In this document: one piece after another, positions 1 through 64,000 of the stretch
Layout: every line of letters begins with the position of its first letter
Numbering within the stretch: position 1 is the first letter of the stretch
DNA from: Patescibacteria group bacterium
GTDB taxonomy: Bacteria; Patescibacteriota; Minisyncoccia; Phycocordibacterales; SIBU01
Direction of reading: 5' to 3'
NCBI GenBank assembly: GCA_040390045.1
Contig: JAZJZC010000005.1
Coordinates: 3,360 to 67,359 of the forward strand
DNA length: 64,000 bases
Notes under the pieces: model-generated
Databases searched by the model: none
Told to the model about the DNA's origin: nothing
What the model saw: only the letters and a program-made list of their open reading frames with translations
Made by a program: the position numbers and the translations under genes

Positions 1-420
1 ACTCGTGATACCTCAAAAAATGTAGAACAGGATGTCGTTCGAGTACAACGAGGAACTAATAAAATTGATGTACTTCACGAACTTTTGAATCGCGAGGAAT
101 TCAGCAAAGTTTTGATTTTCGGACGAACCAAGCACGGAGTTGAAAAACTTTCTAAAGAGCTCGAGAAACGAGGATTTAAAGCCGAATCAATTCACGGTAA
201 CAAAAATCATTCGAAGCGTCAGCGCGCGCTTTCTCTTTTCAAGGAAAACCACGCCAAGATTTTGGTAGCGACGGACGTGGCGGCGCGAGGGCTTGATATT
301 GCAGACGTGTCGCATGTTATCAATTTTGATTTGCCAGCTACCTACGAAGATTATGTCCACCGAATTGGACGAACTGGCCGAGCTGACAAGCGCGGTAAAG
401 CACTTACATTTTTGGAGTAA
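1..420 (+). CDS. DEAD-box ATP-dependent RNA helicase, C-terminal helicase domain (5' end outside window)
   Basis: Frame 1 is open from base 1. The translation KIDVLHELLNREEFSKVLIFGRTKHGVEKL...ILVATDVAARGLDI...HRIGRTGRA shows the helicase-C motifs V and VI. Confidence 0.8.
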   Translation, partial: TRDTSKNVEQDVVRVQRGTNKIDVLHELLNREEFSKVLIFGRTKHGVEKLSKELEKRGFKAESIHGNKNHSKRQRALSLFKENHAKILVATDVAARGLDIADVSHVINFDLPATYEDYVHRIGRTGRADKRGKALTFLE

Positions 421-426
421 AATAAT

Positions 427-615
427 ATGAAAACCATAACCAAAAAATTAGCCGTCACTAAAAGACGAAATTTCCAACAGCCCGGAAAGTGGGTTGATCG
501 ACCCCGCAAGAGTATTATTCTTTTGTGTTTGTGTGGTAATAAATATATTAAGACTCGTGATAAGCAAATTGTGTGTATCAGATGCATCAATCACGGTGTG
601 CCACCAACAATCTAA
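427..615 (+). CDS. small Cys-rich (zinc-ribbon-like) hypothetical protein
   Basis: 62-aa ORF with a CLCG...CIRC cysteine pattern. It is followed directly by a terminator. Confidence 0.35.
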   Translation: MKTITKKLAVTKRRNFQQPGKWVDRPRKSIILLCLCGNKYIKTRDKQIVCIRCINHGVPPTI

Positions 616-620
616 AAAAA

Positions 621-648
621 ACCACAAGCAATAGCTTGTGGTTTTTTG
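621..648 (+). terminator. rho-independent terminator
   Basis: ACCACAAGC-AATA-GCTTGTGGT hairpin followed by a T6 run. Confidence 0.6.
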
Positions 649-670
649 TATGCTAGGATTGTGATATAAA

Positions 671-886
671 ATGAAAAATTACGTCGAAAGGGTTTTTAGC
701 AATTGGCCGAAGCTTAAAAAAATAATTGCCATTGCGCTCATTGTTTTAGGGTTTCTGGCTTTAGTTACGCCGCTGACACCGGGTTCTTGGCTTGTGTTTG
801 TTGGACTTGAATTACTCGGTGTAGATTTACTTTTTTGGAAAAAAATTAAGGAGTGGTTTAAGAACGGAAATCGGGGTCATTTTTAG
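671..886 (+). CDS. small integral membrane protein, hypothetical
   Basis: 71 aa with two hydrophobic helices (IIAIALIVLGFLALV, WLVFVGLELLGV). Confidence 0.45.
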   Translation: MKNYVERVFSNWPKLKKIIAIALIVLGFLALVTPLTPGSWLVFVGLELLGVDLLFWKKIKEWFKNGNRGHF

Positions 887-968
887 TGTCGTGTTGTCTA
901 CATTTGTCGGAACAAAACAAAAAAACTGTCAAGTTGAAAAATGCAGAGCTGGGGATTAGTATTGGGGG

Positions 969-1523
969 ATGAATAATAATACACAACCAGCAAAAGTGGT
1001 GTCGGGAGGACAAGCTGCCCCTAGCAATACGGGCTTGTATATCGTAGCGGTTTTGATTATCGGTTTGATTGTCGGATTTTTTATTGGATCGTACTGGCAG
1101 AGTCATGTGAAGAAAGCGGCTACCGCTGATACGCAGACCGAAACAGAAGATCAGCCAGTTGATCAGGCTGCAGACGAAACTGGTTCGGGTGTTACCACAA
1201 ATACGCCAAGCGATAATATGGTAAGTGTTGCTGATCAAGCGGCAACCACATTGGTGCGTGTTGATTCAGTTTCTCTCACTGAACCAGCATGGGTAGCGGT
1301 ACGAGAAGATAACAGCGGAGCTCTTGGAAAAATTTTGGGAGCTCAACGATTTGATGCTGGAACCTACACAAATGTTGTCATTAGTCTTTTGCGCAGTACA
1401 GAAGTTGGAAAAACCTACCACATTGTGTTGTATCGAGACGATGGCACAAAAGTTTTCAACTATAGCGCCGCTGGATTTATTCCGGGCTTGAGCGAGGAGT
1501 TTACGGTTTTCGCGGCTAAATAG
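969..1523 (+). CDS. membrane-anchored hypothetical protein
   Basis: N-terminal TM helix (LYIVAVLIIGLIVGFFIG), an acidic low-complexity linker and a C-terminal globular region. A strong terminator follows. Confidence 0.5.
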   Translation: MNNNTQPAKVVSGGQAAPSNTGLYIVAVLIIGLIVGFFIGSYWQSHVKKAATADTQTETEDQPVDQAADETGSGVTTNTPSDNMVSVADQAATTLVRVDSVSLTEPAWVAVREDNSGALGKILGAQRFDAGTYTNVVISLLRSTEVGKTYHIVLYRDDGTKVFNYSAAGFIPGLSEEFTVFAAK

Positions 1524-1537
1524 TTTTCTCAGAAAAA

Positions 1538-1575
1538 TCCCCCGTCCCGATGTACATCGGGACGGGGGATTTTCT
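1538..1575 (+). terminator. rho-independent terminator
   Basis: TCCCCCGTCCCGATG/CATCGGGACGGGGGA hairpin followed by a T-run. Confidence 0.65.
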
Positions 1576-1599
1576 CTTACGCGCCTCGCGGTTGCTTTT

Positions 1600-2577
1600 T
1601 TGCACCAAATGACTAGAATAGCCGGAGATAAAAATTGGAAAGAGACACCTATGATAACGGTTTCAAGTCTGTTTTATGCTCCTATAAAATCCGCAGGAGG
1701 GAGGTGGGTTAACAAGGGTGGTTCAGGGCTATCGGTGGGTCCACGAGGGTTTGATTATGACCGTCGGTGGGTTGTGGTCGGAGAAGGAAACATGTTTGTT
1801 GCTCAAAGACGAGCGAGTCTTCCCGTTCCGCTTCCTGGTGCAGTGGTTGACGCCCTCACGCCTTTGGGACTTGGTATTGAAGTGAGAATTCTGTGTCAGG
1901 TTCAACCCACTCTTTTTTACGATGAGCTTCTGGTGCACGCGCCCAATATGCGCTCATTGCATCTCCCGCTCGCGGGGAAAAAGGGCATGGAAGAAAAGAT
2001 TACGGTGTGGCGTGATCGTGAGCTTCTTGCGATAGATCAAGGTGATGAAGCCGCGAGCTGGTTTAGCGAGTTTCTCTCCCGTGAGCGACCCGGGGAATAT
2101 CGGCTTATGCGGATGACTGATGGATGCCAGAGGCAGAGTAAGGGTGGCACCGCGCTCCAAGGTTTCCATGATGGGTATCCATTCATGATGATTTCCGACG
2201 AGTCGCTCGGCGATCTTAACCGAAGGCTTCACGAAAAACATTTCGCTCCACTGCCAGCAAATCGTTTTCGGCCTGATATTTGGTTGCGTGGATGCCCGCC
2301 GTATTACGAGGATCGCCTGCGGCGTATCCGAATTGGTGACGTGATTTTTGACGGCAAGGCGCTGTGCGATCGTTGTCCTATTACGTGCATTGACCAAGTC
2401 ACCGCTGTCCGAGGCAAGGAGCCTTTAGTCACACTTGCCACATATCGTCGTGGGAGAGATAAAGATGTTAGCGTTTTTGAAAAACCCAATGCCGTATTTT
2501 TCGGTCGATATTTTGACCACCAAAACTCCGGGGTGGTAATGGTTGGCGATGAGGTGGAAATTCTTGAGATGGATTAA
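1600..2577 (+). CDS. MOSC domain protein (MOSC N-terminal beta-barrel plus MOSC domain); true start may be the internal Met near 1651
   Basis: MITVSSLFYAPIKSAGG is typical of the MOSC_N barrel. A later Cys-containing MOSC region (CDRCPITC) is present. GC is visibly higher than in neighbouring genes. Confidence 0.7.
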   Translation: MHQMTRIAGDKNWKETPMITVSSLFYAPIKSAGGRWVNKGGSGLSVGPRGFDYDRRWVVVGEGNMFVAQRRASLPVPLPGAVVDALTPLGLGIEVRILCQVQPTLFYDELLVHAPNMRSLHLPLAGKKGMEEKITVWRDRELLAIDQGDEAASWFSEFLSRERPGEYRLMRMTDGCQRQSKGGTALQGFHDGYPFMMISDESLGDLNRRLHEKHFAPLPANRFRPDIWLRGCPPYYEDRLRRIRIGDVIFDGKALCDRCPITCIDQVTAVRGKEPLVTLATYRRGRDKDVSVFEKPNAVFFGRYFDHQNSGVVMVGDEVEILEMD

Positions 2578-2586
2578 GTTTTGTGT

Positions 2587-2620
2587 AGCCCCGATTCGCT
2601 TTGCGAATCGGGGCTTTTTC
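2587..2620 (+). terminator. rho-independent terminator
   Basis: AGCCCCGATTCGC/GCGAATCGGGGCT hairpin followed by TTTTT. Confidence 0.6.
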
Positions 2621-2651
2621 ATTTTGGTTCTGAAAATGTTAAAATCACTGC

Positions 2652-3215
2652 ATGGCAGAAACAGGAAAAAAAGAAGTAGCGATTTTCGGTGGCGGTTGTT
2701 TCTGGTGCACCGAGGCAGTGTTTAAAATGCTCCGCGGAGTTAGTTCAGTTTTGCCCGGGTATTCAGGTGGAACCACTAAAAATCCGACCTACGATGAAGT
2801 TAGCACCGGCCGGACAGGACACGCAGAAGTCATTCGACTTGAGTACGATCCAACACTGGTGAAATACCGAGATTTGCTGACAGTTTTTTTTGGCAGTCAC
2901 GATCCGACAACTCGAAACAGGCAGGGGAATGATGTGGGAACTGAATACCGCTCGGTAATTTTTTACACAACGCCAGAGCAGAAAAAAGTGGCAGAAGATT
3001 TTATTAAAGAAATCAACGATTCAAATGAGCATGGTGCGCCCGTTGTCACAGAACTTGAGCCAATCGATGTTTTTTACGAGGCAGAAAATTATCAGCGCGA
3101 TTATTTTGCTAATAATCCCGGGAATCCGTACTGTGAAGTGATTATCAATCCGAAGCTTGAAAAGGTACAGAAAAATTTTGCCAATTTATTAGAAGATCCT
3201 AATCTAAAAAAATAA
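2652..3215 (+). CDS. msrA: peptide methionine-S-sulfoxide reductase
   Basis: GGGCFWCTEAVF active-site motif and a length of about 187 aa. Confidence 0.9.
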   Translation: MAETGKKEVAIFGGGCFWCTEAVFKMLRGVSSVLPGYSGGTTKNPTYDEVSTGRTGHAEVIRLEYDPTLVKYRDLLTVFFGSHDPTTRNRQGNDVGTEYRSVIFYTTPEQKKVAEDFIKEINDSNEHGAPVVTELEPIDVFYEAENYQRDYFANNPGNPYCEVIINPKLEKVQKNFANLLEDPNLKK

Positions 3216-3216
3216 T

Positions 3217-3627
3217 ATGGATACAAAAACGATGCCCAAAAATGAAGACGAATGGAAGAAAAAATTGACTCCAGAACAGTATAAAGTGTTACGAGAAAGG
3301 GGTACCGAGATGCCCTTTAGTGGAAAACTCCTACATGAAAAAAAAGACGGGATGTATGCCTGTGCCGCCTGCGGCCAAGCTCTGTTTAGTTCAGATGCCA
3401 AATTTGATTCGGGTACTGGCTGGCCGTCATTTGATCAAGCTCTTCCCGGAGCGGTCAAAAATATTCCAGACAACTCACATGGCTCGTCGCGAACGGAAAT
3501 TGTATGCTCTCGGTGTGGGTCACATTTGGGTCATGTGTTTGACGATGGTCCGACCGATACAGGAAAAAGATATTGTTTGAACTCCGTGTGTTTGGATTTG
3601 GAGCTTATGGACCAGAAAAAATCCTAA
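3217..3627 (+). CDS. msrB: peptide methionine-R-sulfoxide reductase
   Basis: Two CxxC pairs (CAACGQ, CSRCGSHLGHVFDDGP) form the SelR fold. The gene is directly downstream of msrA. Confidence 0.9.
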   Translation: MDTKTMPKNEDEWKKKLTPEQYKVLRERGTEMPFSGKLLHEKKDGMYACAACGQALFSSDAKFDSGTGWPSFDQALPGAVKNIPDNSHGSSRTEIVCSRCGSHLGHVFDDGPTDTGKRYCLNSVCLDLELMDQKKS

Positions 3628-3694
3628 GTTTGCTTTTGAAGCTGTCAAAAATCGTGTTAGACTTTTCCTAGAAATTTCAAAAAGGAGTCATTTT

Positions 3695-3973
3695 GTGAAA
3701 AGCCATAGGAGGGTCATTGTCGAGGCGTTTTCGTCCGTTTGCGGAGTGGTGCTTGTTGTTTTCAACATAATCTTTGGTGTTGAAAGTCAGGTTAACCCTC
3801 GGGCCGCAATGGTTGGACAGCCAATCCACTTTACGTTCAAGGAATATCTGGAAGGAACGGCACGAGCGAACGGCAATACGTTTGTAAGCCGAGTTCTTGC
3901 AGTTGGCGTATACCCCGGTGTTAGGGTTGGCCAATGTATCAACAATTGGTTTTTTGTAAAACCTCGGAATTAA
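3695..3973 (+). CDS. hypothetical protein (weak call; overlaps an antisense ORF of similar size)
   Basis: ORF of 92 aa followed by a hairpin plus T-run on the same strand. No recognisable motif. Confidence 0.25.
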   Translation: MKSHRRVIVEAFSSVCGVVLVVFNIIFGVESQVNPRAAMVGQPIHFTFKEYLEGTARANGNTFVSRVLAVGVYPGVRVGQCINNWFFVKPRN

Positions 3974-3997
3974 TTTTGTAAGGCAACCGTATCATCG
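3973..3997 (+). terminator. rho-independent terminator
   Basis: GCAACCG-TATCAT-CGGTTGC hairpin followed by TTTTT. Confidence 0.45.
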
Positions 3998-4036
3998 GTT
4001 GCTTTTTATATTTAAAATCTCACGTATAATTACAAC

Positions 4037-4795
4037 ATGGAGAAAGTTAGAATTCCAAATTCAAAAGGTGTTAATTTGTCAGCAGTTATGCACCGGCCTA
4101 AATTTGAAACAAGCAAACTGGCAATTCTTTGTCCTGGGTATTTAGATACAAAAGATTATGACCACCTTGTTGCTTTGGCCGAAACACTCGTGGGACAAGG
4201 TTATACCGTTGTTCGCTTTGATCCAACGGGAACCTGGGAAAGCGAGGGAGATATTTCAGAATATACAACTACGCAATACTTGAGCGATGTGAAAAGTGTT
4301 TTGGAATATATGTTGCGAAAGGGGAATTACAAACAAATTCTTTTGGGCGGACATAGCCGTGGAGGAATGGTTTCTGTTCTCTATGCTGCGCGTGACCCAA
4401 GAATCTCAATGGTGCTTGGAATTATGCCTTCTTCTCCTTTTTCTTTAGATAAAAAAATAACGGAAGGTTGGGAAAAAACAGGCTTTGCTGAGGCGACGCG
4501 CGATGTGCCAGGGAAAAACGAAACTAAAAAGTTTCAAGTGCCATTTTCTCACGCGAAAGACAGAATGCAGTACAACTCCGTAGAGGATGCCGCAAAAATT
4601 CATGTTCCGGTGATTATTGTCGCAGGTGAACTAGACATGGTTGTTTTACCCGAATATGCAAAAATGATTTTCGATCGGGCTAATGAACCAAAAAAATTTA
4701 TCCTCATTCCGGGCGTTGGACATGACTATCGGCAAAACCCTTCTGAAATTGTACAGGTGAATACTAAAATTATTGAAGCGGTTTCTAGTCTATAA
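4037..4795 (+). CDS. alpha/beta-fold hydrolase
   Basis: GGHSRGG nucleophile elbow and a length of about 250 aa. Confidence 0.7.
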   Translation: MEKVRIPNSKGVNLSAVMHRPKFETSKLAILCPGYLDTKDYDHLVALAETLVGQGYTVVRFDPTGTWESEGDISEYTTTQYLSDVKSVLEYMLRKGNYKQILLGGHSRGGMVSVLYAARDPRISMVLGIMPSSPFSLDKKITEGWEKTGFAEATRDVPGKNETKKFQVPFSHAKDRMQYNSVEDAAKIHVPVIIVAGELDMVVLPEYAKMIFDRANEPKKFILIPGVGHDYRQNPSEIVQVNTKIIEAVSSL

Positions 4796-4802
4796 TGTAA
4801 GA

Positions 4803-5651
4803 ATGAAAAGGCTTTTCATTCTTGCGTTTTTTATTTTTCCCTCATTATCAGTTTTTGCCGTAACCCCAAGCGTTACTATTTTTCCTGAAACGATTATTCA
4901 AGGTGAGCCGGTGCGAGTTACGATTGAAAATGTTTCGGGTGTGGCGGAAGTGAAAGCTGTTTCATTTGACGGGAAGTCCGTCGGCGTATTTTTGCTTGAG
5001 GGCAAAGTGATGGCTTTTCTTGGAATTGATTTAAATAAAAAACCGGGCGATTATAAATTGTTGGTAACACTTTCAAGTGGAGAACAGCTTGAAAAAACCG
5101 TTTCGATTGGAGCTCGTGAAAAAATTTCTGCGCCACTCGGCATTCCGGAAAAACTTGGTGGCAATACACCCCAGGCGGCGACTAATTTGGTGAGTACATT
5201 AAGTCAGGAAAATGTCGTGCTCAATTCTCTTTGGACTCAACCAAAAGCTCTGTGGACTGGAAAATTTACATTTCCACTTGAAAATCCAATTGTTACGGAT
5301 TCCTATGGTTACACTCGTCAGACAAGTGGATACACCATTACGCACAAAGGCACTGATTTTAGAGCACCAGAAGGAACGAAAATTTTTGCAAGTAATAGAG
5401 GTGTCGTACGTCTCTCGCGAACTTTTCGAAATTATGGCAAAACAGTGGTGATTGATCATGGCCAAGGATTGTTTACGTTTTATATGCATCTTTCAAAAAT
5501 CAAAGTGAGTGAAGGACAACTGGTGTCAGCTGGACAGCTCATCGGTCTTTCAGGGCAGACAGGGTATGCCGAAAAGCCACACTTACACTTCACTGTTCGG
5601 GTTGGCGGTCTTTCAATCGACCCTATGAAATTCATGGCTCTGTTCCAGTAG
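4803..5651 (+). CDS. M23 (LytM-type) peptidase with signal peptide; the ORF track extends the start to 4773
   Basis: Signal peptide MKRLFILAFFIFPSLSVFA. M23 motifs HKGTDF...VIDHGQG...YMHLS...HLHF. Confidence 0.8.
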   Translation: MKRLFILAFFIFPSLSVFAVTPSVTIFPETIIQGEPVRVTIENVSGVAEVKAVSFDGKSVGVFLLEGKVMAFLGIDLNKKPGDYKLLVTLSSGEQLEKTVSIGAREKISAPLGIPEKLGGNTPQAATNLVSTLSQENVVLNSLWTQPKALWTGKFTFPLENPIVTDSYGYTRQTSGYTITHKGTDFRAPEGTKIFASNRGVVRLSRTFRNYGKTVVIDHGQGLFTFYMHLSKIKVSEGQLVSAGQLIGLSGQTGYAEKPHLHFTVRVGGLSIDPMKFMALFQ

Positions 5652-5780
5652 GTTTCGGGGCGTTTTCGCACTGAAACTTATCCCCCTTTTTCTTTGTGAC
5701 AGAGCGAAAAAAACATTGTAAAATATCGTTACGTATTAATAACTAGGTCGCGTAATAAATGAGCGAAAGCTCTAAATAAA

Positions 5781-6017
5781 ATGAAGAAGTTGCACATGGT
5801 GACGTTTATCCTTCTCGTTGTTGGAGGATTAAACTGGGGTTTGGTTGCAGTTGGTTATAATTTGGTAGATAGTATTTTTGGAATGGGATCAACGGTCGCT
5901 ATGATTATTTACGGATTGGTTGGTTTGTCAGCAGTGTACGAAATTATTTCACACAAGAAAAATTGTATGTGCTGTGAAAAGATGATGGGGGGTTCAAGCA
6001 CTCCGTCAGCGATGTAA
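5781..6017 (+). CDS. DUF378 family small membrane protein
   Basis: LLVVGGLNWGLVAVGYNLVD and IIYGLVGLSAVY match the conserved DUF378 pattern. Confidence 0.65.
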   Translation: MKKLHMVTFILLVVGGLNWGLVAVGYNLVDSIFGMGSTVAMIIYGLVGLSAVYEIISHKKNCMCCEKMMGGSSTPSAM

Positions 6018-6046
6018 GTTAGAACTTGAGAATTTTGTGTTGAAAA

Positions 6047-6080
6047 AGCCCCGCCGCGCCTTGCGCGGCGGGGCTTTTTC
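6047..6080 (+). terminator. rho-independent terminator
   Basis: AAAGCCCCGCCGCGC-CTTG-GCGCGGCGGGGCTTT hairpin followed by a T-run. Confidence 0.7.
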
Positions 6081-6111
6081 CTTTGTTTTACCCTATGCTA
6101 CAATTTATTCC

Positions 6112-6555
6112 ATGAAAGAAAAAATAACCTGCGCCTTTTGTGAAATTCCGGCAATTGCCGAACGGACTGTTATCAAAAACAAGTTGGCTTGGGCATTTCT
6201 AACCAACATCCCGATTACGCCTGGACATGTTTTAATTTCTCCAATTCGTTGTGTTGCAACACTCGACGAGATGACCGACAAAGAAATTGCTGCTATTTTT
6301 GATTTAAGAAAAAAGTTGCTACCCGTGTTAAAAAAATTATTTGGTGCAGAAGGTTTTCATTTCGCCTGGAACGAAGGAAAAGTCGCTAGCCAGTCAGTGC
6401 CACATTTTCATCTTCATGTTGTGTCGAGAAAAAAAGGAGACGAAGGAATTACCGAATTTGAACCACGTAAATTTTTATATCGTCCCGGGAGCCGACAAGA
6501 CAGCCCAGAAAAAGAATTACAAGAAGTGGCTACCATGATTCGCAAAGCCTTTTAG
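6112..6555 (+). CDS. HIT family (histidine triad) nucleotide hydrolase/transferase; the upstream part of the track ORF overlaps the terminator, so the start is at 6112
   Basis: CAFCEI...PGHVLISP...HFHLHVV histidine triad. Confidence 0.85.
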   Translation: MKEKITCAFCEIPAIAERTVIKNKLAWAFLTNIPITPGHVLISPIRCVATLDEMTDKEIAAIFDLRKKLLPVLKKLFGAEGFHFAWNEGKVASQSVPHFHLHVVSRKKGDEGITEFEPRKFLYRPGSRQDSPEKELQEVATMIRKAF

Positions 6556-6558
6556 TCC

Positions 6559-6849
6559 ATGACAGAGAAACAAATTATTTTAAAAAATTTCCAAATAATT
6601 CCCGGAGTGGGGAAGTCGATTGCGGAGGACTTATGGAATTTAGGTTTGCGAAAAGTTTCGGATCTTAAAGGAAAGGATCCCCAGAAACTCTACGACAAGC
6701 TTTGTAAAATAGAGAATGCTCACGTTGATCGCTGTATGCTCTACGTTTTTCGTTGCGCGGTCTATTTCGCTTCAAACACCCGGCATGATCCCGAAGCACT
6801 CAAGTGGTGGAGATGGAAAGATGATATAAAAAAACCGTCCACTTTGTAG
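6559..6849 (+). CDS. helix-hairpin-helix DNA-binding domain protein
   Basis: IPGVGKSIAEDLWNLGLRKVSDL is an HhH motif. Confidence 0.5.
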   Translation: MTEKQIILKNFQIIPGVGKSIAEDLWNLGLRKVSDLKGKDPQKLYDKLCKIENAHVDRCMLYVFRCAVYFASNTRHDPEALKWWRWKDDIKKPSTL

Positions 6850-6877
6850 TAAGGGACGGTTGGGTACGTTTCTTCAG

Positions 6878-8104
6878 CTAAGCCGCAAGAAGGAGGTTTG
6901 GATCAAGCGCGGCTGGTTCAGTCGGTCGCCACGAGATTTTCTTTCCTCCGAAGAATGTCAGGACGCCACCATAACTTTCCGGCATTTCCCATTCCCATCT
7001 CTCAAGTTCAAACGTTTGTTCGAGGTCAACTTTGATCCCGAAAGCGCGCGCGCCGTTTTCGACGGTGAAGGCGGCAAATGCTGGCGAGTCGAGCTGGCCA
7101 TATTGGTCGAACAGGTCGACTATCACTGGTCCGAGTGTTGGCGCAACGTGAGCTCCCGGACAGCCGCAAATACAAAGCTTGTCAAAATGCGGAGCCGAAT
7201 CGGGTCCAAAGTGGAATTTCTGGTACGCCGGTTTGTGCGCATTAAACATGACGAAGCGCACTGCCCGCATGTCAGGTGACTTCTGTGCCGGAGGCCTGAA
7301 ATGGCTTCTCGGATCAAGTCCCGTTTGTCCACGCCACTTGCCCTCGAGCAGATCATTTCGGGTGGCAAGGGCGTGTTGAATGGTGAGTCCTCCGGTGACG
7401 TTGGCCGGCATCTCACCAACCATGTCGATGGTTCGTTCGAGCGAAATGTGCTCAACGTTGAATCGTCCGCCTGGGAAGTCCGTTGTCGCCATCGGTTTGA
7501 AACGATTGCGCATGAAATAACTTTCCCGATGGTACGTGTCGATGTGATCACCCGGCTCTTCACCGTGAATGCACACAATGAAGCCGATCTCGAGCGCCCA
7601 GCCGACAGGTTGATACATGTCATTCTTGAATGAAGTCCACCCGTCTTTTGAATGGGTAACTCCGGCAGGGTAGATTTTCGCCGTTCTGACTCCGATGTCC
7701 CACGCGGCTTGCAACTCGACCCGTGTTGTTTTCGGCATGAGCTTAATGCTGACACTGAACCGGATGCTATTTTTGTTCTCTACTACCGGGATGAATCGGT
7801 CGAGTCCAGTGTGATACCGAACGACATCAGCGGCCGTGAGAATCGGCCCGGGTACCTGCGTGTTTGGTTGCAGTATGTCGTGTTGCGCCCACCAGCTCGT
7901 AGTAATGACAGCGGTCTTCATGCGCGGGATTGGTTTCTCTTCCAAAACTTTTCCCTCGGGAACATCTCGCGCGTGCCCGTGTGTTAACACGAACTTAGTG
8001 AATTTCCGACTAGCGCCGAGTGGCGTGGTGGAAGATTGCAGTGGCGGTAGCTTTTTCATGATATTGATTTTTCTAACGTGTTCAAATTTTTCTAGTCTGC
8101 GCAT
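6878..8104 (-). CDS. pyrC: dihydroorotase, class II-like (PyrC)
   Basis: The protein aligns by eye with E. coli PyrC. Matching segments are THGHARDV (HxH), KIYPAGVTHSKDGWTS, IHGEEPGDHIDTYHRESYF and FGPDSAPHFDKLCICGCPG. It lies in a high-GC block. Confidence 0.75.
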   Translation of the reverse strand: MRRLEKFEHVRKINIMKKLPPLQSSTTPLGASRKFTKFVLTHGHARDVPEGKVLEEKPIPRMKTAVITTSWWAQHDILQPNTQVPGPILTAADVVRYHTGLDRFIPVVENKNSIRFSVSIKLMPKTTRVELQAAWDIGVRTAKIYPAGVTHSKDGWTSFKNDMYQPVGWALEIGFIVCIHGEEPGDHIDTYHRESYFMRNRFKPMATTDFPGGRFNVEHISLERTIDMVGEMPANVTGGLTIQHALATRNDLLEGKWRGQTGLDPRSHFRPPAQKSPDMRAVRFVMFNAHKPAYQKFHFGPDSAPHFDKLCICGCPGAHVAPTLGPVIVDLFDQYGQLDSPAFAAFTVENGARAFGIKVDLEQTFELERWEWEMPESYGGVLTFFGGKKISWRPTEPAALDPNLLLAA

Positions 8105-8147
8105 ATCCTATTCCACGCAAAAGAAAAAGCAAGTCGGAAAGACTTGC

Positions 8148-9161
8148 TTAGAGACGGTTATAAAAGTGTGCCGCTTTGTACGAAGCGCGGATCATTTTTC
8201 GCACTTGAGTTGGTGCCAGAAAGGCGATTGATCCAGGGGACGTGGCCTCGGCGCCTGCCTCAATGACTTTCCACGCATCTTCTCCTGAAAGCAAACCACC
8301 ACCAGCTATGATTGGCTTAGTGATTCCGAGAGACGTCACCGCTCTTACCCACTCGAAAAGAAAGGGTTTGAGAGGCGCTCCTGAAAGGCCGCCAGCAAAA
8401 CTTGGGAAACGTTTGGCCATCGGTGAATCTGCAGGATTGGAAGTTCCAAAAAATTTCTCCCAATTAACCGGCGGCGTTTCCTTTGCCCATGTTGGTTGTT
8501 TCCCAAACGGCAAGGTGTTAAAGACGCAGATGGCATCGCAACGCGGATGTTTGGCGATGCGAAGCATGGAACTCGGGTGAACTTCCGGGCCGAATTTTAC
8601 AGCAACAGGAATGCGTGCCGGTAGGATGTTCTGGGCATCATCAAGAATCGGCAGTACCTCATCGATCAGGTCATTGGGGTCAAGTCCACCATTTGGACAG
8701 GACAGGTTGATTTGAATTGCCCAGTCAACCCAACGTAGATGTTCTCTGGTGTGAGCGAGCTGGGTGAAAATTTCTCTCAACTCAGCTCGCCGCGTCGCTG
8801 GCGTTTTCTCAAGGGACATAACCGATATCATGAACGGCTCAGCCATTGTGTTCCACCCGGCATGTTGTAGAAGAAACTCAAGTCCCGGACCACTGAGACC
8901 AACAGCGTTGAGAGCCAGTTGATGTTTGTGGCTAACTATAATGCACCTTGGCATCAATTCCTTCGGTGTCATTCTATCTTTCGCGAGCGGCATGTTGCCG
9001 GCGCGAGGAAGTAAGGTTGTGGTTTTTGTCACCGGTGTTGAGTAACGGAAACTACAACCAAATGGCCATAGCAGGTGATGGTACCAATACCCTCCGCAAT
9101 CGAAGTTTGTGGCACCTGCAGCTTGGCACACGGGCATGAATTTTATTCCGCGAAGAGTCAT
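8148..9161 (-). CDS. pyrD: dihydroorotate dehydrogenase family (PyrD-like)
   Basis: Contains the NLSCPN signature, an N-terminal GIKFMPVCQAAG and NAVGLSGPG. It lies in a high-GC block. Confidence 0.75.
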   Translation of the reverse strand: MTLRGIKFMPVCQAAGATNFDCGGYWYHHLLWPFGCSFRYSTPVTKTTTLLPRAGNMPLAKDRMTPKELMPRCIIVSHKHQLALNAVGLSGPGLEFLLQHAGWNTMAEPFMISVMSLEKTPATRRAELREIFTQLAHTREHLRWVDWAIQINLSCPNGGLDPNDLIDEVLPILDDAQNILPARIPVAVKFGPEVHPSSMLRIAKHPRCDAICVFNTLPFGKQPTWAKETPPVNWEKFFGTSNPADSPMAKRFPSFAGGLSGAPLKPFLFEWVRAVTSLGITKPIIAGGGLLSGEDAWKVIEAGAEATSPGSIAFLAPTQVRKMIRASYKAAHFYNRL

Positions 9162-9322
9162 AGAAGAATCGTAATGTTAAGGTTCCAATTTTCACTGGGT
9201 TAGTTTTAGCACGGGGTTGTCACGCAGGTCAATTTTAGATTTAGAACTTTCGAAGCTTGCAAATTTTTTGGCTGGGTATACCATTTGAATTGTAATTAAA
9301 AATTATTAACTAATCAAAAAAT

Positions 9323-10474
9323 ATGGAAGGTCAAAAGTCTAACTTTTTTACGTGGGTAGTGGTGGTTGTGGTGATCGCCGTTGGTATTTTTCTTTACTCG
9401 ACATCTTCAAAGGTGCCACAAGAAACTGGTCCGGTTAAAATTGGAGTGATGTTGCCACTTACTGGTGACGCGGCGTCATACGGTGAAGGCGGACGAAATG
9501 TATATCAACTTGCCGTCGAAGAAATAAACGCGGCGGGTGGAGTTGACGGAAGACAAATCGAACTCGTTATCGAAGACAGTAAATGTAACGGCAAGGACGC
9601 TTCAAGCGCTGCGCAGAAACTGATAAATATTGATAAGGTTCAGATAATTCTCGGAGGATTCTGCAGTGGCGAGTCAATTGCCGCTACACCAATCGCAGCG
9701 GCGGGCAAGGTCGCTTTGTTTTCTCCGGGCTCGAGCAGTCCTGACTTGACCAATATCAGCCCTTACTTTTTCAGAAATTATCCAAGCGATGCGTCACAAG
9801 GAAAAGTTTTGGCAGAAACGGCTTACAACAGCAAGCAATGGAAAAAAGTGGCAGTGATTCAAGAGCAAACAGATTACGCACTCGGTGTTTTCAAATCATT
9901 TTCAACTTCCTTTGAAGGTTTTGGTGGAACAATTGTTAAAGAAGAAACCGAAACTGCCAATTCTGATTTTCGTTCAATTCTGACAAAACTCAAAGCGGCT
10001 AACGCTGACGCTCTCTTTATAGATACTCAAACTCCTGCTATGTCTGACCGAATTTTGAAACAAGTTCAGGATTTGGGTTGGAAGCCAGCGATTATTATTA
10101 ACGATGCTACAGCCGGAGATGTCGCACTTGTCATGAAATACAAAAATTTGCTTGAGGGCGCGATAACTGCCGAATTTAGTAGTGATCCAAAAAATCCTAC
10201 CATGAGCAAATTGCTCGCATCGTACAAAACTAAATTTAACGCTGATTTACCATTTCAAGCATACGGTCAGACAGAATACGATGCAGTCTATATGATCCGA
10301 GACGCAGTAAAAACAGTTGGCTACAATGGTGAAAAAATTGCCGCATGGTCAAGAACTGTTAAAGATTGGGAGGGCGCATCTGGTAAAGTGACGATCGGTT
10401 CAAACGGAGACAGGGTTGGTGGACACACGGTAGAAGTGGTGAAGGCCGGTAAAGTGGAGAAATACGTTCAGTAA
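9323..10474 (+). CDS. livK: branched-chain amino acid ABC transporter substrate-binding protein (LivK/LivJ family)
   Basis: N-terminal TM/signal anchor and IGVMLPLTGDAASYGE, a Peripla_BP_6-like sequence. It heads a livHMGF cluster. Confidence 0.85.
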   Translation: MEGQKSNFFTWVVVVVVIAVGIFLYSTSSKVPQETGPVKIGVMLPLTGDAASYGEGGRNVYQLAVEEINAAGGVDGRQIELVIEDSKCNGKDASSAAQKLINIDKVQIILGGFCSGESIAATPIAAAGKVALFSPGSSSPDLTNISPYFFRNYPSDASQGKVLAETAYNSKQWKKVAVIQEQTDYALGVFKSFSTSFEGFGGTIVKEETETANSDFRSILTKLKAANADALFIDTQTPAMSDRILKQVQDLGWKPAIIINDATAGDVALVMKYKNLLEGAITAEFSSDPKNPTMSKLLASYKTKFNADLPFQAYGQTEYDAVYMIRDAVKTVGYNGEKIAAWSRTVKDWEGASGKVTIGSNGDRVGGHTVEVVKAGKVEKYVQ

Positions 10475-10491
10475 AATTTTTAGGTTGGTGA

Positions 10492-10530
10492 AAACCCCCC
10501 GATCTGCCGCGGCAGATCGGGGGGTTTTCG
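10492..10530 (+). terminator. rho-independent terminator or attenuator between livK and livH
   Basis: AAAACCCCCCGATCTGCCG/CGGCAGATCGGGGGGTTTT hairpin. Confidence 0.7.
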
Positions 10531-10590
10531 TTTGAATTTCCCCTCCAAAACTGTTAGAGTTTTAGGGTCTGGTTCCACTCTAAAGATTGT

Positions 10591-11457
10591 ATGGATATTT
10601 TTCCTCAACTTGTCGTCAATAGTTTAATTACCGCTTCAATCTATGCTATTTTAGCTATCGGTTTTAATCTGATTTACAGCACGGCTAAATTTTTTGATCT
10701 CGGATTTGGCGCGACGACTGCCGTGGCTGGGTTTGCAACATTTTTTTTCATTGATCGGCTAGGATTGCCACTCATCATTTCTGCCTTTGGTGGAATCGTG
10801 GCGGCCGGGTTACTGAGTTTTTTTAGCTACAAACTTGTTTACCAGCCTCTGCGAGAGAGGAAGGCGACGAGCACGGTGATGCTGGTTGCCTCACTTGGTA
10901 TTTTCACCGCGGTGCAAGCGGCCATTGCCATTTTGTTTACAAGCCAATTCAGAAGTTTGGCTCGAAATTTTGATTCCGCCGATTCGTTTAAGGTTCTCGG
11001 TGGCGTTTTCAGTTTTACTCAACTCATTCTTTTTATATGCGCGCTGTTGGTTACAGCATTACTTTGGATTTTAATTACAAAAACAAAATTTGGAAAAGCT
11101 TTAACCGCAATTAGCGACGATGAGGAAGTGGCAAAAATTGTTGGTATCAACACTTCAAAAATTCTTGGGTACATGTTTTTTATTGCGGGATGTTTTGGTG
11201 GACTTTGCGGAGTGTTGGTTGGTTTTGATACTGGCATTGAGCCAAACATGGGTTTTGTGATTTTGCTCGGGGCGATTGTGGCGACGATTATAGGAGGCGC
11301 GGGGAACGTTTTTTCGGCGGCGGCGGGTGCACTGCTTCTCGGGTTCATTGAAAATTTTGGCATTTGGAAATTTTCCGGTGAATGGAAGTTTGCCATTTCT
11401 ATGGTCGTTTTGATTTTGTTTTTATTGTTTCGGCCGAAGGGCATTTTTAAACGATAA
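10591..11457 (+). CDS. livH: branched-chain amino acid ABC permease
   Basis: Polytopic membrane protein of 288 aa with LivH-like topology, in an operon. Confidence 0.85.
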   Translation: MDIFPQLVVNSLITASIYAILAIGFNLIYSTAKFFDLGFGATTAVAGFATFFFIDRLGLPLIISAFGGIVAAGLLSFFSYKLVYQPLRERKATSTVMLVASLGIFTAVQAAIAILFTSQFRSLARNFDSADSFKVLGGVFSFTQLILFICALLVTALLWILITKTKFGKALTAISDDEEVAKIVGINTSKILGYMFFIAGCFGGLCGVLVGFDTGIEPNMGFVILLGAIVATIIGGAGNVFSAAAGALLLGFIENFGIWKFSGEWKFAISMVVLILFLLFRPKGIFKR

Positions 11458-11460
11458 ATT

Positions 11461-12327
11461 ATGGATTATTTTATTCATTTAGCAATTTTGTTTTCGATCT
11501 ACGGCATTTTAGCTCTTTCGCTTAACCTCGTTGTTGGGTATACCGGTCTTATTTCTTTGGCCCACGCCGCCTTTTTCGGTTTTGGCGCCTATGCCACAGC
11601 CATTTCCATGACCAAATTTGGAACCAACTTTTTTCTGTCAGTCCTCATCGGGATGGTGGTCGCCGCGAGTTTGGCTACTCTTATCGGAATTGTACTTTCA
11701 AGATTGAAAGGGGATTACTACACGTTAGGTTCACTTGGATTTAATTTGATAGCGTGGAGCATTTTTATAAACTTCGAACAGTTGACCCGGGGGCCGCTTG
11801 GCATTCCCGGCATACCAAGACCTCAATTTTTCGGGATACATTTCAGTGACAACTTTTCATTTTTACTTTTAACGCTTGTTTTTTTGGCGCTTGTCTACGC
11901 GCTATCAAGATTTGTGGTCACGTCTTCTTTTGGACGCGTGCTCAAGGCTATTCGCGAAGATGAAAAGGCCATTCAAATTTTTGGTTACAAAACTCAAAAT
12001 TACAAATTGTTAATTTTTGTTATTGCAGGAGCGTTAGCCGCCATAGCTGGTTCGTTGTTCGCGTCCTACATTAGTTTTATTGATCCGTATAATTTTACGA
12101 TTAACGAATCGGTTTTCATGCTTTCAATCATTATTTTGGGCGGGTTAGCGAATGTGCGAGGCGCTCTTTTGGGAGCGCTATTTTTGGTTCTTCTACCTGA
12201 ATTTTTACGCTTTGTTGGTTTCCCACCGGACATTGCCGCGCAAACACGACTGGTGGTGTATGGTTTAATGCTGGTGATTTTGATGCTCTATCGTCCGCAG
12301 GGGTTGCTTGGAGAATACAAATTATAA
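11461..12327 (+). CDS. livM: branched-chain amino acid ABC permease
   Basis: Second permease of 288 aa, in an operon. Confidence 0.85.
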   Translation: MDYFIHLAILFSIYGILALSLNLVVGYTGLISLAHAAFFGFGAYATAISMTKFGTNFFLSVLIGMVVAASLATLIGIVLSRLKGDYYTLGSLGFNLIAWSIFINFEQLTRGPLGIPGIPRPQFFGIHFSDNFSFLLLTLVFLALVYALSRFVVTSSFGRVLKAIREDEKAIQIFGYKTQNYKLLIFVIAGALAAIAGSLFASYISFIDPYNFTINESVFMLSIIILGGLANVRGALLGALFLVLLPEFLRFVGFPPDIAAQTRLVVYGLMLVILMLYRPQGLLGEYKL

Positions 12328-12328
12328 T

Positions 12329-13060
12329 ATGAACACGCTTCGTATAAAAAAATTACATAAGCAATATGGAGGAGTTTCGGCGGTGGATAATTTGAGCCTG
12401 GAGATTTCTTCCGGAAAAATTACTAGTATTGTCGGACCAAACGGTTCAGGCAAATCCACCCTCGTTAATCTTTTAACCGGTTTCGTGCCGATTGATTCAG
12501 GCGAAGTGGATTTTGGTCATGAGAAACTACTATCAATTAAAGCTTACGAAATAAAAACCTATGGTTTGACGCGTACGTTTCAGGAGGTAAGACTGTTTGA
12601 ACAAATGAAAGTTTTGGATAACATCTTAGTTGTTCTGACTGGACGTTCAGTGTGGTCGGCGTTGTTTGAGCGCCACGAAAAATTTCACCACGACAAAGCT
12701 GAAGATGCCCTGCGCCGCGTTGGCCTTTGGGAAAAGAGAAATGAGCTGGCAAAAAATCTTTCATACGGTCAGAGAAAGTTACTTGAAATCGCGCGGGTGA
12801 TTGCCATGAACGCGGAAATTATTTTATTCGATGAACCTTTTGCCGGACTGTTTCCCGAAATGCTTAAAATTGTGGTAAAAATTTTGAAGGAATTTCGTGA
12901 GCAAGGGAAAACCATAATTTTAATTGAGCACAACATGGATTTAATTCGAGAATTGAGTGACCATCTATTCGTCATGGATAGCGGAAAACTTTTAACCGAA
13001 GGCAAGCCGGAGGTGGTGTTAGCCCGGCGCGATGTGATCGAGGCGTATCTCGGTGAATAA
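12329..13060 (+). CDS. livG: branched-chain amino acid ABC ATP-binding protein (the track starts at 12308, overlapping livM)
   Basis: Walker A GPNGSGKST, signature LSYGQRK and Walker B ILFDEP. Confidence 0.85.
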   Translation: MNTLRIKKLHKQYGGVSAVDNLSLEISSGKITSIVGPNGSGKSTLVNLLTGFVPIDSGEVDFGHEKLLSIKAYEIKTYGLTRTFQEVRLFEQMKVLDNILVVLTGRSVWSALFERHEKFHHDKAEDALRRVGLWEKRNELAKNLSYGQRKLLEIARVIAMNAEIILFDEPFAGLFPEMLKIVVKILKEFREQGKTIILIEHNMDLIRELSDHLFVMDSGKLLTEGKPEVVLARRDVIEAYLGE

Positions 13061-13066
13061 TATTGT

Positions 13067-13795
13067 ATGAAAGAAATTTTACTTAAAATTGAAAATATTC
13101 ATGTCCACTATGGTGGGGTCAAAGCACTTTCCGGCGCGAGCATTTCTCTTGATGAAGGTGAGATTGTAGCGCTCATGGGTCCAAACGGCGCTGGGAAATC
13201 TACCATTTTGAAAACAGTTTTTGGGTTAGCGCCGATCTCATCCGGAAAAGTGCTTTGGCACGAGCAAGAAATTTTTCCTATTCCGCACGAAATAGTAGCG
13301 CGTGGAATTTCTTTTGTGCCGCAGGGTCGTCGAGTGTTTTCTCATTTGACAGTTTTGGAAAATTTGGAGATGGGAGCATACACTGTCGCCGACAAAAAAG
13401 AAGTCAGTCGAAGGATAACCGAAGTATTGGAAACTTTTCCGGCGTTGAAGCACAAAATCAGCGCAAAATCGGGTACGCTTTCGGGTGGTCAACAGCAAAT
13501 GTTGGCTATCGCTCGCGGCCTGATGACCGATCCAAAGATTTTACTTTTGGACGAACCATCGCTCGGTCTCGCTCCAAAAATTGTCAAAGAAGTTTTTGAA
13601 ACCATACGGCGAATTAATGAACGCCACAAAACTGCGGTGCTTATTGTAGAGCACAATGTTAAATCGCTTTTTGAAATTGTGAATCGAGCGTACGTTCTGG
13701 ATAAAGGTGAAGTGGTGGCTGAGGGTGAGCCTCAGAAGTTGATCGCTTCAGGAATTTTTGAAAAAGTTTTGCTCGGCCATATCAACTCCAAGTAA
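13067..13795 (+). CDS. livF: branched-chain amino acid ABC ATP-binding protein
   Basis: GPNGAGKST, LSGGQQQMLAIAR and LLLDEP. Confidence 0.85.
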   Translation: MKEILLKIENIHVHYGGVKALSGASISLDEGEIVALMGPNGAGKSTILKTVFGLAPISSGKVLWHEQEIFPIPHEIVARGISFVPQGRRVFSHLTVLENLEMGAYTVADKKEVSRRITEVLETFPALKHKISAKSGTLSGGQQQMLAIARGLMTDPKILLLDEPSLGLAPKIVKEVFETIRRINERHKTAVLIVEHNVKSLFEIVNRAYVLDKGEVVAEGEPQKLIASGIFEKVLLGHINSK

Positions 13796-13833
13796 TTCTT
13801 TTTTCGTCTTTTAATTCGTGTTACTCTGTATAT

Positions 13834-14781
13834 ATGGAAATTCTTAGAGAATTTAAGGCTCTGGGCAAGCATGATGTCGGGATTGCGGGAGGGAAAGGAG
13901 CATCACTTGGTGAAATGACACAGGCGGGAATTCCGGTGCCACCTGGGTTTGTGTTGCTCTCGAGTGCGTTTGAAAGATTTATTGAAGAAACGGATCTCAA
14001 TGTTGAGATTGATGCGATTTTGCATAAAGTAGATCACAAAGAAATTCACACAGTGGATCGAGCGTCGGAAGAAATTCAGGCTCTGATTCTTGCTGCGAAA
14101 ATGCCGAAGGATATTGAAGCGGAAATTGAAAAATATTTTAAAAAATTAGGAGCGACATTTGTGGCGGTGCGTTCAAGTGCTACAGCGGAAGATTCAGCTT
14201 CGGCGGCGTGGGCAGGACAACTAGATAGTTTTCTCAATACCACCGAAAAAACTTTACTGGAAAATGTAAAGCGCTGTTGGGCCTCGCTTTTTACACCTCG
14301 GGCAATTTTTTATCGATTTGAAAAAGATTTGCATAAAACCAAAATTTCCGTGGCCGTGGTGGTTCAAAAAATGGTGGAATCCGAAATTTCCGGCATCGCT
14401 TTTTCGGTCCATCCGGTGACGGAAGATCGCAATCAACTCATTATCGAAGGAGGATTGGGCCTTGGCGAGGCGATTGTTTCTGGACAGATTACTCCCGATA
14501 GTTATGTCGTCGAAAAAGTCCCGCTAAAAATCCTCGATATTAATGTTTCAACTCAAGAGCGTGGCTTGTTCAAAAAGCTTGGTGGCGGTAACGAGTGGCG
14601 AGACATCTCTACACTTGAAGGTGAGAAACAAAAATTAACCGAAGTTCAAATTCTCGAGCTGTCCGAGCTTATCATTCACATTGAAAATCATTACGGTTTT
14701 CCCTGTGACATCGAATGGGCGTTCGCCGAAGGAAAATTTTACATTGTTCAAAGTCGCCCGATTACAACGCTTAAAAATTAG
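13834..14781 (+). CDS. standalone pyruvate-phosphate-dikinase/PEP-synthase N-terminal ATP-grasp (PPDK_N) nucleotide-binding domain protein
   Basis: GGKGASLGEM, VAVRSSATAEDSASAAWAGQ and HYGFPCDIEWAFAEGKFYIVQSRP match the PpsA/RPH N-terminal ATP-binding domain. The 315-aa ORF ends with a stop and carries no His or PEP-binding domains. Confidence 0.8.
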   Translation: MEILREFKALGKHDVGIAGGKGASLGEMTQAGIPVPPGFVLLSSAFERFIEETDLNVEIDAILHKVDHKEIHTVDRASEEIQALILAAKMPKDIEAEIEKYFKKLGATFVAVRSSATAEDSASAAWAGQLDSFLNTTEKTLLENVKRCWASLFTPRAIFYRFEKDLHKTKISVAVVVQKMVESEISGIAFSVHPVTEDRNQLIIEGGLGLGEAIVSGQITPDSYVVEKVPLKILDINVSTQERGLFKKLGGGNEWRDISTLEGEKQKLTEVQILELSELIIHIENHYGFPCDIEWAFAEGKFYIVQSRPITTLKN

Positions 14782-14830
14782 GTTGGTTGTTGTACTTCTC
14801 GAACTATGCTTTAATTGAGGCCTAATTTAA

Positions 14831-16105
<1,275 letters not shown>

Positions 16106-16182
16106 TGCGAAGCGCACTTGATGGAATTAGGAATTACGAATTAAGAATTAGGAATGGGAAAAATTAAAATAAGAATTTAAGA

Positions 16183-17205
16183 ATGAAAGACAAGAAAACC
16201 AAGAAAAAATCAGAAGATCTCTCTTCTCATAATTCATCATTCCTAATTCATAATTCTGCCCGTCGGCGGGCATTGGTGGTTGGGTCTGTTGCATATGACG
16301 TGATTTTTGGTATTCACGGAAAAATTCAAGACGAGATTTTGATTGAAAACGGTAAACTTGGACGGCAGAATTTGATGTTCACCGCCAAAGATAAGAAACA
16401 TTTTTTTGGTGGAACAGGTGGAAATATTTCATATGGTTTGGGAAAGACTGGCATGAAGCCGTTGCTTTTTTCTGTTGCAGGGAAAGATTTTGAAGGGGAA
16501 TTTGAAAATCATTTAAAAACTTCAGGGGTTGATTTACGGGTGGTTGTAAAGAAAGATGAGTGGACAGCAACTTTTTATGGTATGTCTGACGAAGAGACTC
16601 AGCAAATTGGCGTCTATCAGCCGAACGCCTATGCCGCGATTGATACCACTTCGCTTTCCGCTACAATTTCGGAAAAGGATTTTTCAGAAATAGGAGTAGC
16701 GATTTTTTCCGCTGGTACTGGAAAAAGTATTTTTAAGCAGATGAAAGAGTTGCGAGCGAGACTCGGCAACGAGGTGGTTATTATTTTCGATCCAGGACAG
16801 GTTATTTCAATTTTTTACGATAAAAAACCTTTAGAGGAAACGTTAGCTCTGTCTGACATTTTTATCGGCAATGAAGTGGAGTTTAAACAGATGGAGGGAA
16901 TTTTGGGATATACCTATGAAAAACTTTTACAAAAAGGACTAAAAGCCGTCGTGAAAACGGTCGGAGAAAAGGGAAGTGTTATCTACGAAAAAAATCGTAC
17001 GACTGAGATCAAGGCGGTCAAAGCGAAAAAAGTTGTAGAGACCACAGGTGCGGGCGACGCCTATCGCGCTGGTCTTATCTACGGATTGCTCAATGGTTTA
17101 GATTTAGCGGCTGCCTGTCGCATTGGCGCCAAACTCGGTGCCAAAAATGTGGAAACGGTTGGTGGGCAAGCCTATGAAATTAGCAAAGCTGATTTGAAAA
17201 GCTAA
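16183..17205 (+). CDS. PfkB-family carbohydrate/nucleoside kinase (adenosine-kinase-like)
   Basis: GGTGGN near the N-terminus and the TGAGDAYRAG PfkB signature. Adjacency to ahcY suggests an adenosine kinase. Confidence 0.7.
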   Translation: MKDKKTKKKSEDLSSHNSSFLIHNSARRRALVVGSVAYDVIFGIHGKIQDEILIENGKLGRQNLMFTAKDKKHFFGGTGGNISYGLGKTGMKPLLFSVAGKDFEGEFENHLKTSGVDLRVVVKKDEWTATFYGMSDEETQQIGVYQPNAYAAIDTTSLSATISEKDFSEIGVAIFSAGTGKSIFKQMKELRARLGNEVVIIFDPGQVISIFYDKKPLEETLALSDIFIGNEVEFKQMEGILGYTYEKLLQKGLKAVVKTVGEKGSVIYEKNRTTEIKAVKAKKVVETTGAGDAYRAGLIYGLLNGLDLAAACRIGAKLGAKNVETVGGQAYEISKADLKS

Positions 17206-17233
17206 ATCTCTTTGTTGTAGTACAATAGTACCC

Positions 17234-18550
17234 ATGTTAAAAGCCAATCCAACAACACTCGTGGTTTTTGGAGCCACGGGGGATTTGTTTCGAACGAAAT
17301 TGGCGCCGGCCTTGCTTGCGCTTTCCGACAAGAAGGAGTTGCCGGAATTTTTACGTATCGTCGCTTTTTCCCGCCGTCCTTGGGATAACGAAAAATTTCG
17401 AGAATTTATACGAGAGGCCCTTGTGAGCAAAGCTCCAGACATTTCCACTGAGATTCTCGAAGCATTTCTTGATCGTATTTTTTACTGCGAGGGTAATTTT
17501 GACACTTTGGAAAGTTATCAAAAGGTTGCTGAGATGTTTGCGCGTTTTGATGCTGAGGCTGGTGTGTGCACCAACAAACTTTTGTATCTTGCTACTTCAC
17601 CTGCGTTTTACGAAACGATTCTTCAAAAAATTTCTAGTTCTGGTTTGGCAATTCCTTGTGCGCCTGTCGAGGGTCAATCGGAAACTGGCTGGACTCGGGT
17701 GCTTATCGAAAAACCATTTGGACATGATTTAAAAAACGCGGAGCGACTGGACAACTTGCTTGCCCAACTTTTTACCGAAGAACAAATTTTTCGTATTGAT
17801 CATTATTTGGCCAAAGAAACTATGCGTAGCATTTTGCAGTTCCGTTTTTCTAACGGGCCGTTCGAATCAATTTGGAATTCAGAGAACATCGATACTATCG
17901 ATGTAAAATTTTTAGAAAAGGATGGTGTCGGAAGCCGCGGGGAATCATACGATGGGGTGGGTGCTCTGCGAGATGTGGGGCAAAATCATTTACTTCAGAT
18001 GGCGACATTGGTGGCTATGGAAAATCCACGCAAGTTTTCGGTGGAAGCCATTCGGAAAGCTCGCGCCGAGGTGCTCGAAAAATTTAAATTAGCAGAAACC
18101 CCGCCGCCGTTGCGCGCGCAGTACGTGGGTTTTCGTGAGGAGAAAGCTGTGTCTCCTAATTCTCAAACGGAAACTTATTTTCGCTGTACACTTAATTCAA
18201 GTGCACCACGTTGGCGCGACACCGCTTTTGTTTTGGAGGCCGGCAAGGCTACGGGGGAACATAGAGTTGAGATTGTTATTCATTTTAAAAAGTCACATGA
18301 CTTGGTTTGTCCCGTCGACGCTGTGTGTAGCGCGGGAGATAACACAGTCAAATTTGATATCCTATCTTCTTCAAACAAACGTTCCGATGCGTATGAACGA
18401 GTACTGCTCGATGCAATTATGGGAGATCAAACACTTTTCATATCAACAGCAGAAGTCATTGCCGAATGGAAACTTGTCGAAGAAATTTTCAAAAAGTGGG
18501 AGAAGACTGAATTGGTGCACTATGCGAAAGGATCGATGCCAAAAATTTAA
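17234..18550 (+). CDS. zwf: glucose-6-phosphate 1-dehydrogenase
   Basis: VVFGATGDL, RIDHYLAKE and the EKPFGHDL motifs. Confidence 0.9.
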   Translation: MLKANPTTLVVFGATGDLFRTKLAPALLALSDKKELPEFLRIVAFSRRPWDNEKFREFIREALVSKAPDISTEILEAFLDRIFYCEGNFDTLESYQKVAEMFARFDAEAGVCTNKLLYLATSPAFYETILQKISSSGLAIPCAPVEGQSETGWTRVLIEKPFGHDLKNAERLDNLLAQLFTEEQIFRIDHYLAKETMRSILQFRFSNGPFESIWNSENIDTIDVKFLEKDGVGSRGESYDGVGALRDVGQNHLLQMATLVAMENPRKFSVEAIRKARAEVLEKFKLAETPPPLRAQYVGFREEKAVSPNSQTETYFRCTLNSSAPRWRDTAFVLEAGKATGEHRVEIVIHFKKSHDLVCPVDAVCSAGDNTVKFDILSSSNKRSDAYERVLLDAIMGDQTLFISTAEVIAEWKLVEEIFKKWEKTELVHYAKGSMPKI

Positions 18551-18604
18551 AAGAGGAAAGGTCTAATTGTCTGAACTTAGAGAGACTGTATAAAATTTCC
18601 AATT

Positions 18605-18640
18605 GCGTCATTCACACATTCGTACGAATGTGTGAATGAC
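18605..18640. promoter_or_regulatory. perfect 36-bp palindrome (17-bp arms)
   Basis: CGTCATTCACACATTCG-TA-CGAATGTGTGAATGACG, read directly. Confidence 0.4.
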
Positions 18641-18655
18641 GATGATATAAATTAT

Positions 18656-18673
18656 ACTTTAGTTAACTAAAGT
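18656..18673. repeat. 18-bp palindromic core ACTTTAGTTAACTAAAGT, copy 1 of 3
   Basis: Identical 18-mers occur at 22470-22487 and 40907-40924. Confidence 0.6.
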
Positions 18674-18721
18674 GCAGTGAAAATACAGGAGTTAAGATAA
18701 TTAATTATTAATAAATTCTGA

Positions 18722-18760
18722 AAATAAAAAACCGCGCGCAAATCAGATTTGCGCGCGGGG
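18722..18760 (-). terminator. rho-independent terminator for the minus-strand gene 18784-19368
   Basis: CCGCGCGCAAATC/GATTTGCGCGCGG hairpin with a T-run on the minus strand. Confidence 0.55.
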
Positions 18761-18783
18761 TGATGCGATTGTTTTTTGTGCCA

Positions 18784-19368
18784 CTATTCCAGCAGTCTGA
18801 TTTTCAGTGCCGTGGTACCATCGTCGACAATTTCGAACTTGCGGAATCCATTGCCTGCGAGTGTTGACTGATCTAGAATTGTTTGGATTCCAATTGTGTC
18901 GGTGACCCCCAATGCAACTGCAACAAGCCCGGCGAGGATTGGTCGGTGAGTAAAGACCAGTGCTCTATCCGCGCTCACAGGTGAATTGTTGTAAATAACT
19001 GCCATCGAACATATCGCCTGGCCTTGCCATGTATGGACATCATCCCGTTCGTGGCCAGGGTAAGGAATTATGGTACCGTCAGCATCAAGGTTGCCGTAAT
19101 GGCCGAGCTCCTCGATACACGTGACTTTCTTGATGTTGAGACGTTTGACGACGGTACACATGGAACCACACGCTCGATCCATTAGTGAACAGAAGGTTAC
19201 TTGATAGGGTCCCATTGCTCTGAGACGTGGGACCAGAGCAAGCATGTAGGCCTTCCCACTCATTGTCATTGGCGGATCAGCTGCGAGTGTCACCTCGCAT
19301 CCAGCAACCCCAGTAAGTTTTGGCCCATGGGGAACCACGACAAGGATCATACTATTTCTGACAAGCAT
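18784..19368 (-). CDS. hypothetical protein, possibly SixA-like histidine-phosphatase-superfamily member with a variant catalytic motif
   Basis: LVVVPHG at the N-terminus, where SixA has RHG, and VFTHRPILAGLVAVALG resembling the SixA SHLPLVGYLVAEL segment. GC is higher than in flanking genes. Confidence 0.3.
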   Translation of the reverse strand: MLVRNSMILVVVPHGPKLTGVAGCEVTLAADPPMTMSGKAYMLALVPRLRAMGPYQVTFCSLMDRACGSMCTVVKRLNIKKVTCIEELGHYGNLDADGTIIPYPGHERDDVHTWQGQAICSMAVIYNNSPVSADRALVFTHRPILAGLVAVALGVTDTIGIQTILDQSTLAGNGFRKFEIVDDGTTALKIRLLE

Positions 19369-19474
19369 AAGACCTTTCTTTTAGCAGGGCGACATTGCCC
19401 CGCTAACTGGAAAGGAAAATAGCACATTTAGTCGCATATTGTCAACTATACAAATCTAGAGTAAAATTGCGAGA

Positions 19475-20779
19475 ATGCCCCCCGAAAAAATTAAAGAAAA
19501 TGTTTTGAAATATAACTGGGAACACTGGATAGACAGGGATCAAGGTGCCTTTTTTTGTTCTCTTGAAAAAGGCGGTGATAGTAGGTTTTTCATGCAAAAA
19601 GTCGGTGTAGATACTGAGTTGCCCGCATCAGTTTTTCAAAATGGAGCTTGGTATGCGAGTGAAGAAGTATGGGAAATTTTTAGTAAGGAGTTGCATCAGT
19701 GGCTAGACAACAGTGGTGATATTTTTCAGGTGGTAAAAAGCTGTGAAGAATATTTGCAACAGCACAAAAAAACCATTAACCAACTCATTTCGTCAAAGAT
19801 TTCTCCGAAGGATAAGTTGATAAAAATGTATGATATTTTTACGCAGATGTTTAGTTATATATGGCTTGCGCATGGTTTTGAGCAGGTATTTGTGAAAAAA
19901 ATGCGTCTTGAAGTTCCAAGATACATCTCCGGCGATATTGAAAAGATTATTGGCGACATTAGCTTTCCGATAAAGAAAAATGCCCATTATTATTTTGAGC
20001 AGGCTCTTCGGAGTGAGATGCCGCTTGAAAAAGTTCATGAAAAATTTGCTTGGATAAAAGCTCGAGGTGGGTTTGCAGATGGTTTTACCACCAAAGAACT
20101 GACACTCGAAAGAAAAAGATTGGAAAAATTTGAACCTGTGGCTCAATTTGCTTATCCTGTGGTGCCGCCAGAATTAAAAGAACTTGTTTCGATATCCCAA
20201 GAGTTGGTTTATTTTAGAACTTTGCGCACTGATGTTTTGTATGAATTGATGTGGCAAGCCCGACCTGTTCTCACTGAAATCGCTGAGCACTTTGGTTTAA
20301 CATTTGCCGAGTTGCGTGACTACAGCGCACTCGATCTTATGGAAGGTAAAATTCAAAAGTATGAATACGGCAATTTTTCAGTTGCTTCATTTGGAGAAGA
20401 GTTCGCGATATTTCACCAGCCCATTATCCTAGAGAAAAAACAGGTTGCTGTAACAGAGCTAAAAGGCGCTGTTGCTTTTAAGGGTCTTGTGCAAGGAAAG
20501 GTGAAGGTGGTTATGGTGGCACATAATATTGGTAAGGTTAATGAGGGTGATATTTTGGTTGCTCCAACCACAGCTCCTTCATACATCATGGGTATGCAAA
20601 AAGCGGCCGCTTTTGTGACAGATGAGGGTGGAATTACTTCGCATACGGCCATTATCGCTCGTGAAATGAAGAAGCCTTGTATAATTGGCACTAAGATTGC
20701 CACTAAAGTCTTGAAAGACGAGGATTTAGTTGAGGTTGACGCGAACGCTGGTGTGGTGAAATTACTCAAAAAGGCATAA
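19475..20779 (+). CDS. PEP-utilizing-enzyme mobile (phosphohistidine swivel) domain protein with a 330-aa N-terminal domain of unknown function, paralog 1
   Basis: C-terminus AFKGLVQGKVKVV...GDILVAPTTAPSY...DEGGITSHTAIIAREMKKPCIIGT matches the PEP-utilizers His-domain. The N-terminus is related to paralog 2 (NWEHW vs NWENR). Confidence 0.75.
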   Translation: MPPEKIKENVLKYNWEHWIDRDQGAFFCSLEKGGDSRFFMQKVGVDTELPASVFQNGAWYASEEVWEIFSKELHQWLDNSGDIFQVVKSCEEYLQQHKKTINQLISSKISPKDKLIKMYDIFTQMFSYIWLAHGFEQVFVKKMRLEVPRYISGDIEKIIGDISFPIKKNAHYYFEQALRSEMPLEKVHEKFAWIKARGGFADGFTTKELTLERKRLEKFEPVAQFAYPVVPPELKELVSISQELVYFRTLRTDVLYELMWQARPVLTEIAEHFGLTFAELRDYSALDLMEGKIQKYEYGNFSVASFGEEFAIFHQPIILEKKQVAVTELKGAVAFKGLVQGKVKVVMVAHNIGKVNEGDILVAPTTAPSYIMGMQKAAAFVTDEGGITSHTAIIAREMKKPCIIGTKIATKVLKDEDLVEVDANAGVVKLLKKA

Positions 20780-20789
20780 GATAGTGGGG

Positions 20790-21695
20790 ATGAAAAAAAT
20801 AAAAATTGGATACGTTGGTTTGGGGAAAATGGGATTAAACATGGTTTTGCGAATGCAGGAGAAGGGCTACAGCGTTGTGGCGTATAACCGAAGTGAGGCA
20901 CCCAGAATTGAAGCAAAAAAAGCGGGAATTCCTGTCGCTCAGTCATTGCAAGAGTTAGTCTCGAAACTTTCAAAACCACGGACGGTGTGGCTTATGGTTT
21001 CCAATTCGGCTGTTGATGAAGTGCTCACTGAAGTTTCAAAATATTTGGAACGAGGTGATACGGTAATTGATGGCGGTAACTCCTTTTACAAAGATTCGAT
21101 TCGACGAGCGGGTGAACTTAAGAAAAAGGGAATTGAATTTCTTGACGCAGGAGTTTCAGGAGGACCTAAGGGCGCGCGAGAAGGAGCCTGCATTATGGTT
21201 GGCGGAAAAAGAGAAGTGTACGAAAAATACGAAAAGCTTTTCAAGGATTTAGTTTCGCCTAAGGCTTTGGGACTTATGGGCAAAGCTGGCGCGGGGCATT
21301 TTGTAAAAATGGTTCACAATGGCATTGAGTACGGCATGATGCAGGCCATCGCTGAAGGGTTTGCCATTATGAAAAAATCTGATTTTAAATTGGATTTGGA
21401 ACAGGTAGCGGATTTGTATAATCATAAAAGTGTGGTTGAATCGAGACTTATCGGCTGGTTGGCGAGCGGTTTTAAGAAATACGGAACTGATCTCGGAGAG
21501 ATCTCTAGTACCGTGGGACACCTGGGAGAAGGCGAGTGGACGGTTCAAGCTGGCAAGGAACTCGGTATTCCGACACCAGTGATTGAGGCCTCATTTCAAT
21601 TTCGTGTAGCATCTGCAAAAAACCCAAGTTACACTGGCAAGGTGCTTTCGACTTTACGAAATCAATTCGGGGGACACGGCGCAGGCAAAAACTAG
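20790..21695 (+). CDS. gnd: 6-phosphogluconate dehydrogenase, decarboxylating, short form
   Basis: IGYVGLGKMG Rossmann motif and HFVKMVHNGIEYG. Confidence 0.85.
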   Translation: MKKIKIGYVGLGKMGLNMVLRMQEKGYSVVAYNRSEAPRIEAKKAGIPVAQSLQELVSKLSKPRTVWLMVSNSAVDEVLTEVSKYLERGDTVIDGGNSFYKDSIRRAGELKKKGIEFLDAGVSGGPKGAREGACIMVGGKREVYEKYEKLFKDLVSPKALGLMGKAGAGHFVKMVHNGIEYGMMQAIAEGFAIMKKSDFKLDLEQVADLYNHKSVVESRLIGWLASGFKKYGTDLGEISSTVGHLGEGEWTVQAGKELGIPTPVIEASFQFRVASAKNPSYTGKVLSTLRNQFGGHGAGKN

Positions 21696-21819
21696 GAAGT
21701 TTTTGCCTGCGAATTTTCAATTTTACAATTTTCAATTTTCAAATAAATCCCGAAATTATTAAATTCCAGACTGTAAATTTGTACGATATATCGTACAAAT
21801 TGAGTCCAATAAAAAAACT

Positions 21820-22446
21820 ATGAAAATTTTCGACATCTCGGTACCACTCAACGAAAAAACCGTTATCTATCCGGGTAACGTACCGCTCGAGATTTCTATG
21901 CATCACGAAATGCCGGCACACACGACGCATCTTTCGAAGATTGTTATGGGCTCACACACCGGAACGCATGTGGATGCGCCGAGTCACGCAGTGGCGGGTG
22001 CTTCATCACTCGATCAGATCCCACTCGGGGTTTTTGTTGGTCCATGCAAGGTGATTGATTGCACTCAGAGTGTAGGTTCGGTAAAGACTGCTGACCTAGG
22101 TAAGCATTCTATTGTTAAAGGAGATCGAATTTTGATTAAAACCAAAAATTCCGCGCGAGGTTTTGAAAAATTTTACGATGATTACGTCTATCTCGATGGT
22201 GACGCCGCAGAATATCTTTCTCATTTAGAAATCACACTTTTTGGTATCGATTATTTTTCAGTTAAGCAACGAGGAAGTAAAGATCAACGTCCGCACACGG
22301 CATTACTTTCTCACAATATTCCCATTATCGAAGGAATCGATCTCTGCCAAGTGCCCGCTGGCAATTACACACTTGTTTGTCTGCCGCTTAAATTTACCGG
22401 GATTGAGGGTGGTCCAGCGAGAGTGATTCTCGTAGATAATTTGTAA
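21820..22446 (+). CDS. cyclase family protein (kynurenine-formamidase-like)
   Basis: GSHTGTHVDAPSH metal-binding motif of the Cyclase family. Confidence 0.75.
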   Translation: MKIFDISVPLNEKTVIYPGNVPLEISMHHEMPAHTTHLSKIVMGSHTGTHVDAPSHAVAGASSLDQIPLGVFVGPCKVIDCTQSVGSVKTADLGKHSIVKGDRILIKTKNSARGFEKFYDDYVYLDGDAAEYLSHLEITLFGIDYFSVKQRGSKDQRPHTALLSHNIPIIEGIDLCQVPAGNYTLVCLPLKFTGIEGGPARVILVDNL

Positions 22447-22460
22447 ATAAAAGAACATTT

Positions 22461-22496
22461 TTTTGCTCCACTTTAGTTAACTAAAGTGGAGCAAAA
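22461..22496 (+). terminator. hairpin terminator containing copy 2 of the ACTTTAGTTAACTAAAGT palindromic core
   Basis: TTTTGCTCCACTTTAGTT/AACTAAAGTGGAGCAAAA. Confidence 0.6.
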
Positions 22497-22512
22497 TAGT
22501 TCTATTTAAATT

Positions 22513-23895
22513 ATGAGAGTATCAAAAGAAGAAAAAGAAATAGTTGAGAAAATTAAATCTAGAAACTGGGAAAACCGAGTTCAGAGGCCCGGATTTTTTC
22601 AGTCGAAGCAAATTGTGTGTGAGGCACTTGGGCAGAAAACATGGCTTACAAAACATATCGCTGTTTCCGATAAAAATAGTTTTTGGGTTAGGAATTCCGC
22701 GATTTATGACCAAGATTTTACAGATAATTTAAACAAGGTGATTTTTCCGAATGCTTTTAAGGAAGATCCACATTGGCCAATAGAGGTATTTAAAAATATT
22801 GAACAATCTGCTAAGAAAAAAGATGAATTGGTTGGGAAATTTACTGAAACGGATTGGAGTAGGACGAGCACAGATGAAAAGATTTTTTGGTTGAATCGGT
22901 ACGTCGAAATTTTGCTGGAAATTCAAAAATACTATGCTTTTACAGTACCGTTGACAAATTATTGCGAGAAAATTTTAAAGGAGCGTAACCCGTCATTACT
23001 TGAGTATGCGGTACAGTACAAACCGCTTGATGTTGATCGTATGAATGAATCGCTCATCGAAATCAAAAGAGCAAAAAACGAGAATAGTCAAAATTTAGAT
23101 AATCTTTTCTTAAAACATCTAGCGCAGTTTGGGTGGATTAAATCGAATTATAATATTCTTGAGCCGTATACTAAGGAAGATGTTTTGAGTGAAATAAAAC
23201 ATGATATTTATGTCTTTCAACCGAGAGAAGCGCCGGAAAATCCTTACAAACATTTTGTAATTGGACTTCAGGTTGGTATCTACTTGCGTAATCGAGCCAA
23301 AGAATTATCCCAACAAATTTGGTTTGCATATGAAAACTTGGCTAAACAGTTGGCGACGGATGTATCATTGTCACGAGAGGATTTTTTGCAATTAAGCTAT
23401 AGAGAGGTCGAGGCCTCGCTGAACCAAGGCCGACTCACAATTAGCGGGGAAGAAATAGAAAGAAGGCATACAGGATTTATTCTCGGTGTTTTTGAAGGTA
23501 GAGATTTGTTAATAGCAGGAAAACTTGTTGATGAGTTGTTTGATTTTTTTAATCCTAAAAATTTTACGAATGTAAAGGAAATTTCTGGTACCGTTGCTTG
23601 CAAGGGTGTTGTGAGAGGAAAAGTGAAAGTGGTTATGACCATGGCTACAATCAATAAGCTGGAAGAAGGCGATATTTTGGTTACAAGCATGACTACGCCT
23701 GATTTTGTGGTTGCGATGAAAAGAGCGGCTGGGATTGTAACCGATGAGGGTGGACTCTCTTGTCATGCCGCGATAGTTTCGCGGGAACTTAGAAAGCCCT
23801 GTATAATTGGGACAAAGATTGCTACTAGGGTTTTAAAAGATGGGAATCTTGTTGAAGTTGATGCAGTAGTTGGGATTGTTAGATTAATTAAATGA
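22513..23895 (+). CDS. PEP-utilizing-enzyme mobile domain protein, paralog 2
   Basis: C-terminus CKGVVRGKVKVV...GDILVTSMTTPDF...DEGGLSCHAAIVSRELRKPCIIGT. Confidence 0.75.
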   Translation: MRVSKEEKEIVEKIKSRNWENRVQRPGFFQSKQIVCEALGQKTWLTKHIAVSDKNSFWVRNSAIYDQDFTDNLNKVIFPNAFKEDPHWPIEVFKNIEQSAKKKDELVGKFTETDWSRTSTDEKIFWLNRYVEILLEIQKYYAFTVPLTNYCEKILKERNPSLLEYAVQYKPLDVDRMNESLIEIKRAKNENSQNLDNLFLKHLAQFGWIKSNYNILEPYTKEDVLSEIKHDIYVFQPREAPENPYKHFVIGLQVGIYLRNRAKELSQQIWFAYENLAKQLATDVSLSREDFLQLSYREVEASLNQGRLTISGEEIERRHTGFILGVFEGRDLLIAGKLVDELFDFFNPKNFTNVKEISGTVACKGVVRGKVKVVMTMATINKLEEGDILVTSMTTPDFVVAMKRAAGIVTDEGGLSCHAAIVSRELRKPCIIGTKIATRVLKDGNLVEVDAVVGIVRLIK

Positions 23896-23896
23896 T

Positions 23897-24955
23897 ATGG
23901 ATATAGAAAAATTTAAACATGCAGACTGGACGAAAATTTGGGCGGGATCATGGAGTTTTTTGACATGTTTTCATTTTGGCAATGATTACACAAAAGAAAT
24001 TCACTTCGGAAGTCATCCCGTTTTCAGTCAGAGTATTATTTTTGTAAAAGAAGGCAAAAGTAATGGGTGGGCAACTCAAACAGACAGGGACCGTTTAGGT
24101 AATTTTCTTGCAACGGAGGTTAAAAATAATCCCGATAAAGCGTTAGAAGTTTGTTCTGAATTAAAGAAAGAAGTTGATTCGATTATAAATTTTTTGGATA
24201 CAAACGTTGCAGCTCAACCAAGTTTGGAAATTTACAATGATTTTTGGAACCATGTACTTCTGTACTACACACCGCATATTAATGTTAAATATGTTGTTGA
24301 TTATTTGGAACCAGAACTTTTGCAGAAGTTGTTACCACATCTTGAAGAAGCTCGTTTGTATGCCGAACCAGTTTTCAAGAGAACCGAAGATTTTATGATC
24401 TCAACAGCGCAAGCTATTGGTCAAAAAATTAATCTACCATATGAGCTTGTGCTTTGCACGACGAAGTCTGAGATGGACGAATATTTTAAAGGCGGCATTT
24501 TTCCGAAAAGGAACGTTCTTGAAGAGCGAAATAAGGGAGCGGTAATTTTATTTGATGAAACAGACTCGATGGTCATTACTGGTGCTGATGTACAGAAGGT
24601 TGAGGACATTGTTACTAAACAAACTGCAACCAATGTGATTAAGGGAATGGTTGCCTATAAAGGTAAGGTGACTGGCCGCGCTGTGATTATTCTCGATCCA
24701 ACAAAAGCCAATCATTTTGTTGAGGGAGATATTTTAGTGACAGGAATGACGCGACCCGAATATTTATCAATTATGGAAAAGGCAGCAGCCATTGTTACTG
24801 ACGCAGGAGGTATTCTTTCGCATGCCGCCATTTCTGCTCGAGAATTGAAAAAACCTTGTGTCATTGGAACACAGGTTGCGACAAAAGTTTTGAAGGACGG
24901 GGACTTGGTGGAAGTGGATGCTGATAGTGGAATAATTCGGTTATTAAAAGCCTAG
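23897..24955 (+). CDS. PEP-utilizing-enzyme mobile domain protein, paralog 3
   Basis: C-terminus DAGGILSHAAISARELKKPCVIGT. The N-terminus is homologous to paralog 4 (KHADWTKIW vs KHTDWVKVW, and ARLYAEPVF vs ARLYCEPAY). Confidence 0.75.
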   Translation: MDIEKFKHADWTKIWAGSWSFLTCFHFGNDYTKEIHFGSHPVFSQSIIFVKEGKSNGWATQTDRDRLGNFLATEVKNNPDKALEVCSELKKEVDSIINFLDTNVAAQPSLEIYNDFWNHVLLYYTPHINVKYVVDYLEPELLQKLLPHLEEARLYAEPVFKRTEDFMISTAQAIGQKINLPYELVLCTTKSEMDEYFKGGIFPKRNVLEERNKGAVILFDETDSMVITGADVQKVEDIVTKQTATNVIKGMVAYKGKVTGRAVIILDPTKANHFVEGDILVTGMTRPEYLSIMEKAAAIVTDAGGILSHAAISARELKKPCVIGTQVATKVLKDGDLVEVDADSGIIRLLKA

Positions 24956-24971
24956 TTGTTATTTTAGTTTT

Positions 24972-25859
24972 ATGAATATTAACGAAATGCCACCTAAGCA
25001 AGAGAGTCAGGAAATTATTTCCAAGATACAATTACATTTTTTCAGACACGGTGAACAGTTTAAGGATCCAGCAAAATCTGACCCTGAATACGAACTTTCT
25101 GCGGCTGGACGAGAGCAGGGAATGAATAAAGCGAAGTCAATTGAGGAAAGACCGAACCTCCGGCAGACCATGGCTTTTGGGAGCCCGAGAGCACGGTCAC
25201 AACAGACTGCCTCTTTTGCGATGGCTGGCCAGGCGCTCGATAGTGTTGTTGGTGACGAATCGCTGAAAGAACTTAAGGCAAAACTGGATGGAGATATTTC
25301 CTACGGATCTAAGGTAATGAGTGATCCTCGTCTCGATTTTACTATGGATAAGGATACCCCATTTGGAGCAAAAGCATTTGAAGCTTTTTCAAAGAAAGAA
25401 TATATGAAGTTTTTAGTTAATTCAAGTGATGCATTGGCGAAGGAAGTAAAAGACTCGAAAGGGTCAACATACTCAAGACAAGCTGGAGATGTGGCTCAAG
25501 TAGTAAAGAAATATCTTTCAGTCTCTAGCCGATGGAAGGAACTTGTCCAAAGTGGTAAATATCAAGATCCCAAACTCGAGCGATTTTTAGGTTCTCATGG
25601 TGGTGTAACCGAGTCTTTTTTGTTTAAGGTGATTGAAAAAACTAAAGGAATAGAGGAGCGTGACAGACTTCTAGCTCTTATTCCAAACATTTTTGATTTT
25701 ACGGAAGGTTTTGATGTCGAACTTGTAACCACTGACAGAAATAGCGAACCAGCAGTTAGGATTATTTACAAGAAGGAATTGCCTGGCGGCAAAAAGTTTA
25801 AATTTAACGAAGTTGTTCCGATTGAAGTTATTGAGGAAATTGTAAAAGAAGGAAAATAA
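24972..25859 (+). CDS. histidine phosphatase superfamily (phosphoglycerate-mutase-like) protein
   Basis: N-terminal FFRHGE (RHG motif) and the downstream LGSHGG second catalytic His motif. Confidence 0.55.
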   Translation: MNINEMPPKQESQEIISKIQLHFFRHGEQFKDPAKSDPEYELSAAGREQGMNKAKSIEERPNLRQTMAFGSPRARSQQTASFAMAGQALDSVVGDESLKELKAKLDGDISYGSKVMSDPRLDFTMDKDTPFGAKAFEAFSKKEYMKFLVNSSDALAKEVKDSKGSTYSRQAGDVAQVVKKYLSVSSRWKELVQSGKYQDPKLERFLGSHGGVTESFLFKVIEKTKGIEERDRLLALIPNIFDFTEGFDVELVTTDRNSEPAVRIIYKKELPGGKKFKFNEVVPIEVIEEIVKEGK

Positions 25860-25865
25860 AATTTT

Positions 25866-26942
25866 GTGGAACTTTCTGATTTCAAAAAACACACTGATTG
25901 GGTAAAAGTTTGGTCTTCTAGAGGAAGTCTGGCTTTCGATTCTCATTTTGGAGATCAGTGTACAAAGCAAAGTGATATTTCAAGTAAGCCATTTTTTGCT
26001 AAGACGGTGACGTTTTACAAAAATGGCATTTCTCATGGGTGGGTACGTGGTGAAGATAAAGATGATTTAGGTGACAGACTAAGCTCTTTGGCGAGGGAAG
26101 ATAGTACGTTTGTAGAAAAAATATCAAATGGTTTGATTTCTCATACAGACAGGGTAGCTTCTTTTATAGACTCTCAAAGTGTAAAAAATTTTGGACTTGT
26201 CGAATTTAATGAATTTTGGAAGGTAGTCCAAGATTATTTTTTATACCATGTGAGTGTTAAGTATATTGTTGATCGTCTTTCGATTGAAGATCTAGATAAA
26301 TTTTTACCAACACTTGAAAAGGCAAGGTTGTATTGCGAACCCGCATATAGAAATATCGAAAATTATATAGAACTTCTCGCTGAGAGAGTGGTCACGGAAA
26401 CTTCATACACCAAAGAAATGATTTTGGCCCTAACCAAGGAAGAATTCAGATCGTATTTTCAAGGTAATTTATTGCCGGATAAAGCCCAGCTAAAAAATCG
26501 GCATGAAAGTTCTGTACTTATTTTCGATTCCAAAGAGAGTCAGGTTTTTACTGGTATGGCTGTAGATGAAATTGAAAAAATCGTTTCATCTTTTTTGGCA
26601 CCCGATCTTATAAAAGGTCAAGTTGCTTTTGTGGGGAAGGTTATTGGTAAAGTAAAAGTGATCTCTAATCCATTGAAGGACGGGGGAAAGTTTGACGATG
26701 GAGATATCTTAGTAACCGGGATGACTCGACCAGAGTTTTTACCGCTCATGAAAAAAGCTGCAGCGTTTGTAACTGATGCGGGTGGAATCCTTTCTCATGT
26801 TGCTATTACGGCGCGTGAGTTGAAAAAGCCCTGTGTTATTAGTACCCAAGTTGCTAGCAAGGTTTTAAAGGATGGGGATTTAGTAGAGGTAGATGCCAAT
26901 TTAGGGATTGTAAAGATTTTAAAGAGAAACGGAGACAAATAA
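25866..26942 (+). CDS. PEP-utilizing-enzyme mobile domain protein, paralog 4 (GTG start)
   Basis: C-terminus DAGGILSHVAITARELKKPCVIST. Confidence 0.75.
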   Translation: MELSDFKKHTDWVKVWSSRGSLAFDSHFGDQCTKQSDISSKPFFAKTVTFYKNGISHGWVRGEDKDDLGDRLSSLAREDSTFVEKISNGLISHTDRVASFIDSQSVKNFGLVEFNEFWKVVQDYFLYHVSVKYIVDRLSIEDLDKFLPTLEKARLYCEPAYRNIENYIELLAERVVTETSYTKEMILALTKEEFRSYFQGNLLPDKAQLKNRHESSVLIFDSKESQVFTGMAVDEIEKIVSSFLAPDLIKGQVAFVGKVIGKVKVISNPLKDGGKFDDGDILVTGMTRPEFLPLMKKAAAFVTDAGGILSHVAITARELKKPCVISTQVASKVLKDGDLVEVDANLGIVKILKRNGDK

Positions 26943-26965
26943 AATGGCTGTGGTAAGCTGGGGGA

Positions 26966-27361
26966 ATGATTACGCCAATTATTGAGGGAAAAGTCATAAA
27001 AGGCGACGGATATGGCCGGAAGCTGGGGTTTCCGACAGCGAATTTGGATAGGAAACAGTTTTTGAAAGACAAAATGGATTTGCCGCTCGGGGTCTACGCC
27101 GGTGTGGTTTTTTTGCATCATCTCAAAAAAATTCTAAAAACGGCGATTGTGATTGGTCCGCTCGACAAGAAAAAAACTCCGAAAATCGAAGCGCATATTT
27201 TAGGTTTCAAGGGGAAGTTGTATGGAAAAAAGTTGACGCTCTATCCCTATAAATTTCTCAGACCCTTTGAAACTTTTAAAACCGAAAAACTTTTAATTGC
27301 TCAGATTAAAAAAGATGTGAAGCGGGTTGAAAAGGAGGTGGCGGCTCCGCCGTTATTTTAG
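26966..27361 (+). CDS. monofunctional riboflavin kinase (flavokinase domain only)
   Basis: GDGYGRKLGFPTANL motif of the RibF C-terminal domain. At 131 aa there is no FAD-synthetase domain. Confidence 0.75.
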   Translation: MITPIIEGKVIKGDGYGRKLGFPTANLDRKQFLKDKMDLPLGVYAGVVFLHHLKKILKTAIVIGPLDKKKTPKIEAHILGFKGKLYGKKLTLYPYKFLRPFETFKTEKLLIAQIKKDVKRVEKEVAAPPLF

Positions 27362-27441
27362 TCTGCTAAAGTAACGGCGGACGTAGGTTTTTTTTGTTTG
27401 GTATTGTACAATGTTGTGATTATTATATTTAAAATGCATTC

Positions 27442-28371
27442 ATGGATATGAAAGATTTACTAAGAAAATTTGGTCCCTATCTGATTTTTTTTGCCGCTAT
27501 GCTTTGGGCGACCGACGCGCCGTTTCGACTGCATTTGACGAAAGATTTACCAAGCAACCTGATTGTGTTAGGAGAGCACTTTTTTGACATCTTGGTTGCC
27601 ATTCCCTTTATTTTTCTCGGATGGTCTGAAATTAAAAAGTTAACCTGGAAAGGCTGGCTCTCGGTGATTTTTGTCGGAGTCTGTGGATCAGCTTTAGGTT
27701 CTGTCGCGTTTACCGAAGCATTTCATTATGTAAACCCTTCGGTGGCGATTTTACTTCAGAAATTACAGCCGTTTATTGCTATTGGACTTGCTATGCTTTT
27801 GCTTAAGGAAAAATTACCAAAATATTTTTGGCCACTAACATTTTTCGCAGTTTTTGCTGCCTACATTATTTCCTTTTCGGGCTTTGTCCCAAAACTGTAT
27901 CCAGGCGAAGCATTTAACCCTAATTTTGAGGGAGTTAAGCTAGCTCTTTTAGCCGCGATTTTCTGGGCGGCTTCGACTGTCCTCGGCAAATATGCACTGG
28001 AAACAGTTAGCTTCAAAACGATGACCGCTTTGCGTTTCGTCATCGGTTTCGTGTTTTTAATTGGACTCAACATTCACGATGCAACACTTGGCACTATCTC
28101 AAACATTACGACGAAAGATTGGTTTTATATTCTTATCATCGCGGTCACATCAGGAATTGTTTCTTTGTTTTTGTATTACAAGGGTTTGGAAAGTACCAAA
28201 GCTTCTGTGGCTACGGTTGCTGAGCTCGGGTTTCCACTTGCGGCAGTTGCGGTCAATGCTGTGTTTATCAGTATGCCAATCACCTGGGTACAGATAGTCG
28301 GCATGATCGGACTTTTGGCGGCGATTTATCTTTTGACTCGTTCGCAGAGTCAGCCTGAAATAACCTCTTAG
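27442..28371 (+). CDS. EamA/DMT-superfamily transporter
   Basis: About 10 TM helices in two EamA-like halves. Confidence 0.7.
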   Translation: MDMKDLLRKFGPYLIFFAAMLWATDAPFRLHLTKDLPSNLIVLGEHFFDILVAIPFIFLGWSEIKKLTWKGWLSVIFVGVCGSALGSVAFTEAFHYVNPSVAILLQKLQPFIAIGLAMLLLKEKLPKYFWPLTFFAVFAAYIISFSGFVPKLYPGEAFNPNFEGVKLALLAAIFWAASTVLGKYALETVSFKTMTALRFVIGFVFLIGLNIHDATLGTISNITTKDWFYILIIAVTSGIVSLFLYYKGLESTKASVATVAELGFPLAAVAVNAVFISMPITWVQIVGMIGLLAAIYLLTRSQSQPEITS

Positions 28372-28376
28372 AGAAT

Positions 28377-29135
28377 ATGCTCGCTGATTTCCAAAAACCG
28401 ATTCGTTTCGCGTCTATTAATATTGAACACAACCTCCACTACGATAGGATTTTTCCATTTCTAAAAAATTTTCAACCGGACGTTTTTTGTGCTCAAGAAA
28501 TTTTCGAATGTGACATCCATATGTTCGAACAGGAACTTGGCATGAAATGCGTTTTCGCGCCGATGGCCAAGAGACAAATTGCCGATGACAGTCCTCTTGC
28601 ACCACTCACGCTTTCGGGTGTTGCTATTTTTACTCGATTATCTTTGGTCAATTCTTCCATACGCTATTATGTTGGTAGTGCGGACGCGATACCCTTATTT
28701 TACAAAAACCCCGAAGTAGGAACTACCGTCATAAACAAAGTTCTTCTTTCGGTTGAGCTTTCTTGTGATGATGTTTTGTATACCTTTGCTACGACTCATT
28801 TTACGTGGACCAAAAATGGTGAAGCCACCGACGAGCAACGTGTGAATCTTAAGGAGCTTTTTTCGATACTCGATACTATGCCTGACTTTGTTTTGTCAGG
28901 GGATTTTAACGCTCCACGTGGGCGAGAGATTTTTACTTCTATTGCGAATCGATACAGAGATAATATTCCTACGCATTACAGAACAAGTATCGATGGGAAT
29001 CTTCATCGAGCGGGTGATTTACAGCTTATGGTTGACGGACTTTTTAGTACGCCACAATACACAATTTCTGAAGTGAAGCTGACTGAAGGTGTCAGTGATC
29101 ATCAAGCGGTCACGGCGATTATTTCAAAAAAGTAA
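28377..29135 (+). CDS. endonuclease/exonuclease/phosphatase (EEP) family protein
   Basis: SINIEHN, SGDFNAPRG and SDHQAV motifs. Confidence 0.7.
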   Translation: MLADFQKPIRFASINIEHNLHYDRIFPFLKNFQPDVFCAQEIFECDIHMFEQELGMKCVFAPMAKRQIADDSPLAPLTLSGVAIFTRLSLVNSSIRYYVGSADAIPLFYKNPEVGTTVINKVLLSVELSCDDVLYTFATTHFTWTKNGEATDEQRVNLKELFSILDTMPDFVLSGDFNAPRGREIFTSIANRYRDNIPTHYRTSIDGNLHRAGDLQLMVDGLFSTPQYTISEVKLTEGVSDHQAVTAIISKK

Positions 29136-29257
29136 TTTCTAGCTGGATTGAAGTTTTAGAATTGCAAAATTTTTAATCTTTTACAATATTTGCTAAAACA
29201 TTTTGTTTTATGCTAGTGTTATAAGGAGATTATAGGAATTAATTTCTGCAAAAAACC

Positions 29258-31627
29258 TTGAAAGTAGCACTTTTATGTGGTGGCCCGTCGTTAGAAAGGG
29301 GAATTTCCCTTAATTCGGCGCGCTCAGTGCTCGATCACTTGGAGTCCGAGGATGTGGAAATTGTCCCAATCTATTTTGATACTCGAAAGCGAGCCTATCG
29401 AGTTTCGCGATCCCAGTTGTACAGTAATACACCATCGGATTTTGATTTCAAATTGAGCGCGATGGCGGCCGAACTTTCACCCCAAGCGCTCATTAAATTA
29501 CTTAAGTCAGTTGATATCGCTTTTCCCGCCATGCATGGGCCATTTGGTGAAGATGGCGGTATTCAAAGTTTGCTTGAGAAAAATTCTATTCCGTTCGTTG
29601 GTTCTGATTCGAAATCTTGTAAAACCGCTTTTGATAAATTTTCAGCGAATGAATTTGTTCGCGGCCGTGGTTTTTTTACTTTTCCATCGCAGCTACTTAA
29701 AATCTACAACCAAGATCACCAGGCCGTTATTGAAAGTTTTTTTAAGGAGCACAAACTTTCCAAAGCTATTGTTAAACCGGCAACCGGAGGCTCAAGCATC
29801 GGCGTCTTCTGTGTCTCCAGTCCCAAGGAGGCGCTCGATCGTGTTCGATTTCTATTTTCCAAACGCATGGACACCCGGGTAGTGCTTGAACCGGTAGCCA
29901 CAGGTACGGAATTTACCACGATTGTTTTACAAAATAAGCACGGGCTTCCAGTAGCGCTTCCTCCAACTGAAATTGAAACTGATTATTCGGAAAACCAAAT
30001 TTTTGATTTTAGACGAAAGTATTTGCCGACACGGCAAGTGATTTGGCATTGTCCGCCGAGATTTCCCGAGGAAGTCATTGAGAAGATTCAAGCTCAGGCG
30101 GAGCAGATTTTTTCTCTTTTCAAAATGAGGGATTTTGCGCGATTTGATGGATGGGTATTGCCTGACGGCAATATCTGGTTTTGCGATTTCAACAGTATCA
30201 GTGGTATGGAGCAGAATAGTTTCTTGTTTCAACAAGCTTCGCGTGTCGGCCTCACTCATGCCCAAGTGCTGAGGTTTATTTTACAAAACGCCTGTAATCG
30301 TCACGAACTTTCACTGTCTGAAAAACCTCCCGTTGTATCTGGAAATTTTCCGAGAAAACCGGTTAATGTTATTTTTGGTGGCGACAGTTCGGAGCGACAG
30401 GTTTCCCTTATGAGTGGAACGAATGCTTGGTTGAAACTACGAAAATCTGAGCGCTATGACCCACAGGCTTTTCTGCTTGATATGAAGGGGGATGTCTGGC
30501 ACGTGCCATATCAATTGGCGCTTAATCATACCGTTGAGGAAATTGCACAAAATTGTGAAAATTATGCTGTCGCTCGAGAGCGATTGGCCAGTTTCGAAAA
30601 AAGGACACGCATCAAACTTGGCTTGGAGTACGACGCTGACCCACATGATTTTTTTGCGCCAAAGAAAATGAGTCTTGGAGAATTTATTAAACTTTCTCCG
30701 TTTGTGTTTATTGCGCTTCACGGAGGAAAAGGCGAAGACGGCTCCTTTCAAGCTCTGTTAGCCAACGAAAGCGTTTTGTTTAACGGTCCCGACGCCAAAG
30801 TTTCCAAGTTGTGCATCGACAAAAGAGCCACGTCTTTGTTTATCAAGGATTTAAATATCGACGGCATTATTCCTATTGCAGGAGAGGTGGCGGTACTCAG
30901 TGAACTTTTGAAATTAAAATCTAAAGAGTTGAATGATTTCTGGAAAAAAATTACAGAGAAAATTGGCACAGGAGCTATTATTGTAAAGCCCTCTGACGAT
31001 GGCTGTTCGACAGGTGTCGCGAGACTCGGTGGTTTTGAGGATTTTGAAAAATATATTGATTTTTTTCGACAAGAGGCGAAATTTATTCCGAAGGGTTATA
31101 TAAAAAACAAAGATGTGGTTGAATTGCCAACCAAAGCGCCACACGAGTTGCTGTTTGAAAAATTTATTGAGACTGATAAATTAAAAGTGGTTAATAATCA
31201 AATTAAACATGCTCGTAAAACCGGTTGGGTTGAAATAACGGTGGGGGTAGTGGCTATTGAGGATAAAATTTCAGTTCTTAATCCAAGTATTACCATTGTT
31301 GAAAGTGGAGTTTTGACGGTTGAAGAAAAATTTCAGGGAGGTACGGGTATTAATATCACTCCACCGCCTATAAGCATTTTGAAACCGTCGTCTCTCAAGC
31401 GGGTCAAAGATTTAATTAAAAAAGTCGCCTCAGGTGTCGGTATCAAAGGTTACTCACGAGTCGATGCGTTTATGAATGTAAACAATGGCGATGTGATGAT
31501 TATTGAAGTTAACACGCTTCCAGCGCTCACGCCGTCGACGGTGTTGTATCAGCAAGCGCTCGCAGAAAATCCTCCGATTTTCCCAACAAAACTTTTGGAG
31601 ATGCTTATTGAGAACAAGGGGTACTAA
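29258..31627 (+). CDS. ddl: tandem-fused double D-alanine-D-alanine-ligase-like protein (two complete Ddl/ATP-grasp modules, 789 aa; TTG start)
   Basis: Module 1 has KVALLCGGPSLERGISLNSA, AMHGPFGEDGGIQ, IVKPATGGSSIG and FCDFNSISGM. Module 2 has VNVIFGGDSSERQVSLMSG, IALHGGKGEDGSFQ, IIVKPSDDGCSTG and IIEVNTLPALT. Confidence 0.75.
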   Translation: MKVALLCGGPSLERGISLNSARSVLDHLESEDVEIVPIYFDTRKRAYRVSRSQLYSNTPSDFDFKLSAMAAELSPQALIKLLKSVDIAFPAMHGPFGEDGGIQSLLEKNSIPFVGSDSKSCKTAFDKFSANEFVRGRGFFTFPSQLLKIYNQDHQAVIESFFKEHKLSKAIVKPATGGSSIGVFCVSSPKEALDRVRFLFSKRMDTRVVLEPVATGTEFTTIVLQNKHGLPVALPPTEIETDYSENQIFDFRRKYLPTRQVIWHCPPRFPEEVIEKIQAQAEQIFSLFKMRDFARFDGWVLPDGNIWFCDFNSISGMEQNSFLFQQASRVGLTHAQVLRFILQNACNRHELSLSEKPPVVSGNFPRKPVNVIFGGDSSERQVSLMSGTNAWLKLRKSERYDPQAFLLDMKGDVWHVPYQLALNHTVEEIAQNCENYAVARERLASFEKRTRIKLGLEYDADPHDFFAPKKMSLGEFIKLSPFVFIALHGGKGEDGSFQALLANESVLFNGPDAKVSKLCIDKRATSLFIKDLNIDGIIPIAGEVAVLSELLKLKSKELNDFWKKITEKIGTGAIIVKPSDDGCSTGVARLGGFEDFEKYIDFFRQEAKFIPKGYIKNKDVVELPTKAPHELLFEKFIETDKLKVVNNQIKHARKTGWVEITVGVVAIEDKISVLNPSITIVESGVLTVEEKFQGGTGINITPPPISILKPSSLKRVKDLIKKVASGVGIKGYSRVDAFMNVNNGDVMIIEVNTLPALTPSTVLYQQALAENPPIFPTKLLEMLIENKGY

Positions 31628-31646
31628 AATCCTAAATAGGTTTAAA

Positions 31647-32189
31647 TTAAAACTTCATGTCGTACCAATCCAGCTTGTAGATTTCTTGAATGAGAATTCT
31701 TTCTCCTTTCGCCCAGGTTCTATTTTTTGCTAGATCAAGGAGCGTCAGGGCTTTTTGAATTTGTTCTTCGCTTCCACTTTCGATTTCCAGAAACGCGGGC
31801 ATGTTTGGGTACTCGTCAATATCAAATTGCCAATCTTTCAAAGTAAAAGAAATCCGATTTTTTTCCTGGTGAGCATATTTTTCTAATTGTAATTCTTCGA
31901 AAAGATCAGAAAGTTTTTCTGGTTCAGCTATGGAGAAATTAATTTCTTTGTGTTTGCGCGCAACACCGAGGATTTCTGATTTGGCTTTCCACGTTACCTC
32001 ATGTGTTCCCTGAGAATTAGATCGAATTCTTAAAAACCAGGGATCTGTGCCTTCTTTTGTTCCCACGGGTCGGTACCAATCGACTACAAGGCGAGTATCC
32101 TGGATTTTTTTCGCACTCAACGCAATCAATTTCGCTTTTATTTTTTCAGCATCAATATCTAAAACTTTGGTTTCAATTTCATGTGACAT
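31647..32189 (-). CDS. CYTH-domain protein (class IV adenylyl-cyclase/triphosphatase-like)
   Basis: N-terminal HEIETKVL and acidic EIE motifs characteristic of CYTH. Confidence 0.65.
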   Translation of the reverse strand: MSHEIETKVLDIDAEKIKAKLIALSAKKIQDTRLVVDWYRPVGTKEGTDPWFLRIRSNSQGTHEVTWKAKSEILGVARKHKEINFSIAEPEKLSDLFEELQLEKYAHQEKNRISFTLKDWQFDIDEYPNMPAFLEIESGSEEQIQKALTLLDLAKNRTWAKGERILIQEIYKLDWYDMKF

Positions 32190-32208
32190 AGAGTAGCATT
32201 ATAGTACG

Positions 32209-32772
32209 ATGTTAAAAAAACCGAAAATCAAAGTTATTCTGATACATGGTAACGGTGGGGGATGGCCAAAGGAAAATTGGTTGCCACCCGTTGCGGCTAA
32301 GCTTAAAAAGCTCGGGCTCGATGTGGCATTTAAGCAATTTCCCGACCCTGTGCTTGCTCGAGCAAAGTATTGGTTGCCGTTTATTAAAAAGTTGGGGGCT
32401 GATCAAAACACCATTCTAGTCGGACACTCCTCTGGTGCGGTTGCGGCAATGCGGTACGCAGAAAAAAATAAAATTTTAGGTTCGATTTTAGTTGCTACCT
32501 GTTATACCGATCTCGGCGAGCCAAATGAGAAAGTTAGTAAGTATTATGATAAGCCGTGGAATTGGAAAGCAATTAAAAATAATCAGCAATGGATTGTTCA
32601 GTTTGCTTCAGTTGATGATCGATTTATTCCGATTGCCGAAGCGCGGTTTGTCCATAAAAAATTGAAGACCGAGTATTATGAGTTTAAGCACCAAGGGCAT
32701 TTTTCTAGTTGGGATAAGAAAATTGATTTTCCGCAGATCATCTCGATAATTAAAAAGAAGCTGAAATTATAA
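32209..32772 (+). CDS. RBBP9/YdeN-like serine hydrolase (alpha/beta fold)
   Basis: ILIHGNGGG...VGHSSGA nucleophile elbow and a length of 187 aa. Confidence 0.65.
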   Translation: MLKKPKIKVILIHGNGGGWPKENWLPPVAAKLKKLGLDVAFKQFPDPVLARAKYWLPFIKKLGADQNTILVGHSSGAVAAMRYAEKNKILGSILVATCYTDLGEPNEKVSKYYDKPWNWKAIKNNQQWIVQFASVDDRFIPIAEARFVHKKLKTEYYEFKHQGHFSSWDKKIDFPQIISIIKKKLKL

Positions 32773-32843
32773 AAAGTACTGGAACACAAGTTAAAGTCAA
32801 TTGTCTATTGTATTAATATATAAGCATATGATAATATGTTTAC

Positions 32844-33149
32844 ATGAGCTTTTGTGATGAAATTCAAAAACTAGGAAAAGGCATCGGTACTGCGTCGAGG
32901 TATCAAATTATTGAGAGTTTGCTCTCAGGCCCTTTAACTGTGGGAGAAATTGTTAAAAAAGTAAAACTTTCCCAACCCGCTGTTTCCCAGCATTTAAAAA
33001 CCCTCAAGGCTTGTCAGCTTGTTTCCGATCAGAAAAGAGGAAAAGAGGTTTTTTACTCAATTAATGTGAAGCACATGGCGGATCTTCTGAAACATTTTAT
33101 GACCACTATTAACGAATGTCCGAAAGAAAAACTTAAAACTACAAAATAA
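32844..33149 (+). CDS. ArsR/SmtB-family transcriptional regulator
   Basis: The LSQPAVSQHLKTLKACQLV helix-turn-helix. Confidence 0.75.
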   Translation: MSFCDEIQKLGKGIGTASRYQIIESLLSGPLTVGEIVKKVKLSQPAVSQHLKTLKACQLVSDQKRGKEVFYSINVKHMADLLKHFMTTINECPKEKLKTTK

Positions 33150-33150
33150 C

Positions 33151-33753
33151 ATGTATAACACCCTTGCCTCTAAAAAATCTGTTGAGAAAACTATCGCTGG
33201 CTTAAAATCAACCGGCATCGAAGCTATGTTTGTCGAAAGCGGAGTTGAGGCAAAAAAGAAGGTTTTGGAAATAATTCCGGCGGGGGCTGAAGTGATGAAC
33301 ATGACCTCGATAACTCTTGAAACGATTGGAGTTGTAGATGAAATCAACCAATCCGGAAAATTTAATTCCGTGCGAAATAAATTGATGGACAAAGACGTTG
33401 CTCCCCGTGAAAAAAAGCGTCTCGGTGCGGCGCCCGAATGGACTGTCGGTAGTGTTCACGCGGTGACAGAAAACGGTGAAGTGATGATCGCTTCAAATAC
33501 CGGAAGTCAGTTGCCTGCCTATGCCTATGGAGCGGATCATGTCATCTGGGTTGTGGGTACGCAAAAAATTGTTAAAGATTTGGATGAAGGACACAAGCGC
33601 ATTTATGAGCACGTCTTACCACTTGAGAGTGAGAGAGCCCACAAAGCCTACGGTGTTCCCGGCAGTTTTGTTAGCAAAATTTTGGTTGTAAACAAAGAGG
33701 TTCAGCCAGAAAGGATTACGTTGATTTTTGTTGGGGAGAATTTGGGGTTCTAA
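33151..33753 (+). CDS. LUD-domain (LutC/YkgG-like, DUF162) protein
   Basis: 200 aa; LUD-like pattern with conserved G/T-rich segments. Translationally coupled to the ArsR gene. Confidence 0.6.
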   Translation: MYNTLASKKSVEKTIAGLKSTGIEAMFVESGVEAKKKVLEIIPAGAEVMNMTSITLETIGVVDEINQSGKFNSVRNKLMDKDVAPREKKRLGAAPEWTVGSVHAVTENGEVMIASNTGSQLPAYAYGADHVIWVVGTQKIVKDLDEGHKRIYEHVLPLESERAHKAYGVPGSFVSKILVVNKEVQPERITLIFVGENLGF

Positions 33754-33796
33754 TGGGTAGATTCAGGATTCAAGATTTAGGATTCATGAATAAGAC

Positions 33797-33836
33797 AGGG
33801 AGAATAGAAAAACTCCCCGATTCGCTTCGCGAATCG
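33797..33836 (+). terminator. rho-independent terminator
   Basis: AAAAACTCCCCGATTCGC/GCGAATCGGGGAGTTTTT. Confidence 0.65.
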
Positions 33837-33905
33837 GGGAGTTTTTCTCAATTTCCCAAAATAAAAAACCTGCCACAGAGTAGCAGATTGAATCACATCG
33901 GTTCG

Positions 33906-34481
33906 TTAGTCGAGAAAATCTTTATCACCGTCTGTTCCGTCTTTGTGCAGTTTCCATGCGTGGTAGGAAAGAGCAATGCACGCGTCGGCGGTGATGCCCG
34001 AAAATAGGCGGTCCAAATAGGCTTGGATGCCGGAGCAGGCAACGACAATACCTTGCCTCTTGACCCCGCCCCAGTAAACCACGTCTCCTGGAAAAAGCAG
34101 ATGGGGAGTTATGTCACTTCCGCCATCCTGGCGGTCCAGCCAGAGTTGTTGAGCCTTACCCAGGGCCATCTCAGCGTAGTCACCGGTCCAGATTCCTTTG
34201 TCACCGATTGTTTCCTGATACAGGAGGTGAGGTTGAACTGAACCTATTACCCGATTGGCGTCGTAACCACTATTGGTTAGCGTGTTGTTGTATTCGAGTT
34301 TCGGTACAAGTACAACAATGTGGAACGATTGACGTTTGAGAGCATTTAGTAGGTAGGGGCAACTTAGCGTTGCAACCGCGATTTGTACTGCCTGTTTGGC
34401 AATATCTTGCGTCAGAAACTTAGGTAGACGACATTCAGTCATAAAAAGTTCAAGGTGTGTTTCTGCGACAAACCCTAACAC
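33906..34481 (-). CDS. hypothetical protein (higher GC than neighbours)
   Basis: 191-aa ORF with protein-like composition and no confident family assignment. Confidence 0.4.
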   Translation of the reverse strand: MLGFVAETHLELFMTECRLPKFLTQDIAKQAVQIAVATLSCPYLLNALKRQSFHIVVLVPKLEYNNTLTNSGYDANRVIGSVQPHLLYQETIGDKGIWTGDYAEMALGKAQQLWLDRQDGGSDITPHLLFPGDVVYWGGVKRQGIVVACSGIQAYLDRLFSGITADACIALSYHAWKLHKDGTDGDKDFLD

Positions 34482-34561
34482 ACTTTAAGTGTAAGTCAAT
34501 GTTTGATTAATTATTACTGTAGTGGCTTGAAAACATCAAATTATTGCTGTACTCTAGGCAG

Positions 34562-37144
34562 ATGCAGAAAAATTCTAAAAAATCAGTCCGGTTGTCAGCT
34601 GATATTGCCCCAAAAAGATACGCGATCAAATTGAAGCCCGATCTTGAAAAATTTATATTTGAAGGAGAGGAGGTCATTACAATCATTGTTGGAAAAGCTA
34701 CACAAACACTCACGCTTCACTCAAAGGAGCTCGATATTGAAGTGGCGGAAGTTACTCATGGAAAAGATAAAAATTTTGCTGGAAAAATTTCGTACAATGA
34801 AAAAGCAGAAACAGTCACGCTCACATTTCCAGAATTAATTCCAAAAGGTCAGGCTAAATTAAAATTAGTTTTCCGCGGCGTTCTCAACGACAAACTTCGC
34901 GGATTTTATCGCAGTCAATATGAAGTTGCTGGAACGAAGCGTCACATGGCCACAACCCAGTTTGAATCAACCGATGCTCGTCGAGCGTTTCCATGTTTTG
35001 ATGAGCCGGCGCACAAAGCTATTTTTGATGTCACGCTTTTGGTGCCGACTCACACCGTAGCGATTTCAAACACTTTACCGATTTCCGAGGAGGAGCGCGA
35101 TGGTTTGCGAGAGGTAATTTTTGCGCCGACACCAAAAATGTCGACCTATCTTTTGGCTTTTATCATTGGTGAATTTGAGCACATCGAAACAAAGACTAAA
35201 GAGGGAACATTGGTAAGAGTCTTCGTCACGCCCGGCAAAAAACACCAAGCAGAATTTGCGCTTGAATGCGCCGCTAAAACACTTTCTTTCTATAACCAAT
35301 ATTTTGATATTCCGTATCCGCTTCCAGTTCTCGATATGATCGCTATTCCCGATTTTTCGGCAGGAGCTATGGAAAATTGGGGCGCGATTACCTACAGGGA
35401 GTCGGCTCTTTTGGTTGACCCCAAAAACACCTCAGCCGCTTCAAAGCAGTGGGTGGCGCTAGTCATTGCCCATGAAATTGCGCATCAATGGTTCGGTAAT
35501 TTAGTGACGATGGAATGGTGGACGCACTTGTGGCTGAACGAAGGTTTTGCGTCATACATCGAATATCTAGCGGTAGACAAACTTTTTCCAAAATGGAACA
35601 TCTGGACGCAGTTTGCCTATCTTGATCTTTCATCTGCACTCGGACTCGATGCTCTGAAACATACGCATCCAATTGAAATCGATGTGCATCACCCTTCAGA
35701 AATTGCCGAAATTTTTGATGAGGTGTCGTATTCAAAAGGTGCGTCGGTGATCAGAATGCTCGCGGACTATCTGGGTGAAAAAGATTTTCGTGACGGGTTG
35801 CGATTGTATTTGAAAAAACACAGTTATGCCAACGCCTCGACCATTTATCTCTGGCAAGCCTTTGCCAAGGTTTCCAAAAAACCGGTAGAAAAAATTATGA
35901 AAAATTGGACAGGCAAGGGTGGGTATCCTGTAGTTTCGGTTTCGGAAGAAAAAGGTAAACTTTTACTCTCGCAAAAAAGATTTTTCTCAAATCCAGTTTC
36001 AGCGAAGTTGCACAAGGAAAAAACAACGTGGACTGTGCCCATTTCAGTACTATCAAGTGCCGGTAAAATAGAAAAGTTTTTACTCGACGCTTCGCAAGCC
36101 TCCCAAAAGTTGCCTGCAGGCTCTTGGTACAAAATTAATCCAAATGAGAGTAGCTTTTTCCGTACGGCCTATTCGCCTGAGCTACTGGGACGATTTAAAA
36201 TTCCACTTTCCAAAAACAAGCTTTCAACCCTTGATCGATTTGGTTTAGTCCGCGATAGTTTTGCGCTTGCCGAAGGCGGAATAGTTTCAGTGACCGATGC
36301 GCTTTCTCTGGTCTGTCAATATACAAATGAAGAGAGTTACACCATTTGGGCTGAGCTTTCTGGACGTTTGCAAAAAATTAAGCGTCTTATACAAAATCAA
36401 TCATATACAGAAAACTACCGTCAATTTGTTCTTGCGATTTTTGAAAAAGCGGTACAAAGAGTAGGATGGCAAGCCAAATCTTCTGATGGTCATGAGGACG
36501 TACTTCTCCGCAGTTTAATTTTAGGTACGGCAGGAGATTATGGTCATAGTGCAACGGTCGCGATGGCCAAAAAAATGATGAATGATTTTTTGTACAAACA
36601 GAAACCAGTGCCTGCTGATATTCGCGGCGCGGTTTATGGTATTGCGGCAGAGTTCGGAAATGAAAAAGATTTCCGGAAAATTTTGGCTTTGTACCGAGGA
36701 GAAAAATTACATGAAGAGCAGGGGAGACTTGGCCGGGCGTTGGCGGGCTTTAAAAATAAAAAACTTTTAAGTGAAGTTTTGACGTTTGCGCTTTCAAAGG
36801 ACGTTCGTGGGCAGGACGCGCTCAGTCTCGTTGCGTCAGTTTTGGGTAACCCAGCGGGAAGTGATTTAGCCTGGGCATTCCTCAAGAAAAACTGGCCAAC
36901 TTTTCTCGAGCGATTCGGTGATGGTGGTCATCAACTTTCCAGATTGATTAAAACCTGTGTCGTTTTCAGTACGCGTGAGGCGTATACTGATATCAAGACC
37001 TTTTTCAAAACTCACCCAGCTCCCGGTGCTTCTCGAGCTGTTGAGCAGGCACTTGAAAAAATCGATGGGAATATTAGGTGGCTTGAGAGAGATGGTAAAA
37101 AAATAGAAGAATTTTTAAAGAATTATGAAAAAAATCTGGTTTAA
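34562..37144 (+). CDS. pepN: aminopeptidase N (M1 family); the ORF track offers a TTG start at 34544
   Basis: GAMENWG exopeptidase motif, HEIAHQWFGNLVTMEWW zincin motif, NEGFAS and a C-terminal ERAP1-like domain. Confidence 0.9.
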   Translation: MQKNSKKSVRLSADIAPKRYAIKLKPDLEKFIFEGEEVITIIVGKATQTLTLHSKELDIEVAEVTHGKDKNFAGKISYNEKAETVTLTFPELIPKGQAKLKLVFRGVLNDKLRGFYRSQYEVAGTKRHMATTQFESTDARRAFPCFDEPAHKAIFDVTLLVPTHTVAISNTLPISEEERDGLREVIFAPTPKMSTYLLAFIIGEFEHIETKTKEGTLVRVFVTPGKKHQAEFALECAAKTLSFYNQYFDIPYPLPVLDMIAIPDFSAGAMENWGAITYRESALLVDPKNTSAASKQWVALVIAHEIAHQWFGNLVTMEWWTHLWLNEGFASYIEYLAVDKLFPKWNIWTQFAYLDLSSALGLDALKHTHPIEIDVHHPSEIAEIFDEVSYSKGASVIRMLADYLGEKDFRDGLRLYLKKHSYANASTIYLWQAFAKVSKKPVEKIMKNWTGKGGYPVVSVSEEKGKLLLSQKRFFSNPVSAKLHKEKTTWTVPISVLSSAGKIEKFLLDASQASQKLPAGSWYKINPNESSFFRTAYSPELLGRFKIPLSKNKLSTLDRFGLVRDSFALAEGGIVSVTDALSLVCQYTNEESYTIWAELSGRLQKIKRLIQNQSYTENYRQFVLAIFEKAVQRVGWQAKSSDGHEDVLLRSLILGTAGDYGHSATVAMAKKMMNDFLYKQKPVPADIRGAVYGIAAEFGNEKDFRKILALYRGEKLHEEQGRLGRALAGFKNKKLLSEVLTFALSKDVRGQDALSLVASVLGNPAGSDLAWAFLKKNWPTFLERFGDGGHQLSRLIKTCVVFSTREAYTDIKTFFKTHPAPGASRAVEQALEKIDGNIRWLERDGKKIEEFLKNYEKNLV

Positions 37145-37937
37145 AAGAAAAAAATACGGATGGGGGTGGACATTTGGAACATGGGAAAGCTACGCTGTTT
37201 TAGCACTCTATGTGTTGCTCTTGGTCTACATTTTTCGCTTAGTCGACTTAGGTTCCCACTCTGGAAGTGACACGTTACTGAATTTTGCCCCGAGATTTTT
37301 GCTGTTAACCACGGCTCTGTATCTTCTGTGCTGGTTGAAAGGAGAGAAGCCTGAGTGGTCATCCCTTCGAAAAACTCAGGACAAGTGGGGTGAAGAAAAA
37401 AAGGGTTTACGAGATATTTTACGAGGCGGCGGAGTTGCGGTGATTCCAACTGATACAACTTACGGGATTGTTGGTTCGGCACTTAATGAAAGAACGGTCA
37501 ATGAAATTTACCGGTTGCGCAAGCGAGATTTAAATAAACCGTTTATTGTTTTGATTGCTGACAAGAAAGACTTGAAAAAGTTTGGTGTGATACCGACTGA
37601 GGCACAGGAAAAAATTCTAAGAAAAGTTTGGCCGGGCCCAGTCAGTGTGATTCTGCCGTGCAATTCAGAAAGATTTGCGTATCTTCATCGTGGAAAAAAC
37701 TCGCTTGCGTTTCGCGTACCTGTGCGGCATGAACTTCAGTCACTTCTTGGCGATGCCGGACCCCTCGTTGCTCCGTCAGCTAATCCGCAAGGTCATCTCG
37801 TTGCTAAAAATATTTCCGAGGCGAGGGCATACTTCGGACACCATGTTGATTTCTATCAAGATGGTGGGGAAGTCACCGCATCTCCCTCGCGACTTATTGA
37901 TATCACTGACGATACTGAAAAAGTTTTACGCGCTTAA
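37125..37937 (+). CDS. tsaC: L-threonylcarbamoyladenylate synthase (TsaC/YrdC domain) with an N-terminal two-helix membrane anchor
   Basis: VAVIPTDTTYG and LVAPSANPQG YrdC motifs. N-terminal hydrophobic helices AVLALYVLLLVYIF and FLLLTTALYLLCWL. Confidence 0.7.
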   Translation: MKKIWFKRKKYGWGWTFGTWESYAVLALYVLLLVYIFRLVDLGSHSGSDTLLNFAPRFLLLTTALYLLCWLKGEKPEWSSLRKTQDKWGEEKKGLRDILRGGGVAVIPTDTTYGIVGSALNERTVNEIYRLRKRDLNKPFIVLIADKKDLKKFGVIPTEAQEKILRKVWPGPVSVILPCNSERFAYLHRGKNSLAFRVPVRHELQSLLGDAGPLVAPSANPQGHLVAKNISEARAYFGHHVDFYQDGGEVTASPSRLIDITDDTEKVLRA

Positions 37938-37975
37938 ATTTCTAAAGAAAAACACCCAGTAATTACAGGGTGTTG

Positions 37976-38617
37976 CTACAAATAATTGGGAACAAGAACT
38001 TTTCCGTGACCATGCAATGTGTCAATTGCCACACCAGCAGCACAGGCTGGGCACTCACTTAGCCCTGCGTTGTAGGTCGGTAGGTTCAAGCGTATCAAAG
38101 TCTCAAACCTTTGTATTCCCAGATCACTCGCGGTAATTCCACCACGATCGGCAATGGCACAAGCTCCGACAACATCTCCTTTGGCCTTGCGCGTGATTTC
38201 GATTGCATCTCGGACACTTCCACCTTTTGTGACAATATCTTCTGCCACCAAGGTTCGCCTTCCGCGGATGTATTTGTCGAAGTCCCGTTTGATCTCGAAG
38301 CCACCACTATCCTTTTTGTCGGCAAAAACCGCAAAGACTTCACAACCAGTAAGTATGGTTAAGTGGTGCGCAATCCACTGAGATAGAGCAACTCCAGCGA
38401 CTGCTGGCGCAACAACTGTTTCAACGTGGTCGTCAACAAAGAGCTCAGCCATGGCATGGCACAACCTTTTTAATACTAGAGTGCGAGCTAACAGATGACC
38501 TTTTTCAAGGTAGCCCGTTGAGTGGAGACCGGAACGCAGAATGAAGTGCCCATTTATGAGCACGCCGCACTCTTCAAAAATCCTAAGGATTTCAGACTCA
38601 CTAAGATTTCCTTGCAT
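37976..38617 (-). CDS. pyrE: orotate phosphoribosyltransferase-like type I PRTase
   Basis: INGHFILRSGLHSTGY and the LVAEDIVTKGGS PRPP-binding motif. High-GC block, adjacent to pyrF. Confidence 0.6.
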   Translation of the reverse strand: MQGNLSESEILRIFEECGVLINGHFILRSGLHSTGYLEKGHLLARTLVLKRLCHAMAELFVDDHVETVVAPAVAGVALSQWIAHHLTILTGCEVFAVFADKKDSGGFEIKRDFDKYIRGRRTLVAEDIVTKGGSVRDAIEITRKAKGDVVGACAIADRGGITASDLGIQRFETLIRLNLPTYNAGLSECPACAAGVAIDTLHGHGKVLVPNYL

Positions 38618-39449
38618 ATCGAGCTACTCCTTCCTGTTGTTGCGCAAGTGCTTCCGCTACTTGCTGATTGATGAGTTGTAAGGTCGCTAAGGGATCCTTC
38701 GCTTCCGTTATCGGACGTCCGATTACAAGATAATCTGCGCCTGCCGCAATTGCCTCTGATGGCGTTGCGATACGAACCTGATCATCCGCCGCCGCACCTG
38801 CGAGACGAATGCCCGGAGTGATAATTTTGAAACTGGAGCCACACGCGGCATGAATACTCAGTGCTTCGTGAGCTCCAGCCACGGCGCCGTCAAGTCCGCA
38901 AGATTTTGCCAGAAGGGCTAATTTCACCACAAGGTTTCGAACAGTTTTTGCTTGCGCAATTTCAGGCGTAATGCCTTCGACTGCGGCGTAACCTTCGGTT
39001 GTGATCAAACCGATTTCTCGCAAGTCTTCAAATCCAAGACTCGTAAGAATCGTGACGCCGACGAGCAAGGGTTTTCTTGTTAGTCCAAAATTGTATCGGT
39101 CATTTTCCCACACGTCGTCAACAGCTTTTCGTGCAGCCATGAGCATTTTGCGACCACCCAAACAGGGGACATTGATAATCTGCGGTCCCAGGCGAGCAAG
39201 GTTTTTCATAGCTTTGGACACTGTGTTCGCTATGTCGTAGGGTTTAAAGTCTGCGAAAACAGGAACCATTTCCGGGCCAGGAAGACAGGCGAGTGAATCC
39301 ATTGTTGCACTGACGCCTTCGGCATAAAGACGTTCCAGGCCAATTTTCACGCCTGCCACTTCTGCTTGAAGTAATTGTGCCATCGCAATGGCTTCGGCGT
39401 AGCTCATGTTGTCTAAAGCAACAATGACTCGTTTTGACGGGTCTCTCAT
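38601..39449 (-). CDS. pyrF: orotidine-5'-phosphate decarboxylase, long (type 2) form
   Basis: VIVALD, FADFKPYDIANTV and LVIGRPI motifs. High GC. Confidence 0.8.
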   Translation of the reverse strand: MRDPSKRVIVALDNMSYAEAIAMAQLLQAEVAGVKIGLERLYAEGVSATMDSLACLPGPEMVPVFADFKPYDIANTVSKAMKNLARLGPQIINVPCLGGRKMLMAARKAVDDVWENDRYNFGLTRKPLLVGVTILTSLGFEDLREIGLITTEGYAAVEGITPEIAQAKTVRNLVVKLALLAKSCGLDGAVAGAHEALSIHAACGSSFKIITPGIRLAGAAADDQVRIATPSEAIAAGADYLVIGRPITEAKDPLATLQLINQQVAEALAQQQEGVARYARKS

Positions 39450-39570
39450 AGGTTTGTGTGTCGAGGTTCCAATCAGGTGCTGTTTAGCGCCTGTATTTTC
39501 CGAAACGGTCGGAGAAATAGAGTACTGGTTGCAAGTCTACGTGCGGGGTGGAAAAAGGTCAACCCGAAAC

Positions 39571-39715
39571 CTTCCATACGAAAATACGAATTATATACAG
39601 AAATATACGAAAAAATACAAAAACTTTTTAACCCCACTACAATTTTCGTATCATTTCGTATTTTCGTTAGCCCGTATTTCGTATTGAAGGGCTGGCGGTT
39701 TGTGTTGACACATTT
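39571..39715. repeat. dyad-symmetric heptamer-repeat element (TACGAAA units on the left, TTTCGTA units on the right)
   Basis: Read directly. Related elements are at 63297-63422, 56477-56585 and 61395-61510. Confidence 0.5.
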
Positions 39716-39820
39716 TTGAATATGGGTATACTAAACCCATGACCTTCCGAATCGCTACAGTTACTGTTGTTCCCCCAGCTCCAATTAATTTACGGGGCTA
39801 ATTGAATTTACGTATTTTTT

Positions 39821-39858
39821 CAAAACCGCTCCGATGTGTATCGGAGCGGTTTTGTTTT
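39821..39858 (+). terminator. hairpin plus T-run upstream of proB (possible attenuator)
   Basis: AAAACCGCTCCGATG-TGTA-TCGGAGCGGTTTTGTTTT. Confidence 0.5.
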
Positions 39859-39963
39859 GATGGAAGTTCCTAAAAATTTTACGGATTTCCACCAGAACAA
39901 ATATGTTTCTGGTCATGCATAGCGCATGGTTCGACCTTTGAAAACAAAACTTCAGAATTACTT

Positions 39964-40764
39964 ATGAAAACTATCAAACGGCTCGTGATTAAGTTTGGCA
40001 CTGGAACTTTGCTCAACGGTGGAAGTTTCCTTGACTCGGCGGTTTTTTCCCGAGTGGCAGATCAAGTGGTGCGATTGAAAAGACAAGGAGTCGAAGTGAT
40101 TATTGTTACCTCGGCTGGCGTGGTGGCCGGTGGGGAAGAATTGCTAAGGCTTGGTAAAAACCCCAACGCGATTTCAAAAAAGTTGCGCGCGGCAATAGGT
40201 GCCTTACGAATTTTAACCTATTGGGCGGAGGCTTTTTCAAACAGAGGTCTGATTGCCCAATTTTGGGTGACCTATCGCAATTGGTCCGATACGGGTGAAC
40301 GCAGGAGCATTAGAGACACAGCGCTTGAAGCGCTGGCAGCCGGTATTACTCCAGTCTTCAACGAAAATGACCCAGTGTCTGACCTTGAAATTCAGACCAT
40401 GCTCGCGGGCATCAGTGACAATGACTGGCTGGCAGGGAAGATTGCTTGGCTACTTAATGCCGATGCAATTATGTTCTTCTCGGATGTCGAAGCCGTCTTT
40501 GAGAGAAATCCAACGCAGTATGCCGATGCCCGGGCGTACCTGGAAATTGACCCTCACAACATTCCGAAAGAACTTCGCGCGGCAGGCGCAGCGTCAAAAA
40601 CCGGGCGCGGTGGCATGGGTTCAAAAATCATGGCCGCGGCAAAATGCGCGAAGCAGGGCATGCGTGTTTCAATCGCTAGTTTGAACGGCACTGAGTGCAT
40701 TTTGCGGTTTGTCGCCGGCGAGCACGTGGGAACCATGATGGGCACGAAGAATATTCTGAAGTAG
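39964..40764 (+). CDS. proB: glutamate 5-kinase, short form without PUA domain
   Basis: LVIKFGTG, IIVTSAGVVAGG, VFNENDPVS and GRGGMGSK align with E. coli ProB. Confidence 0.7.
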   Translation: MKTIKRLVIKFGTGTLLNGGSFLDSAVFSRVADQVVRLKRQGVEVIIVTSAGVVAGGEELLRLGKNPNAISKKLRAAIGALRILTYWAEAFSNRGLIAQFWVTYRNWSDTGERRSIRDTALEALAAGITPVFNENDPVSDLEIQTMLAGISDNDWLAGKIAWLLNADAIMFFSDVEAVFERNPTQYADARAYLEIDPHNIPKELRAAGAASKTGRGGMGSKIMAAAKCAKQGMRVSIASLNGTECILRFVAGEHVGTMMGTKNILK

Positions 40765-40895
40765 GGAATTAATCTCGACTCAAACTCCGAATTATTTCGG
40801 AGTTTTTTCTTGCCTTATATTCTAATGTTCTCAAGAATATCAGAACATAGTTTGTAATAGATAGAAAATTTCTAGATACCTAATGTTTAGGAATT

Positions 40896-40947
40896 AGCAT
40901 AAAGAAAAAACCCGCTACTTTAGTTAACTAAAGTAGCGGGTTTTTTT
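40896..40947. terminator. bidirectional terminator containing copy 3 of the ACTTTAGTTAACTAAAGT core
   Basis: A6-CCCGCTACTTTAGTT/AACTAAAGTAGCGGG-T7, between convergent genes. Confidence 0.65.
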
Positions 40948-41027
40948 AAATTACGCAAAGATTTCGATTTTTGAATTTAATATTTTTCAGTTTGAATTAA
41001 AAAAACGTTCCAACTAGGGTTGGAACG

Positions 41028-41750
41028 TTAACCTTTCGGGTACAAGATTTCAGCAGCTCGTTTGGCTTCGTTGAGAATTTCCAAGTAATCCCGCTTGATC
41101 AGTTCCTCTGGCCGGAGGTGAGGTTTGGCCGTGCCCGTCGCAATTTGCCGCCAAGCTTCGATTTGAACCTTGTGTTCAACGGGCAGGAGTCTTTCTTGCA
41201 GACTTGCAACAGTGTCATCTGGCAGGATCGCAACCCTCTCACTGTGAATGATAAGCCCTCGGTCAACCACTGGATCAACCACGTGCGCTGTGGCCTCGAT
41301 CCAAGGGTGCGGAATCTTGGCTTTCCGCATGAAGTACAGAGTGGCGCAGGGAACCCTCGCACCATGCATTCCTGTGCCGCCAAAGTCGGGATAGCCCGGG
41401 TCGGTTGCGCCCGGGTGCTGGTTGTTCGTTCTTTCAGGGAACAGGTTAATGACGTTCAGCGGAGTGGTAGGAAGCCAACCGTGCTGGCCGATAGCGGTGA
41501 CCTCATATTTTTCGAACGATGAGATAAGAGCTCTGCCAAACTGAATGCCGTCTTGAAAGTCTTTACGCCTCACGACCTCACAGATCAACTTTCTTTCAAG
41601 AGCTTTTTTGATACCTCCAGCATCAGGCCGGCTGACAATGACGCAAGCGATTTCTACCAAACCTTGAAGCGGTCCAGTGCGAGTGGCTTCCTCAATGGCC
41701 ATGGCGGTGGTTCCTCCTCCTGAAATCAGGAGCGCGAGTCGAAGTGGCTT
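41028..41750 (-). CDS. purN: phosphoribosylglycinamide formyltransferase-like (Formyl_trans_N family, PurN-like); the track ORF extends to 41813
   Basis: LRLALLISGGGT N-terminus and HVVDPVVDRGLIIHSERVAILPDDTVASLQERL, resembling the PurN C-terminal segment. High GC. Confidence 0.6.
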   Translation of the reverse strand, partial: KPLRLALLISGGGTTAMAIEEATRTGPLQGLVEIACVIVSRPDAGGIKKALERKLICEVVRRKDFQDGIQFGRALISSFEKYEVTAIGQHGWLPTTPLNVINLFPERTNNQHPGATDPGYPDFGGTGMHGARVPCATLYFMRKAKIPHPWIEATAHVVDPVVDRGLIIHSERVAILPDDTVASLQERLLPVEHKVQIEAWRQIATGTAKPHLRPEELIKRDYLEILNEAKRAAEILYPKG

Positions 41751-41870
41751 CATAATTTTCAATCTACCAAAGTTTTTCTGCCTTGATACTACTGATTTAA
41801 AATAAAAATGCAAGATTAATGATCTTTCGGTGGCAGTGTGTTACTATTTTTTTAGTAAATCTTAGAACAC

Positions 41871-42410
41871 TTGTATATGCAAAAAATAGGTTGGTTCCCA
41901 TTTGGCTTCATGGCGCTGCTTATCGGCGGGGCAGTTGTAACTATTGTTTGGATGTGCCTCGATGATAAGCGCAAAAATCGTTTGAGGAGAGAGGGTGCGT
42001 TGGCAAGAGGGCGAGAATACCTGGAGCAATTCCGTCGATTGGAAATGGATGCGGAGACGCTTTTTCATCGATTGAGAAATGAGGGATTACGCTGTTGGGA
42101 TATCGATATCAGTGATCTTGAGATTTGGACAGTAGAGATCCAATATCAAAAGGGACGATTGTTAAAACTCGAATCCGAGATTAACCATTTGGGGCCGACT
42201 ATCGAAGCACTTCGTGGCAATCAATTGATTCCTATGGAAGACTGGCTCGATTTCCTCGGACCATTGGTGGCGGGACGTAGAGAGTTGCGTTTATTGTGTG
42301 ATCAAATCTCGCAGAGAATCAAAGAAGTGGAGAAGTGGAAGGCCGACGAGGAAGCTCGGTTAAAGCGGCGCCAAATTTCAAAAGCCCTCGAGACTACAGT
42401 CATTACTTGA
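41871..42410 (+). CDS. hypothetical membrane-anchored coiled-coil protein
   Basis: N-terminal TM helix, a charged helical remainder and a terminator hairpin at 42427-42455. Confidence 0.45.
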   Translation: MYMQKIGWFPFGFMALLIGGAVVTIVWMCLDDKRKNRLRREGALARGREYLEQFRRLEMDAETLFHRLRNEGLRCWDIDISDLEIWTVEIQYQKGRLLKLESEINHLGPTIEALRGNQLIPMEDWLDFLGPLVAGRRELRLLCDQISQRIKEVEKWKADEEARLKRRQISKALETTVIT

Positions 42411-42497
42411 GGTAATAATGTTTGTAAGCGGCCTTTTTCTAAAGCCGCTTTTTTATATAAAAACTTTGCACAGATGGCAGTTTTAAAATTCTATAAA

Positions 42498-42764
42498 TTA
42501 TTTTTCGCCATCCTCTCGTTTTTTCTGCCATTCTGCCATGGCGCCAGAGCCAGTTTGAAAATTTTGTCGACGAGAGACTGGAGGAGTCGGTGCTGGGCGT
42601 CGAGTTCGTCGACGCTCTCGTTTTTCAACTGCCGCAGCAATTATCGCTTTAGTTTTTTTATCAAACTCTTCGTCAGGCTCTTTGCCGGCTTCCACATATT
42701 CTCGAGCCAGATCAAAAGCCTCTTTGTTTGCCACTCTCGGTACAAATTTTGCTCCTTCTTCCAT
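42498..42764 (-). CDS. hypothetical small charged protein
   Basis: 88-aa ORF. Its composition is more protein-like than the overlapping plus-strand ORF. Confidence 0.3.
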   Translation of the reverse strand: MEEGAKFVPRVANKEAFDLAREYVEAGKEPDEEFDKKTKAIIAAAVEKRERRRTRRPAPTPPVSRRQNFQTGSGAMAEWQKKREDGEK

Positions 42765-42884
42765 GTAGTAATTTTAACGTTCTTTGCAAATCATCACAAG
42801 TGACAATTTCATTTATTTTTAGTAAGAATTGTTAGTTTTGCTATTTTGGACTATTGTGATATGTTTTGAATAGCATAGAATCTT

Positions 42885-43079
42885 ATGGAAAAAAGAATAA
42901 AAAGCAACGGCAATTGCACACGACACGGATGTTCGGGTACTGTGCGTGTTTCTCGGTATAATAGCCAGCGTGCTGAATGTGACACATGCGGTCAAACGTA
43001 TGGAGAGACGGAGAGTTCGTGGACTGAAAGCAGGCGGTATGTCCAGAAAAGTTTTAAGCGGAATACGTTTCCGCAATAA
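42885..43079 (+). CDS. hypothetical zinc-ribbon-like small protein
   Basis: CTRHGC...CDTC cysteine pairs, 64 aa. Confidence 0.2.
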   Translation: MEKRIKSNGNCTRHGCSGTVRVSRYNSQRAECDTCGQTYGETESSWTESRRYVQKSFKRNTFPQ

Positions 43080-43111
43080 TTCCACTTCAACCGCCAAAAA
43101 ATTGGCGGTTT

Positions 43112-43558
43112 TTACTTGCGATATTTTTTCGATTTCCACTTGTCAGCAATTTTGACGCGTGTGAGCGAGCGTTCGAGTTCGGCGGAGAAATGTTCGAAGT
43201 TCACTACTTCTTTATTAGCCATTTGTTTTTGCAATTCCTCTGCGCGTAACTTAGCTTTGGCGATGATATCGTCAGAAAGATCAGATACATGTTCAGCAAA
43301 ATCAGCCAAAACTGCGACTGTTGTTTGCCCCGATTCATTTTTTTTGATCTCAACAAACCCGCCGGCCACTGCCATTGGAATATGCTCACCGTTTGAAACT
43401 GCCACGACATCACCTGATTTTAAATTTGCGATGAGCGGAATGTGGTCAGGCAAAATGGTCAATTCTCCTTCGGTTGTTGGGAAGGTAACCTGATCAACTT
43501 CCTCGTCGAGGATCAGGCGTTCTGGGGTGATGATTTTTAGTTTAAGTTTTTTAGCCAT
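43112..43558 (-). CDS. atpC: F1 ATP synthase epsilon subunit
   Basis: Operon position after beta, about 148 aa, with a typical N-terminal beta-sandwich sequence. Confidence 0.85.
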   Translation of the reverse strand: MAKKLKLKIITPERLILDEEVDQVTFPTTEGELTILPDHIPLIANLKSGDVVAVSNGEHIPMAVAGGFVEIKKNESGQTTVAVLADFAEHVSDLSDDIIAKAKLRAEELQKQMANKEVVNFEHFSAELERSLTRVKIADKWKSKKYRK

Positions 43559-43573
43559 AGACTTCGGGCCATT

Positions 43574-44956
<1,383 letters not shown>

Positions 44957-45015
44957 TTATAAACTTTCTTAATACATTCGGCCTGGTGGCCTCAGTATTT
45001 CGTCGCCTACGCTCC

Positions 45016-45927
45016 TCAACTCACACTCGCCATTCCCGCGCTAATCTCCGAAATTTCCTGGGTGATTGATGCTTGTCTGGCTTTGTTAAATACCAGTGTC
45101 AGGTCATCAATCATTTCTCCCGCGGCGTCTGAAGCGTTTTTCATTGCGACCATTCGTGAAGATTGTTCAGAAGCATTCGATTCAAGGAGCATTTGATACA
45201 GTTGCATGCGGGTCAATTTTTCGGCGAGTGAACCGAGGAGTTTATTTTTGTCGCCCTCGATCAAATAGTCAACCTTGCCGTTTCCGCCCTGACTTTGAGG
45301 TGAAGTCTCCAGGTCGGGGCTTTTTCCTAAGTCGTCTATCAATTCTTTAAGGTCACTTTTTGATACTGGCAGGATTTGTTTAATATTAGCTGTTTGTGTT
45401 ATCGCCGATTTGAAGTCTGTATATGCAACGAGAACCTTGTCATAATTTCCAGTTGAAAATTCCTCCATCGCCATTCTTGAAATAGGCATAATGTCGGAAA
45501 GGGAAATATTTGCAGGAAGTTCGGTAAATGAGGCGATGATTTTTTTGCCGACACGGCGCATAGCGGTGTCGCCTTTTCTTCCTACGGTAAGCAAATCAAC
45601 ATTCTGCTGTTTTCGCAGCAGGGTTAATGTTTTCTTAATCACTTGTGAATTATATGCGCCGCAAAGTCCGCGGTTTGAGGTGATAAGTATTAAAAGAGTG
45701 TTGTTACGTGTTACGTGTTCCATGAATAACGGGTGAGTGACTTCATCCAAATTTTTGCCGATTGATTGCAAAATTTCCCACGAATATTCAGCGTACAGGC
45801 GCGACGCAAGCGTAGACGCCACCGCACGCTTCATCTTCGAAGCCGCCACGAGCTCCATGGCCTTGGTGATTTTCCGCGTGCTCTTCACGCTCTTTATTCG
45901 TCTTTTAATTTCTTTTGCGCCGGCCAT
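45016..45927 (-). CDS. atpG: F1 ATP synthase gamma subunit
   Basis: MAGAKEIKRRIKSVKSTRKITKAMELVAASKMKRA conserved N-terminus. Confidence 0.9.
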   Translation of the reverse strand: MAGAKEIKRRIKSVKSTRKITKAMELVAASKMKRAVASTLASRLYAEYSWEILQSIGKNLDEVTHPLFMEHVTRNNTLLILITSNRGLCGAYNSQVIKKTLTLLRKQQNVDLLTVGRKGDTAMRRVGKKIIASFTELPANISLSDIMPISRMAMEEFSTGNYDKVLVAYTDFKSAITQTANIKQILPVSKSDLKELIDDLGKSPDLETSPQSQGGNGKVDYLIEGDKNKLLGSLAEKLTRMQLYQMLLESNASEQSSRMVAMKNASDAAGEMIDDLTLVFNKARQASITQEISEISAGMASVS

Positions 45928-45989
45928 AAAATAGATTTAAGATTTATGATTCAAGATTTAAGTTAAGGAATTCAATTTGTTCAAGCTAT

Positions 45990-46664
45990 TTATTCTTCTT
46001 TACTACGAGCTTTTGCTATTATGTCATCCAGCCTTTCATCTGATTCATGCATAAATCGTTTGGATAAACCTCTAAAATCTTGCTCGATTTCAGGAGGCAA
46101 CACGAATCCAAGTTCTGCGGCAAGAGTAAAAAATTCTGGGAAATAATACAAATGATTTCCAAGTGCAAAAGAAAGATTACTCCACTTTCTTTTTTCATCA
46201 GAGCCTTCGACTAACTGGGGATCTTTCTCTATTTCGGTTTCTCGTCTCTCAACGAGCTCAATATTAGTGGCTAACTGTTCAAGTGCAGACTGTAAAGCTT
46301 TTGCCATAATAGATGAGAAATATTTTAAAATTTCTTCCCTAAAAGATTTAACATCTAAACCCTCAGACTCTGCAACGTCAAGACCCTCATTTATTTTTTT
46401 TATTAAATCCATTAAGGCAAATGCCGAGGGAGCATCAATGAGAGTTTGACTAGCAATTTCTTCTATTCTTTCCAGTGTGTTCGGTAAAAGTGATACAAGC
46501 GGATATTGTTGTTCATAAAGGGTATAATTATCATCCGTTCGTTGATCACGTGGTAAGTTATCCAATTTTTTCTTTTTATACTCTAAAAAAGCCGCCTTTA
46601 GAGGCTCAGGAATTTCTATTTTTTGCAAGCCTAAAGGCTGGGATAATTTTTCTACTCCATTCAT
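45990..46664 (-). CDS. hypothetical 224-aa protein inserted between atpA and atpG
   Basis: Clean ORF on the operon strand filling the atpA-atpG gap. Charged and helical, with no recognised motif. Confidence 0.5.
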   Translation of the reverse strand: MNGVEKLSQPLGLQKIEIPEPLKAAFLEYKKKKLDNLPRDQRTDDNYTLYEQQYPLVSLLPNTLERIEEIASQTLIDAPSAFALMDLIKKINEGLDVAESEGLDVKSFREEILKYFSSIMAKALQSALEQLATNIELVERRETEIEKDPQLVEGSDEKRKWSNLSFALGNHLYYFPEFFTLAAELGFVLPPEIEQDFRGLSKRFMHESDERLDDIIAKARSKEE

Positions 46665-46670
46665 ATGTAT

Positions 46671-48173
46671 TTATTTCGTAAATGTCGTTTTGAATTCAGC
46701 AATAACTTTCTTCAACTCTGCCTCGCCGGCTTCCGTCCACATTTTAGTGTCGGTGACATCTTTGAAGAAAACTTTAGCGTTGCTTTCGGCATAATCAACA
46801 AGACCAGCTTCGAATTCTTTGATCTTGGCTACTGGAACATCATCCATGAAGCCTTTCACCAAAGCGTAAAGGGTAACAACTTGATGAATGGTTTTAACTG
46901 GTGCGTATTGAGGTTGTTTGAGCACTTCAACGGCGCGTTTGCCACGTTCGAGTTGGCGTTTGGTGCTTTCGTCAAGATCAGAACCGAATTGAGAAAAGGC
47001 TTCGAGTTCGCGGTACTGCGCGAGTTCGAGTTTCAAAGTTCCGGCCACTTTTTTCATAGCTTTGATTTGGGCTGAAGAACCGACGCGAGAAACCGAGTTA
47101 CCAACGTTGACGGCTGGGCGGATACCTTTGTAGAAAAGATCAGTTTCCAAGAAAATTTGACCATCAGTGATCGAAATTACGTTGGTTGGAATGTAGGCAG
47201 AAATATCTCCGGCCTGAGTTTCAATAATTGGAAGCGCGGTGATTGAACCGCCACCATATTTTGCATTTCGTCGGCAGGCGCGTTCCAAAAGGCGAGAGTG
47301 AAGATAGAAGACATCACCTGGATAGGCTTCGCGGCCTGGTGGACGTCGGAGCAAGAGGGAAATTTCGCGGTAGGCGACGGCATGCTTTGAAAGATCATCG
47401 TAAATAATCAAAACATCTTTTCCTTGATCCATAAAATATTCGGCAATTGAAACGCCGGTGTACGGAGCAATGTAGGAAAGCGCGGCCGACTCCGAAGATC
47501 CAGCGGAGACAATGACGGTGTAGGCCATCGCGCCTCCTTCTTCAAGTCGAGTTTGCAATTTGCGAAGTTTGGAATCTTTTTGGCCGATTGAAACGTAGAC
47601 GCAGATCATGTTTTGACCCTTTTGGTTTAGAATCGTGTCGATAGCGATAGCAGTTTTTCCGGTCTGGCGATCGCCGATCAAAAGTTCTCGTTGGCCACGG
47701 CCGATTGGGATCAAGGCGTCGATTGATTTGATTCCGGTTTGGACTGGTTGGTCAACACTTTGGCGAGTTACAACTCCTGGAGCCACTTTTTCAATTGGGT
47801 AGGTTTTGGCAGATTTGATTGCGCCCTTGCCGTCGATTGGTTCTCCAAGTGCGTTGAGCACACGGCCGATATGTGAATCGGACACAGGAACTTCAAGAAT
47901 TTTTCCAGTAGCTTTCACCTCATCTCCTTCTTTAATTTTTGAGAAATCGCCGAGAATGATGACACCGACAGAATCCTCGTCGAGGTTAAGGGCAACGCCT
48001 AGCTCGCCGTTTGGAAAGAGCACCATTTCAGAGGCTTTGATGTCTCCCAAGCCGGAAATTTTAGCGATACCGTCGAACACTTCGACAACATGGCCGATTT
48101 TTTCTGTCTTGGCTTCAAATTGAAACTTTTCAATTTGTTTTTTTAAATTCTCAACGATAGTGTTGTTTGCCAT
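46671..48173 (-). CDS. atpA: F1 ATP synthase alpha subunit
   Basis: GDRQTGKT Walker A, 500 aa. Confidence 0.95.
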
Positions 48174-48174
48174 G

Positions 48175-48582
48175 TTAGTTTGTCATTAAATATTCTTGCA
48201 ATCGATCGACTCTATGTTTCAGTGAAAGGTCTAAGATTTCTCCGCCAGCTTCTATCTTTACTCCGCCGAGTAGGGACTTATCTTCTTTCCATTCTATCCT
48301 CGGAGTTTTACTTTTGTGTCGGGCTTTCAGAAGTGTCTCAATTTTTTCTTCAGCGCTCTTGCTTAAGGGATTTTTGCTCGAAACTTTTGCTCGTACAATG
48401 TTTTGTTCGGTATCAGAAAGTTGAGTGATGTAATTTAAAATTTCTGGCGTTTTTGATAGCAAATTTTTTTTGGCTAAAAATTCTACCGCCATTTTTAAAG
48501 CACTATCAAGTTCCGCACCCGTTTTATTTTTTGCGGACTGGTAGATTGCTTCTGCGATATTTTTGCTGGAAAATTTGGCCAT
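48175..48582 (-). CDS. atpH: F1 ATP synthase delta subunit (OSCP)
   Basis: Position between b and alpha, 135 aa and helical. Confidence 0.75.
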
Positions 48583-48600
48583 GATGGGAAGGTGGAAGAT

Positions 48601-49065
48601 TTATTTGTTAGACATTTGCTCGGATTGCTTTTCAAGAAGCTTCTTAGTGGCCTCAATTGCAAGAGTGACAACCTCCTTTCGGGCATCTTCAACCATTTTC
48701 ACCTTTTCGGCTTCCATGGTTTTCTTGGTGTTCGCCATCATTTTGGCAACATCAGCTTTTGCTTCCTCGATCATTTCAGTTCGTTTGGCCTCGGCTTTTT
48801 TGCGACCATCTTGGAAAATGGTTTGGGCTTCCGCGCGAGCCTGGGCGAGCGCGGCTTCGTATTCTGCTTTTGTCGCGGTCAAAAGTTCAGCGTTAGTTTT
48901 GGCATCATGTACACCTCGGGCAATTTTCTCAGAACGCTCAGCCATCAATTTATTGAGAGGTTTAAGCGCGAAAATGTAGACTACGATAAAAACAATCGCG
49001 AAGTTGATGGCTTGGGCGATAATAATGTGCCAATCTATATGAAAAGTATTGATTATTGATTCCAT
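48601..49065 (-). CDS. atpF: Fo ATP synthase subunit b
   Basis: N-terminal TM helix followed by a long charged helix. Confidence 0.85.
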   Translation of the reverse strand: MESIINTFHIDWHIIIAQAINFAIVFIVVYIFALKPLNKLMAERSEKIARGVHDAKTNAELLTATKAEYEAALAQARAEAQTIFQDGRKKAEAKRTEMIEEAKADVAKMMANTKKTMEAEKVKMVEDARKEVVTLAIEATKKLLEKQSEQMSNK

Positions 49066-49186
49066 AAAAAAGATTTAAGACCTGCCTGCCGGCAGGCAGG
49101 TTTATACTGTCGTGATTAAGCGGACAGTTGGAGATTTAATTCGCTACTGCGAATTAAATCTAGAAACTGACAACTTGAGGCGAAAG

Positions 49187-49402
<216 letters not shown>

Positions 49403-49481
49403 TTAAATTAATTAATAAATGTTTGACCTTTACCTTCTGATATCTTATTAAAAATACCAAAAGGCAACCTTCAAATTTCAG

Positions 49482-50432
49482 TTAAGCCTTTGCCGTGTGG
49501 TGCTCGTGTTCCTCCGCCCTTCCTGCGTCAGGACCTTCGGCATGCTCATCGTGACTATCATGGCTATCATGATCTTGTGAGGCGATAGTGAAGTACACCA
49601 ACACCAAAATTGAGAAGATGAGCGCCTGGATGAGCCCGACGAAAATTTCAAGAAACAAAAATGGAATTGGCAAAAGGTAGGGAAGAATTTTGCTCATTGC
49701 CATAAGAAGCACTTCTCCAGCAAACACATTTCCGAACAATCGAAATGAAAGGGAGGCGATTTTGGCAATTTCACCCACTAACTCAAGAATGCCGACAAAA
49801 AAAGTTACCGGTGCTACCACAAGCACTGTTGGATCCTTTTTGACTCGGGTAAAAATTCCCCCGAGCGCCTTCAGGTTAACATATTTGTTAAAAGTTTTCC
49901 AGATTCCGATTGAGAAAATTCCGAAGAGGTTTGCCGAGACGACGGCCATGATTGCCAGTGCGATTGTGGTGTTGATGTCGGCGGTGCCGCTACGAAGGAA
50001 GGGGATGAAGGAAAGGCCGTGTTCACCATCTTCAATGAGGCCAATGCCACCTAAGGGCAAGAGGCCAAGCCAGTTGTTGACCAAAATAAATAGAAAAACT
50101 GAAAAAGCGAGCGGGAAAACTTTCTCGGAAATTTTTCGGCTATTGGTGACTTGGTCACACAGGTCGAGCGCACCTTCAAGCAGCGCTTCGAAGAAGTTTT
50201 GAATTTTGCCAGGAATTTCGCGAAGCGTGACACGAATGATGATGGCCAAAAGCGCGATGATTAAAACCGCACTGACACTGGTCAAAAGTGCGTTGGTGAT
50301 AGGAAGCGAGCCGACGTGAGTGATATTTTCGGCGAAAAGGGTAGTTTCGTGCTTCACCTCGGAAGCGGCGCCCGCTGCGGGCGCCGCCGTCACCTCAGTT
50401 TTAGTATTAAGCTTTGTTGTTTGCTGAGTCAT
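49482..50432 (-). CDS. atpB: Fo ATP synthase subunit a, with a His/Asp-rich C-terminal tail
   Basis: Polytopic membrane protein with a conserved Arg-containing helix. The tail reads QDHDSHDSHDEHAEG...EEHEHH. Confidence 0.85.
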   Translation of the reverse strand: MTQQTTKLNTKTEVTAAPAAGAASEVKHETTLFAENITHVGSLPITNALLTSVSAVLIIALLAIIIRVTLREIPGKIQNFFEALLEGALDLCDQVTNSRKISEKVFPLAFSVFLFILVNNWLGLLPLGGIGLIEDGEHGLSFIPFLRSGTADINTTIALAIMAVVSANLFGIFSIGIWKTFNKYVNLKALGGIFTRVKKDPTVLVVAPVTFFVGILELVGEIAKIASLSFRLFGNVFAGEVLLMAMSKILPYLLPIPFLFLEIFVGLIQALIFSILVLVYFTIASQDHDSHDSHDEHAEGPDAGRAEEHEHHTAKA

Positions 50433-50685
50433 CTGATTTTTTCGGTGTTTCTTTTTCTATTGTGTTGCTGAATTTTTGAATGGTTTTGATCATGCCGACA
50501 ATTGAAATTAAAAATCCAAAAGCGGCCAGTCCTAAAAATATCCAAGGTTTCGTTCCGAACTGTGTGTCGAGCCATTTTCCCGCCACAAGAGCGAAAATGA
50601 CGGGCGCGGCAATCCAAACGGAAATTTTTGAAAATATTTCTACCGCCGGTTCCCACCAGGGTTGTTTTCCGCTGTCTTGTTCCAC
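50407..50685 (-). CDS. atpI: AtpI/AtpZ-like small membrane protein upstream of atpB
   Basis: 92 aa with two TM helices, positioned at the head of the atp operon. Confidence 0.45.
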   Translation of the reverse strand: MEQDSGKQPWWEPAVEIFSKISVWIAAPVIFALVAGKWLDTQFGTKPWIFLGLAAFGFLISIVGMIKTIQKFSNTIEKETPKKSDDSANNKA

Positions 50686-50851
50686 GTCGGCATTTTAGCA
50701 AAACATAGCGATATTCTCAAGGGTTTGGAGAATTAAGGCTGAATTTCAAAAGAGGGGATCATTCGTGCGGTCAGATAGTGGTTTTGGTATTTAGTTATCC
50801 ACAGCTGACAACAAAAATTCAATTGTGGAATTTGTGTGACCTTGTTAAAAT

Positions 50852-51142
50852 ATGATTATGAAAAAAGAGCTGAACAAGAAAATTTCATTAGAAGATTTAG
50901 CGGGAATGGTTGCCCGGGGATTTTCGGATGTCGATAGGAGGTTTGAGAAGCAAGAAAATAACATCGAAGCTTTTAAGGTTGAAACTCGGGAAAATTTCAA
51001 ACAGGTAGAAGAAAATTTTAAAAAAGTTCGAAATGATATCCTCGACATCGGTGACAAATTTGTCCGCCGAAACGAATTTGACACACTCCTTGTTCGCGTC
51101 GGTCGTCTTGAGCAGAAAGTTTCAGGAAAATCGGGGAAATAA
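50852..51142 (+). CDS. hypothetical coiled-coil protein
   Basis: 96 aa, charged and helical, with a hairpin downstream. Confidence 0.4.
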   Translation: MIMKKELNKKISLEDLAGMVARGFSDVDRRFEKQENNIEAFKVETRENFKQVEENFKKVRNDILDIGDKFVRRNEFDTLLVRVGRLEQKVSGKSGK

Positions 51143-51190
51143 ATTTTTAATAAAAAACCACTCGCGGGATTGCGGGTGGCGCAGATGATT

Positions 51191-51544
51191 TTAGGCTGAC
51201 TTAGCCTTGACCAAGATTACCGGTGGAAGGCTTTTCGGCCGGCTGATGGTCACGACATTCAGGAAAAAGTCTTCGGGGATGGCGTTGATGTCGATACCGG
51301 TTATCAACTTGTAGGCGGCGCGGGTTTTGGGTCCGAAATTGCCGTCGACATCATCTCCGGTAAATCCCATTTCTACCTGGAGGTTTCTTACCCCCAGAGC
51401 AGTTTGTTCCCCGTAGTCACCGTCGGGAACGATACCAGCGTTGTGTCCTCCTGCGAGTAGCAAGAGTTGGAGAAGCCGGATTGTTCCGACCGGTCCCTTG
51501 CTACCTTTGTTGAGGTATTGAGGGAAGAAAGGTAAGGCGGTCAT
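51191..51544 (-). CDS. peptidoglycan-binding (PG_binding_1-like) domain protein
   Basis: DGDYGEQTALGVRNLQVEMGF...DGNFGPKTRAA repeat pattern. Confidence 0.5.
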   Translation of the reverse strand: MTALPFFPQYLNKGSKGPVGTIRLLQLLLLAGGHNAGIVPDGDYGEQTALGVRNLQVEMGFTGDDVDGNFGPKTRAAYKLITGIDINAIPEDFFLNVVTISRPKSLPPVILVKAKSA

Positions 51545-51693
51545 AATTTTGCGTTTTTTGTTTTTTGGGAACTAGCAGTCAAAACTGGCGTTACGGTATC
51601 ATTACAGTAGAGAACCGTCAATTTTTTCAGTTATTATCCAGATTGGAGGATCAAAAAAATTGCAAGAAAAAACCCAGACACAAAGTGCTAGGG

Positions 51694-52047
51694 TTATGGG
51701 GCTACGAAACGTGAACCAACCATCAATCGACTCCCGTTTCCTGTCAGGACTCCATAATCAAGGTCTATGTCCACGTCAGGGCCCGTGACCAAGTAGGGCG
51801 AGAAATACTGATTGAAACGAGCGATCGTTGATCGTCCGTGTTCGTGTTGCAGGTCGGTGTTGAGACCGAAGTCGAGTCCTTTTTGCCAAGGCACTTCCTC
51901 ACAAAAGCTGCCCACGCTTCGGAATGCCTCCAGAAAACCCGCCACGATGCTTTCTGATTGGGCGATGCAAGCTGTCGGTACGTTCAAGGTACACCTCACT
52001 CTGCCGCCAACAAATACAGCGGCGCCAGCGATTGAAATACGTTCCAT
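51694..52047 (-). CDS. hypothetical protein
   Basis: 117-aa ORF, moderately high GC, no motif recognised. Confidence 0.3.
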   Translation of the reverse strand: MERISIAGAAVFVGGRVRCTLNVPTACIAQSESIVAGFLEAFRSVGSFCEEVPWQKGLDFGLNTDLQHEHGRSTIARFNQYFSPYLVTGPDVDIDLDYGVLTGNGSRLMVGSRFVAP

Positions 52048-52120
52048 AATACATTTAACTTTCCTTCAAACTAGCTCGTAGACTACTTCTAGGGCCATTT
52101 GAAGTCAAGAAAAATTTAAT

Positions 52121-52831
52121 CTAAGAGAGGTTTAGTGATTTCAGAAATTTTTCCAATTCTTTATCGACAATGGCGCGGCTTTTGTTGGGAGTCAGTTTGC
52201 CGAGTTCGATGTTGGTGACGCGGGTGCGTTTGAGTTCTTTGACGGAAACGCCGAGCGCTTCGGTCATGCGCTTGACTTGATGGTTTTTGCCTTCAGTGAT
52301 GACAATCGAAAAATGATGGTCATCGAGGAGTTCTACTTCGACAGGTTTGGCGGGTGTAGCTTCGCCGATGTCGACACCTTTTTCTAATTTTTCGATAAAC
52401 ATTTCAGTGAGCTCGCGTTCGGTTTCGACAACGTATTCTTTTTCATGCGCGTATTTGGGATTGAGCAAGCGGTCGGTGATTCTGCCATCGTTGGTGAGAA
52501 TTATCAATCCTTCGGAATTTTTATCGAGTCGGCCGATAGGGAACAGTCCTTCCATTTCAAAAATGTCAGCAATTTCTTTTTCTTCTGTGGTGGGGTTTAA
52601 AGTGACGTAGCCTTTGGGTTTGTAGTAGGCGAGGTAGCGGCGCGCCTCGGAAGGCGCGCCGCCCTTTACCTCAACTTTGTCTTCTTCTCCCACCTTTTGC
52701 CCGAGCACCGCCTTTTTACCATTAACAAAAACCTTTCCCGCTTCAATTAATTCATCTGCGCCCTTTCTGGTCGCGAAACCTTTATCCGCAAGATGCTTGT
52801 TGATTCGAATTTTTTTATCTTCATTTTCCAT
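52121..52831 (-). CDS. pseudouridine synthase, RsuA/RluB family (S4 domain plus catalytic domain)
   Basis: S4-like N-terminus (RINKHLADKGFATR) and GRLDKNSEGLIILTNDG with the catalytic Asp. Confidence 0.85.
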   Translation of the reverse strand: MENEDKKIRINKHLADKGFATRKGADELIEAGKVFVNGKKAVLGQKVGEEDKVEVKGGAPSEARRYLAYYKPKGYVTLNPTTEEKEIADIFEMEGLFPIGRLDKNSEGLIILTNDGRITDRLLNPKYAHEKEYVVETERELTEMFIEKLEKGVDIGEATPAKPVEVELLDDHHFSIVITEGKNHQVKRMTEALGVSVKELKRTRVTNIELGKLTPNKSRAIVDKELEKFLKSLNLS

Positions 52832-52976
52832 GAGCTCATTCTAAACGGTTGCGCGGTTTTACGCCACTTTTGATTTGCCAAATTGACACTGTTTTTAATT
52901 AGAGATAGTCTGGCATCAGACTTGTTCTATGGAAAAACAAGTGCAGTAAAAAACACTTAAAACAGAAGGAAACACG

Positions 52977-54137
52977 ATGAGCACAAAAACAGCTCCGGCC
53001 TACGCCAATGATGGTGTGGACTTGGACGCGGGCGATAGTTTCAGTACGTTTGCCGGCAGGATTTGCCGAGTTAGCTATGAGAACAGTCCTTACGTCAAGG
53101 TTCGGGATTGGTCGGCTGGGCAATTTCGCGGGCCGCGAACTTTTAAACTCCGCGGGCTCTCAAACGATTGCGAATTGAGCCTCGATCCGGACGGTAATGG
53201 AACCAAGGTAGGTATCACAAGCACTGCCAAAACTCCTCTCGATTCAGCCGCCGACCTTTTTGAAATGACCGCTATGGATGGAGTTCGCTACGGTGGGAAG
53301 CCGGCTGTGTTCGTCAATCAACTTGATGCCTCATCGCTCGGAGATGAAGGCACGCCAAAAAACGAGTTCTTTCGAGACCTCTTGGTGGGACTTGGCGTAG
53401 TTGCCGCTGAGCAGCAGGTTGTGCTTCTCAAGGGAGAGACGGCTGAAATGGGAGCTTTCGTGTCATCTGAAGATCCGAATGCCCTGGCAAAATATTTGTG
53501 GTGTGGAACTATGCTTTCTATTTACCATCCACAAGCTTGCATTAATGGAAGTAGTCTCAGGCCCGGTCAGACTGTGGTTGCGTTGCCGGAGTTTGGTTTG
53601 CGTGCCAATGGTGGCAGTTCCGCTCGGAAGGCTTTCGCCATGCGTTACGGTCCAGATTGGTACGAGAATTATACTGCTGTGGACGATATTGCGGCTGCAG
53701 CGGTTCCCTCAACTCCGTACGGGAATTTTCTTACCGACGTCAATGGTTGGAATTCACTCGAAGATGGCGCACCAGCTCCCTTGATTCGAGTTTCTGCAAT
53801 CGCGCATATCACTGGCGGTGGCATTCCCTCGAAGTTTTTCAGCGGTTTATTGAAACCTCTCGGTCTGTCGGCAGAACTGAGTGATCTGCCTGAACCGCCG
53901 GAGATCATGCGTAAGCTTGCGCAATGGCGAGGTGTTTCTGGAAAAGAACCCTACGACATCTGGCACGGTGGCCCCGGGGCGCTGGTGGTTCTCGACGAGG
54001 CAGATGTTCTTGAGTTTGTTGCCGCGGCGAAAATTTTTGGCATTGAGGCCAAACCTGCAGGGGTGATTACCCAACCCGGCACGCCGAGTCTCTCCATCAC
54101 TTCCAAGTTTGACGGAGAGAAGCTTGTTTGGCACTAG
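52977..54137 (+). CDS. purM: phosphoribosylformylglycinamidine cyclo-ligase-like (PurM/AIR synthase family)
   Basis: YANDGVDLDAGD, DGNGTKVGI, GETAEMGAF and IAHITGGG align with E. coli PurM. High GC. Confidence 0.65.
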   Translation: MSTKTAPAYANDGVDLDAGDSFSTFAGRICRVSYENSPYVKVRDWSAGQFRGPRTFKLRGLSNDCELSLDPDGNGTKVGITSTAKTPLDSAADLFEMTAMDGVRYGGKPAVFVNQLDASSLGDEGTPKNEFFRDLLVGLGVVAAEQQVVLLKGETAEMGAFVSSEDPNALAKYLWCGTMLSIYHPQACINGSSLRPGQTVVALPEFGLRANGGSSARKAFAMRYGPDWYENYTAVDDIAAAAVPSTPYGNFLTDVNGWNSLEDGAPAPLIRVSAIAHITGGGIPSKFFSGLLKPLGLSAELSDLPEPPEIMRKLAQWRGVSGKEPYDIWHGGPGALVVLDEADVLEFVAAAKIFGIEAKPAGVITQPGTPSLSITSKFDGEKLVWH

Positions 54138-54237
54138 TTTCGGTTTGCAAAGTTTTTAAGTTCAAGATCCGATTCGTCGGGTCTTTTTTATATCGAATTT
54201 TTGGGTTATAGTTGATTTAGAAAACCACTGAAAAATC

Positions 54238-54564
54238 ATGAGTGACAACTTAAAAATCGTATTGTTTTTCGCGGCTTTTCCTCTTCTGTATGTTCTCATA
54301 TTATGGACAAGGCGGGATTCACGCAAGCAACTCTCTAATCTTAAAGCCCAATGTGAAGGAGGTTCTCAACATGAGGGTGCTCAATCCGCAGAACTACGAG
54401 ACGAGTTTCTCTTCCGATTGAGAGAACACGTAAAGTTATTTCCAGAAGATGTTGAATCCAGGGATTTCGAAATTTCTGGTGACACCTGCACCCTTTTAAT
54501 TCGCATCCGCGTACCCCAATCTTTCGGATCTTTAGGAAAGATCTCCACCCCCACAGCAGCTTAG
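54238..54564 (+). CDS. hypothetical protein
   Basis: 108-aa ORF with an N-terminal TM helix. Confidence 0.3.
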   Translation: MSDNLKIVLFFAAFPLLYVLILWTRRDSRKQLSNLKAQCEGGSQHEGAQSAELRDEFLFRLREHVKLFPEDVESRDFEISGDTCTLLIRIRVPQSFGSLGKISTPTAA

Positions 54565-54597
54565 CTTTGGGGGATTTTTTTATGATATACTTTTCAT

Positions 54598-54795
54598 ATG
54601 AACGAAGATATTTTAAAAAAACTACAAGAGCAAGACGCGAAACTCGAGGCAATTTTTCAATCGAGTGAAAAGATGCGAAAGTATTTTTTGTGGACACTCA
54701 TTATTTCTGTTGGCATGATTGTGTTGCCGCTCATCGGCATTGCCTTTGTCTTGCCGTCGTTTTTCAATAGTTTGGTGTTACCGGAAGGGCTGTAG
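54598..54795 (+). CDS. hypothetical small membrane protein
   Basis: 65 aa with a C-terminal TM helix. A strong terminator at 54846-54877 follows. Confidence 0.3.
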   Translation: MNEDILKKLQEQDAKLEAIFQSSEKMRKYFLWTLIISVGMIVLPLIGIAFVLPSFFNSLVLPEGL

Positions 54796-54845
54796 AGTAA
54801 GTTGGGAAGTTTTAAAGTTTAGAAGTCTGGAAGTTTAAGGGAAAA

Positions 54846-54877
54846 ACTGCCGGCGCGCTCTGCGCGCCGGCAGTTTT
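54846..54877 (+). terminator. rho-independent terminator
   Basis: AAAACTGCCGGCGCGC-TCT-GCGCGCCGGCAGTTTT. Confidence 0.7.
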
Positions 54878-54945
54878 CTAGTTACCTCATTTTATAGTAT
54901 AGTAGTAGAAAATAATGTAGCGAAGCGGAGTATATTTTCTTGACC

Positions 54946-55051
54946 CCCTCACTTGAAACTACTTTTGAACATTTATTGCCATACATAAATAATGTGGTAA
55001 AAATGGTTAAGGTCAGACGGCCTTAATTAACAAGTTTCAAGTGAGGGGGTG
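54946..55051. repeat. 106-bp element bounded by a perfect 16-bp inverted repeat
   Basis: CCCCCTCACTTGAAAC ... GTTTCAAGTGAGGGGG enclosing 74 bp with an internal small hairpin. Confidence 0.4.
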
Positions 55052-55089
55052 ATGATTTTTATATTTGCTGCGCTCATTAAAAATCAATC

Positions 55090-55680
55090 ATGTTTTCTAT
55101 TCCTATTATCTACTTTATTACCACGTACGGGTATGTTGCGATTTTAATCGGATCGTTTTTTGAGGGCGAAATGATTTTGGTTCTCGGTGGATTGGCGGTT
55201 CAGCACGGATTGCTTAACCTGCCCTTAGTTTTCGCTTGTTCTTTGTTCGGTACACTGACGAGTGACATCAGTTTTTTTCTTTTAGGGAGATACAAGGGAA
55301 AAGTTCTTATTCACAAATATAAATTTTTTAGCAAATTGCACATGGTTTCAGAAAAGATGTCCGGAAGAAAAGCACCTTTTTTAGCTTTTGGTCTGCGTTT
55401 TATGTACGGTTTCAGACACCTTGTGCCGTTTAGTCTTGGTATGTCTTCAATCCCCACTAGAACTTTTTTACTTTTTAATTTTCTCGGCGGATTGACATGG
55501 GTGCTCAGTGTTGGATTTGTTGGTTATTTTTTTGGCGATGTTTTGGAAATTTTCTTAGGACATTTGAGACATTATGAATTTAGAGTTATTGTCATTGTAC
55601 TTGTCAGTGTTTTAGTCGGAAGATTTTTGTACAAACTTTTAAAATATTTTTTAAAAAAGTATATGAATAGAAATCAATAA
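55090..55680 (+). CDS. DedA/SNARE-associated (TVP38) family membrane protein
   Basis: GYVAILIGSFFEGE and the LGRYKG DedA motif. Confidence 0.8.
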   Translation: MFSIPIIYFITTYGYVAILIGSFFEGEMILVLGGLAVQHGLLNLPLVFACSLFGTLTSDISFFLLGRYKGKVLIHKYKFFSKLHMVSEKMSGRKAPFLAFGLRFMYGFRHLVPFSLGMSSIPTRTFLLFNFLGGLTWVLSVGFVGYFFGDVLEIFLGHLRHYEFRVIVIVLVSVLVGRFLYKLLKYFLKKYMNRNQ

Positions 55681-55682
55681 GT

Positions 55683-56477
55683 ATGGCAAATTCTAAAAAA
55701 AATCAAGCCGAATCGAAGGAGTCCGAAACATCCTGGGGAGGTGTTGCCAACTGGTATGATGATTTACTTGAGTCCGGCGAAGGCACCTATCAAAGCGACT
55801 TAATTTTGCCCAACGTGTTACGCTTACTTGAAATCAAATCTGGGCAATCCGTGCTCGATCTCGCCTGCGGCCAGGGATTTTTCTCCCGTGAATTTTTTAA
55901 AGTAGGCGCGGCCGTTTCAGGTTCTGACATTTCTCCGAATTTAATTGCGCTTGCCCAGAAAAACTCGCCAAAAAACATTGAGTATTTTGTTGCTCCCGCA
56001 GACAAACTTGTCTTTGCCAAATCAGAATCGAAGGATGCCGTTGTTTGTATTTTGGCTATTCAAAATATTGAAAATGCGCCAGCAGTTTTATCTGAAGCCT
56101 TCCGCGTCTTGAAGAAAGGTGGAAAATTTCTCATGGTGATGAATCATCCCACGTTTCGCATTGCCAAACGCTCGAGTTGGGGATTTGATGAAAAATTAAA
56201 AATTCAGTACCGACGACTCGATGAATATATTTCTGAATCGAAAACTGAGATCGCAATGCATCCCGGATCAGATCCCGCCTCCGCGACAGTTTCATTTCAT
56301 CATCCTTTGCAATATTATTTTAAGGCGCTCTACAAGGCTGGATTTTTGGTGAGTAGACTTGAAGAATGGAATTCAGGAAAGACGAGCCAGCCTGGTCCTC
56401 GCGCGGGGGCGGAAAATAAAGCGAGAAGTGAATTTCCTCTTTTTTTGACACTCGAGGCTCGGAAGCCTCTGCGCTAA
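55683..56477 (+). CDS. class I SAM-dependent methyltransferase
   Basis: VLDLACGQGFFS motif I and LKKGGKFLMV. Confidence 0.75.
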   Translation: MANSKKNQAESKESETSWGGVANWYDDLLESGEGTYQSDLILPNVLRLLEIKSGQSVLDLACGQGFFSREFFKVGAAVSGSDISPNLIALAQKNSPKNIEYFVAPADKLVFAKSESKDAVVCILAIQNIENAPAVLSEAFRVLKKGGKFLMVMNHPTFRIAKRSSWGFDEKLKIQYRRLDEYISESKTEIAMHPGSDPASATVSFHHPLQYYFKALYKAGFLVSRLEEWNSGKTSQPGPRAGAENKARSEFPLFLTLEARKPLR

Positions 56478-56585
56478 TACTAATATACGAATTATACTAA
56501 TACTACTAATAACTACGAATAAAATCTCGCTAGCAAACATTAGTAGTTATTCGTAGATTCGTATTCATTAGTATATTGGTATAAA
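56477..56585. repeat. TACTAAT/TACGAAT heptamer dyad element, copy A (inverted partner at 61395-61510)
   Basis: The reverse complement of 56520-56554 matches 61402-61436 with one mismatch. The flanks also match. Confidence 0.6.
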
Positions 56586-56589
56586 GAAT

Positions 56590-57165
56590 ATGATTGCAAA
56601 TTTTCCACCATATATTCTGAAAAGAAACTCCCGAAGTCGTAACCTGCGAATTTCCGTAAGGGCTGGCGGGGAAGTTTTGGTTAGTGCGCCACTTTTTGTT
56701 TCCGATGTGCGAATTGAACAATTTTTGAAAGATCGCTCTTCTTGGATAGAAAAGTACGTCGAAAAATATAAAAAAATTCCTAAGGTTCACAGATTGACTG
56801 CCTCTCAAGAAAAAAAGTTATTTGTTTTGCATAAGGCAAGGGCTTATGAGTTGGCCAAAGAAAAAGTTGAAAACTTTAATCGGTATTTCGGGTTTCCGGT
56901 TGGAAAAATAATGATTCGGAACAGTAAGACACGATGGGGGAGTTGTTCAAGCAAACGAACGCTTAGTTTTAATTACAAAATCGCCTTTTTGCCGGAACAT
57001 TTGGCGGATTATCTTGTGGTACACGAGCTTTGCCATCTCAAGGAAGCTAATCATCGAAAAACATTTTGGGCTTTGATGGCTCAGAAAATTCCAGAATATA
57101 AAATGCATCGCCGAGAACTTCGCGGGTTTGAACTGACTTTCCCGCTGACTTCCGTCGGTGTATAA
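56590..57165 (+). CDS. YgjP-like (DUF45/M48-type, SprT-like) zinc metallohydrolase
   Basis: The VVHELCHLKEANH HExxH motif. Confidence 0.7.
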   Translation: MIANFPPYILKRNSRSRNLRISVRAGGEVLVSAPLFVSDVRIEQFLKDRSSWIEKYVEKYKKIPKVHRLTASQEKKLFVLHKARAYELAKEKVENFNRYFGFPVGKIMIRNSKTRWGSCSSKRTLSFNYKIAFLPEHLADYLVVHELCHLKEANHRKTFWALMAQKIPEYKMHRRELRGFELTFPLTSVGV

Positions 57166-57203
57166 TCTGATGACTAATTACTAACATACTAATTTACTAT
57201 TTT

Positions 57204-57374
57204 ATGACCCATTATGTTTGCACCGGCAGTTGTGGTAACGAGGCCAACTCACCCGGCGTTTGCGAGTCACAATTTTGTTCAAAAGAAGGAAAGCCGCTTA
57301 GTGAATGCAGTTGCGAGGATCATTCCCACACAAAAATAAATGATGTTCCTGAGGGGGAAGATATTGCTCAATAA
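57204..57374 (+). CDS. small Cys-rich protein (56 aa; not in the ORF track)
   Basis: ATG at 57204 and stop at 57372. MTHYVCTGSCGNEANSPGVCESQFCSKEGKPLSECSCEDHSH carries 7 Cys and 3 His. Confidence 0.3.
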   Translation: MTHYVCTGSCGNEANSPGVCESQFCSKEGKPLSECSCEDHSHTKINDVPEGEDIAQ

Positions 57375-57407
57375 AGCTCTAAGCTGCAAGCTATCAGCTT
57401 ATAGCTT

Positions 57408-58577
57408 CTACCGAGTGTCCTCTAATTCCAAACTCGAGTAGAGACCGAAAAACATAATTATCGCCAAAACGATAAACAGATATTTTATCGGTAACTCAAA
57501 GGCAAAAAGGACGGTGGCTAAGAGTGGTCCTGCAATATAAGCCCAGGGTCTCGTGGTTCGGAAGATGCCGATAATATTGGCCTTTTCGGAATTAACTTTT
57601 TTGAAAAAATAGGTTTCGCTCATGATTTCCACCATCGATGCGCCTACGCGGCTCATAAAAAGAATACTGGTCCACATGATGAAACTCTTTGCTTGAATAA
57701 AAGCAATCATGCCGGTGGCGAGCGCCATGATGATAAAACCAATTGACATCACTTCTTTTTCTCCCCATCGACTATCAGCCAGTTTGCCGAGCGGCGCTTC
57801 GGTAATAATAAAAGGTAGGAGCATAATGCTAAACATCACCCCAATTTCTTTCCAGCTGAAGCCGATGTGGGTGTACAGATAGATTGGCGTGTAAATCACC
57901 ATCCACGAATAGAAAAATTGAAGCAGGAAGCTAACAGTAAACACGTGCCGAATATTTTTTTCAGCAAAAATTTCCCGAGCGGTTTTTTTAAACGGAATAA
58001 TTTTGTACACTGGGTCATTGAAATCTTTCAGGTTGTTGCGCAAAAGAATAAATACCGGAATGAGCAAAATGGCAGCGGCGAGGAAAATTTTCCAGTAGTC
58101 GCCATCGGTTAAAATAAAACTGGCAATCAGGGGTGAAATGATCCAGGCTGTGTTTGAGATGGAAAGGAAATTGCCGCGGATTTTTCCGGTAACCGAATCA
58201 CTGGTAAAACGTTCCAGAAAAACGTCAATGTTGAAGCTCACGAGTGCTCCTGAAATGAAACTGAGAACAAAGAAGGTTGAAATTAAAATGTCATTTTGGG
58301 TTATGAAAAGGCCGATTAAGGAAAGAAAATCTACCAAAAGTAAACTCAAGATCGTGTTGTAGTTGCCAAAACGACGCAATATTTTTGGAATAATAGAAAA
58401 AGCGCCGATGGTGAGTGCCGACGAGATAATATAGAGAAGGCCGACAAAGCGCTCGGTAGTAAAATGCGCCAGATAGGTGGAGTTGATATAGGAAGGCAGA
58501 GAAATGTTGAGTGCAAAGAGAAAGCCTAACAGGTAAATGACGAAGACGTTTGACTGTACTTTTTTTTCGGAATCCAT
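57408..58577 (-). CDS. MFS transporter
   Basis: 12 predicted TM helices in a 6+6 arrangement, 389 aa. Confidence 0.8.
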   Translation of the reverse strand: MDSEKKVQSNVFVIYLLGFLFALNISLPSYINSTYLAHFTTERFVGLLYIISSALTIGAFSIIPKILRRFGNYNTILSLLLVDFLSLIGLFITQNDILISTFFVLSFISGALVSFNIDVFLERFTSDSVTGKIRGNFLSISNTAWIISPLIASFILTDGDYWKIFLAAAILLIPVFILLRNNLKDFNDPVYKIIPFKKTAREIFAEKNIRHVFTVSFLLQFFYSWMVIYTPIYLYTHIGFSWKEIGVMFSIMLLPFIITEAPLGKLADSRWGEKEVMSIGFIIMALATGMIAFIQAKSFIMWTSILFMSRVGASMVEIMSETYFFKKVNSEKANIIGIFRTTRPWAYIAGPLLATVLFAFELPIKYLFIVLAIIMFFGLYSSLELEDTR

Positions 58578-58805
58578 GGTTAGAAATTATATCACGGCGT
58601 ACGAGAGTGAGTAATGGATACTTACGAAATAGAGCCTGTAGTTAATTCAGAATTTTCTCTCGAGAGATGCGGTTTCATACCGCTGATTAAAATTTGTACG
58701 ATATCTACCTGACAACATTCAGGCGAATAGCCTAGAATTTATGTATTTCTTGCAGCCGCAACAAATACATAAATTTTAATAGAGACCTCCTTTTCCCACA
58801 CACAC

Positions 58806-58847
58806 TAATTGTATGCTATAGCATACAATTAGTGTGTGTTGAAAATC
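58806..58847. promoter_or_regulatory. perfect 42-bp palindrome (21-bp arms)
   Basis: ACACACACTAATTGTATGCTA/TAGCATACAATTAGTGTGTGT, in a divergent promoter region. Confidence 0.45.
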
Positions 58848-58958
58848 TAAGAAATTGGGAGATTTAGTGAGGTGTAGAAATTGCTTTATGTTTGACAAAG
58901 TTTTTAGAAAATGTACGGTTACGGCAGAAGGAAAGAAGCTTGAACCAACAAGAAAATT

Positions 58959-59312
58959 ATGAGCAACGTGACGTTTATAAATCTGACCGGAAAGATTGTG
59001 CGGATTCTGAACGGTGTCGACCGGATCACTGTCATTCGGGAGATTCCAAGAACTTTGAGCGGGCCTCTGGAGGTTTCGGAAACGGCGCAAAGGAAGATGG
59101 TGTTTGGTCGCATTCCGGTATTGCGGCCGGCTGAAAAGCGTATCACCAACCTTCCGCACGCTGAACTCGAAAAGGGTTACTACTTTGTAGTCCCTCGCGC
59201 CTTGAAAGCCTTTGTGCCACCGGCACGCGTTGATGTTTTGTGCCCGGGAGTTGATAGTTGTTTTCTCGAGGACGACACAGTGATCACCTGCTCCTTTTTG
59301 GAGGGTGTATAA
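58959..59312 (+). CDS. hypothetical protein (preferred over the overlapping minus-strand ORF)
   Basis: Protein-like composition. The opposite-strand ORF is low complexity. Confidence 0.3.
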   Translation: MSNVTFINLTGKIVRILNGVDRITVIREIPRTLSGPLEVSETAQRKMVFGRIPVLRPAEKRITNLPHAELEKGYYFVVPRALKAFVPPARVDVLCPGVDSCFLEDDTVITCSFLEGV

Positions 59313-59374
59313 AATCCCGCGCATCTCGCGACTAAATGTGTAAACTTTCTGGAATAGCCAGGAAGTTTTTTTAT

Positions 59375-61393
59375 TTACACTCCCAAGAGTACCGGAATCA
59401 CAATCGGTCGTTTTGCTGTTTTTTGGAATAGGAATCGGCCGACGTTATCGGTCAAAACATTTTTAACATATTCGAAGTTGATTGGATTCATGCCGGCTGT
59501 TGTGTCTTCGATAGTTTTCTTGATGATGATGCGTGTTTGGTGCAACAGATCCTGCGATTCACGAAGGTATACGAAACCGCGAGAAATAATATCAGGACTT
59601 TTTTTCAATTTTCCGTTTGTAGTGTTGACGCTCGCAATGATGACGAACATGCCGTCTTGCGCCAACATTTGTCGGTCGCGAATAACCACTTCCTGAATAT
59701 CTCCAACAGAGAAACCGTCAACCATGACAATTCCCGATGGGGCTTTTTCTTTGAGCCGAACCAGTTTCATTTCTCCGAGTCCCTTCGAGGAGTCGGCACC
59801 ATTTTGAATTTCAAACACGGTGCCGTTGTCAGGTACGCCAACGCTTTCTGCGGCCATGCCGAGAGATTTAGCGAGTTCTTCATGCACGCGAAGCATGTAG
59901 TGATTGCCGTGAATGGGCATGAAGAATTTTGGTTTGATGTGCTTGTGCAACCATTCGAGTTCACCGCGATTGCCGTGGCCAGTCGAGTGAATATAGACAT
60001 CCGAAGATCGGTAGTGAATGATTTTCGCGCCTTGTCGAGCGAGGTTGTCTTTCAATTTTTGAACGGCCTTTTCGTTGCCGGGAATAATTGATGATGAAAG
60101 CAAGACAGAGTCTCGCGGCGTAATTTTAAAGTATTTGTGAGATTTGTTTGACATGCGCATGAGTGATGCGAATTCATCTCCTTGAGCTCCAGTGACGAGC
60201 GCGATCAAACGATCAGGTGGATAGCTATCCATTTCCTCTGGCGTAATGAGCGTATCTTTTTTTACTTTCAAGATGCCCATGTTTTTAACAATCTCAATGT
60301 TGTTTTTCATGCCACGGCCGTCGACGACAACTTTTTTGCCGTATTTTTCAGCCGATGAAATGATGTTCATCATACGTTCGAGTTGAGAAGCAAACGTCCC
60401 GATGATCAAACGATTTTTGGTGTTCTTGATAATTTCGTCGAGATTTTTGTGCACCAAACGTTCCGGTGTTGAGAAGCCTGGGTTGTCGATGTTGGTTGAG
60501 TCCATCATAAGAAACAGCACATTGGAATCTTTGAAACGCGCGTATTCTTTTTCTTCGGCCTCAGTGGGAACGCCGTCAACATGATCGAGTTTGATGTCTC
60601 CTGGGTTTACGATATCTCCGTACGGAGTTTCGATAATAATTCCCATTGAGTCTGGAATGGTGTGGGTTACCGAAAAGAATTTTACTTTCAGGTTTCCAAT
60701 TTTGAGTGTGTCCTCTTTCTCCACGATTTTTAGATCAAGTGGAGCAAGATGAGGAAATTCTTCCTGTCGCTTTTTAACCATCATGCCTGTGAGTGCTCTC
60801 GTATAGATCGGCGGATTGCCGATTCTGTCCATGATGTAGGGAATACCACCGATGTGATCGAGGTGGCCGTGAGTGATGATGAGTGCGCGGATTTTATCCT
60901 TGCGTTCTTCGAGATATTTAGTGTTTGGCAAAATATAATCGATGCCTGGCGTGTCTTCTTCTTTAAATTGGAAACCAGCGTCAATGACAATAATGTCGTT
61001 GCCGAATTCCACCATAGTCATGTTTTGACCGATCTGTTCCACTCCTCCAAGCGGAATAATGCGAATACTGTCTGCCGCCAGTGGGGGAATAACACTTTCG
61101 ATTTTTTTAGCACCCATGGCGCTACCGCCTGCATGAGCTGGGCGAGAACCGCGTCCGTGACGAGGTCGGTCCATTTTTTTGCCACCAAAGCCTCGCAACG
61201 TCTTCGAGTCTCCATGATTTGAGTGAGCGGCGTGAGTAGCGTGTGGCGCATGTGTGGTAGCAGCCGCGTGAGTTACAGAAGCCACTTTTGTGTGGCTGTG
61301 ATGTGCACTGTTGCCCAAATCAGAAGTTCTCTGAAATGCTGGAGCTGCTGCTCGAGCCCTAGGGGCGGGTTTTTGAATTTTGTCTTTGTCCAT
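59375..61393 (-). CDS. rnj: ribonuclease J (metallo-beta-lactamase plus beta-CASP) with a His-rich N-terminal extension
   Basis: ITHGHLDHIG motif, a beta-CASP region and a C-terminal domain. The N-terminal 90 aa is His/Ala-rich and low complexity. Confidence 0.9.
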   Translation of the reverse strand: MDKDKIQKPAPRARAAAPAFQRTSDLGNSAHHSHTKVASVTHAAATTHAPHATHAAHSNHGDSKTLRGFGGKKMDRPRHGRGSRPAHAGGSAMGAKKIESVIPPLAADSIRIIPLGGVEQIGQNMTMVEFGNDIIVIDAGFQFKEEDTPGIDYILPNTKYLEERKDKIRALIITHGHLDHIGGIPYIMDRIGNPPIYTRALTGMMVKKRQEEFPHLAPLDLKIVEKEDTLKIGNLKVKFFSVTHTIPDSMGIIIETPYGDIVNPGDIKLDHVDGVPTEAEEKEYARFKDSNVLFLMMDSTNIDNPGFSTPERLVHKNLDEIIKNTKNRLIIGTFASQLERMMNIISSAEKYGKKVVVDGRGMKNNIEIVKNMGILKVKKDTLITPEEMDSYPPDRLIALVTGAQGDEFASLMRMSNKSHKYFKITPRDSVLLSSSIIPGNEKAVQKLKDNLARQGAKIIHYRSSDVYIHSTGHGNRGELEWLHKHIKPKFFMPIHGNHYMLRVHEELAKSLGMAAESVGVPDNGTVFEIQNGADSSKGLGEMKLVRLKEKAPSGIVMVDGFSVGDIQEVVIRDRQMLAQDGMFVIIASVNTTNGKLKKSPDIISRGFVYLRESQDLLHQTRIIIKKTIEDTTAGMNPINFEYVKNVLTDNVGRFLFQKTAKRPIVIPVLLGV

Positions 61394-61394
61394 A

Positions 61395-61510
61395 ATTAGT
61401 TAAACATACCAATCTACTAATGAATACGAATCTGCGAATAACTACTAATGTTACGCTCGCGGTTTATTCGCAGTTATTAGTAGTATTAGTATAATTCGTA
61501 TATTAGTATT
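61395..61510. repeat. TACTAAT/TACGAAT heptamer dyad element, copy B (inverted copy of 56477-56585)
   Basis: See copy A. It lies immediately upstream of the rnj start. Confidence 0.6.
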
Positions 61511-61520
61511 AATTATTAAT

Positions 61521-63296
61521 TTATTGTTTCTTAGCAAATATTTTCCACACGCTCTCTGTCTCAACGTACCACTTTTCGACATTCATAAAACGTTCTGCTG
61601 GCGTGGTGATAAGTCCCATGCTGAAACCTTGCAAAGTTTTCGGCACAACGTAGAGAAAGTCTGGTGAGTAGATAAATATAGCAGGTACACTCTCGACAAT
61701 CTCTTTTTCTAACTCACCGTATTTTTCGAGACGAATTTCTCGGTCAGCAATCGTTCGAGTGTCTTCAAGTAATTTGTCAGCCTGAGCGTTTGTGTAGAGT
61801 GCGACGTTGAGTCCTGGGTCATTTCTTTGCGATGAATGCCAAAAGGCAAACAAATCAAGATCGCGGCCGATGATTTCACCGAAGAGTAAGCTGTCATACT
61901 TTCTTGGTCGGATGACATTTTGGTTGAGCTCTCCGATATCAAAAATTTTCACTTCGATCTGCGCACCCAAACTTTCTCCCATGTCTTTTATCATGAGCGC
62001 TACAGCTTTTAGCTCTGGCGCATCTGAGGTGCTAATTGAAAAGGCGAGAGGTGTTACTACCTTTTTAACCGTTTTTTCGTAGACATTTTTCTCCTCGTTA
62101 AATTTCCAGCCAGCTTTCTCAAGAATATTTTTTGCTGCTGCAATTCTTTCCACATTACTTTTATAAATGACAGCGAGAGGAGCGCTGGCAGAACTACTTT
62201 TTTGAATGAGTCCCGGCGGAATCGGGCTATCGATGGCAATACCTTCTCCTAACAAAACATTTTCGACAATCGATTCTTTGTTGATAACGGTATTTAAAGC
62301 ATCGCGTACCTCTTTGTTGGCGAGAACTGGCGCTTGGTTCTGATTGAAAAATAAAGCGAAAATTCTTGGGAGAGGAGTTCGTTCTATTTGAGCGTCGCTA
62401 TCCTGTATCACCGTCACTTGTTGTGGTGAAATGCCCGCAACACTTTCAATGCTTTTATTATTTAATGCATTTAAAACGTTGTTGCTATTTTGATAAAAAT
62501 GTAAAATTAAATTTTTAATTAACGGCTCGCCGAAGACATATTTATTGAAAGATTCCAGGTTGTATGACAACGGGATGCCGGCCGAATTTTTGCTGATACT
62601 TTTTATTGTATACGGGCCAGATCCGATAGGCTCGGTATTAAATTTACTAAATTGAAATTCCTCACCGGTGATGTCGTTCCAAATGTGTTTCGGCAAAATT
62701 CCCAAAGTGGTATTTTCTAGAAATGGCGAGTACGGTTGTTTCAAGGTCAATTTCACCTGATAGTCATTTACTTTTTCAACTTGAACTCCTTCCCAATTTG
62801 CTCGTTTAGGACTTTTTAATGTTGGGTCCTGAGCTTTCCCAATGGTGAAAACTACATCATCAGCGGTGATTGGCGATCCGTCGTGGAATGTCAAACCTTT
62901 TTTTAGGACGAAGGTGTAGGTTAATCCGTCTTCTGATATTGAATAACTTTCGGCGAGATTTGGCACCAGGGTTCCGTTATCAATTGGTTTCAAAAGTCCT
63001 GAGTAAGTCAGCGCGGTAAGATCTCGATCGGCGTCAGAAATGGCGAGGATTGGATTGATAAAACGTGGCAAGCCGATCACCCCTTCTGAGAGTGTACCTC
63101 CGCGGGCAGGGACAATCACCATGAAGGCACCATTAATTTGCCAGAGCAAACTGAGGGTGCTCACACTTAACGCGACCGCGAAAAAGTAAAAAATTACTTT
63201 TTCGGTCAACGAAAAACGGCTCACCGTGTTTTCAATCGACTGGGCTTTTGGAATATTAAAACGTTTGACGAAGATATTTTTGAATAGGTCTTTCAC
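61521..63296 (-). CDS. ABC transporter family-5 substrate-binding protein (peptide/nickel type) with an N-terminal TM anchor
   Basis: SBP_bac_5-like segments (LTFHDGSPITADDVVFT) and 591 aa. Confidence 0.8.
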   Translation of the reverse strand: MKDLFKNIFVKRFNIPKAQSIENTVSRFSLTEKVIFYFFAVALSVSTLSLLWQINGAFMVIVPARGGTLSEGVIGLPRFINPILAISDADRDLTALTYSGLLKPIDNGTLVPNLAESYSISEDGLTYTFVLKKGLTFHDGSPITADDVVFTIGKAQDPTLKSPKRANWEGVQVEKVNDYQVKLTLKQPYSPFLENTTLGILPKHIWNDITGEEFQFSKFNTEPIGSGPYTIKSISKNSAGIPLSYNLESFNKYVFGEPLIKNLILHFYQNSNNVLNALNNKSIESVAGISPQQVTVIQDSDAQIERTPLPRIFALFFNQNQAPVLANKEVRDALNTVINKESIVENVLLGEGIAIDSPIPPGLIQKSSSASAPLAVIYKSNVERIAAAKNILEKAGWKFNEEKNVYEKTVKKVVTPLAFSISTSDAPELKAVALMIKDMGESLGAQIEVKIFDIGELNQNVIRPRKYDSLLFGEIIGRDLDLFAFWHSSQRNDPGLNVALYTNAQADKLLEDTRTIADREIRLEKYGELEKEIVESVPAIFIYSPDFLYVVPKTLQGFSMGLITTPAERFMNVEKWYVETESVWKIFAKKQ

Positions 63297-63422
63297 AAAG
63301 AGGTCGATACGAAAATACGAAATTTATTTACGAAAATACGAAATCATACGAAAATTATAGTGATGCCAGAAAGTTTTCGTAAGCGTTCGTATTTTCGTAC
63401 CCCTTTCGTATGTTCGTACTAT
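63297..63422. repeat. dyad-symmetric TACGAAA/TTTCGTA heptamer element
   Basis: Four TACGAAA units, then the inverted units. It shares ATACGAAAATACGAA with the 39571 element. Confidence 0.5.
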
Positions 63423-63424
63423 AG

Positions 63425-63655
63425 TTATTTAATGATAAGTGCTAAAAATGCCGAAACGGCAAAAAGGATTGCCAAGATAATGGTGACGTTAAAAATAAAT
63501 TTTTCTGAGCCTCGTCGGGTATGATGTCCTGAACTGAAGTTGTCCCCAAGTCCACCTCCAAGTCCTGATGCAGTGCGCTGAAGGAGTACACCAACGGTGA
63601 GGAGCACCGCCAAAACAACCTGAATATAAGGTAAGAAACTAGAAATTAACGTCAT
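63425..63655 (-). CDS. secG: preprotein translocase subunit SecG (the track ORF is over-extended upstream)
   Basis: MTLISSFLPYIQVVLAVLLTVGVLLQ...LGGGLGDNFSSG...IILAILFAVSAFLALI, about 76 aa. Confidence 0.7.
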   Translation of the reverse strand: MTLISSFLPYIQVVLAVLLTVGVLLQRTASGLGGGLGDNFSSGHHTRRGSEKFIFNVTIILAILFAVSAFLALIIK

Positions 63656-63780
63656 TCGGGACAGAATAGCATACCAAGTTGAGAAACGCAACCTGGTAGA
63701 ATCAAGACCTATCTGCCGGTAGGCAGGTTCAAGAATAAGACCGAGATAAAAAAAGAAAAACCCGCGGCTAAGGGTTAGAC

Positions 63781-63978
63781 CTATGTCGCGGGGGTATACA
63801 CACTTTGTGGTTTTGCTTCTTCCCGTTCGGCCCATTTTTTCGTGAGGGTCTTTCCGAGCGGTGAGTCGACCTCCTCCCTCATGTGGGCGCAGGTTACAAT
63901 ATACCGGGCTTCTTCGGCGGTCATTCGTTTCTGCGCAATAGCCTCCCACTCAGGTGGCAAATTTTTTGCTGCCTCCAT
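63781..63978 (-). CDS. hypothetical small protein
   Basis: 65-aa ORF with no motif. Confidence 0.2.
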   Translation of the reverse strand: MEAAKNLPPEWEAIAQKRMTAEEARYIVTCAHMREEVDSPLGKTLTKKWAEREEAKPQSVYTPAT

Positions 63979-64000
63979 ACATTCGGCAATCTCTTCGTCA

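Follow-up and report, generated by a model that had tools for sequence, protein, structure and literature searches.

The window analysed here, the whole stretch of 64,000 nucleotides, contains three exact copies of the 18-mer ACTTTAGTTAACTAAAGT, which all read ACTTTA-GTTAAC-TAAAGT and are all located in intergenic DNA (Table 1). The expectation for this 18-mer in shuffled versions of the window was 0.02, and three copies were reached in none of 100 shuffles. When up to three mismatches were allowed, no copies beyond the three exact ones were found in the window. The preliminary description of this DNA had reported three identical 18-mers between genes; their number, identity and intergenic positions were all borne out, but its coordinates for the third copy (40907–40924) were 10 too low. 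A further site, site 4, which that description had missed, keeps intact TTTA-N6-TAAA arms around a centre that is not palindromic, and has one T.G position.

Site 1 lies in a spacer of 233 nt, with a G6PD-like gene ending at 18550 on one side and, convergent to it, a minus-strand ORF of 194 aa ending at 18784 on the other. The site follows a 36-bp perfect palindrome at a distance of 14 nt and is upstream of the terminator (18732–18758) that belongs to the minus-strand gene. Site 2 forms the centre of a 70-bp quasi-palindrome (22444–22513), which spans the entire 66-nt spacer from the stop codon of a cyclase/arylformamidase-like gene to the ATG at 22513. Site 2 and the degenerate site 4 stand on either side of the gene cluster in Table 1, which is the candidate for the unit under regulation. 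Site 4 itself overlaps the stop codon of the riboflavin kinase gene, with a T-run (27388–27395) on its 3′ side and the start of an EamA gene about 70 nt downstream. Site 3 lies between convergent proB-like (+) and PurN-like (−) genes, both of which have terminators of their own (40782–40805 on the plus strand and 41029–41004 on the minus strand), and is located between these terminators. No his genes were found beside the window sites, where the neighbours are G6PD-like, cyclase, PEP-utiliser, proB-like and PurN-like genes. No convincing sigma-70 promoter overlapping site 2 was identified, no convincing small ORF or clear promoter was seen at site 1 or site 3, and no tRNA or tmRNA was found in the window.

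Four paralogues in the window carry the PEP-utilising 'mobile' (phosphohistidine) domain only, at the C-terminus (13834–14781, 19475–20779 and 22513–26942). A PPDK_N ATP-binding protein is encoded separately in the window, as is a His_Phos_1 protein, and together these proteins form an unusual split dikinase-like system.

Table 1. Positions of the core sites in the window and of the gene cluster between sites 2 and 4.
Feature	Position	Strand	Description
Site 1	18656–18673	.	Bare 18-bp core, predicted HisR/YerC-type operator; context tat-core-gca
Site 2	22461–22496	.	36-bp perfect palindrome TTTTGCTCC-core(22470–22487)-GGAGCAAAA
Site 3	40905–40946	.	42-bp perfect palindrome AAAAAACCCGCT-core(40917–40934)-AGCGGGTTTTTT
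Site 4	27355–27372	.	Degenerate core ATTTTAGTCTGCTAAAGT within hairpin CCGCCGTT/AACGGCGG (27347–27380)
Gene cluster	22513–27361	+	Three PEP-utiliser mobile-domain proteins, His_Phos_1 protein, riboflavin kinase

The flanks of the three exact cores differ in the way that had been described earlier. Site 1 is bare, with a palindrome extension of 0 beyond the core, and the core is extended by GCTCC/GGAGC at site 2 and by CCCGCT/AGCGGG at site 3; the palindrome lengths of 36 and 42 bp in Table 1 include the A/T runs that follow these arms. At site 3 the order is A6-CCCGCT-core-AGCGGG-T6, with a T-run that is 7 long, which gives the shape of a terminator on both strands. At site 2 the order is TTTTTTT-GCTCC-core-GGAGC-AAAA, and the outer c...g of the 20-bp consensus discussed below is also present. 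Since both strands of site 2 carry the T-run on the 5′ side and the A-run on the 3′ side, this site is not a canonical intrinsic terminator in either direction, and its listing in the terminator scan arose because T/A pairs were counted as stem. Judged by a G+C stem-loop followed by a T-run, site 3 qualifies on both strands and sites 1 and 2 do not. The earlier suggestion that sites 2 and 3 are followed by T-runs and also act as terminators is thus retained for site 3, as a matter of shape only, and has to be dropped for site 2. As RNA, site 1 folds at −6.7 kcal/mol (z −1.35) and is not significantly structured, and the values for sites 2 and 3 are −27.9 and −29.3 kcal/mol, with z about −9 for both.

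We predict with good confidence that the 18-mer is a high-affinity and fully symmetric operator of a YerC/YecD-type (HisR-like) protein of the Trp-repressor family. The core fits exactly the published HisR operator consensus cacTTTAnnnnnnTAAAgtg, a palindrome of 20 bp. YerC is HisR, a histidine repressor of the TrpR family, whose motif cacTTTAnnnnnnTAAAgtg is present in Firmicutes, Actinobacteria and Synergistetes, and the site CAGTTTAGTATAGTAAAGT of Ruminococcus gnavus was bound in vitro in a reaction that required histidine (PMC9413887).

An exact scan for the 18-mer in one genome per species (185,579 species, 596 Gb) gave 76 loci with 86 sites, about two thirds of them labelled Patescibacteria/CPR, and between 1 and 11 exact cores per genome. 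The CPR matches include Paceibacteria, Nomurabacteria, Saccharibacteria and Liptonbacteria, and the others include Coriobacteriia, Clostridia, Veillonella and Bacteroidota. Depending on base composition, roughly 1–50 exact matches are expected by chance over 596 Gb, so isolated matches outside CPR, such as those in Tenacibaculum, may be chance or unrelated. The excess in CPR and the link to a repressor gene are far beyond chance. In many loci, the start of a gene of about 100 aa is found at a distance of a few bases to some tens of bases from the core. A gene of this length encoding a Trp_repressor/YerC-YecD protein was present in 24 of the 76 core-selected loci (hmmsearch E-values of 1e-22 to 1e-45) and, with the same HMM, built from these proteins, in none of 35 control loci. 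Each of the 24 repressor genes, which come from related and unrelated genomes alike, is preceded or overlapped at its 5′ end by a core, exact or near-exact, as is characteristic of autoregulation. The Pfam cut-off for Trp_repressor (PF01371) was passed by all four representatives scanned, three from CPR and one from Clostridia, and the cut-off of TIGR02531 by three of them, the CPR protein of locus L066 scoring 33.2 against 42.2.

In their recognition helix, S(A/T)TI(A/S)R(V/I), the CPR proteins match the solved HisR-type structures 3G1C, 3FRW and 3KOR. Promoter geometry also fits an operator. In some loci (L048, L113–L116) the −10 of a TTGACA-17-TACACT promoter overlaps the first bases of the core, and in others (L051, L059) the core fills the 17-bp promoter spacer, as TTGACA-core-ATAAT. 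Near-matches in other loci keep the arms and vary the centre, which is as expected for a TrpR-type reader of half-sites. Of the functions considered in the preliminary description, a dimeric DNA-binding-protein site centred on GTTAAC is the one that gained support, from the match to the HisR/YerC consensus and from cores at promoters of Trp_repressor-family genes in 24 independent loci.

The same variation bears on another possibility, a GTTAAC (HpaI-type) restriction-modification system or other nuclease or recombinase site. All three copies do have GTTAAC at the centre. However, it is precisely the centre that varies among near-matches elsewhere while the arms are kept, and GTTAAC occurs 11 times in the window against an expectation of 14.9 ± 3.9, which is neither avoidance nor enrichment. 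No restriction-modification gene was seen among the approximately 30 window ORFs that were scanned, and we give this explanation almost no credence.

Compared with HisR, represented by YerC of B. subtilis (Ashniev et al. 2022, PMC9413887), the similarities concern both site and protein. Both sites are palindromic with cACTTTA/TAAAGTg arms, the proteins belong to the same family (PF01371, TIGR02531) with the same recognition-helix residues, and autoregulatory sites are found at the promoter of the regulator. Patescibacteria are outside the phyla analysed in that study. The differences are that no his genes are present at the window sites, that the CPR neighbours are functionally mixed, and that many copies are enclosed in long perfect palindromes, the dispersed copies having a fixed GTTAAC centre. 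Moreover, the CPR proteins carry the helix-2 motif 'RDLLTE', in contrast to 'FEDVCT' in HisR of Firmicutes. Because the CPR proteins and HisR of Firmicutes thus differ in the helix that binds the effector, the effector in CPR may differ; the genes beside CPR sites are, moreover, not his genes.

The fold and the dimeric binding to a palindrome are also those of E. coli TrpR. The classic trp operator of E. coli has TAGTTAACTA in its middle, identical to the centre of the core, whereas the outer arms differ, GTACTA for TrpR and ACTTTA for the core. Scores of the CPR proteins with the NCBIfam model of TrpR (TIGR01321) are far below the cut-off. The TrpR consensus is TGTAcTnGTnnACnAgTACA, and the residues that contact tryptophan are not conserved in HisR-type proteins (PMC9413887). 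Among the papers of the library searched, none connected TrpR-family proteins to Patescibacteria.

Connections to histidine were seen at several loci of the survey. In Ignavibacteriaceae (L025), a protein of the 'RDLLT' subtype is followed by a near-core and then by hisG-hisD-hisC...hisH, and in a CPR relative (L116) hisI (PRA-CH) adjoins the repressor gene. In Collinsella, Enorma and Christensenella (L008, L014, L051), the gene past the core resembles an amino-acid ABC substrate-binding protein, an assignment made by reading the translations; such a gene in these non-CPR loci is the hisX type of target in the published HisR regulon. Pfam analysis of about 60 neighbours of CPR sites showed no common function but a mixed housekeeping set, including Hsp70, SecA, tRNA synthetases, Tmk, nucleoside phosphorylase and PurD. 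A nucleotide/PRPP theme among the neighbours (Tmk, nucleoside phosphorylase, deoxyribosyltransferase, PurD, PurN-like, NUDIX, LOG-like and 6PGD) is suggestive.

Several observations count against the operator reading. The window copies are all perfect, with none carrying 1–3 mismatches, and a regulon would not usually look like this. Sites 1 and 3, two of the three, are located where no promoter is expected, and no convincing sigma-70 promoter was seen over site 2. The window encodes no repressor and has no his genes at its sites. Positional conservation is lacking, and the neighbouring genes are mixed. Perfect extensions of 6–13 bp and symmetric differences between copies are also not accounted for by protein binding.

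Two further sets of loci were noticed in the survey. In Tenacibaculum spp. (L013, L026, L044, L058), an exact core is located at an orthologous position in four species, 8–30 nt upstream of the same gene of about 285–290 aa, which in L013, the only one scanned, encodes a GLPGLI-family protein. No TrpR-like gene was found near these cores, which could be chance in genomes of 28–30% GC, kept by descent, or a real site. In a MAG labelled Nanoarchaeota (L040), a YerC/YecD gene of bacterial type is accompanied by cores, both exact and near-exact, and by promoters resembling those of sigma-70, which points either to mis-binning of the contig or to transfer of the gene.

No repressor gene was found in the 64-kb window by tblastn and HMM searches of all six-frame ORFs, and it is therefore expected elsewhere in the genome, as judged from relatives. 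The window belongs to a Patescibacteria (CPR) genome. Window genes are 70–79% identical in DNA to contigs of the Patescibacteria MAG H41-bin128_1 (JBBTUO01), the closest relative, in which 11 exact cores are present, three of them flanking a repressor gene. Relatives with 78–84% identical repressors keep this three-core layout. Relatives were sampled from the Hainich H41 well. The four closest repressor homologues, at this same identity of 78–84%, come from samples other than the run of the window contig (SRR26324623).

Positions of the cores differ between relatives. In the orthologous spacers of H41-bin128_1 and of 23 metagenomic relatives of the cyclase gene, the sites of the window were absent, which makes site-by-site phylogenetic footprinting impossible. 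In H41-bin128_1, a core separates the 6PGD gene from the cyclase gene, a position without a core in the window, and no core is present at the position of site 2. The four genes at 22513–26942 are absent in two other relatives (L078, L088), and riboflavin kinase there follows directly after the cyclase gene. In a further relative (L089), a perfect palindrome of 38 bp is located between two PEP-utiliser genes whose window counterparts are separated by 1 nt, and its core variant is symmetric (G7C/C12G). In these comparisons, core-bearing spacers are 55–66 nt long, and the same junction in the other genome is 1–4 nt. In addition, a palindrome TTTTTTTGCTAC-core-GTAGCAAAATA in locus L081 sits in another spacer than TTTTTTTGCTCC-core-GGAGCAAAATA of the window. 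L081 and site 2 represent a common unit of about 45 bp with one compensatory pair changed, GCTAC..GTAGC against GCTCC..GGAGC.

These observations also concern the proposal that the core is a miniature mobile element. A MITE or REP-like repeat was rejected, since the three window copies have flanks that bear no relation to one another, as do most of the 86 sites, and no direct repeats were seen at the borders of the core units. What remains of the proposal is that sites are not positionally conserved and that a version of about 45 bp recurs in a non-orthologous spacer.

The preliminary description had also drawn attention to co-varying flanks, and this feature proved to be real, general and statistically strong. 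Among the 84 exact cores with enough flanking sequence, the palindrome was extended by at least 4 bp in 33%, compared with 0.5% of controls (about 65 times chance), and by at least 6 bp in 21%, compared with 0.04% of controls. Extensions are locus-specific, have lengths of 6–13 bp and end abruptly, and 20 of 21 are free of mismatches. They are found in CPR and non-CPR genomes alike and, by reading of the sites, are rare at the repressor's own promoter. An extension of at least 6 bp was present at 22 of 94 sites with a palindromic centre and at none of 22 sites with a non-palindromic centre (p=0.006). Few extended copies are terminator-shaped, and in several (site 2, L024, L072) the T-run is on the wrong side. 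In this lineage, the left flank TTTGCTAC together with ACT is the extended −10 in the promoter of the repressor gene itself, and the right flank GGAG in L115 resembles a ribosome-binding site (SD). Because these flanks correspond to an extended −10 or an SD, their partner arms look like mirror copies of a functional flank.

In two copies from the same Saccharibacteria genome (L022 at 4386 and L052 at 167), a 30-bp palindrome, GGATTT-core-AAATCC, is common to both. The copies then diverge, and each is perfectly complementary for a further 6–7 bp past the point of divergence.

Protein binding does not explain perfect extensions and symmetric differences. We attribute them to a process acting on the whole palindrome, either extension and homogenisation of arms by intrastrand template switching or selection of gene-end hairpins; site 4, with its T.G position and non-palindromic loop, fits hairpin selection better. 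Template switching is an established mutational mechanism that extends and perfects inverted repeats, and quasipalindrome mutagenesis of this kind likewise produces perfect arm extension, homogenisation and paired symmetric changes (PMC7202029, PMC3820800, PMC8604942). It is known from reporters in E. coli and yeast, whereas for the cores considered here it is inferred from the sequence pattern.

An alternative to be considered is that the window copies, especially sites 1 and 3, are not selected regulatory sites but products of copying at the DNA level, in which a short palindrome seeded by an operator spreads or is rebuilt in spacers, its arms are lengthened and homogenised by fold-back synthesis and repressor binding is incidental. 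The perfect, abrupt and locus-specific extensions at one third of exact cores would agree with such copying, as would their association with a perfectly palindromic centre, the mirrored −10 and SD flanks, and the symmetric differences between copies (G7C/C12G in L089, and L081 compared with the window). The same is true of the unit of about 45 bp shared with L081 in non-orthologous spacers, of the long core-bearing spacers at junctions of a few nucleotides, and of the location of copies in 'safe' DNA between the terminators of convergent genes; template switching at inverted repeats is moreover established, as cited above. However, the three window copies and most loci share nothing past the core, no target-site duplications or transposase accompany them, and the unit is too small for autonomy. 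Copy number is low, with 1–11 exact cores per genome, and the hairpin of site 4 would be better explained by selection at the RNA level. We consider this explanation of the window copies unlikely; it can hold together with the identification of the core as an operator, which it does not replace.

A second explanation is that the element acts as RNA, an apical stem-loop (7-bp ACUUUAG/CUAAAGU with a UUAA loop) carried on locus-specific stems and working as a terminator, a 3′-end stabiliser or a site for an RNA-binding protein. The stable folds of sites 2 and 3 (−28 to −29 kcal/mol) point in this direction. Extended copies are almost always 10–80 nt past a stop codon, a terminator shape is seen at site 3, L061, L067 and L076, and pairing in site 4 is kept via a U.G wobble although the loop has changed. 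Other hairpins of the lineage also co-vary, as does the one over the 6PGD stop codon described below. In contrast, Rfam covariance models at gathering score gave no matches in the window, bare site 1 is not significantly structured, and most extended copies have no 3′ U-tract, with several (site 2, L024, L072) carrying it on the opposite side. A bare core located at a promoter or upstream of it is seen in many copies, and those upstream of a −35 would not be transcribed from that promoter. Furthermore, the TTAA of the loop is both conserved and palindromic, which is more than an RNA hairpin requires, and the tight link to the gene of a DNA-binding HTH protein explains the core. The RNA stem-loop suggested in the preliminary description is therefore disfavoured, having no Rfam family and including bare copies and copies upstream of a −35, and we regard it as highly improbable.

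Related arrangements are known elsewhere. IHF sites are located inside BIME/RIP elements of E. coli, and DNA-uptake sequences of Neisseria and Haemophilus in inverted pairs form terminators. By analogy, the extended cores may likewise be short conserved sequences recognised by a protein and placed in intergenic hairpins after genes. BIME/RIP and DNA-uptake elements, however, have hundreds to thousands of copies and conserved arms, whereas the core has 1–11 copies per genome and its apex alone is conserved.

Other palindromes were observed in the window. The perfect palindrome next to site 1 is CGTCATTCACACATTCGTACGAATGTGTGAATGACG at 18606–18641; its imperfect arms reach 18591–18656, a promoter-like TTGTCT-18-TAAAAT (18567–18596) precedes it, and it may be another operator or a hairpin. 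Upstream of the cyclase/arylformamidase-like gene, a 26-bp perfect palindrome AATTTGTACGATATATCGTACAAATT is present in a single window copy (21776–21801). Its core TACGATATATCGT is kept in relatives, in L001 at about 3755–3782 on the minus strand and in L079 upstream of the cyclase gene, and the outer arms differ and are still largely complementary (ttg/caa against cta/tag), the same flank behaviour; AATTTGTACGATATATCGTACAAATT is probably the operator of a different regulator. A hairpin GCAGGCAAAAAC-TAGGAA-GTTTTTGCCTGC covers the 6PGD stop codon (21680–21711), and its counterpart upstream of the cyclase gene in L081, CTTTCGGAAAAAT-TAGGAA-ATTTTTCCGAAAG, conserves the apex while the stem co-varies. 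Four terminator-shaped hairpins of 36–43 bp with perfect arms (1534–1573, 10490–10529, 33806–33848 and 6042–6080) are all bordered by A-run and T-run; two have zero loop, which is unusual for RNA, whose loop need not be self-complementary, and two have a loop of 3 nt. A near-perfect palindrome of 54 bp, TTTCCCACACACACTAATTGTATGCTA followed by TAGCATACAATTAGTGTGTGTTGAAAA, is located at 58792–58845 and is 93% complementary.

According to the operator reading, the helix-turn-helix protein of about 100 aa would bind as a dimer, with one recognition helix for each ACTTTA/TAAAGT arm, and the locus-specific stem extensions would lie outside its recognition. In relatives, the repressor would repress its own gene by way of two cores, of which the first is upstream of the −35 and the second overlaps the −10 or start site; the third core of the layout stands in front of the gene next to the repressor. 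In the window, repressor bound at site 2 may block initiation, or read-through from the cyclase gene into the cluster. For sites 1 and 3, which are not in front of a gene start that they could control, we would suggest, with less weight, that they most likely are extra binding sites that serve as roadblocks or insulators, or that have no regulatory output.

We propose tentatively, as a possibility that we hold to be less probable than not, that the HisR/YerC operator in Patescibacteria has become the seed of dispersed long perfect palindromes, which have the operator at the apex, mirrored locus-specific arms, quick turnover between spacers and symmetric (concerted) change. Such palindromes could be the outcome of a self-perpetuating template-switch process nucleated by a perfect protein-binding palindrome. 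They could also be dual-purpose hairpins, bound by the repressor and marking operon boundaries in compact genomes. The site type, the HisR/YerC operator, is known; what is new is its hairpin-embedded and dispersed form in Patescibacteria.

To our knowledge, Patescibacteria have very few regulators, and the control of transcription in this group is almost entirely unexplored. An operator and its cognate repressor family, assigned by homology to a validated system, offer a handle on one of its regulons. Its predicted targets are not histidine genes, and several loci touch nucleotide and sugar-phosphate metabolism. The excess of perfect locus-specific extensions provides a natural data set on template switching in regulatory DNA, and could also be used to test the fusion of operators with gene-end hairpins in compact genomes. 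If the reading as dispersed palindromes is true, the repressor would be a genome-wide factor and no longer a regulator of the histidine pathway.

Follow-up and report, generated by a model that had tools for sequence, protein, structure and literature searches.

The window analysed here (a stretch of 64,000 nucleotides from a Patescibacterium) carries four paralogous genes for swivel-domain proteins on its plus strand: P1 (19475-20779, 434 aa), P2 (22513-23895, 460 aa), P3 (23897-24955, 352 aa, ATG start) and P4 (25866-26942, 358 aa, GTG start). P3 and P4 are short forms, and between them lies a gene with an ATG start for a 295-aa protein of the histidine-phosphatase superfamily (24972-25859; hereafter the phosphatase). 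A stand-alone ATP-grasp (PPDK_N) gene (13834-14781, 315 aa) is located upstream and a riboflavin kinase gene (26966-27361, 131 aa; PF01687, 94.7 bits) downstream, both on the same strand. Read from the sequence, the gaps P2/P3, P3/phosphatase and phosphatase/P4 are 1, 16 and 6 nt: the last base of the P2 stop codon (TGA) is 23895 and P3 starts with ATG at 23897; P3 stops with a TAG whose last base is 24955, followed by the phosphatase ATG at 24972; and the TAA stop of the phosphatase has its last base at 25859, before the P4 GTG at 25866. These positions bear out the tight junctions that a first-pass annotation had seen around P3 and P4. A terminator-like 16-bp palindromic hairpin between a cyclase gene and P2 (22461-22496, scored on both strands) is the probable upstream boundary of a P2-P3-phosphatase-P4 transcription unit, and a second terminator-like hairpin (16-bp stem; 27346-27381, plus strand) at the end of the riboflavin kinase gene is its probable 3' end, both being predictions of a consensus scan only. 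The riboflavin kinase gene starts 23 nt 3' of P4 and is probably co-transcribed with it; it is no conserved member of the system, because the adjacency is confined to the closest relative (L007). A riboflavin link, as hinted at by this gene and by RosC among the fold matches of the phosphatase, was rejected on the same ground.

P3 and P4 align end to end (157 of 353 positions identical, i.e. 44%, 65% positives, E-value 2e-109), a sequence similarity far beyond chance that agrees with the earlier view of the two as homologous over their full length; as the alignment runs from residue 1 onwards, it also supports GTG as the start codon of P4. All four paralogs carry a PF00391 swivel domain at the C-terminus (78-93 bits; 92.8, 85.3, 82.9 and 78.3 bits for P1 to P4, respectively) and in it the acceptor hallmark, a T/SxxGGxxxH motif with the catalytic His: TDEGGITSH in P1 (His390, nt 20642-20644), TDEGGLSCH in P2 (His418, nt 23764-23766) and TDAGGILSH in both P3 (His309, nt 24821-24823) and P4 (His311, nt 26796-26798). 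Conservation between paralogs is highest in the swivel domain (approximately 60% identity). This domain is preceded by an N-domain of approximately 320 aa in P1 (of the type 'cluster 4') and by a helical N-domain of approximately 240 aa in P3, with that of P4 in the same cluster; residues 283-458 of P2 align to the NCBIfam model RIF_Ptrans_rph. Among 100 swivel modules the N-domains fall into 37 sequence clusters. The earlier description of these proteins as phospho-His carriers is thus right as to swivel domains with an intact catalytic His, but they are not bare carriers, since a helical substrate-type N-domain is also present. Pfam gave no match to a PEP/pyruvate-binding TIM-barrel (PEP-utilizers_C) in any paralog or scanned neighbour. 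The PADLOC defence models matched nothing apart from one marginal 17.5-bit match for P1, and the idea of an anti-phage defence system was rejected.

Rifampin phosphotransferase is the PDB structure that the P3 AF2 model (pLDDT 95.5) matches best, and the sole one that it matches at length (5fbu/5fbt; Foldseek, approximately 270 columns, 21-22% identity, E-value 1e-12), and this match reaches past the approximately 110-aa swivel domain into the N-domain. Comparison with the structures of this enzyme, RPH-Lm (PDB 5FBS/5FBT/5FBU; PMC4844700), indicates that the P3 N-domain is homologous to the rifampin-binding domain, of which it has about half the size and which it covers in part; the P3-family profile alignment reaches RPH residues 701-866. 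The two share the order of substrate domain followed by C-terminal swivel domain, and fused relatives (L019, L026 and others) show the full order ATP-grasp, substrate domain, swivel. They differ in that here each component has its own gene, the substrate domain is only about half as large, and Leu, Thr or Ser takes the place of Met two residues before the His. Residues Y123, H127, K131, R153, E157, E164, E192 and R211 of the P3 N-domain are invariant among 65 homologues. Moreover, hhalign links the short-form N-domain to the long forms with 96-97% probability, the short form being without an internal segment of approximately 130-150 aa, and because of its half size and this missing segment it may hold no small-molecule pocket. 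We claim no equivalence of RPH R666/E667/K670 with P3 residues such as R153/E157: the profile alignment begins only at RPH 701, and a 'WQDERK'-type motif of the long forms falls in the segment that the short forms lack (MAFFT, hhalign).

The ATP-grasp gene is the sole PPDK_N gene in the window; it precedes P1 by 4.7 kb and P3 by 9 kb, and ahcY, pfkB and zwf lie in the interval. PF01326 (323 bits) spans the whole protein, which has no other domain. Among NCBIfam models the protein scores highest against the N-terminal parts of PEP synthase (329 bits) and rifamycin phosphotransferase (286 bits), and it is 80% identical to the PPDK_N gene heading the swivel array in L003. In related loci the ATP-grasp gene adjoins the swivel arrays (L003, L008, L020, L033 and L043), or PPDK_N is fused to one swivel module (L014, L019, L021, L026 and L029), to two (L017 and L025) or to three (L013 and L016, confirmed by Pfam), some relatives having polyproteins of 1600-1750 aa in which a single ATP-grasp domain is combined with three swivel modules. 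We infer from these sequence comparisons that the ATP-grasp protein is the ATP-binding, His-charging component for all four swivel proteins; the first-pass annotation suggested the phosphatase as a partner of P3 and P4 and left the ATP-grasp gene unlinked.

Two-component dikinases that act on small molecules are known, i.e. HpeHI, CreHI and the phenylphosphate synthase PpsAB (PMC12167813). They resemble the present system in having a separate ATP-grasp protein and an acceptor with a C-terminal swivel domain and the T/SxxGGxxxH motif, the N-terminal part of which is related to the rifampin-binding domain, and by analogy the His~P intermediate would here too carry the beta-phosphate of ATP. A dedicated phosphatase, HpeD (PMC9618137), is likewise part of the Hpe pathway; it has a HAD fold whereas the phosphatase described here has that of the histidine phosphatases. 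Further differences are that one ATP-grasp gene is found here for four acceptor genes (at least nine in relatives), that the N-domains are 240-350 aa compared to approximately 470 aligned residues in HpeH, that the components are not side by side in the window, although they are adjacent or fused in many related loci, that in relatives the ATP-grasp domain is fused with as many as three acceptor modules, and that the host has a reduced genome. No aromatic-catabolism genes were seen among the annotated window genes. PEP synthase and PPDK give the highest sequence scores, both for the swivel domains (E-values down to 1e-35) and for the ATP-grasp protein, and P1 keeps the Thr-Ser-His motif of PEP synthase; the TIM-barrel is however absent from the scanned window proteins, and the swivel domain is C-terminal instead of central. 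Taken together, P1-P4 are predicted to form the acceptor/substrate side of a split dikinase comparable to rifampin phosphotransferase or HpeHI.

A profile search of the middle protein, as called for by the first-pass annotation, returned PF00300 (His_Phos_1) with 24.4 bits against a cut-off of 21.7, for residues 21-102 only, and no NCBIfam dPGM equivalog; two weak NCBIfam matches, well under the cut-off (acid phosphatase, 19.7 bits; RNase H/acid phosphatase, 16.4 bits) were the only others, and phmmer with the single sequence found no PDB match. The protein is thus a member of the histidine-phosphatase superfamily, and its RHGE and SHGG signatures, noted earlier, are residues 25-28 (nt 25044-25055) and 208-211 (nt 25593-25604). 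On the basis of its AF2 model (pLDDT 93.7) it has a histidine-phosphatase fold: Foldseek gave probability 1.0 to many structures from both branches of the superfamily (PhoE, dPGM, TIGAR, GpgP, RosC and acid phosphatases), with TM scores of only 0.37-0.45 to solved structures. With branch 1 (PhoE, dPGM, TIGAR, GpgP, RosC, CobC and SixA) it shares the alpha/beta core, the RHG at the end of beta1 (after strand 17-25 in the model), a second Arg at the start of alpha2 and a second His after the central strand. It differs from that branch in that only the first 80 or so residues are recognisable by sequence, and in an insertion of approximately 30 residues after alpha2, an enlarged helical cap (an approximately 85-residue helical insertion between beta3 and beta4, i.e. 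a full-size cap) and a C-terminal extra domain comprising a three-stranded beta-meander and a helix. An ORF at 18784-19368 on the minus strand is weakly His_Phos_1-like; it has no PDB match and no homologue in the fetched loci, and comparison with the second His_Phos_1 gene of L003 revealed no similarity.

Among 59 homologues of the phosphatase H26 and R75 (in GSPRxRAxQT) are invariant and R25 and H209 (in GSHGG) at least 90% conserved, while Gly27 of the RHG varies (G, A, S or D); D153, R204 and E214 are also invariant. The canonical general acid, the Glu after beta3 (RLxE), is structurally expected at F123, a position that is hydrophobic in this protein and taken by F, L or Y among homologues. 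In the HMM alignment, by contrast, the counterpart of the PhoE Glu is the near-invariant E100, located in an inserted helix, and judging from conservation D153 and E214 are alternative candidates. The phosphatase belongs to an unnamed patescibacterial clade with 256 clusters at E<=1e-30, in which it is sometimes fused to FGase (L010 and P0186), peptidase M20 (P0303) or a transglutaminase core (P0022).

In 28 of 35 species-representative loci the phosphatase gene is an immediate neighbour of a swivel gene, a swivel module is present in its flank in 31 of the 35, and the adjacency spans several Patescibacteria lineages. For the trio highlighted earlier, adjacency to some swivel gene is therefore general (28/35), but bracketing by paralogs of the same type is lineage-specific. 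That the protein is an ordinary housekeeping phosphatase or phosphoglycerate mutase which by chance lies between duplicated genes would fit its generic PF00300 assignment; the adjacency, together with the absence of any match to dPGM or another equivalog and of a PDB sequence match, makes this so improbable that we regard it as effectively refuted, and the protein is no conventional phosphoglycerate mutase. Its most enriched neighbour is the P3/P4-type module (9/13, vs 4/16 and 4/12 for the two long-form types with the most members); the phosphatase adjoins many different N-domain types, and strict pairing with one of them is only partial. Usually one and occasionally two phosphatase genes accompany one to nine swivel modules. 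Because swivel arrays also exist without it (many, e.g. L043, and the solitary gene in L042), the phosphatase is a conserved but dispensable accessory. Copies outside arrays (L015 and L030) have unrelated neighbours: PGA_cap, CCA-adding enzyme, DHH, TsaD and glycosyltransferases.

We tentatively propose, with a confidence somewhat short of even, that the trio is the core of a P2-P3-phosphatase-P4 operon for a split, multi-acceptor, ATP-dependent dikinase, in which the phosphatase hydrolyses a small molecule. The ATP-grasp protein would bind ATP and the swivel His would attack the beta-phosphate (ATP -> AMP + Pi + enzyme-His~P), after which the charged swivel domain would return to its own N-domain and phosphorylate a small molecule bound to it; the substrate would differ with the type of N-domain (P1, P2 or P3/P4). 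His26 of the phosphatase, with R25, R75 and H209, would then most likely hydrolyse a phosphorylated small molecule, be it the product made by the adjacent short-form dikinases or an intermediate further down the pathway, following the kinase-transform-dephosphorylate logic of the HpeHI/HpeD pathway. If the dikinase and the phosphatase acted on the same product, the cycle would be futile without a step in between, for which no conserved enzyme was found. Also counting against this proposal are the hydrophobic residue at the expected general-acid position (F123), the non-adjacent ATP-grasp gene and the half-size short N-domain.

The phosphatase could instead be regulatory, removing the phosphate from the swivel His in a SixA-like manner, or from a nearby Ser/Thr (the -1 Ser of ILSH), and so switching modules off. 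The histidine-phosphatase superfamily includes phospho-His protein phosphatases, i.e. SixA (acting on ArcB-HPt and NPr) and PGAM5. One or at times two phosphatase genes for one to nine modules of many N-domain types, with the swivel domain as their most conserved part, would suit a target common to all, which counts against a small-molecule substrate; the SixA-type structure 2rfl is moreover among the fold matches (hit 46), and the canonical general acid appears to be absent. We nevertheless consider this unlikely, as many arrays have no phosphatase, unregulated removal of His~P would turn the system into an ATPase, and the 295-aa protein with its large cap and extra C-terminal domain is unlike the minimal, capless, open-site SixA core of approximately 160 aa. 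The phosphatase is also never fused to swivel or ATP-grasp modules, which freely fuse with each other, but to amidohydrolases. Because of these fusions, the full-size cap and a HAD hydrolase within the L003 array, the evidence leans towards a small-molecule substrate, and the recurrent amidohydrolase fusions suggest one that is amino-acid- or peptide-like and possibly N-phosphorylated. TalE (dipeptide N-phosphorylation) and Cj1418 (L-glutamine kinase), N-P-bond-forming homologues of PEP synthase/PPDK (PMC6482885), would fit these fusions, a likeness by description that we treat as a lead.

The preference of the phosphatase gene for short-form neighbours, which lack the large internal segment of the long-form substrate domain, could also be read to mean that P3 and P4 dock onto the phosphatase-fold protein and phosphorylate its His26, such that a phosphotransferase or mutase then acts in an ATP-driven, PTS-like relay. 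Enzymes of this fold use a phospho-His intermediate, as established for dPGM and BPGM, and there is a weak alignment of the P3-family profile with the helical HPr-binding region of Enzyme I (query 150-345 to EI 27-225). It is however the swivel domain that drives this alignment, P3-type genes are also found where the phosphatase is missing, and the P3 N-domain has invariant polar residues of its own, typical of an active site, all of which makes such a relay quite improbable. Very unlikely, in our estimate, is that the swivel proteins are non-enzymatic regulators charged according to ATP/AMP status and acting on protein partners with the phosphatase as off-switch. A precedent is VadK of M. tuberculosis (PMC13400623), an autophosphorylating kinase derived from PPDK and reported to act in regulation, and central-metabolism genes (zwf, gnd, pfkB and ahcY) are interleaved with the dikinase genes in the window; these are however not conserved neighbours in related loci, the best structural match is a small-molecule-binding domain, and 4 to at least 9 divergent N-domains per genome fit substrate diversification better.

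Recognisable kinases and transporters are very scarce in the approximately 1-Mb genomes of Patescibacteria. Five genes in the window are nevertheless given to split dikinase components, and up to ten or more in relatives, while the characterised relatives RPH, HpeHI, PpsAB, TalE and Cj1418 phosphorylate one small molecule each. In the literature searched we found no description of a layout with one charger and many acceptors, nor of such a system in Patescibacteria with swivel or PEP-utilizing proteins. The split multi-acceptor arrangement widens the architectural range of the PEP-synthase-type dikinase family, and the array-tied phosphatase clade offers a handle on the system (the kinase/phosphatase pair, the operon and the fusion partners) by which its substrates, and hence part of CPR physiology, become experimentally approachable. 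Finally, a broader and distinctly unlikely extension is an ATP-powered, PTS-like branching phosphorelay, in which one ATP-grasp charger would load 4 to 9 or more interchangeable His-swivel modules that trap or activate different scavenged metabolites, perhaps by forming N-P bonds on compounds of amino-acid or peptide type, with the phosphatase-fold protein as a terminal element (His26 as phospho-acceptor, or a phosphoramidase) alongside Zn-amidohydrolases. If true, these ultra-small symbiotic bacteria would have a lineage-wide metabolic strategy that has so far gone unrecognised.

The three genes at the centre of the locus lie on the + strand where the first-pass annotation had placed them: the swivel paralog P3 (23897-24955, 352 aa), a divergent histidine-phosphatase-superfamily gene (24972-25859, 295 aa; referred to as the phosphatase) and the swivel paralog P4 (25866-26942, 358 aa, GTG start). 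The claimed full-length homology of P3 and P4 was borne out by an end-to-end alignment from residue 1 (44% identity, E 2e-109), while the C-terminal ~110-146 residues are the sole shared region in the P1/P2 and P2/P3 pairs (P1, 19475-20779; P2, 22513-23895; both +). The junctions are as tight as had been reported: P3 begins 1 nt after P2, 16 nt separate P3 from the phosphatase, and P4 follows the latter at a distance of 6 nt. Two strong hairpins (22461-22496 and 27346-27381), predicted using a consensus scan only, enclose P2, P3, the phosphatase, P4 and a riboflavin kinase gene, which suggests that these genes constitute a single transcription unit. The hairpin at 22461-22496, between the cyclase gene and P2, is a perfect palindrome with a 16-bp stem and a terminator score on both strands. 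The swivel genes are interspersed with zwf (17234-18550) and gnd (20784-21695), both oxidative pentose-phosphate genes, and with a cyclase/arylformamidase-family gene (21820-22446); among the homologous loci fetched from relatives (L-numbers), the arrangement of gnd and the cyclase gene is shared by the closest relative (L007) only, and zwf has no match.

Each of P1-P4 has a single Pfam domain, the PEP-utilizers phospho-His (swivel) domain PF00391 (78-93 bits), at its extreme C-terminus, and the catalytic His resides within TDxGGxxxH (H390 in P1, H418 in P2, H309 in P3 and H311 in P4). According to Pfam the PEP/pyruvate TIM barrel is absent from all four paralogs, which rules them out as PEP synthases or PPDKs. 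At the catalytic His, P1 (His390, nt 20642-20644) has kept the Thr-Ser-His motif of the PEP-synthase type, whose Thr undergoes regulatory phosphorylation in PEP synthase and PPDK; the motif is Ser-Cys-His in P2 and Leu-Ser-His in P3 (24821-24823) and P4 (26796-26798). The AlphaFold2 model of P3 (65-sequence alignment, pLDDT 95.5) consists of a mostly helical ~240-residue N-domain followed by the swivel. Its top PDB matches are the rifampin phosphotransferase (RPH) structures 5fbu and 5fbt (~270 aligned columns, 21-22% identity, E ~1e-12), and the swivel is the only part matched by PPDK, Enzyme I and pyruvate kinase structures. The P3-family profile alignment covers RPH residues 701-866, and in NCBIfam the PigC, RedH and RPH-type models likewise align past the swivel in the upstream direction. 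Using hhalign, the short P3/P4 N-domain was linked (96-97% probability) to the longer N-domains found in other types of paralog, which hold a ~130-150-residue internal insertion relative to the short form. On the basis of the fold matches, the RPH profile alignment and the hhalign links we conclude that P1-P4 are acceptor/substrate halves of RPH-type dikinases, more than bare phospho-carriers. The first-pass description of the flanking genes as phospho-His carriers thus stands with respect to the swivel and its catalytic His but falls short in that an RPH-like N-domain precedes the swivel.

A tblastn search with the PPDK_N (ATP-grasp domain) protein that heads the array of a related contig identified a window gene, 13834-14781, 80% identical to the query. 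Its 315-aa product comprises the ATP-grasp domain alone (PF01326, 323 bits), and the best-scoring models are those of PEP synthase and rifamycin phosphotransferase, in each case at the N-terminus. The gene is located 9 kb upstream of the P3-phosphatase-P4 trio, with ahcY (14846-16105), a pfkB-family kinase gene (16183-17205) and zwf between it and the swivel genes. The window has one ATP-grasp gene of the PPDK_N kind versus four swivel genes, and its product is likely the common charging partner for all four paralogs. A separate ATP-grasp gene plus swivel genes is also the layout of the two-component dikinases HpeHI, CreHI and PpsAB, in which the ATP-grasp protein presents ATP, the beta-phosphate is transferred to the swivel His and phosphorylation of a small molecule by the acceptor protein follows (PMC12167813; for the RPH mechanism, see PMC4844700). 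Among the relatives, PPDK_N and three N-domain/swivel modules (Pfam-confirmed) are present in single stop-free ORFs in L013 (2107-7359, 1751 aa) and L016 (5075-9961, 1629 aa), predicted to be dikinase 'polyproteins' with three phospho-His carriers each; PPDK_N is fused to two swivel domains in L017 and L025, and to one in L014, L019, L021, L026 and L029. These fusions show that the ATP-grasp and swivel parts are functionally linked, and homology lends good support to the mechanism predicted for the dikinase half of the system.

The middle protein has the catalytic signatures ascribed to it, RHGE at residues 25-28 and SHGG at residues 208-211, and its assignment to the histidine-phosphatase superfamily holds. 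His_Phos_1 is recognised by sequence over the first ~80 residues only (24.4 bits, cut-off 21.7), and the AlphaFold2 model (59 sequences, pLDDT 93.7) has the histidine-phosphatase fold. In the profile search against PDB the best match was PhoE (E 1.7e-5), and neither dPGM nor any other NCBIfam equivalog model was matched. Foldseek gave probability 1.0 to PhoE, dPGM/BPGM, TIGAR, GpgP, RosC, CobC, SixA and branch-2 acid phosphatases, with TM-scores of only 0.37-0.45. Across 59 homologues H26, R75, D153, R204 and E214 are invariant, and R25 and H209 are conserved in at least 90%. Where the general-acid Glu (RLxE) would be expected, this protein has F123, and its homologues have F, L or Y. Family-specific additions comprise ~30 residues inserted after alpha2, a large helical cap and a C-terminal beta-meander. 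An exhaustive profile search covering 1.84 billion representatives yielded 256 clusters (50% identity) at E<=1e-30, rising to 564 when the cut-off is relaxed to E<=1e-3. Named matches are from Patescibacteria (Taylorbacteria, Paceibacterota and others) and a few bins with doubtful taxon labels. Some phosphatase loci (record titles of L012, L024, L032 and L035) are labelled Gammaproteobacteria or Flavobacteriaceae, and some close P3-type homologues (P0120, P0179) Nanoarchaeota, which may be due to wrongly binned MAG contigs or to a genuine distribution outside Patescibacteria.

The trio neighbourhood was examined for co-conservation, as the first-pass annotation had proposed, in one genome per GTDB species, and the ORFs of the resulting 35 loci were HMM-scanned. 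A same-strand swivel gene is directly adjacent to the phosphatase in 28 of these; given a handful of swivel genes in a ~1000-gene genome, adjacency by chance would, by inference, be expected at ~1% per locus. A swivel module is present anywhere in the available flank in 31/35 loci, PPDK_N in 19/35, and swivel genes on both sides of the phosphatase in 8/35. Among the seven non-adjacent loci, L034 and L039 have no upstream flank (contig edge), L040 is fragmented, and L027 and L035 have swivel genes close by; swivel genes are absent from both flanks in L015 and L030 only. In the Peribacteria-labelled L040 (5201-10645) the PPDK_N, swivel and phosphatase matches are split over several short ORFs with table 11, possibly owing to an alternative genetic code, pseudogenization or faulty assembly. 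The non-array copy in L015 lies ~700 nt downstream of a PGA_cap gene. Three look-ups of distant phosphatase homologues all (3/3) fell within PEP-utilizers gene arrays: the first has at least six swivel genes and then the phosphatase, the second combines PPDK_N with three swivel genes, a HAD hydrolase and the phosphatase, and the third holds five swivel genes along with two phosphatase paralogs. Since a solitary P3-type gene in L042 and a four-gene array with PPDK_N in L043 both lack the phosphatase, the latter is accessory to the dikinase arrays. Clustering of 100 swivel modules gave 37 N-domain types; the P3/P4 type directly adjoins the phosphatase in 9/13 cases compared with 4/16 and 4/12 in the two long-form types that have the most modules, and many other types likewise adjoin it, so the short form is preferred while the pairing is not exclusive.

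Additional phosphatase-like genes occur at the arrays, e.g. a HAD hydrolase within that of L003 (5872-6471), and three arrays have next to them, on the opposite strand, a canonical His_Phos_1 gene of ~220 aa (L003, 9000-9653(-); L022, 6855-7556(-); L027, 1911-2606(-)). In the window, a 194-aa ORF at 18784-19368 (-) has sub-threshold His_Phos_1 similarity (17.6 bits, PHG replacing RHG), a promoter-like site (19445-19416) and, after the ORF, a strong terminator-like hairpin (18758-18732); no PDB match and no homologue in the fetched loci were found, and the ORF may represent a second, decayed gene for a phosphatase-fold protein, or no gene at all.

As to the role of the phosphatase, the first-pass annotation had proposed a kinase-phosphatase regulatory pair or a substrate-dephosphorylating partner, an interpretation that is partly supported and needs broadening. 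The phosphatase could reset the carriers by taking phosphate off phospho-His, as the phospho-His phosphatase SixA does, or its His26 could be a phospho-acceptor in a relay. No fusion of the phosphatase to swivel or ATP-grasp modules was detected. The family is occasionally fused C-terminally to FGase (N-formylglutamate amidohydrolase family; L010 3564-5540, P0186), to peptidase M20 (P0303, L044 373-2643, adjoining a divergent P1-type gene) and to a transglutaminase-like core (P0022), all amide-bond hydrolases. The Hpe pathway has, besides its two-component dikinase, a phosphatase that takes the phosphate off once an intervening reaction has occurred (PMC9618137), and the dikinase-family relatives TalE and Cj1418 form N-P bonds on a dipeptide and on glutamine, respectively (PMC6482885). 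These precedents, together with the fusions, the array neighbours and the full-size active-site cap, make us lean moderately towards a small molecule as the substrate, possibly one that resembles an amino acid or a peptide. There was no defence-system match, and no description of this split multi-acceptor dikinase/phosphatase system was found in the searchable literature. We conclude that P2, P3, the phosphatase and P4 probably form one operon that belongs to a split dikinase system with multiple acceptors, akin to RPH and HpeHI, and that a conserved, unnamed histidine-phosphatase clade is an accessory of that system.

Follow-up and report, generated by a model that had tools for sequence, protein, structure and literature searches.

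The reading frame at 29258-31627 of the window (the whole 64-kb stretch of DNA that was analysed) probably encodes the D-Ala-D-Ala ligase with which this Patescibacterium makes its peptidoglycan precursors, built from two diverged Ddl units that would act as a covalent pseudo-dimer. Four lines of direct observation bear on this reading: the two-module architecture, the conservation of the catalytic residues, the kinship with the plant DDL, and the coupling to alr, murF, ftsQ and PASTA-domain genes in relatives. D-Ala-D-Ala would then be the product of the tandem protein and both of its modules would be active. Judged by its sequence, the ORF, which comes from a Patescibacteria (CPR) MAG, is a newly recognised bacterial member of a tandem-Ddl architecture that was already known. 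The features referred to below are as follows.

29258-31627, forward strand: tandem Ddl, complete ORF with stop, 789 aa, from the ORF list; TTG start at 29258-29260.
29258-30307, forward strand: N module, a Tyr-type Ddl unit (residues 1-350), with PF01820 and PF07478 and the canonical DdlB catalytic residues.
30308-30358, forward strand: poorly conserved linker between the modules, about 17 residues long (about 351-367).
30359-31624, forward strand: C module, a Phe-type Ddl unit with insertions (residues 368-789), with Pfam and PDB Ddl matches.
30017-30022, forward strand: K254-Y255, the Lys-Tyr pair in the omega loop of the N module, equivalent to DdlB K215-Y216, with Tyr in 120/120 and in 22/22 members.
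31328-31333, forward strand: K691-F692, the Lys-Phe pair in the omega loop of the C module, equivalent to DdlB K215-Y216, with Phe in 120/120 and in 25/25 members.
31004-31006, forward strand: C583, in place of DdlB Ser150 in the C module; C in 120/120 and in 23/25 in the joint alignment.
30479-30661, forward strand: insertion, largely helical, that adds about 60 residues (about 408-468) to the first subdomain of the C module and is not found in canonical Ddl.

The protein does not match the canonical single-module architecture of about 300-370 aa: its 789 residues hold, as the earlier note had proposed, two complete Ddl-like ATP-grasp modules on one chain. Both halves match both Ddl Pfam domains above the gathering scores (34.6 for PF01820 and 24 for PF07478), the N half with 89.9 and 91.1 bits respectively and the C half, taken alone, with 65.4 and 56.7 bits. 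The full set of Ddl motifs that the note had assigned to both halves is literally present for three of its four strings, each once per half, namely GG.S.ER.(I/V)SL.S at residues 8 and 374, HG..GEDG(G/S).Q at residues 93 and 488, and (I/V)VKP...G(S/C)S.G at residues 171 and 575; the fourth is literal in the C half only (EVNTLPALT at 750), its equivalent in the N half reading DFNSISGME at 310. Shuffling the protein 20,000 times produced none of the three literal strings. The modules are 29% identical to each other over 145 aligned residues, and the linker between them, with a mean column conservation of 0.43 against 0.80 for the N module and 0.71 for the C module, has no regular secondary structure and a pLDDT of 71-78 in the blocks spanning residues 351-370.

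It is conceivable that a frameshift or an assembly artefact made a single reading frame out of two adjacent genes. This is excluded, because at least 120 full-length homologs (785-835 aa, 58-77% identity) and 382 representative clusters at E<1e-30 have the same single-ORF architecture, which recurs in hundreds of independent assemblies; the second module, moreover, which the earlier note had considered might lack the catalytic residues, retains them. The TTG at 29258 is the earliest possible start past the upstream stop and the only one from which the protein includes both the GG.S.ER motif and the conserved N-terminal strand; homologs align across 100% of the query, from residue 1 onward, and the other gene model (P0001, 721 aa), which starts at Met69, truncates the domain. 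The TTG had been taken as a special sign and has no meaning beyond setting the correct N-terminus. The low GC that had been claimed along with it was an error: the GC content of the ORF (0.427) is close to that of the window (0.433, with 2-kb bins of 0.376-0.488), which rules out a compositional island. A scan for promoters and terminators gave no more matches than expected from shuffles, and an Rfam scan of the window gave no match.

Hundreds of full-length homologs occur in Patescibacteria, some Proteobacteria, cultured Cytophagales and plants. The plant DDL is a fusion of two DDLs that is found throughout the plant lineage (PMC9954125), and the plant and algal proteins (Physcomitrium patens PpDDL, Arabidopsis AtDDL) likewise have their two Ddl units in the same order as the window protein. 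The Coffea DDL (XP_027176337.1, P0170) is 47% identical to it and collinear with it, residues 2-784 of the query aligning with 82-948, and its N and C module signatures are identical to those of the CPR protein; the plant proteins, which are nuclear-encoded and about 940-960 aa long, differ in carrying an N-terminal extension that the bacterial protein lacks. Function of the plant DDL has been tested genetically, in moss only, where knockout of the ortholog abolished the dimerisation of D-Ala for peptidoglycan and gave macrochloroplasts (PMC9954125; PMC9434261; PMC7432710). The tandem Ddls of Cytophagales (Marivirga, Pontibacter, Adhaeribacter, Rhodocytophaga) have the same module order and the same catalytic and signature residues, in proteins of about 895 aa that are about 100 residues longer than the window protein and about 31% identical to it.

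In a neighbour-joining tree (no bootstrap), the N and C modules fall into two clades of their own whose internal branching is alike, a pattern that points to a single ancestral fusion; the plant DDL fusion would, on these sequences, be part of a broad bacterial family that has this fusion in common. The novelty that the earlier note implied for a double ligase was therefore overstated, the family being large and ancient and including both the plant DDL and annotated Cytophagales proteins. Free-standing C-type modules also occur, such as P0250 (420 aa, with its own ATG and with a psd-like gene, not an N module, upstream). Stand-alone modules were rejected as ancestors of the fusion: given that they are nested within the module clades, they look like secondary fissions or fragments.

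The Cytophagales tandem proteins are already named 'D-alanine--D-alanine ligase (family protein)' in RefSeq, whereas the CPR clade is left as 'hypothetical protein' by NCBI, including the record of the window protein itself (MES2088227.1, 789 aa). This is apparently because neither module alone reaches the score of the curated Ddl model: against TIGR01205 (cut-off 245.65) the N half scores 196 bits and the C half 121 bits, and the whole protein, at 311.8 bits, passes only as the sum of its two modules. The tandem Ddl appears to be the form that an essential, antibiotic-targeted wall enzyme takes in a large share of Patescibacteria, as well as in Cytophagales, all plants and some host-associated Proteobacteria. 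Recognising it would improve the annotation of CPR cell-wall metabolism and may bear on susceptibility to D-cycloserine or vancomycin and on the so far unexplained persistence of DDL in angiosperms. The searchable literature yielded no description of a bacterial tandem Ddl, of the Tyr/Phe differentiation between its modules, of the fusion common to plants and bacteria or of the reason for the 'hypothetical' label.

Genomic context links the tandem family to the D-Ala branch of peptidoglycan synthesis. In 13 of 58 related loci the next gene downstream, in the same orientation and separated by -13 to +32 nt, is an alr confirmed by Pfam, and a Pfam census of these loci counted an alanine racemase in 14 and an Asp/Glu racemase in 3. 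Natural fusions join the tandem ligase to other enzymes of the pathway, as Ddl-Ddl-MurF-Alr (P0187) and Ddl-Ddl-MurF (P0168), their Mur segments scoring 357 and 323 bits against a curated murF cut-off of 288.6. On a 1.03-Mb, CPR-sized contig the tandem gene is immediately followed by ftsQ, mreBC and PBP2 being close by, and in Cytophagales PASTA-domain genes lie directly downstream of it. Around the ORF itself, no alr, mur or fts neighbour was found within the 64-kb window. The lack of cell-wall neighbours in this window, and the fact that a product might in principle be channelled between two sites on one chain, raise the possibility that the sites work in series to form a tri- or tetrapeptide, or that they serve a non-wall ATP-grasp product. 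Either is barely credible, given that both modules retain the D-Ala1 and D-Ala2 pocket residues of dipeptide-forming Ddls, that the partners of the family (alr, murF, ftsQ, PASTA) all belong to the peptidoglycan pathway and that the plant ortholog works in peptidoglycan synthesis. The tri- or tetrapeptide-forming role suggested in the earlier note finds no support.

The catalytic residues of both modules count in favour of a ligase for D-Ala-D-Ala. These residues were mapped to DdlB numbering by hmmalign for the N module and by motif and local PDB alignments for the C module, and the mapping of the C module was confirmed independently by a joint L-INS-i alignment of the family, plant and Cytophagales sequences among it, with 11 canonical Ddls. 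In 120 members, E13, S17, H93, K127, K173, S179, S180, E211, E218, K254, Y255, R295, D297, N312, G316 and S321 are invariant in the N module, as are E379, S383, H488, K522, K577, E634, E659, K691, R734, D736, E750 and N752 in the C module. The DdlB catalytic set (E15, K97, K144, E180, E187, K215, R255, D257, E270, N272, G276, S281) is complete in the N module save for a conservative change of E270 to D310, which together with L282 to F322 makes up the fixed changes of this module; in the C module it is complete save for S281, replaced by Thr, with G276 present as Gly or Ala. Neither module varies at its ATP, Mg2+ and catalytic positions, in the 120 members or in plant and Cytophagales sequences. 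Given a complete ATP-grasp site in each module, each should carry out D-Ala phosphorylation and ligation. With its own ATP-binding Lys/Glu, Asp/Glu-Asn Mg2+ ligands, catalytic Arg and omega-loop Lys, each would use ATP to phosphorylate a first D-Ala on its carboxylate, and the resulting acyl phosphate would then be attacked by a second D-amino (or hydroxy) acid.

It could instead be supposed that only the N module is active and that the C module is an inert structural or regulatory stand-in for the second subunit of the homodimer. Fused pseudo-enzyme partners are common in other families, and the C module is the more diverged of the two, with lower Pfam and NCBIfam scores, with insertions and with the Ser and Tyr of the substrate-gating triad gone. 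Such a silent role is nevertheless very improbable: the residues of the C module that bind ATP, Mg2+ and the transition state stay invariant even among members whose overall identity falls to 31%, a pattern difficult to account for if the module were not catalytic, and C-type modules also exist free-standing, as in P0250.

The two modules might not make the same product, and their substrate pockets differ in fixed ways. The signatures common to the family are K-Y, S, D310 and F322 for the N module and K-F, C583, T761 and V762 for the C module. The hydrogen-bonded Glu15-Ser150-Tyr216 triad of DdlB is kept in the N module as E13, S179 and Y255, whereas in the C module it reads E379, C583 and F692, two of its three members being replaced; the fixed pocket changes of this module are S150 to C583, S281 to T761 and L282 to V762. 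Given the replacement of both Ser150 and Tyr216, the chemistry of the C module may differ from the canonical. [quoted passage not shown]

Several observations agree with a dual specificity of this kind, which the earlier note had already raised. The Phe is fixed in the C module (120/120 and 25/25) and holds in the plant and Cytophagales sequences, where the N modules and the canonical Ddls (11/11) all have Tyr; it is a non-Tyr residue at the omega-loop specificity position that the C module has in common with LmDdl2 (PDB 1ehi) and the VanA-type ligases. Whether an enzyme of lactic acid bacteria has depsipeptide or dipeptide activity is set by Phe or Tyr at a single active-site residue (PMC5996685), and in plants the dimerisation of D-Ala with other amino acids has been noted, its enzymes being unknown (PMC7432710). 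That the modules have been kept distinct from CPR to plants also speaks for roles that are not redundant. In one locus, furthermore, a gene for a DdpX/VanX-like M15 dipeptidase, scoring below its cut-off, lies directly upstream.

This dual specificity is, on balance, unlikely. The C half scores 65.8 bits against the D-Ala-D-Lac model (cut-off 550) and 62.3 bits against the D-Ala-D-Ser model (cut-off 520), far under both, and the N half, with 104 and 122 bits respectively, does not reach them either. Phe-type Ddls such as LmDdl2 also make D-Ala-D-Ala. A vanH/vanX-type context does not recur: in the window no vanH-like dehydrogenase or vanX-like dipeptidase lies next to the gene, a VanX-like neighbour was rejected as a recurrent partner with the M15 gene present in one locus only, and a VanH-like partner was likewise rejected, since the two 2-Hacid_dh neighbours both coincide with ACT-domain hits, two in all, and so look SerA-like. 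Peptidoglycan precursors in moss, finally, are reported to be standard, the pentapeptide building blocks being identical to those of typical Gram-negative bacteria (PMC9434261). If tandem Ddls were nonetheless obligate two-product enzymes, with the Phe/Cys/Thr-type C module as a second ligase (for D-Ala-D-lactate, D-Ala-D-Ser or another product), a doubtful proposition, from CPR bacteria through Cytophagales to plant plastids, their hosts would be producing an additional stem-peptide terminus or D-amino-acid conjugate that has so far escaped notice, and the keeping of DDL by angiosperms without a full Mur pathway would be accounted for. Under the preferred reading, that of a ligase for D-Ala-D-Ala, the N module, with its canonical Tyr-type triad, would be the likely source of this dipeptide, and the C module, a Phe-type unit that is distinct and no less conserved, would by default be taken to make D-Ala-D-Ala too.

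Canonical Ddl (E. coli DdlB, PDB 2dln; DdlA) has the ATP-grasp fold and the catalytic residues that are common to both modules, and differs in being one unit of about 306-370 aa that forms a homodimer, whereas here two non-identical units are fused. It is suggested that these two units are held as a covalent pseudo-heterodimer in place of the canonical homodimer. The AlphaFold2 model has a pLDDT of 87.8 and a pTM of 0.87, and the modules are probably arranged as a pseudo-dimer, with this pTM value as the one basis for the arrangement. Disorder is confined to the two omega loops: in the N module the pLDDT is 56-59 across residues 241-260, which fits a mobile loop, and in the C module it falls below 50 at residues 683-696. 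Every Foldseek match in the PDB covers a single module, with target-normalised TM scores of 0.77-0.89, and with the longest alignment at 384 columns no solved chain spanning both modules was among these matches.

The insertions of the C module are three in number, of about 60, 25 and 18 residues. Owing to the largest of them, 105 residues separate S383 from H488, against 44 in DdlB; it is predicted with high pLDDT to form helices at 426-434 and 436-454, and it carries a conserved LNHTVEEI motif in which N423, H424, T425 and E427 are invariant. [quoted passage not shown] The Ddl-Ddl-MurF and Ddl-Ddl-MurF-Alr members of the family extend this theme of Mur chimeras.

The tandem Ddl is encoded by one open reading frame of the window:

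29258..31627, + strand: tandem Ddl, TTG start, 789 aa

The earlier note had read this protein as two complete Ddl-type modules in one chain, and the Pfam scan bears this out: PF01820 and PF07478 each match twice in the whole protein, and both exceed their gathering scores when the N half (residues 1-360; 89.9 and 91.1 bits) and the C half (361-789; 65.4 and 56.7 bits) are scanned alone. Solved Ddl and VanA structures are matched by sequence from each half. The two halves share just 29% identity across 145 aligned residues, pointing to an old duplication or fusion and not a recent repeat. Three of the four Ddl motifs proposed for each half have one literal match per half, with none in 20,000 shuffles, while the fourth is literal in the C half only, its N-half counterpart being DFNSISGME. 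The proposed TTG start and 789-aa length match the ORF exactly and agree with the homologs, which align from residue 1 onward, and with NCBI record MES2088227.1, likewise 789 aa and named 'hypothetical protein', from the MAG labelled 'Patescibacteria group bacterium' to which an exact look-up assigned the window; among the possible starts, only TTG keeps the conserved N-terminus. An alternative gene model (P0001, window 29462-31627, 721 aa, starting at Met69) lacks the first beta-strand as well as the GG.S.ER motif, and it is the 789-aa model that fits the homologs. The low GC ascribed to the ORF did not hold, its value of 0.427 being level with that of the window (0.433). Against TIGR01205 (curated cut-off 245.65) the N half scores 196 bits, the C half 121 and the whole protein 311.8; the 'hypothetical protein' label probably arises because neither module alone reaches the cut-off.

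Functional residues of E. coli DdlB, whose reference sequence was checked against PDB 2dln/1iov, were mapped onto both modules. In the Tyr-type N module (residues 1-350), E13, S17, H93, K127, K173, S179, S180, E211, E218, K254, Y255, R295, D297, N312, G316 and S321 do not vary among 120 members, in which E270 and L282 of DdlB are replaced in fixed fashion by D310 and F322. In the Phe-type C module (residues 368-789), E379, S383, H488, K522, K577, E634, E659, K691, R734, D736, E750 and N752 are unchanged throughout; C583 takes the place of S150, F692 that of Y216 and T761 that of S281, each in 120/120, and Val that of L282. The mapping was reproduced independently when 22 N modules, 25 C modules and 11 canonical Ddls were aligned jointly, the Y216 position being Tyr in every canonical Ddl (11/11) and N module (22/22) and Phe in every C module (25/25). 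Both signatures are also present in the Coffea proteins, Marivirga and all other representatives examined. The C module furthermore carries three insertions, one of about 60 residues within its first subdomain and a shorter pair within the central domain, and conservation is 0.80 in the N module and 0.71 in the C module versus 0.43 in the linker. The AlphaFold2 model (66-sequence alignment; mean pLDDT 87.8, pTM 0.87) is of low confidence in just two stretches, residues 241-260 and 683-696, which are the omega loops containing K254-Y255 and K691-F692. Foldseek matches in the PDB are Ddl, VanA, VanG and LmDdl2 chains only, each covering a single module at a target-normalised TM of 0.77-0.89; no PDB chain spans both. 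From the high pTM, the two modules would be held in a fixed arrangement, which may resemble that of the canonical Ddl homodimer.

It is probable that the tandem Ddl is the organism's D-Ala-D-Ala ligase with two catalytically competent ATP-grasp sites, the Tyr-type N module being the likely source of D-Ala-D-Ala for peptidoglycan precursors and the same product being the default assumption for the C module. A catalytically silent C module is unlikely, given that its catalytic residues are invariant at 31% overall identity and that free-standing C-type proteins occur. At related loci the genomic context is indicative of a role in the D-Ala branch of peptidoglycan precursor synthesis. The most frequent neighbour across 58 related loci is alanine racemase, an assignment that Pfam confirmed; it lies directly downstream on the same strand in 13 of them (gaps -13 to +32 nt), and a Pfam census of the +1/+2 genes found it at 14 loci and Asp/Glu racemase at three. 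Natural fusions take the form Ddl-Ddl-MurF-Alr (P0187, 1638 aa) and Ddl-Ddl-MurF (P0168, 1262 aa), with Mur segments exceeding the curated murF cut-off. On a 1.03-Mb CPR-sized contig (L084), tandem ddl lies between an M15 peptidase gene and ftsQ, with mreB, mreC and PBP2 upstream, and in Cytophagales one or two PASTA-domain genes directly follow it (L085:10682-11470; L086:10748-12353), overlapping it by 4 nt in Marivirga tractuosa.

The Phe-type C module raises the possibility of a two-product enzyme whose modules differ in specificity, a live alternative given that the choice between depsipeptide and dipeptide synthesis in lactic acid bacteria is governed by whether Phe or Tyr occupies the Y216-equivalent position (PMC5996685). 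Three observations weigh against this less likely scenario: the C half scores well short of the curated cut-offs for D-Ala-D-Lac and D-Ala-D-Ser ligases, a vanH/vanX-type context does not recur at related loci, and moss is reported to make standard peptidoglycan precursors, with the same pentapeptide units as typical Gram-negative bacteria (PMC9434261). The M15 peptidase of L084 (9226-9879) has DdpX and VanX, D-Ala-D-Ala dipeptidases, as best NCBIfam matches, both below cut-off, and no such neighbour of tandem ddl was found beyond this locus. Oligopeptide synthesis by the tandem Ddl found no support.

A sequencing or assembly artefact is ruled out by at least 120 full-length homologs, 382 clusters and copies in cultured Cytophagales. 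The homologs, from a word-indexed search (785-835 aa, 58-77% identity), span many CPR lineages and are mostly named 'hypothetical' or, by JGI, 'D-alanine--D-alanine ligase'. The clusters, at the 50% identity level with E<1e-30, come from an exhaustive search of representatives; among the best 150 of the 382, the majority are full-length two-module proteins (31-61% identity). Several representatives are 900-1100 aa long and have an extended N-terminus. A scan of species-representative genomes found 62 two-module loci, the majority in Patescibacteria and some, at about 55-62% identity, in MAGs labelled Gammaproteobacteria, Thiotrichales, Coxiellaceae, Rickettsiales or Bdellovibrionales:

L082, L003, L009, L011, L015, L018, L032, L034, L041: proteobacteria-labelled loci with CPR-type tandem Ddl

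L082 is a 2.0-Mb gammaproteobacterial contig on which lolCD and an ankyrin-repeat protein gene form a genuinely proteobacterial context, and horizontal transfer of CPR-type tandem Ddl among host-associated or small-genome bacteria is suggested. The cultured Bacteroidota species Marivirga sericea carries a copy at 31% identity; with the Marivirga protein as query, tandem proteins of about 895 aa turned up across the cultured Cytophagales, in Marivirga, Pontibacter, Adhaeribacter, Rufibacter and Rhodocytophaga, and RefSeq and UniProt call them 'D-alanine--D-alanine ligase (family protein)'.

A neighbour-joining module tree, built without bootstrap, resolves C modules, N modules and canonical Ddls as three clades, the N modules nearer to canonical Ddls. 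Since the N and C clades branch alike, Marivirga being basal and the plant sequences together in both, the tree points to one ancestral fusion, after which the modules co-evolved. Most single-length relatives are contig-end fragments. P0250 (420 aa, L081:368-1630) is a free-standing Phe-type C module with its own ATG, directly preceded by a psd-like (phosphatidylserine decarboxylase) gene and not by an N module; solo forms sit within the module clades. Other apparent C-only proteins are P0255, P0258 and P0271, and P0266 appears to be N-only.

The two-module design is already known, plant DDL having been described as a fusion of two DDLs (PMC9954125). The query adds a bacterial (CPR) member to this tandem plant-type family: one of the representatives with an extended N-terminus, the Coffea eugenioides protein (P0170, XP_027176337.1, 956 aa), is 47% identical across query residues 2-784. 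Knockout of the moss DDL gene yields macrochloroplasts (PMC9434261; PMC12681378), and DDL has been called functionally characterised in Physcomitrella and Arabidopsis (PMC7432710). Moss Ddl is closest to Fibrobacteres-Chlorobi-Bacteroidetes homologs (PMC9434261), in agreement with the Cytophagales clade described above. No discussion of bacterial tandem Ddls, above all the CPR clade, was found in the searchable literature, and Ddl-Ddl is absent from a survey of natural Mur chimeras (PMC10214165). The architecture is not new; for the unequal, universally conserved Tyr-type/Phe-type active-site pair of this essential enzyme, no description was found in the searchable literature.

Among the fusions, P0187 and P0168 link consecutive D-Ala-branch steps within one chain, and neither type is among the chimeras surveyed in PMC10214165; P0161 (987 aa) has a GNAT acetyltransferase N-terminal to Ddl-Ddl. 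In P0212, P0230, P0226 and P0194 (1100-1900 aa), SAP or Rho_N-like domains precede the tandem Ddl; these long proteins align with the query in multiple discontinuous segments and look like eukaryotic (algal?) gene models.

Within the 64-kb window no alr or second ddl was found, and the surrounding genes, which are unrelated, encode riboflavin kinase, an EamA transporter, an endonuclease/exonuclease/phosphatase protein, a CYTH protein, a serine hydrolase, an ArsR regulator, a LUD-domain protein and an M1 peptidase. The ArsR-family regulator and, immediately after it, the LUD-domain protein (lactate-utilisation LutB/LutC-type) occupy 32844-33753, about 1.5 kb downstream of tandem ddl; this proximity, though it touches the D-lactate question, is probably coincidental. 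The ORFs at 23897-24955 and 25866-26942, each about 355 aa and both on the same strand, have similar N-termini (…DWTKIWAGSWSF… / …DWVKVWSSRGSL…) and look like paralogs inside an unannotated gene block (22513-26942).
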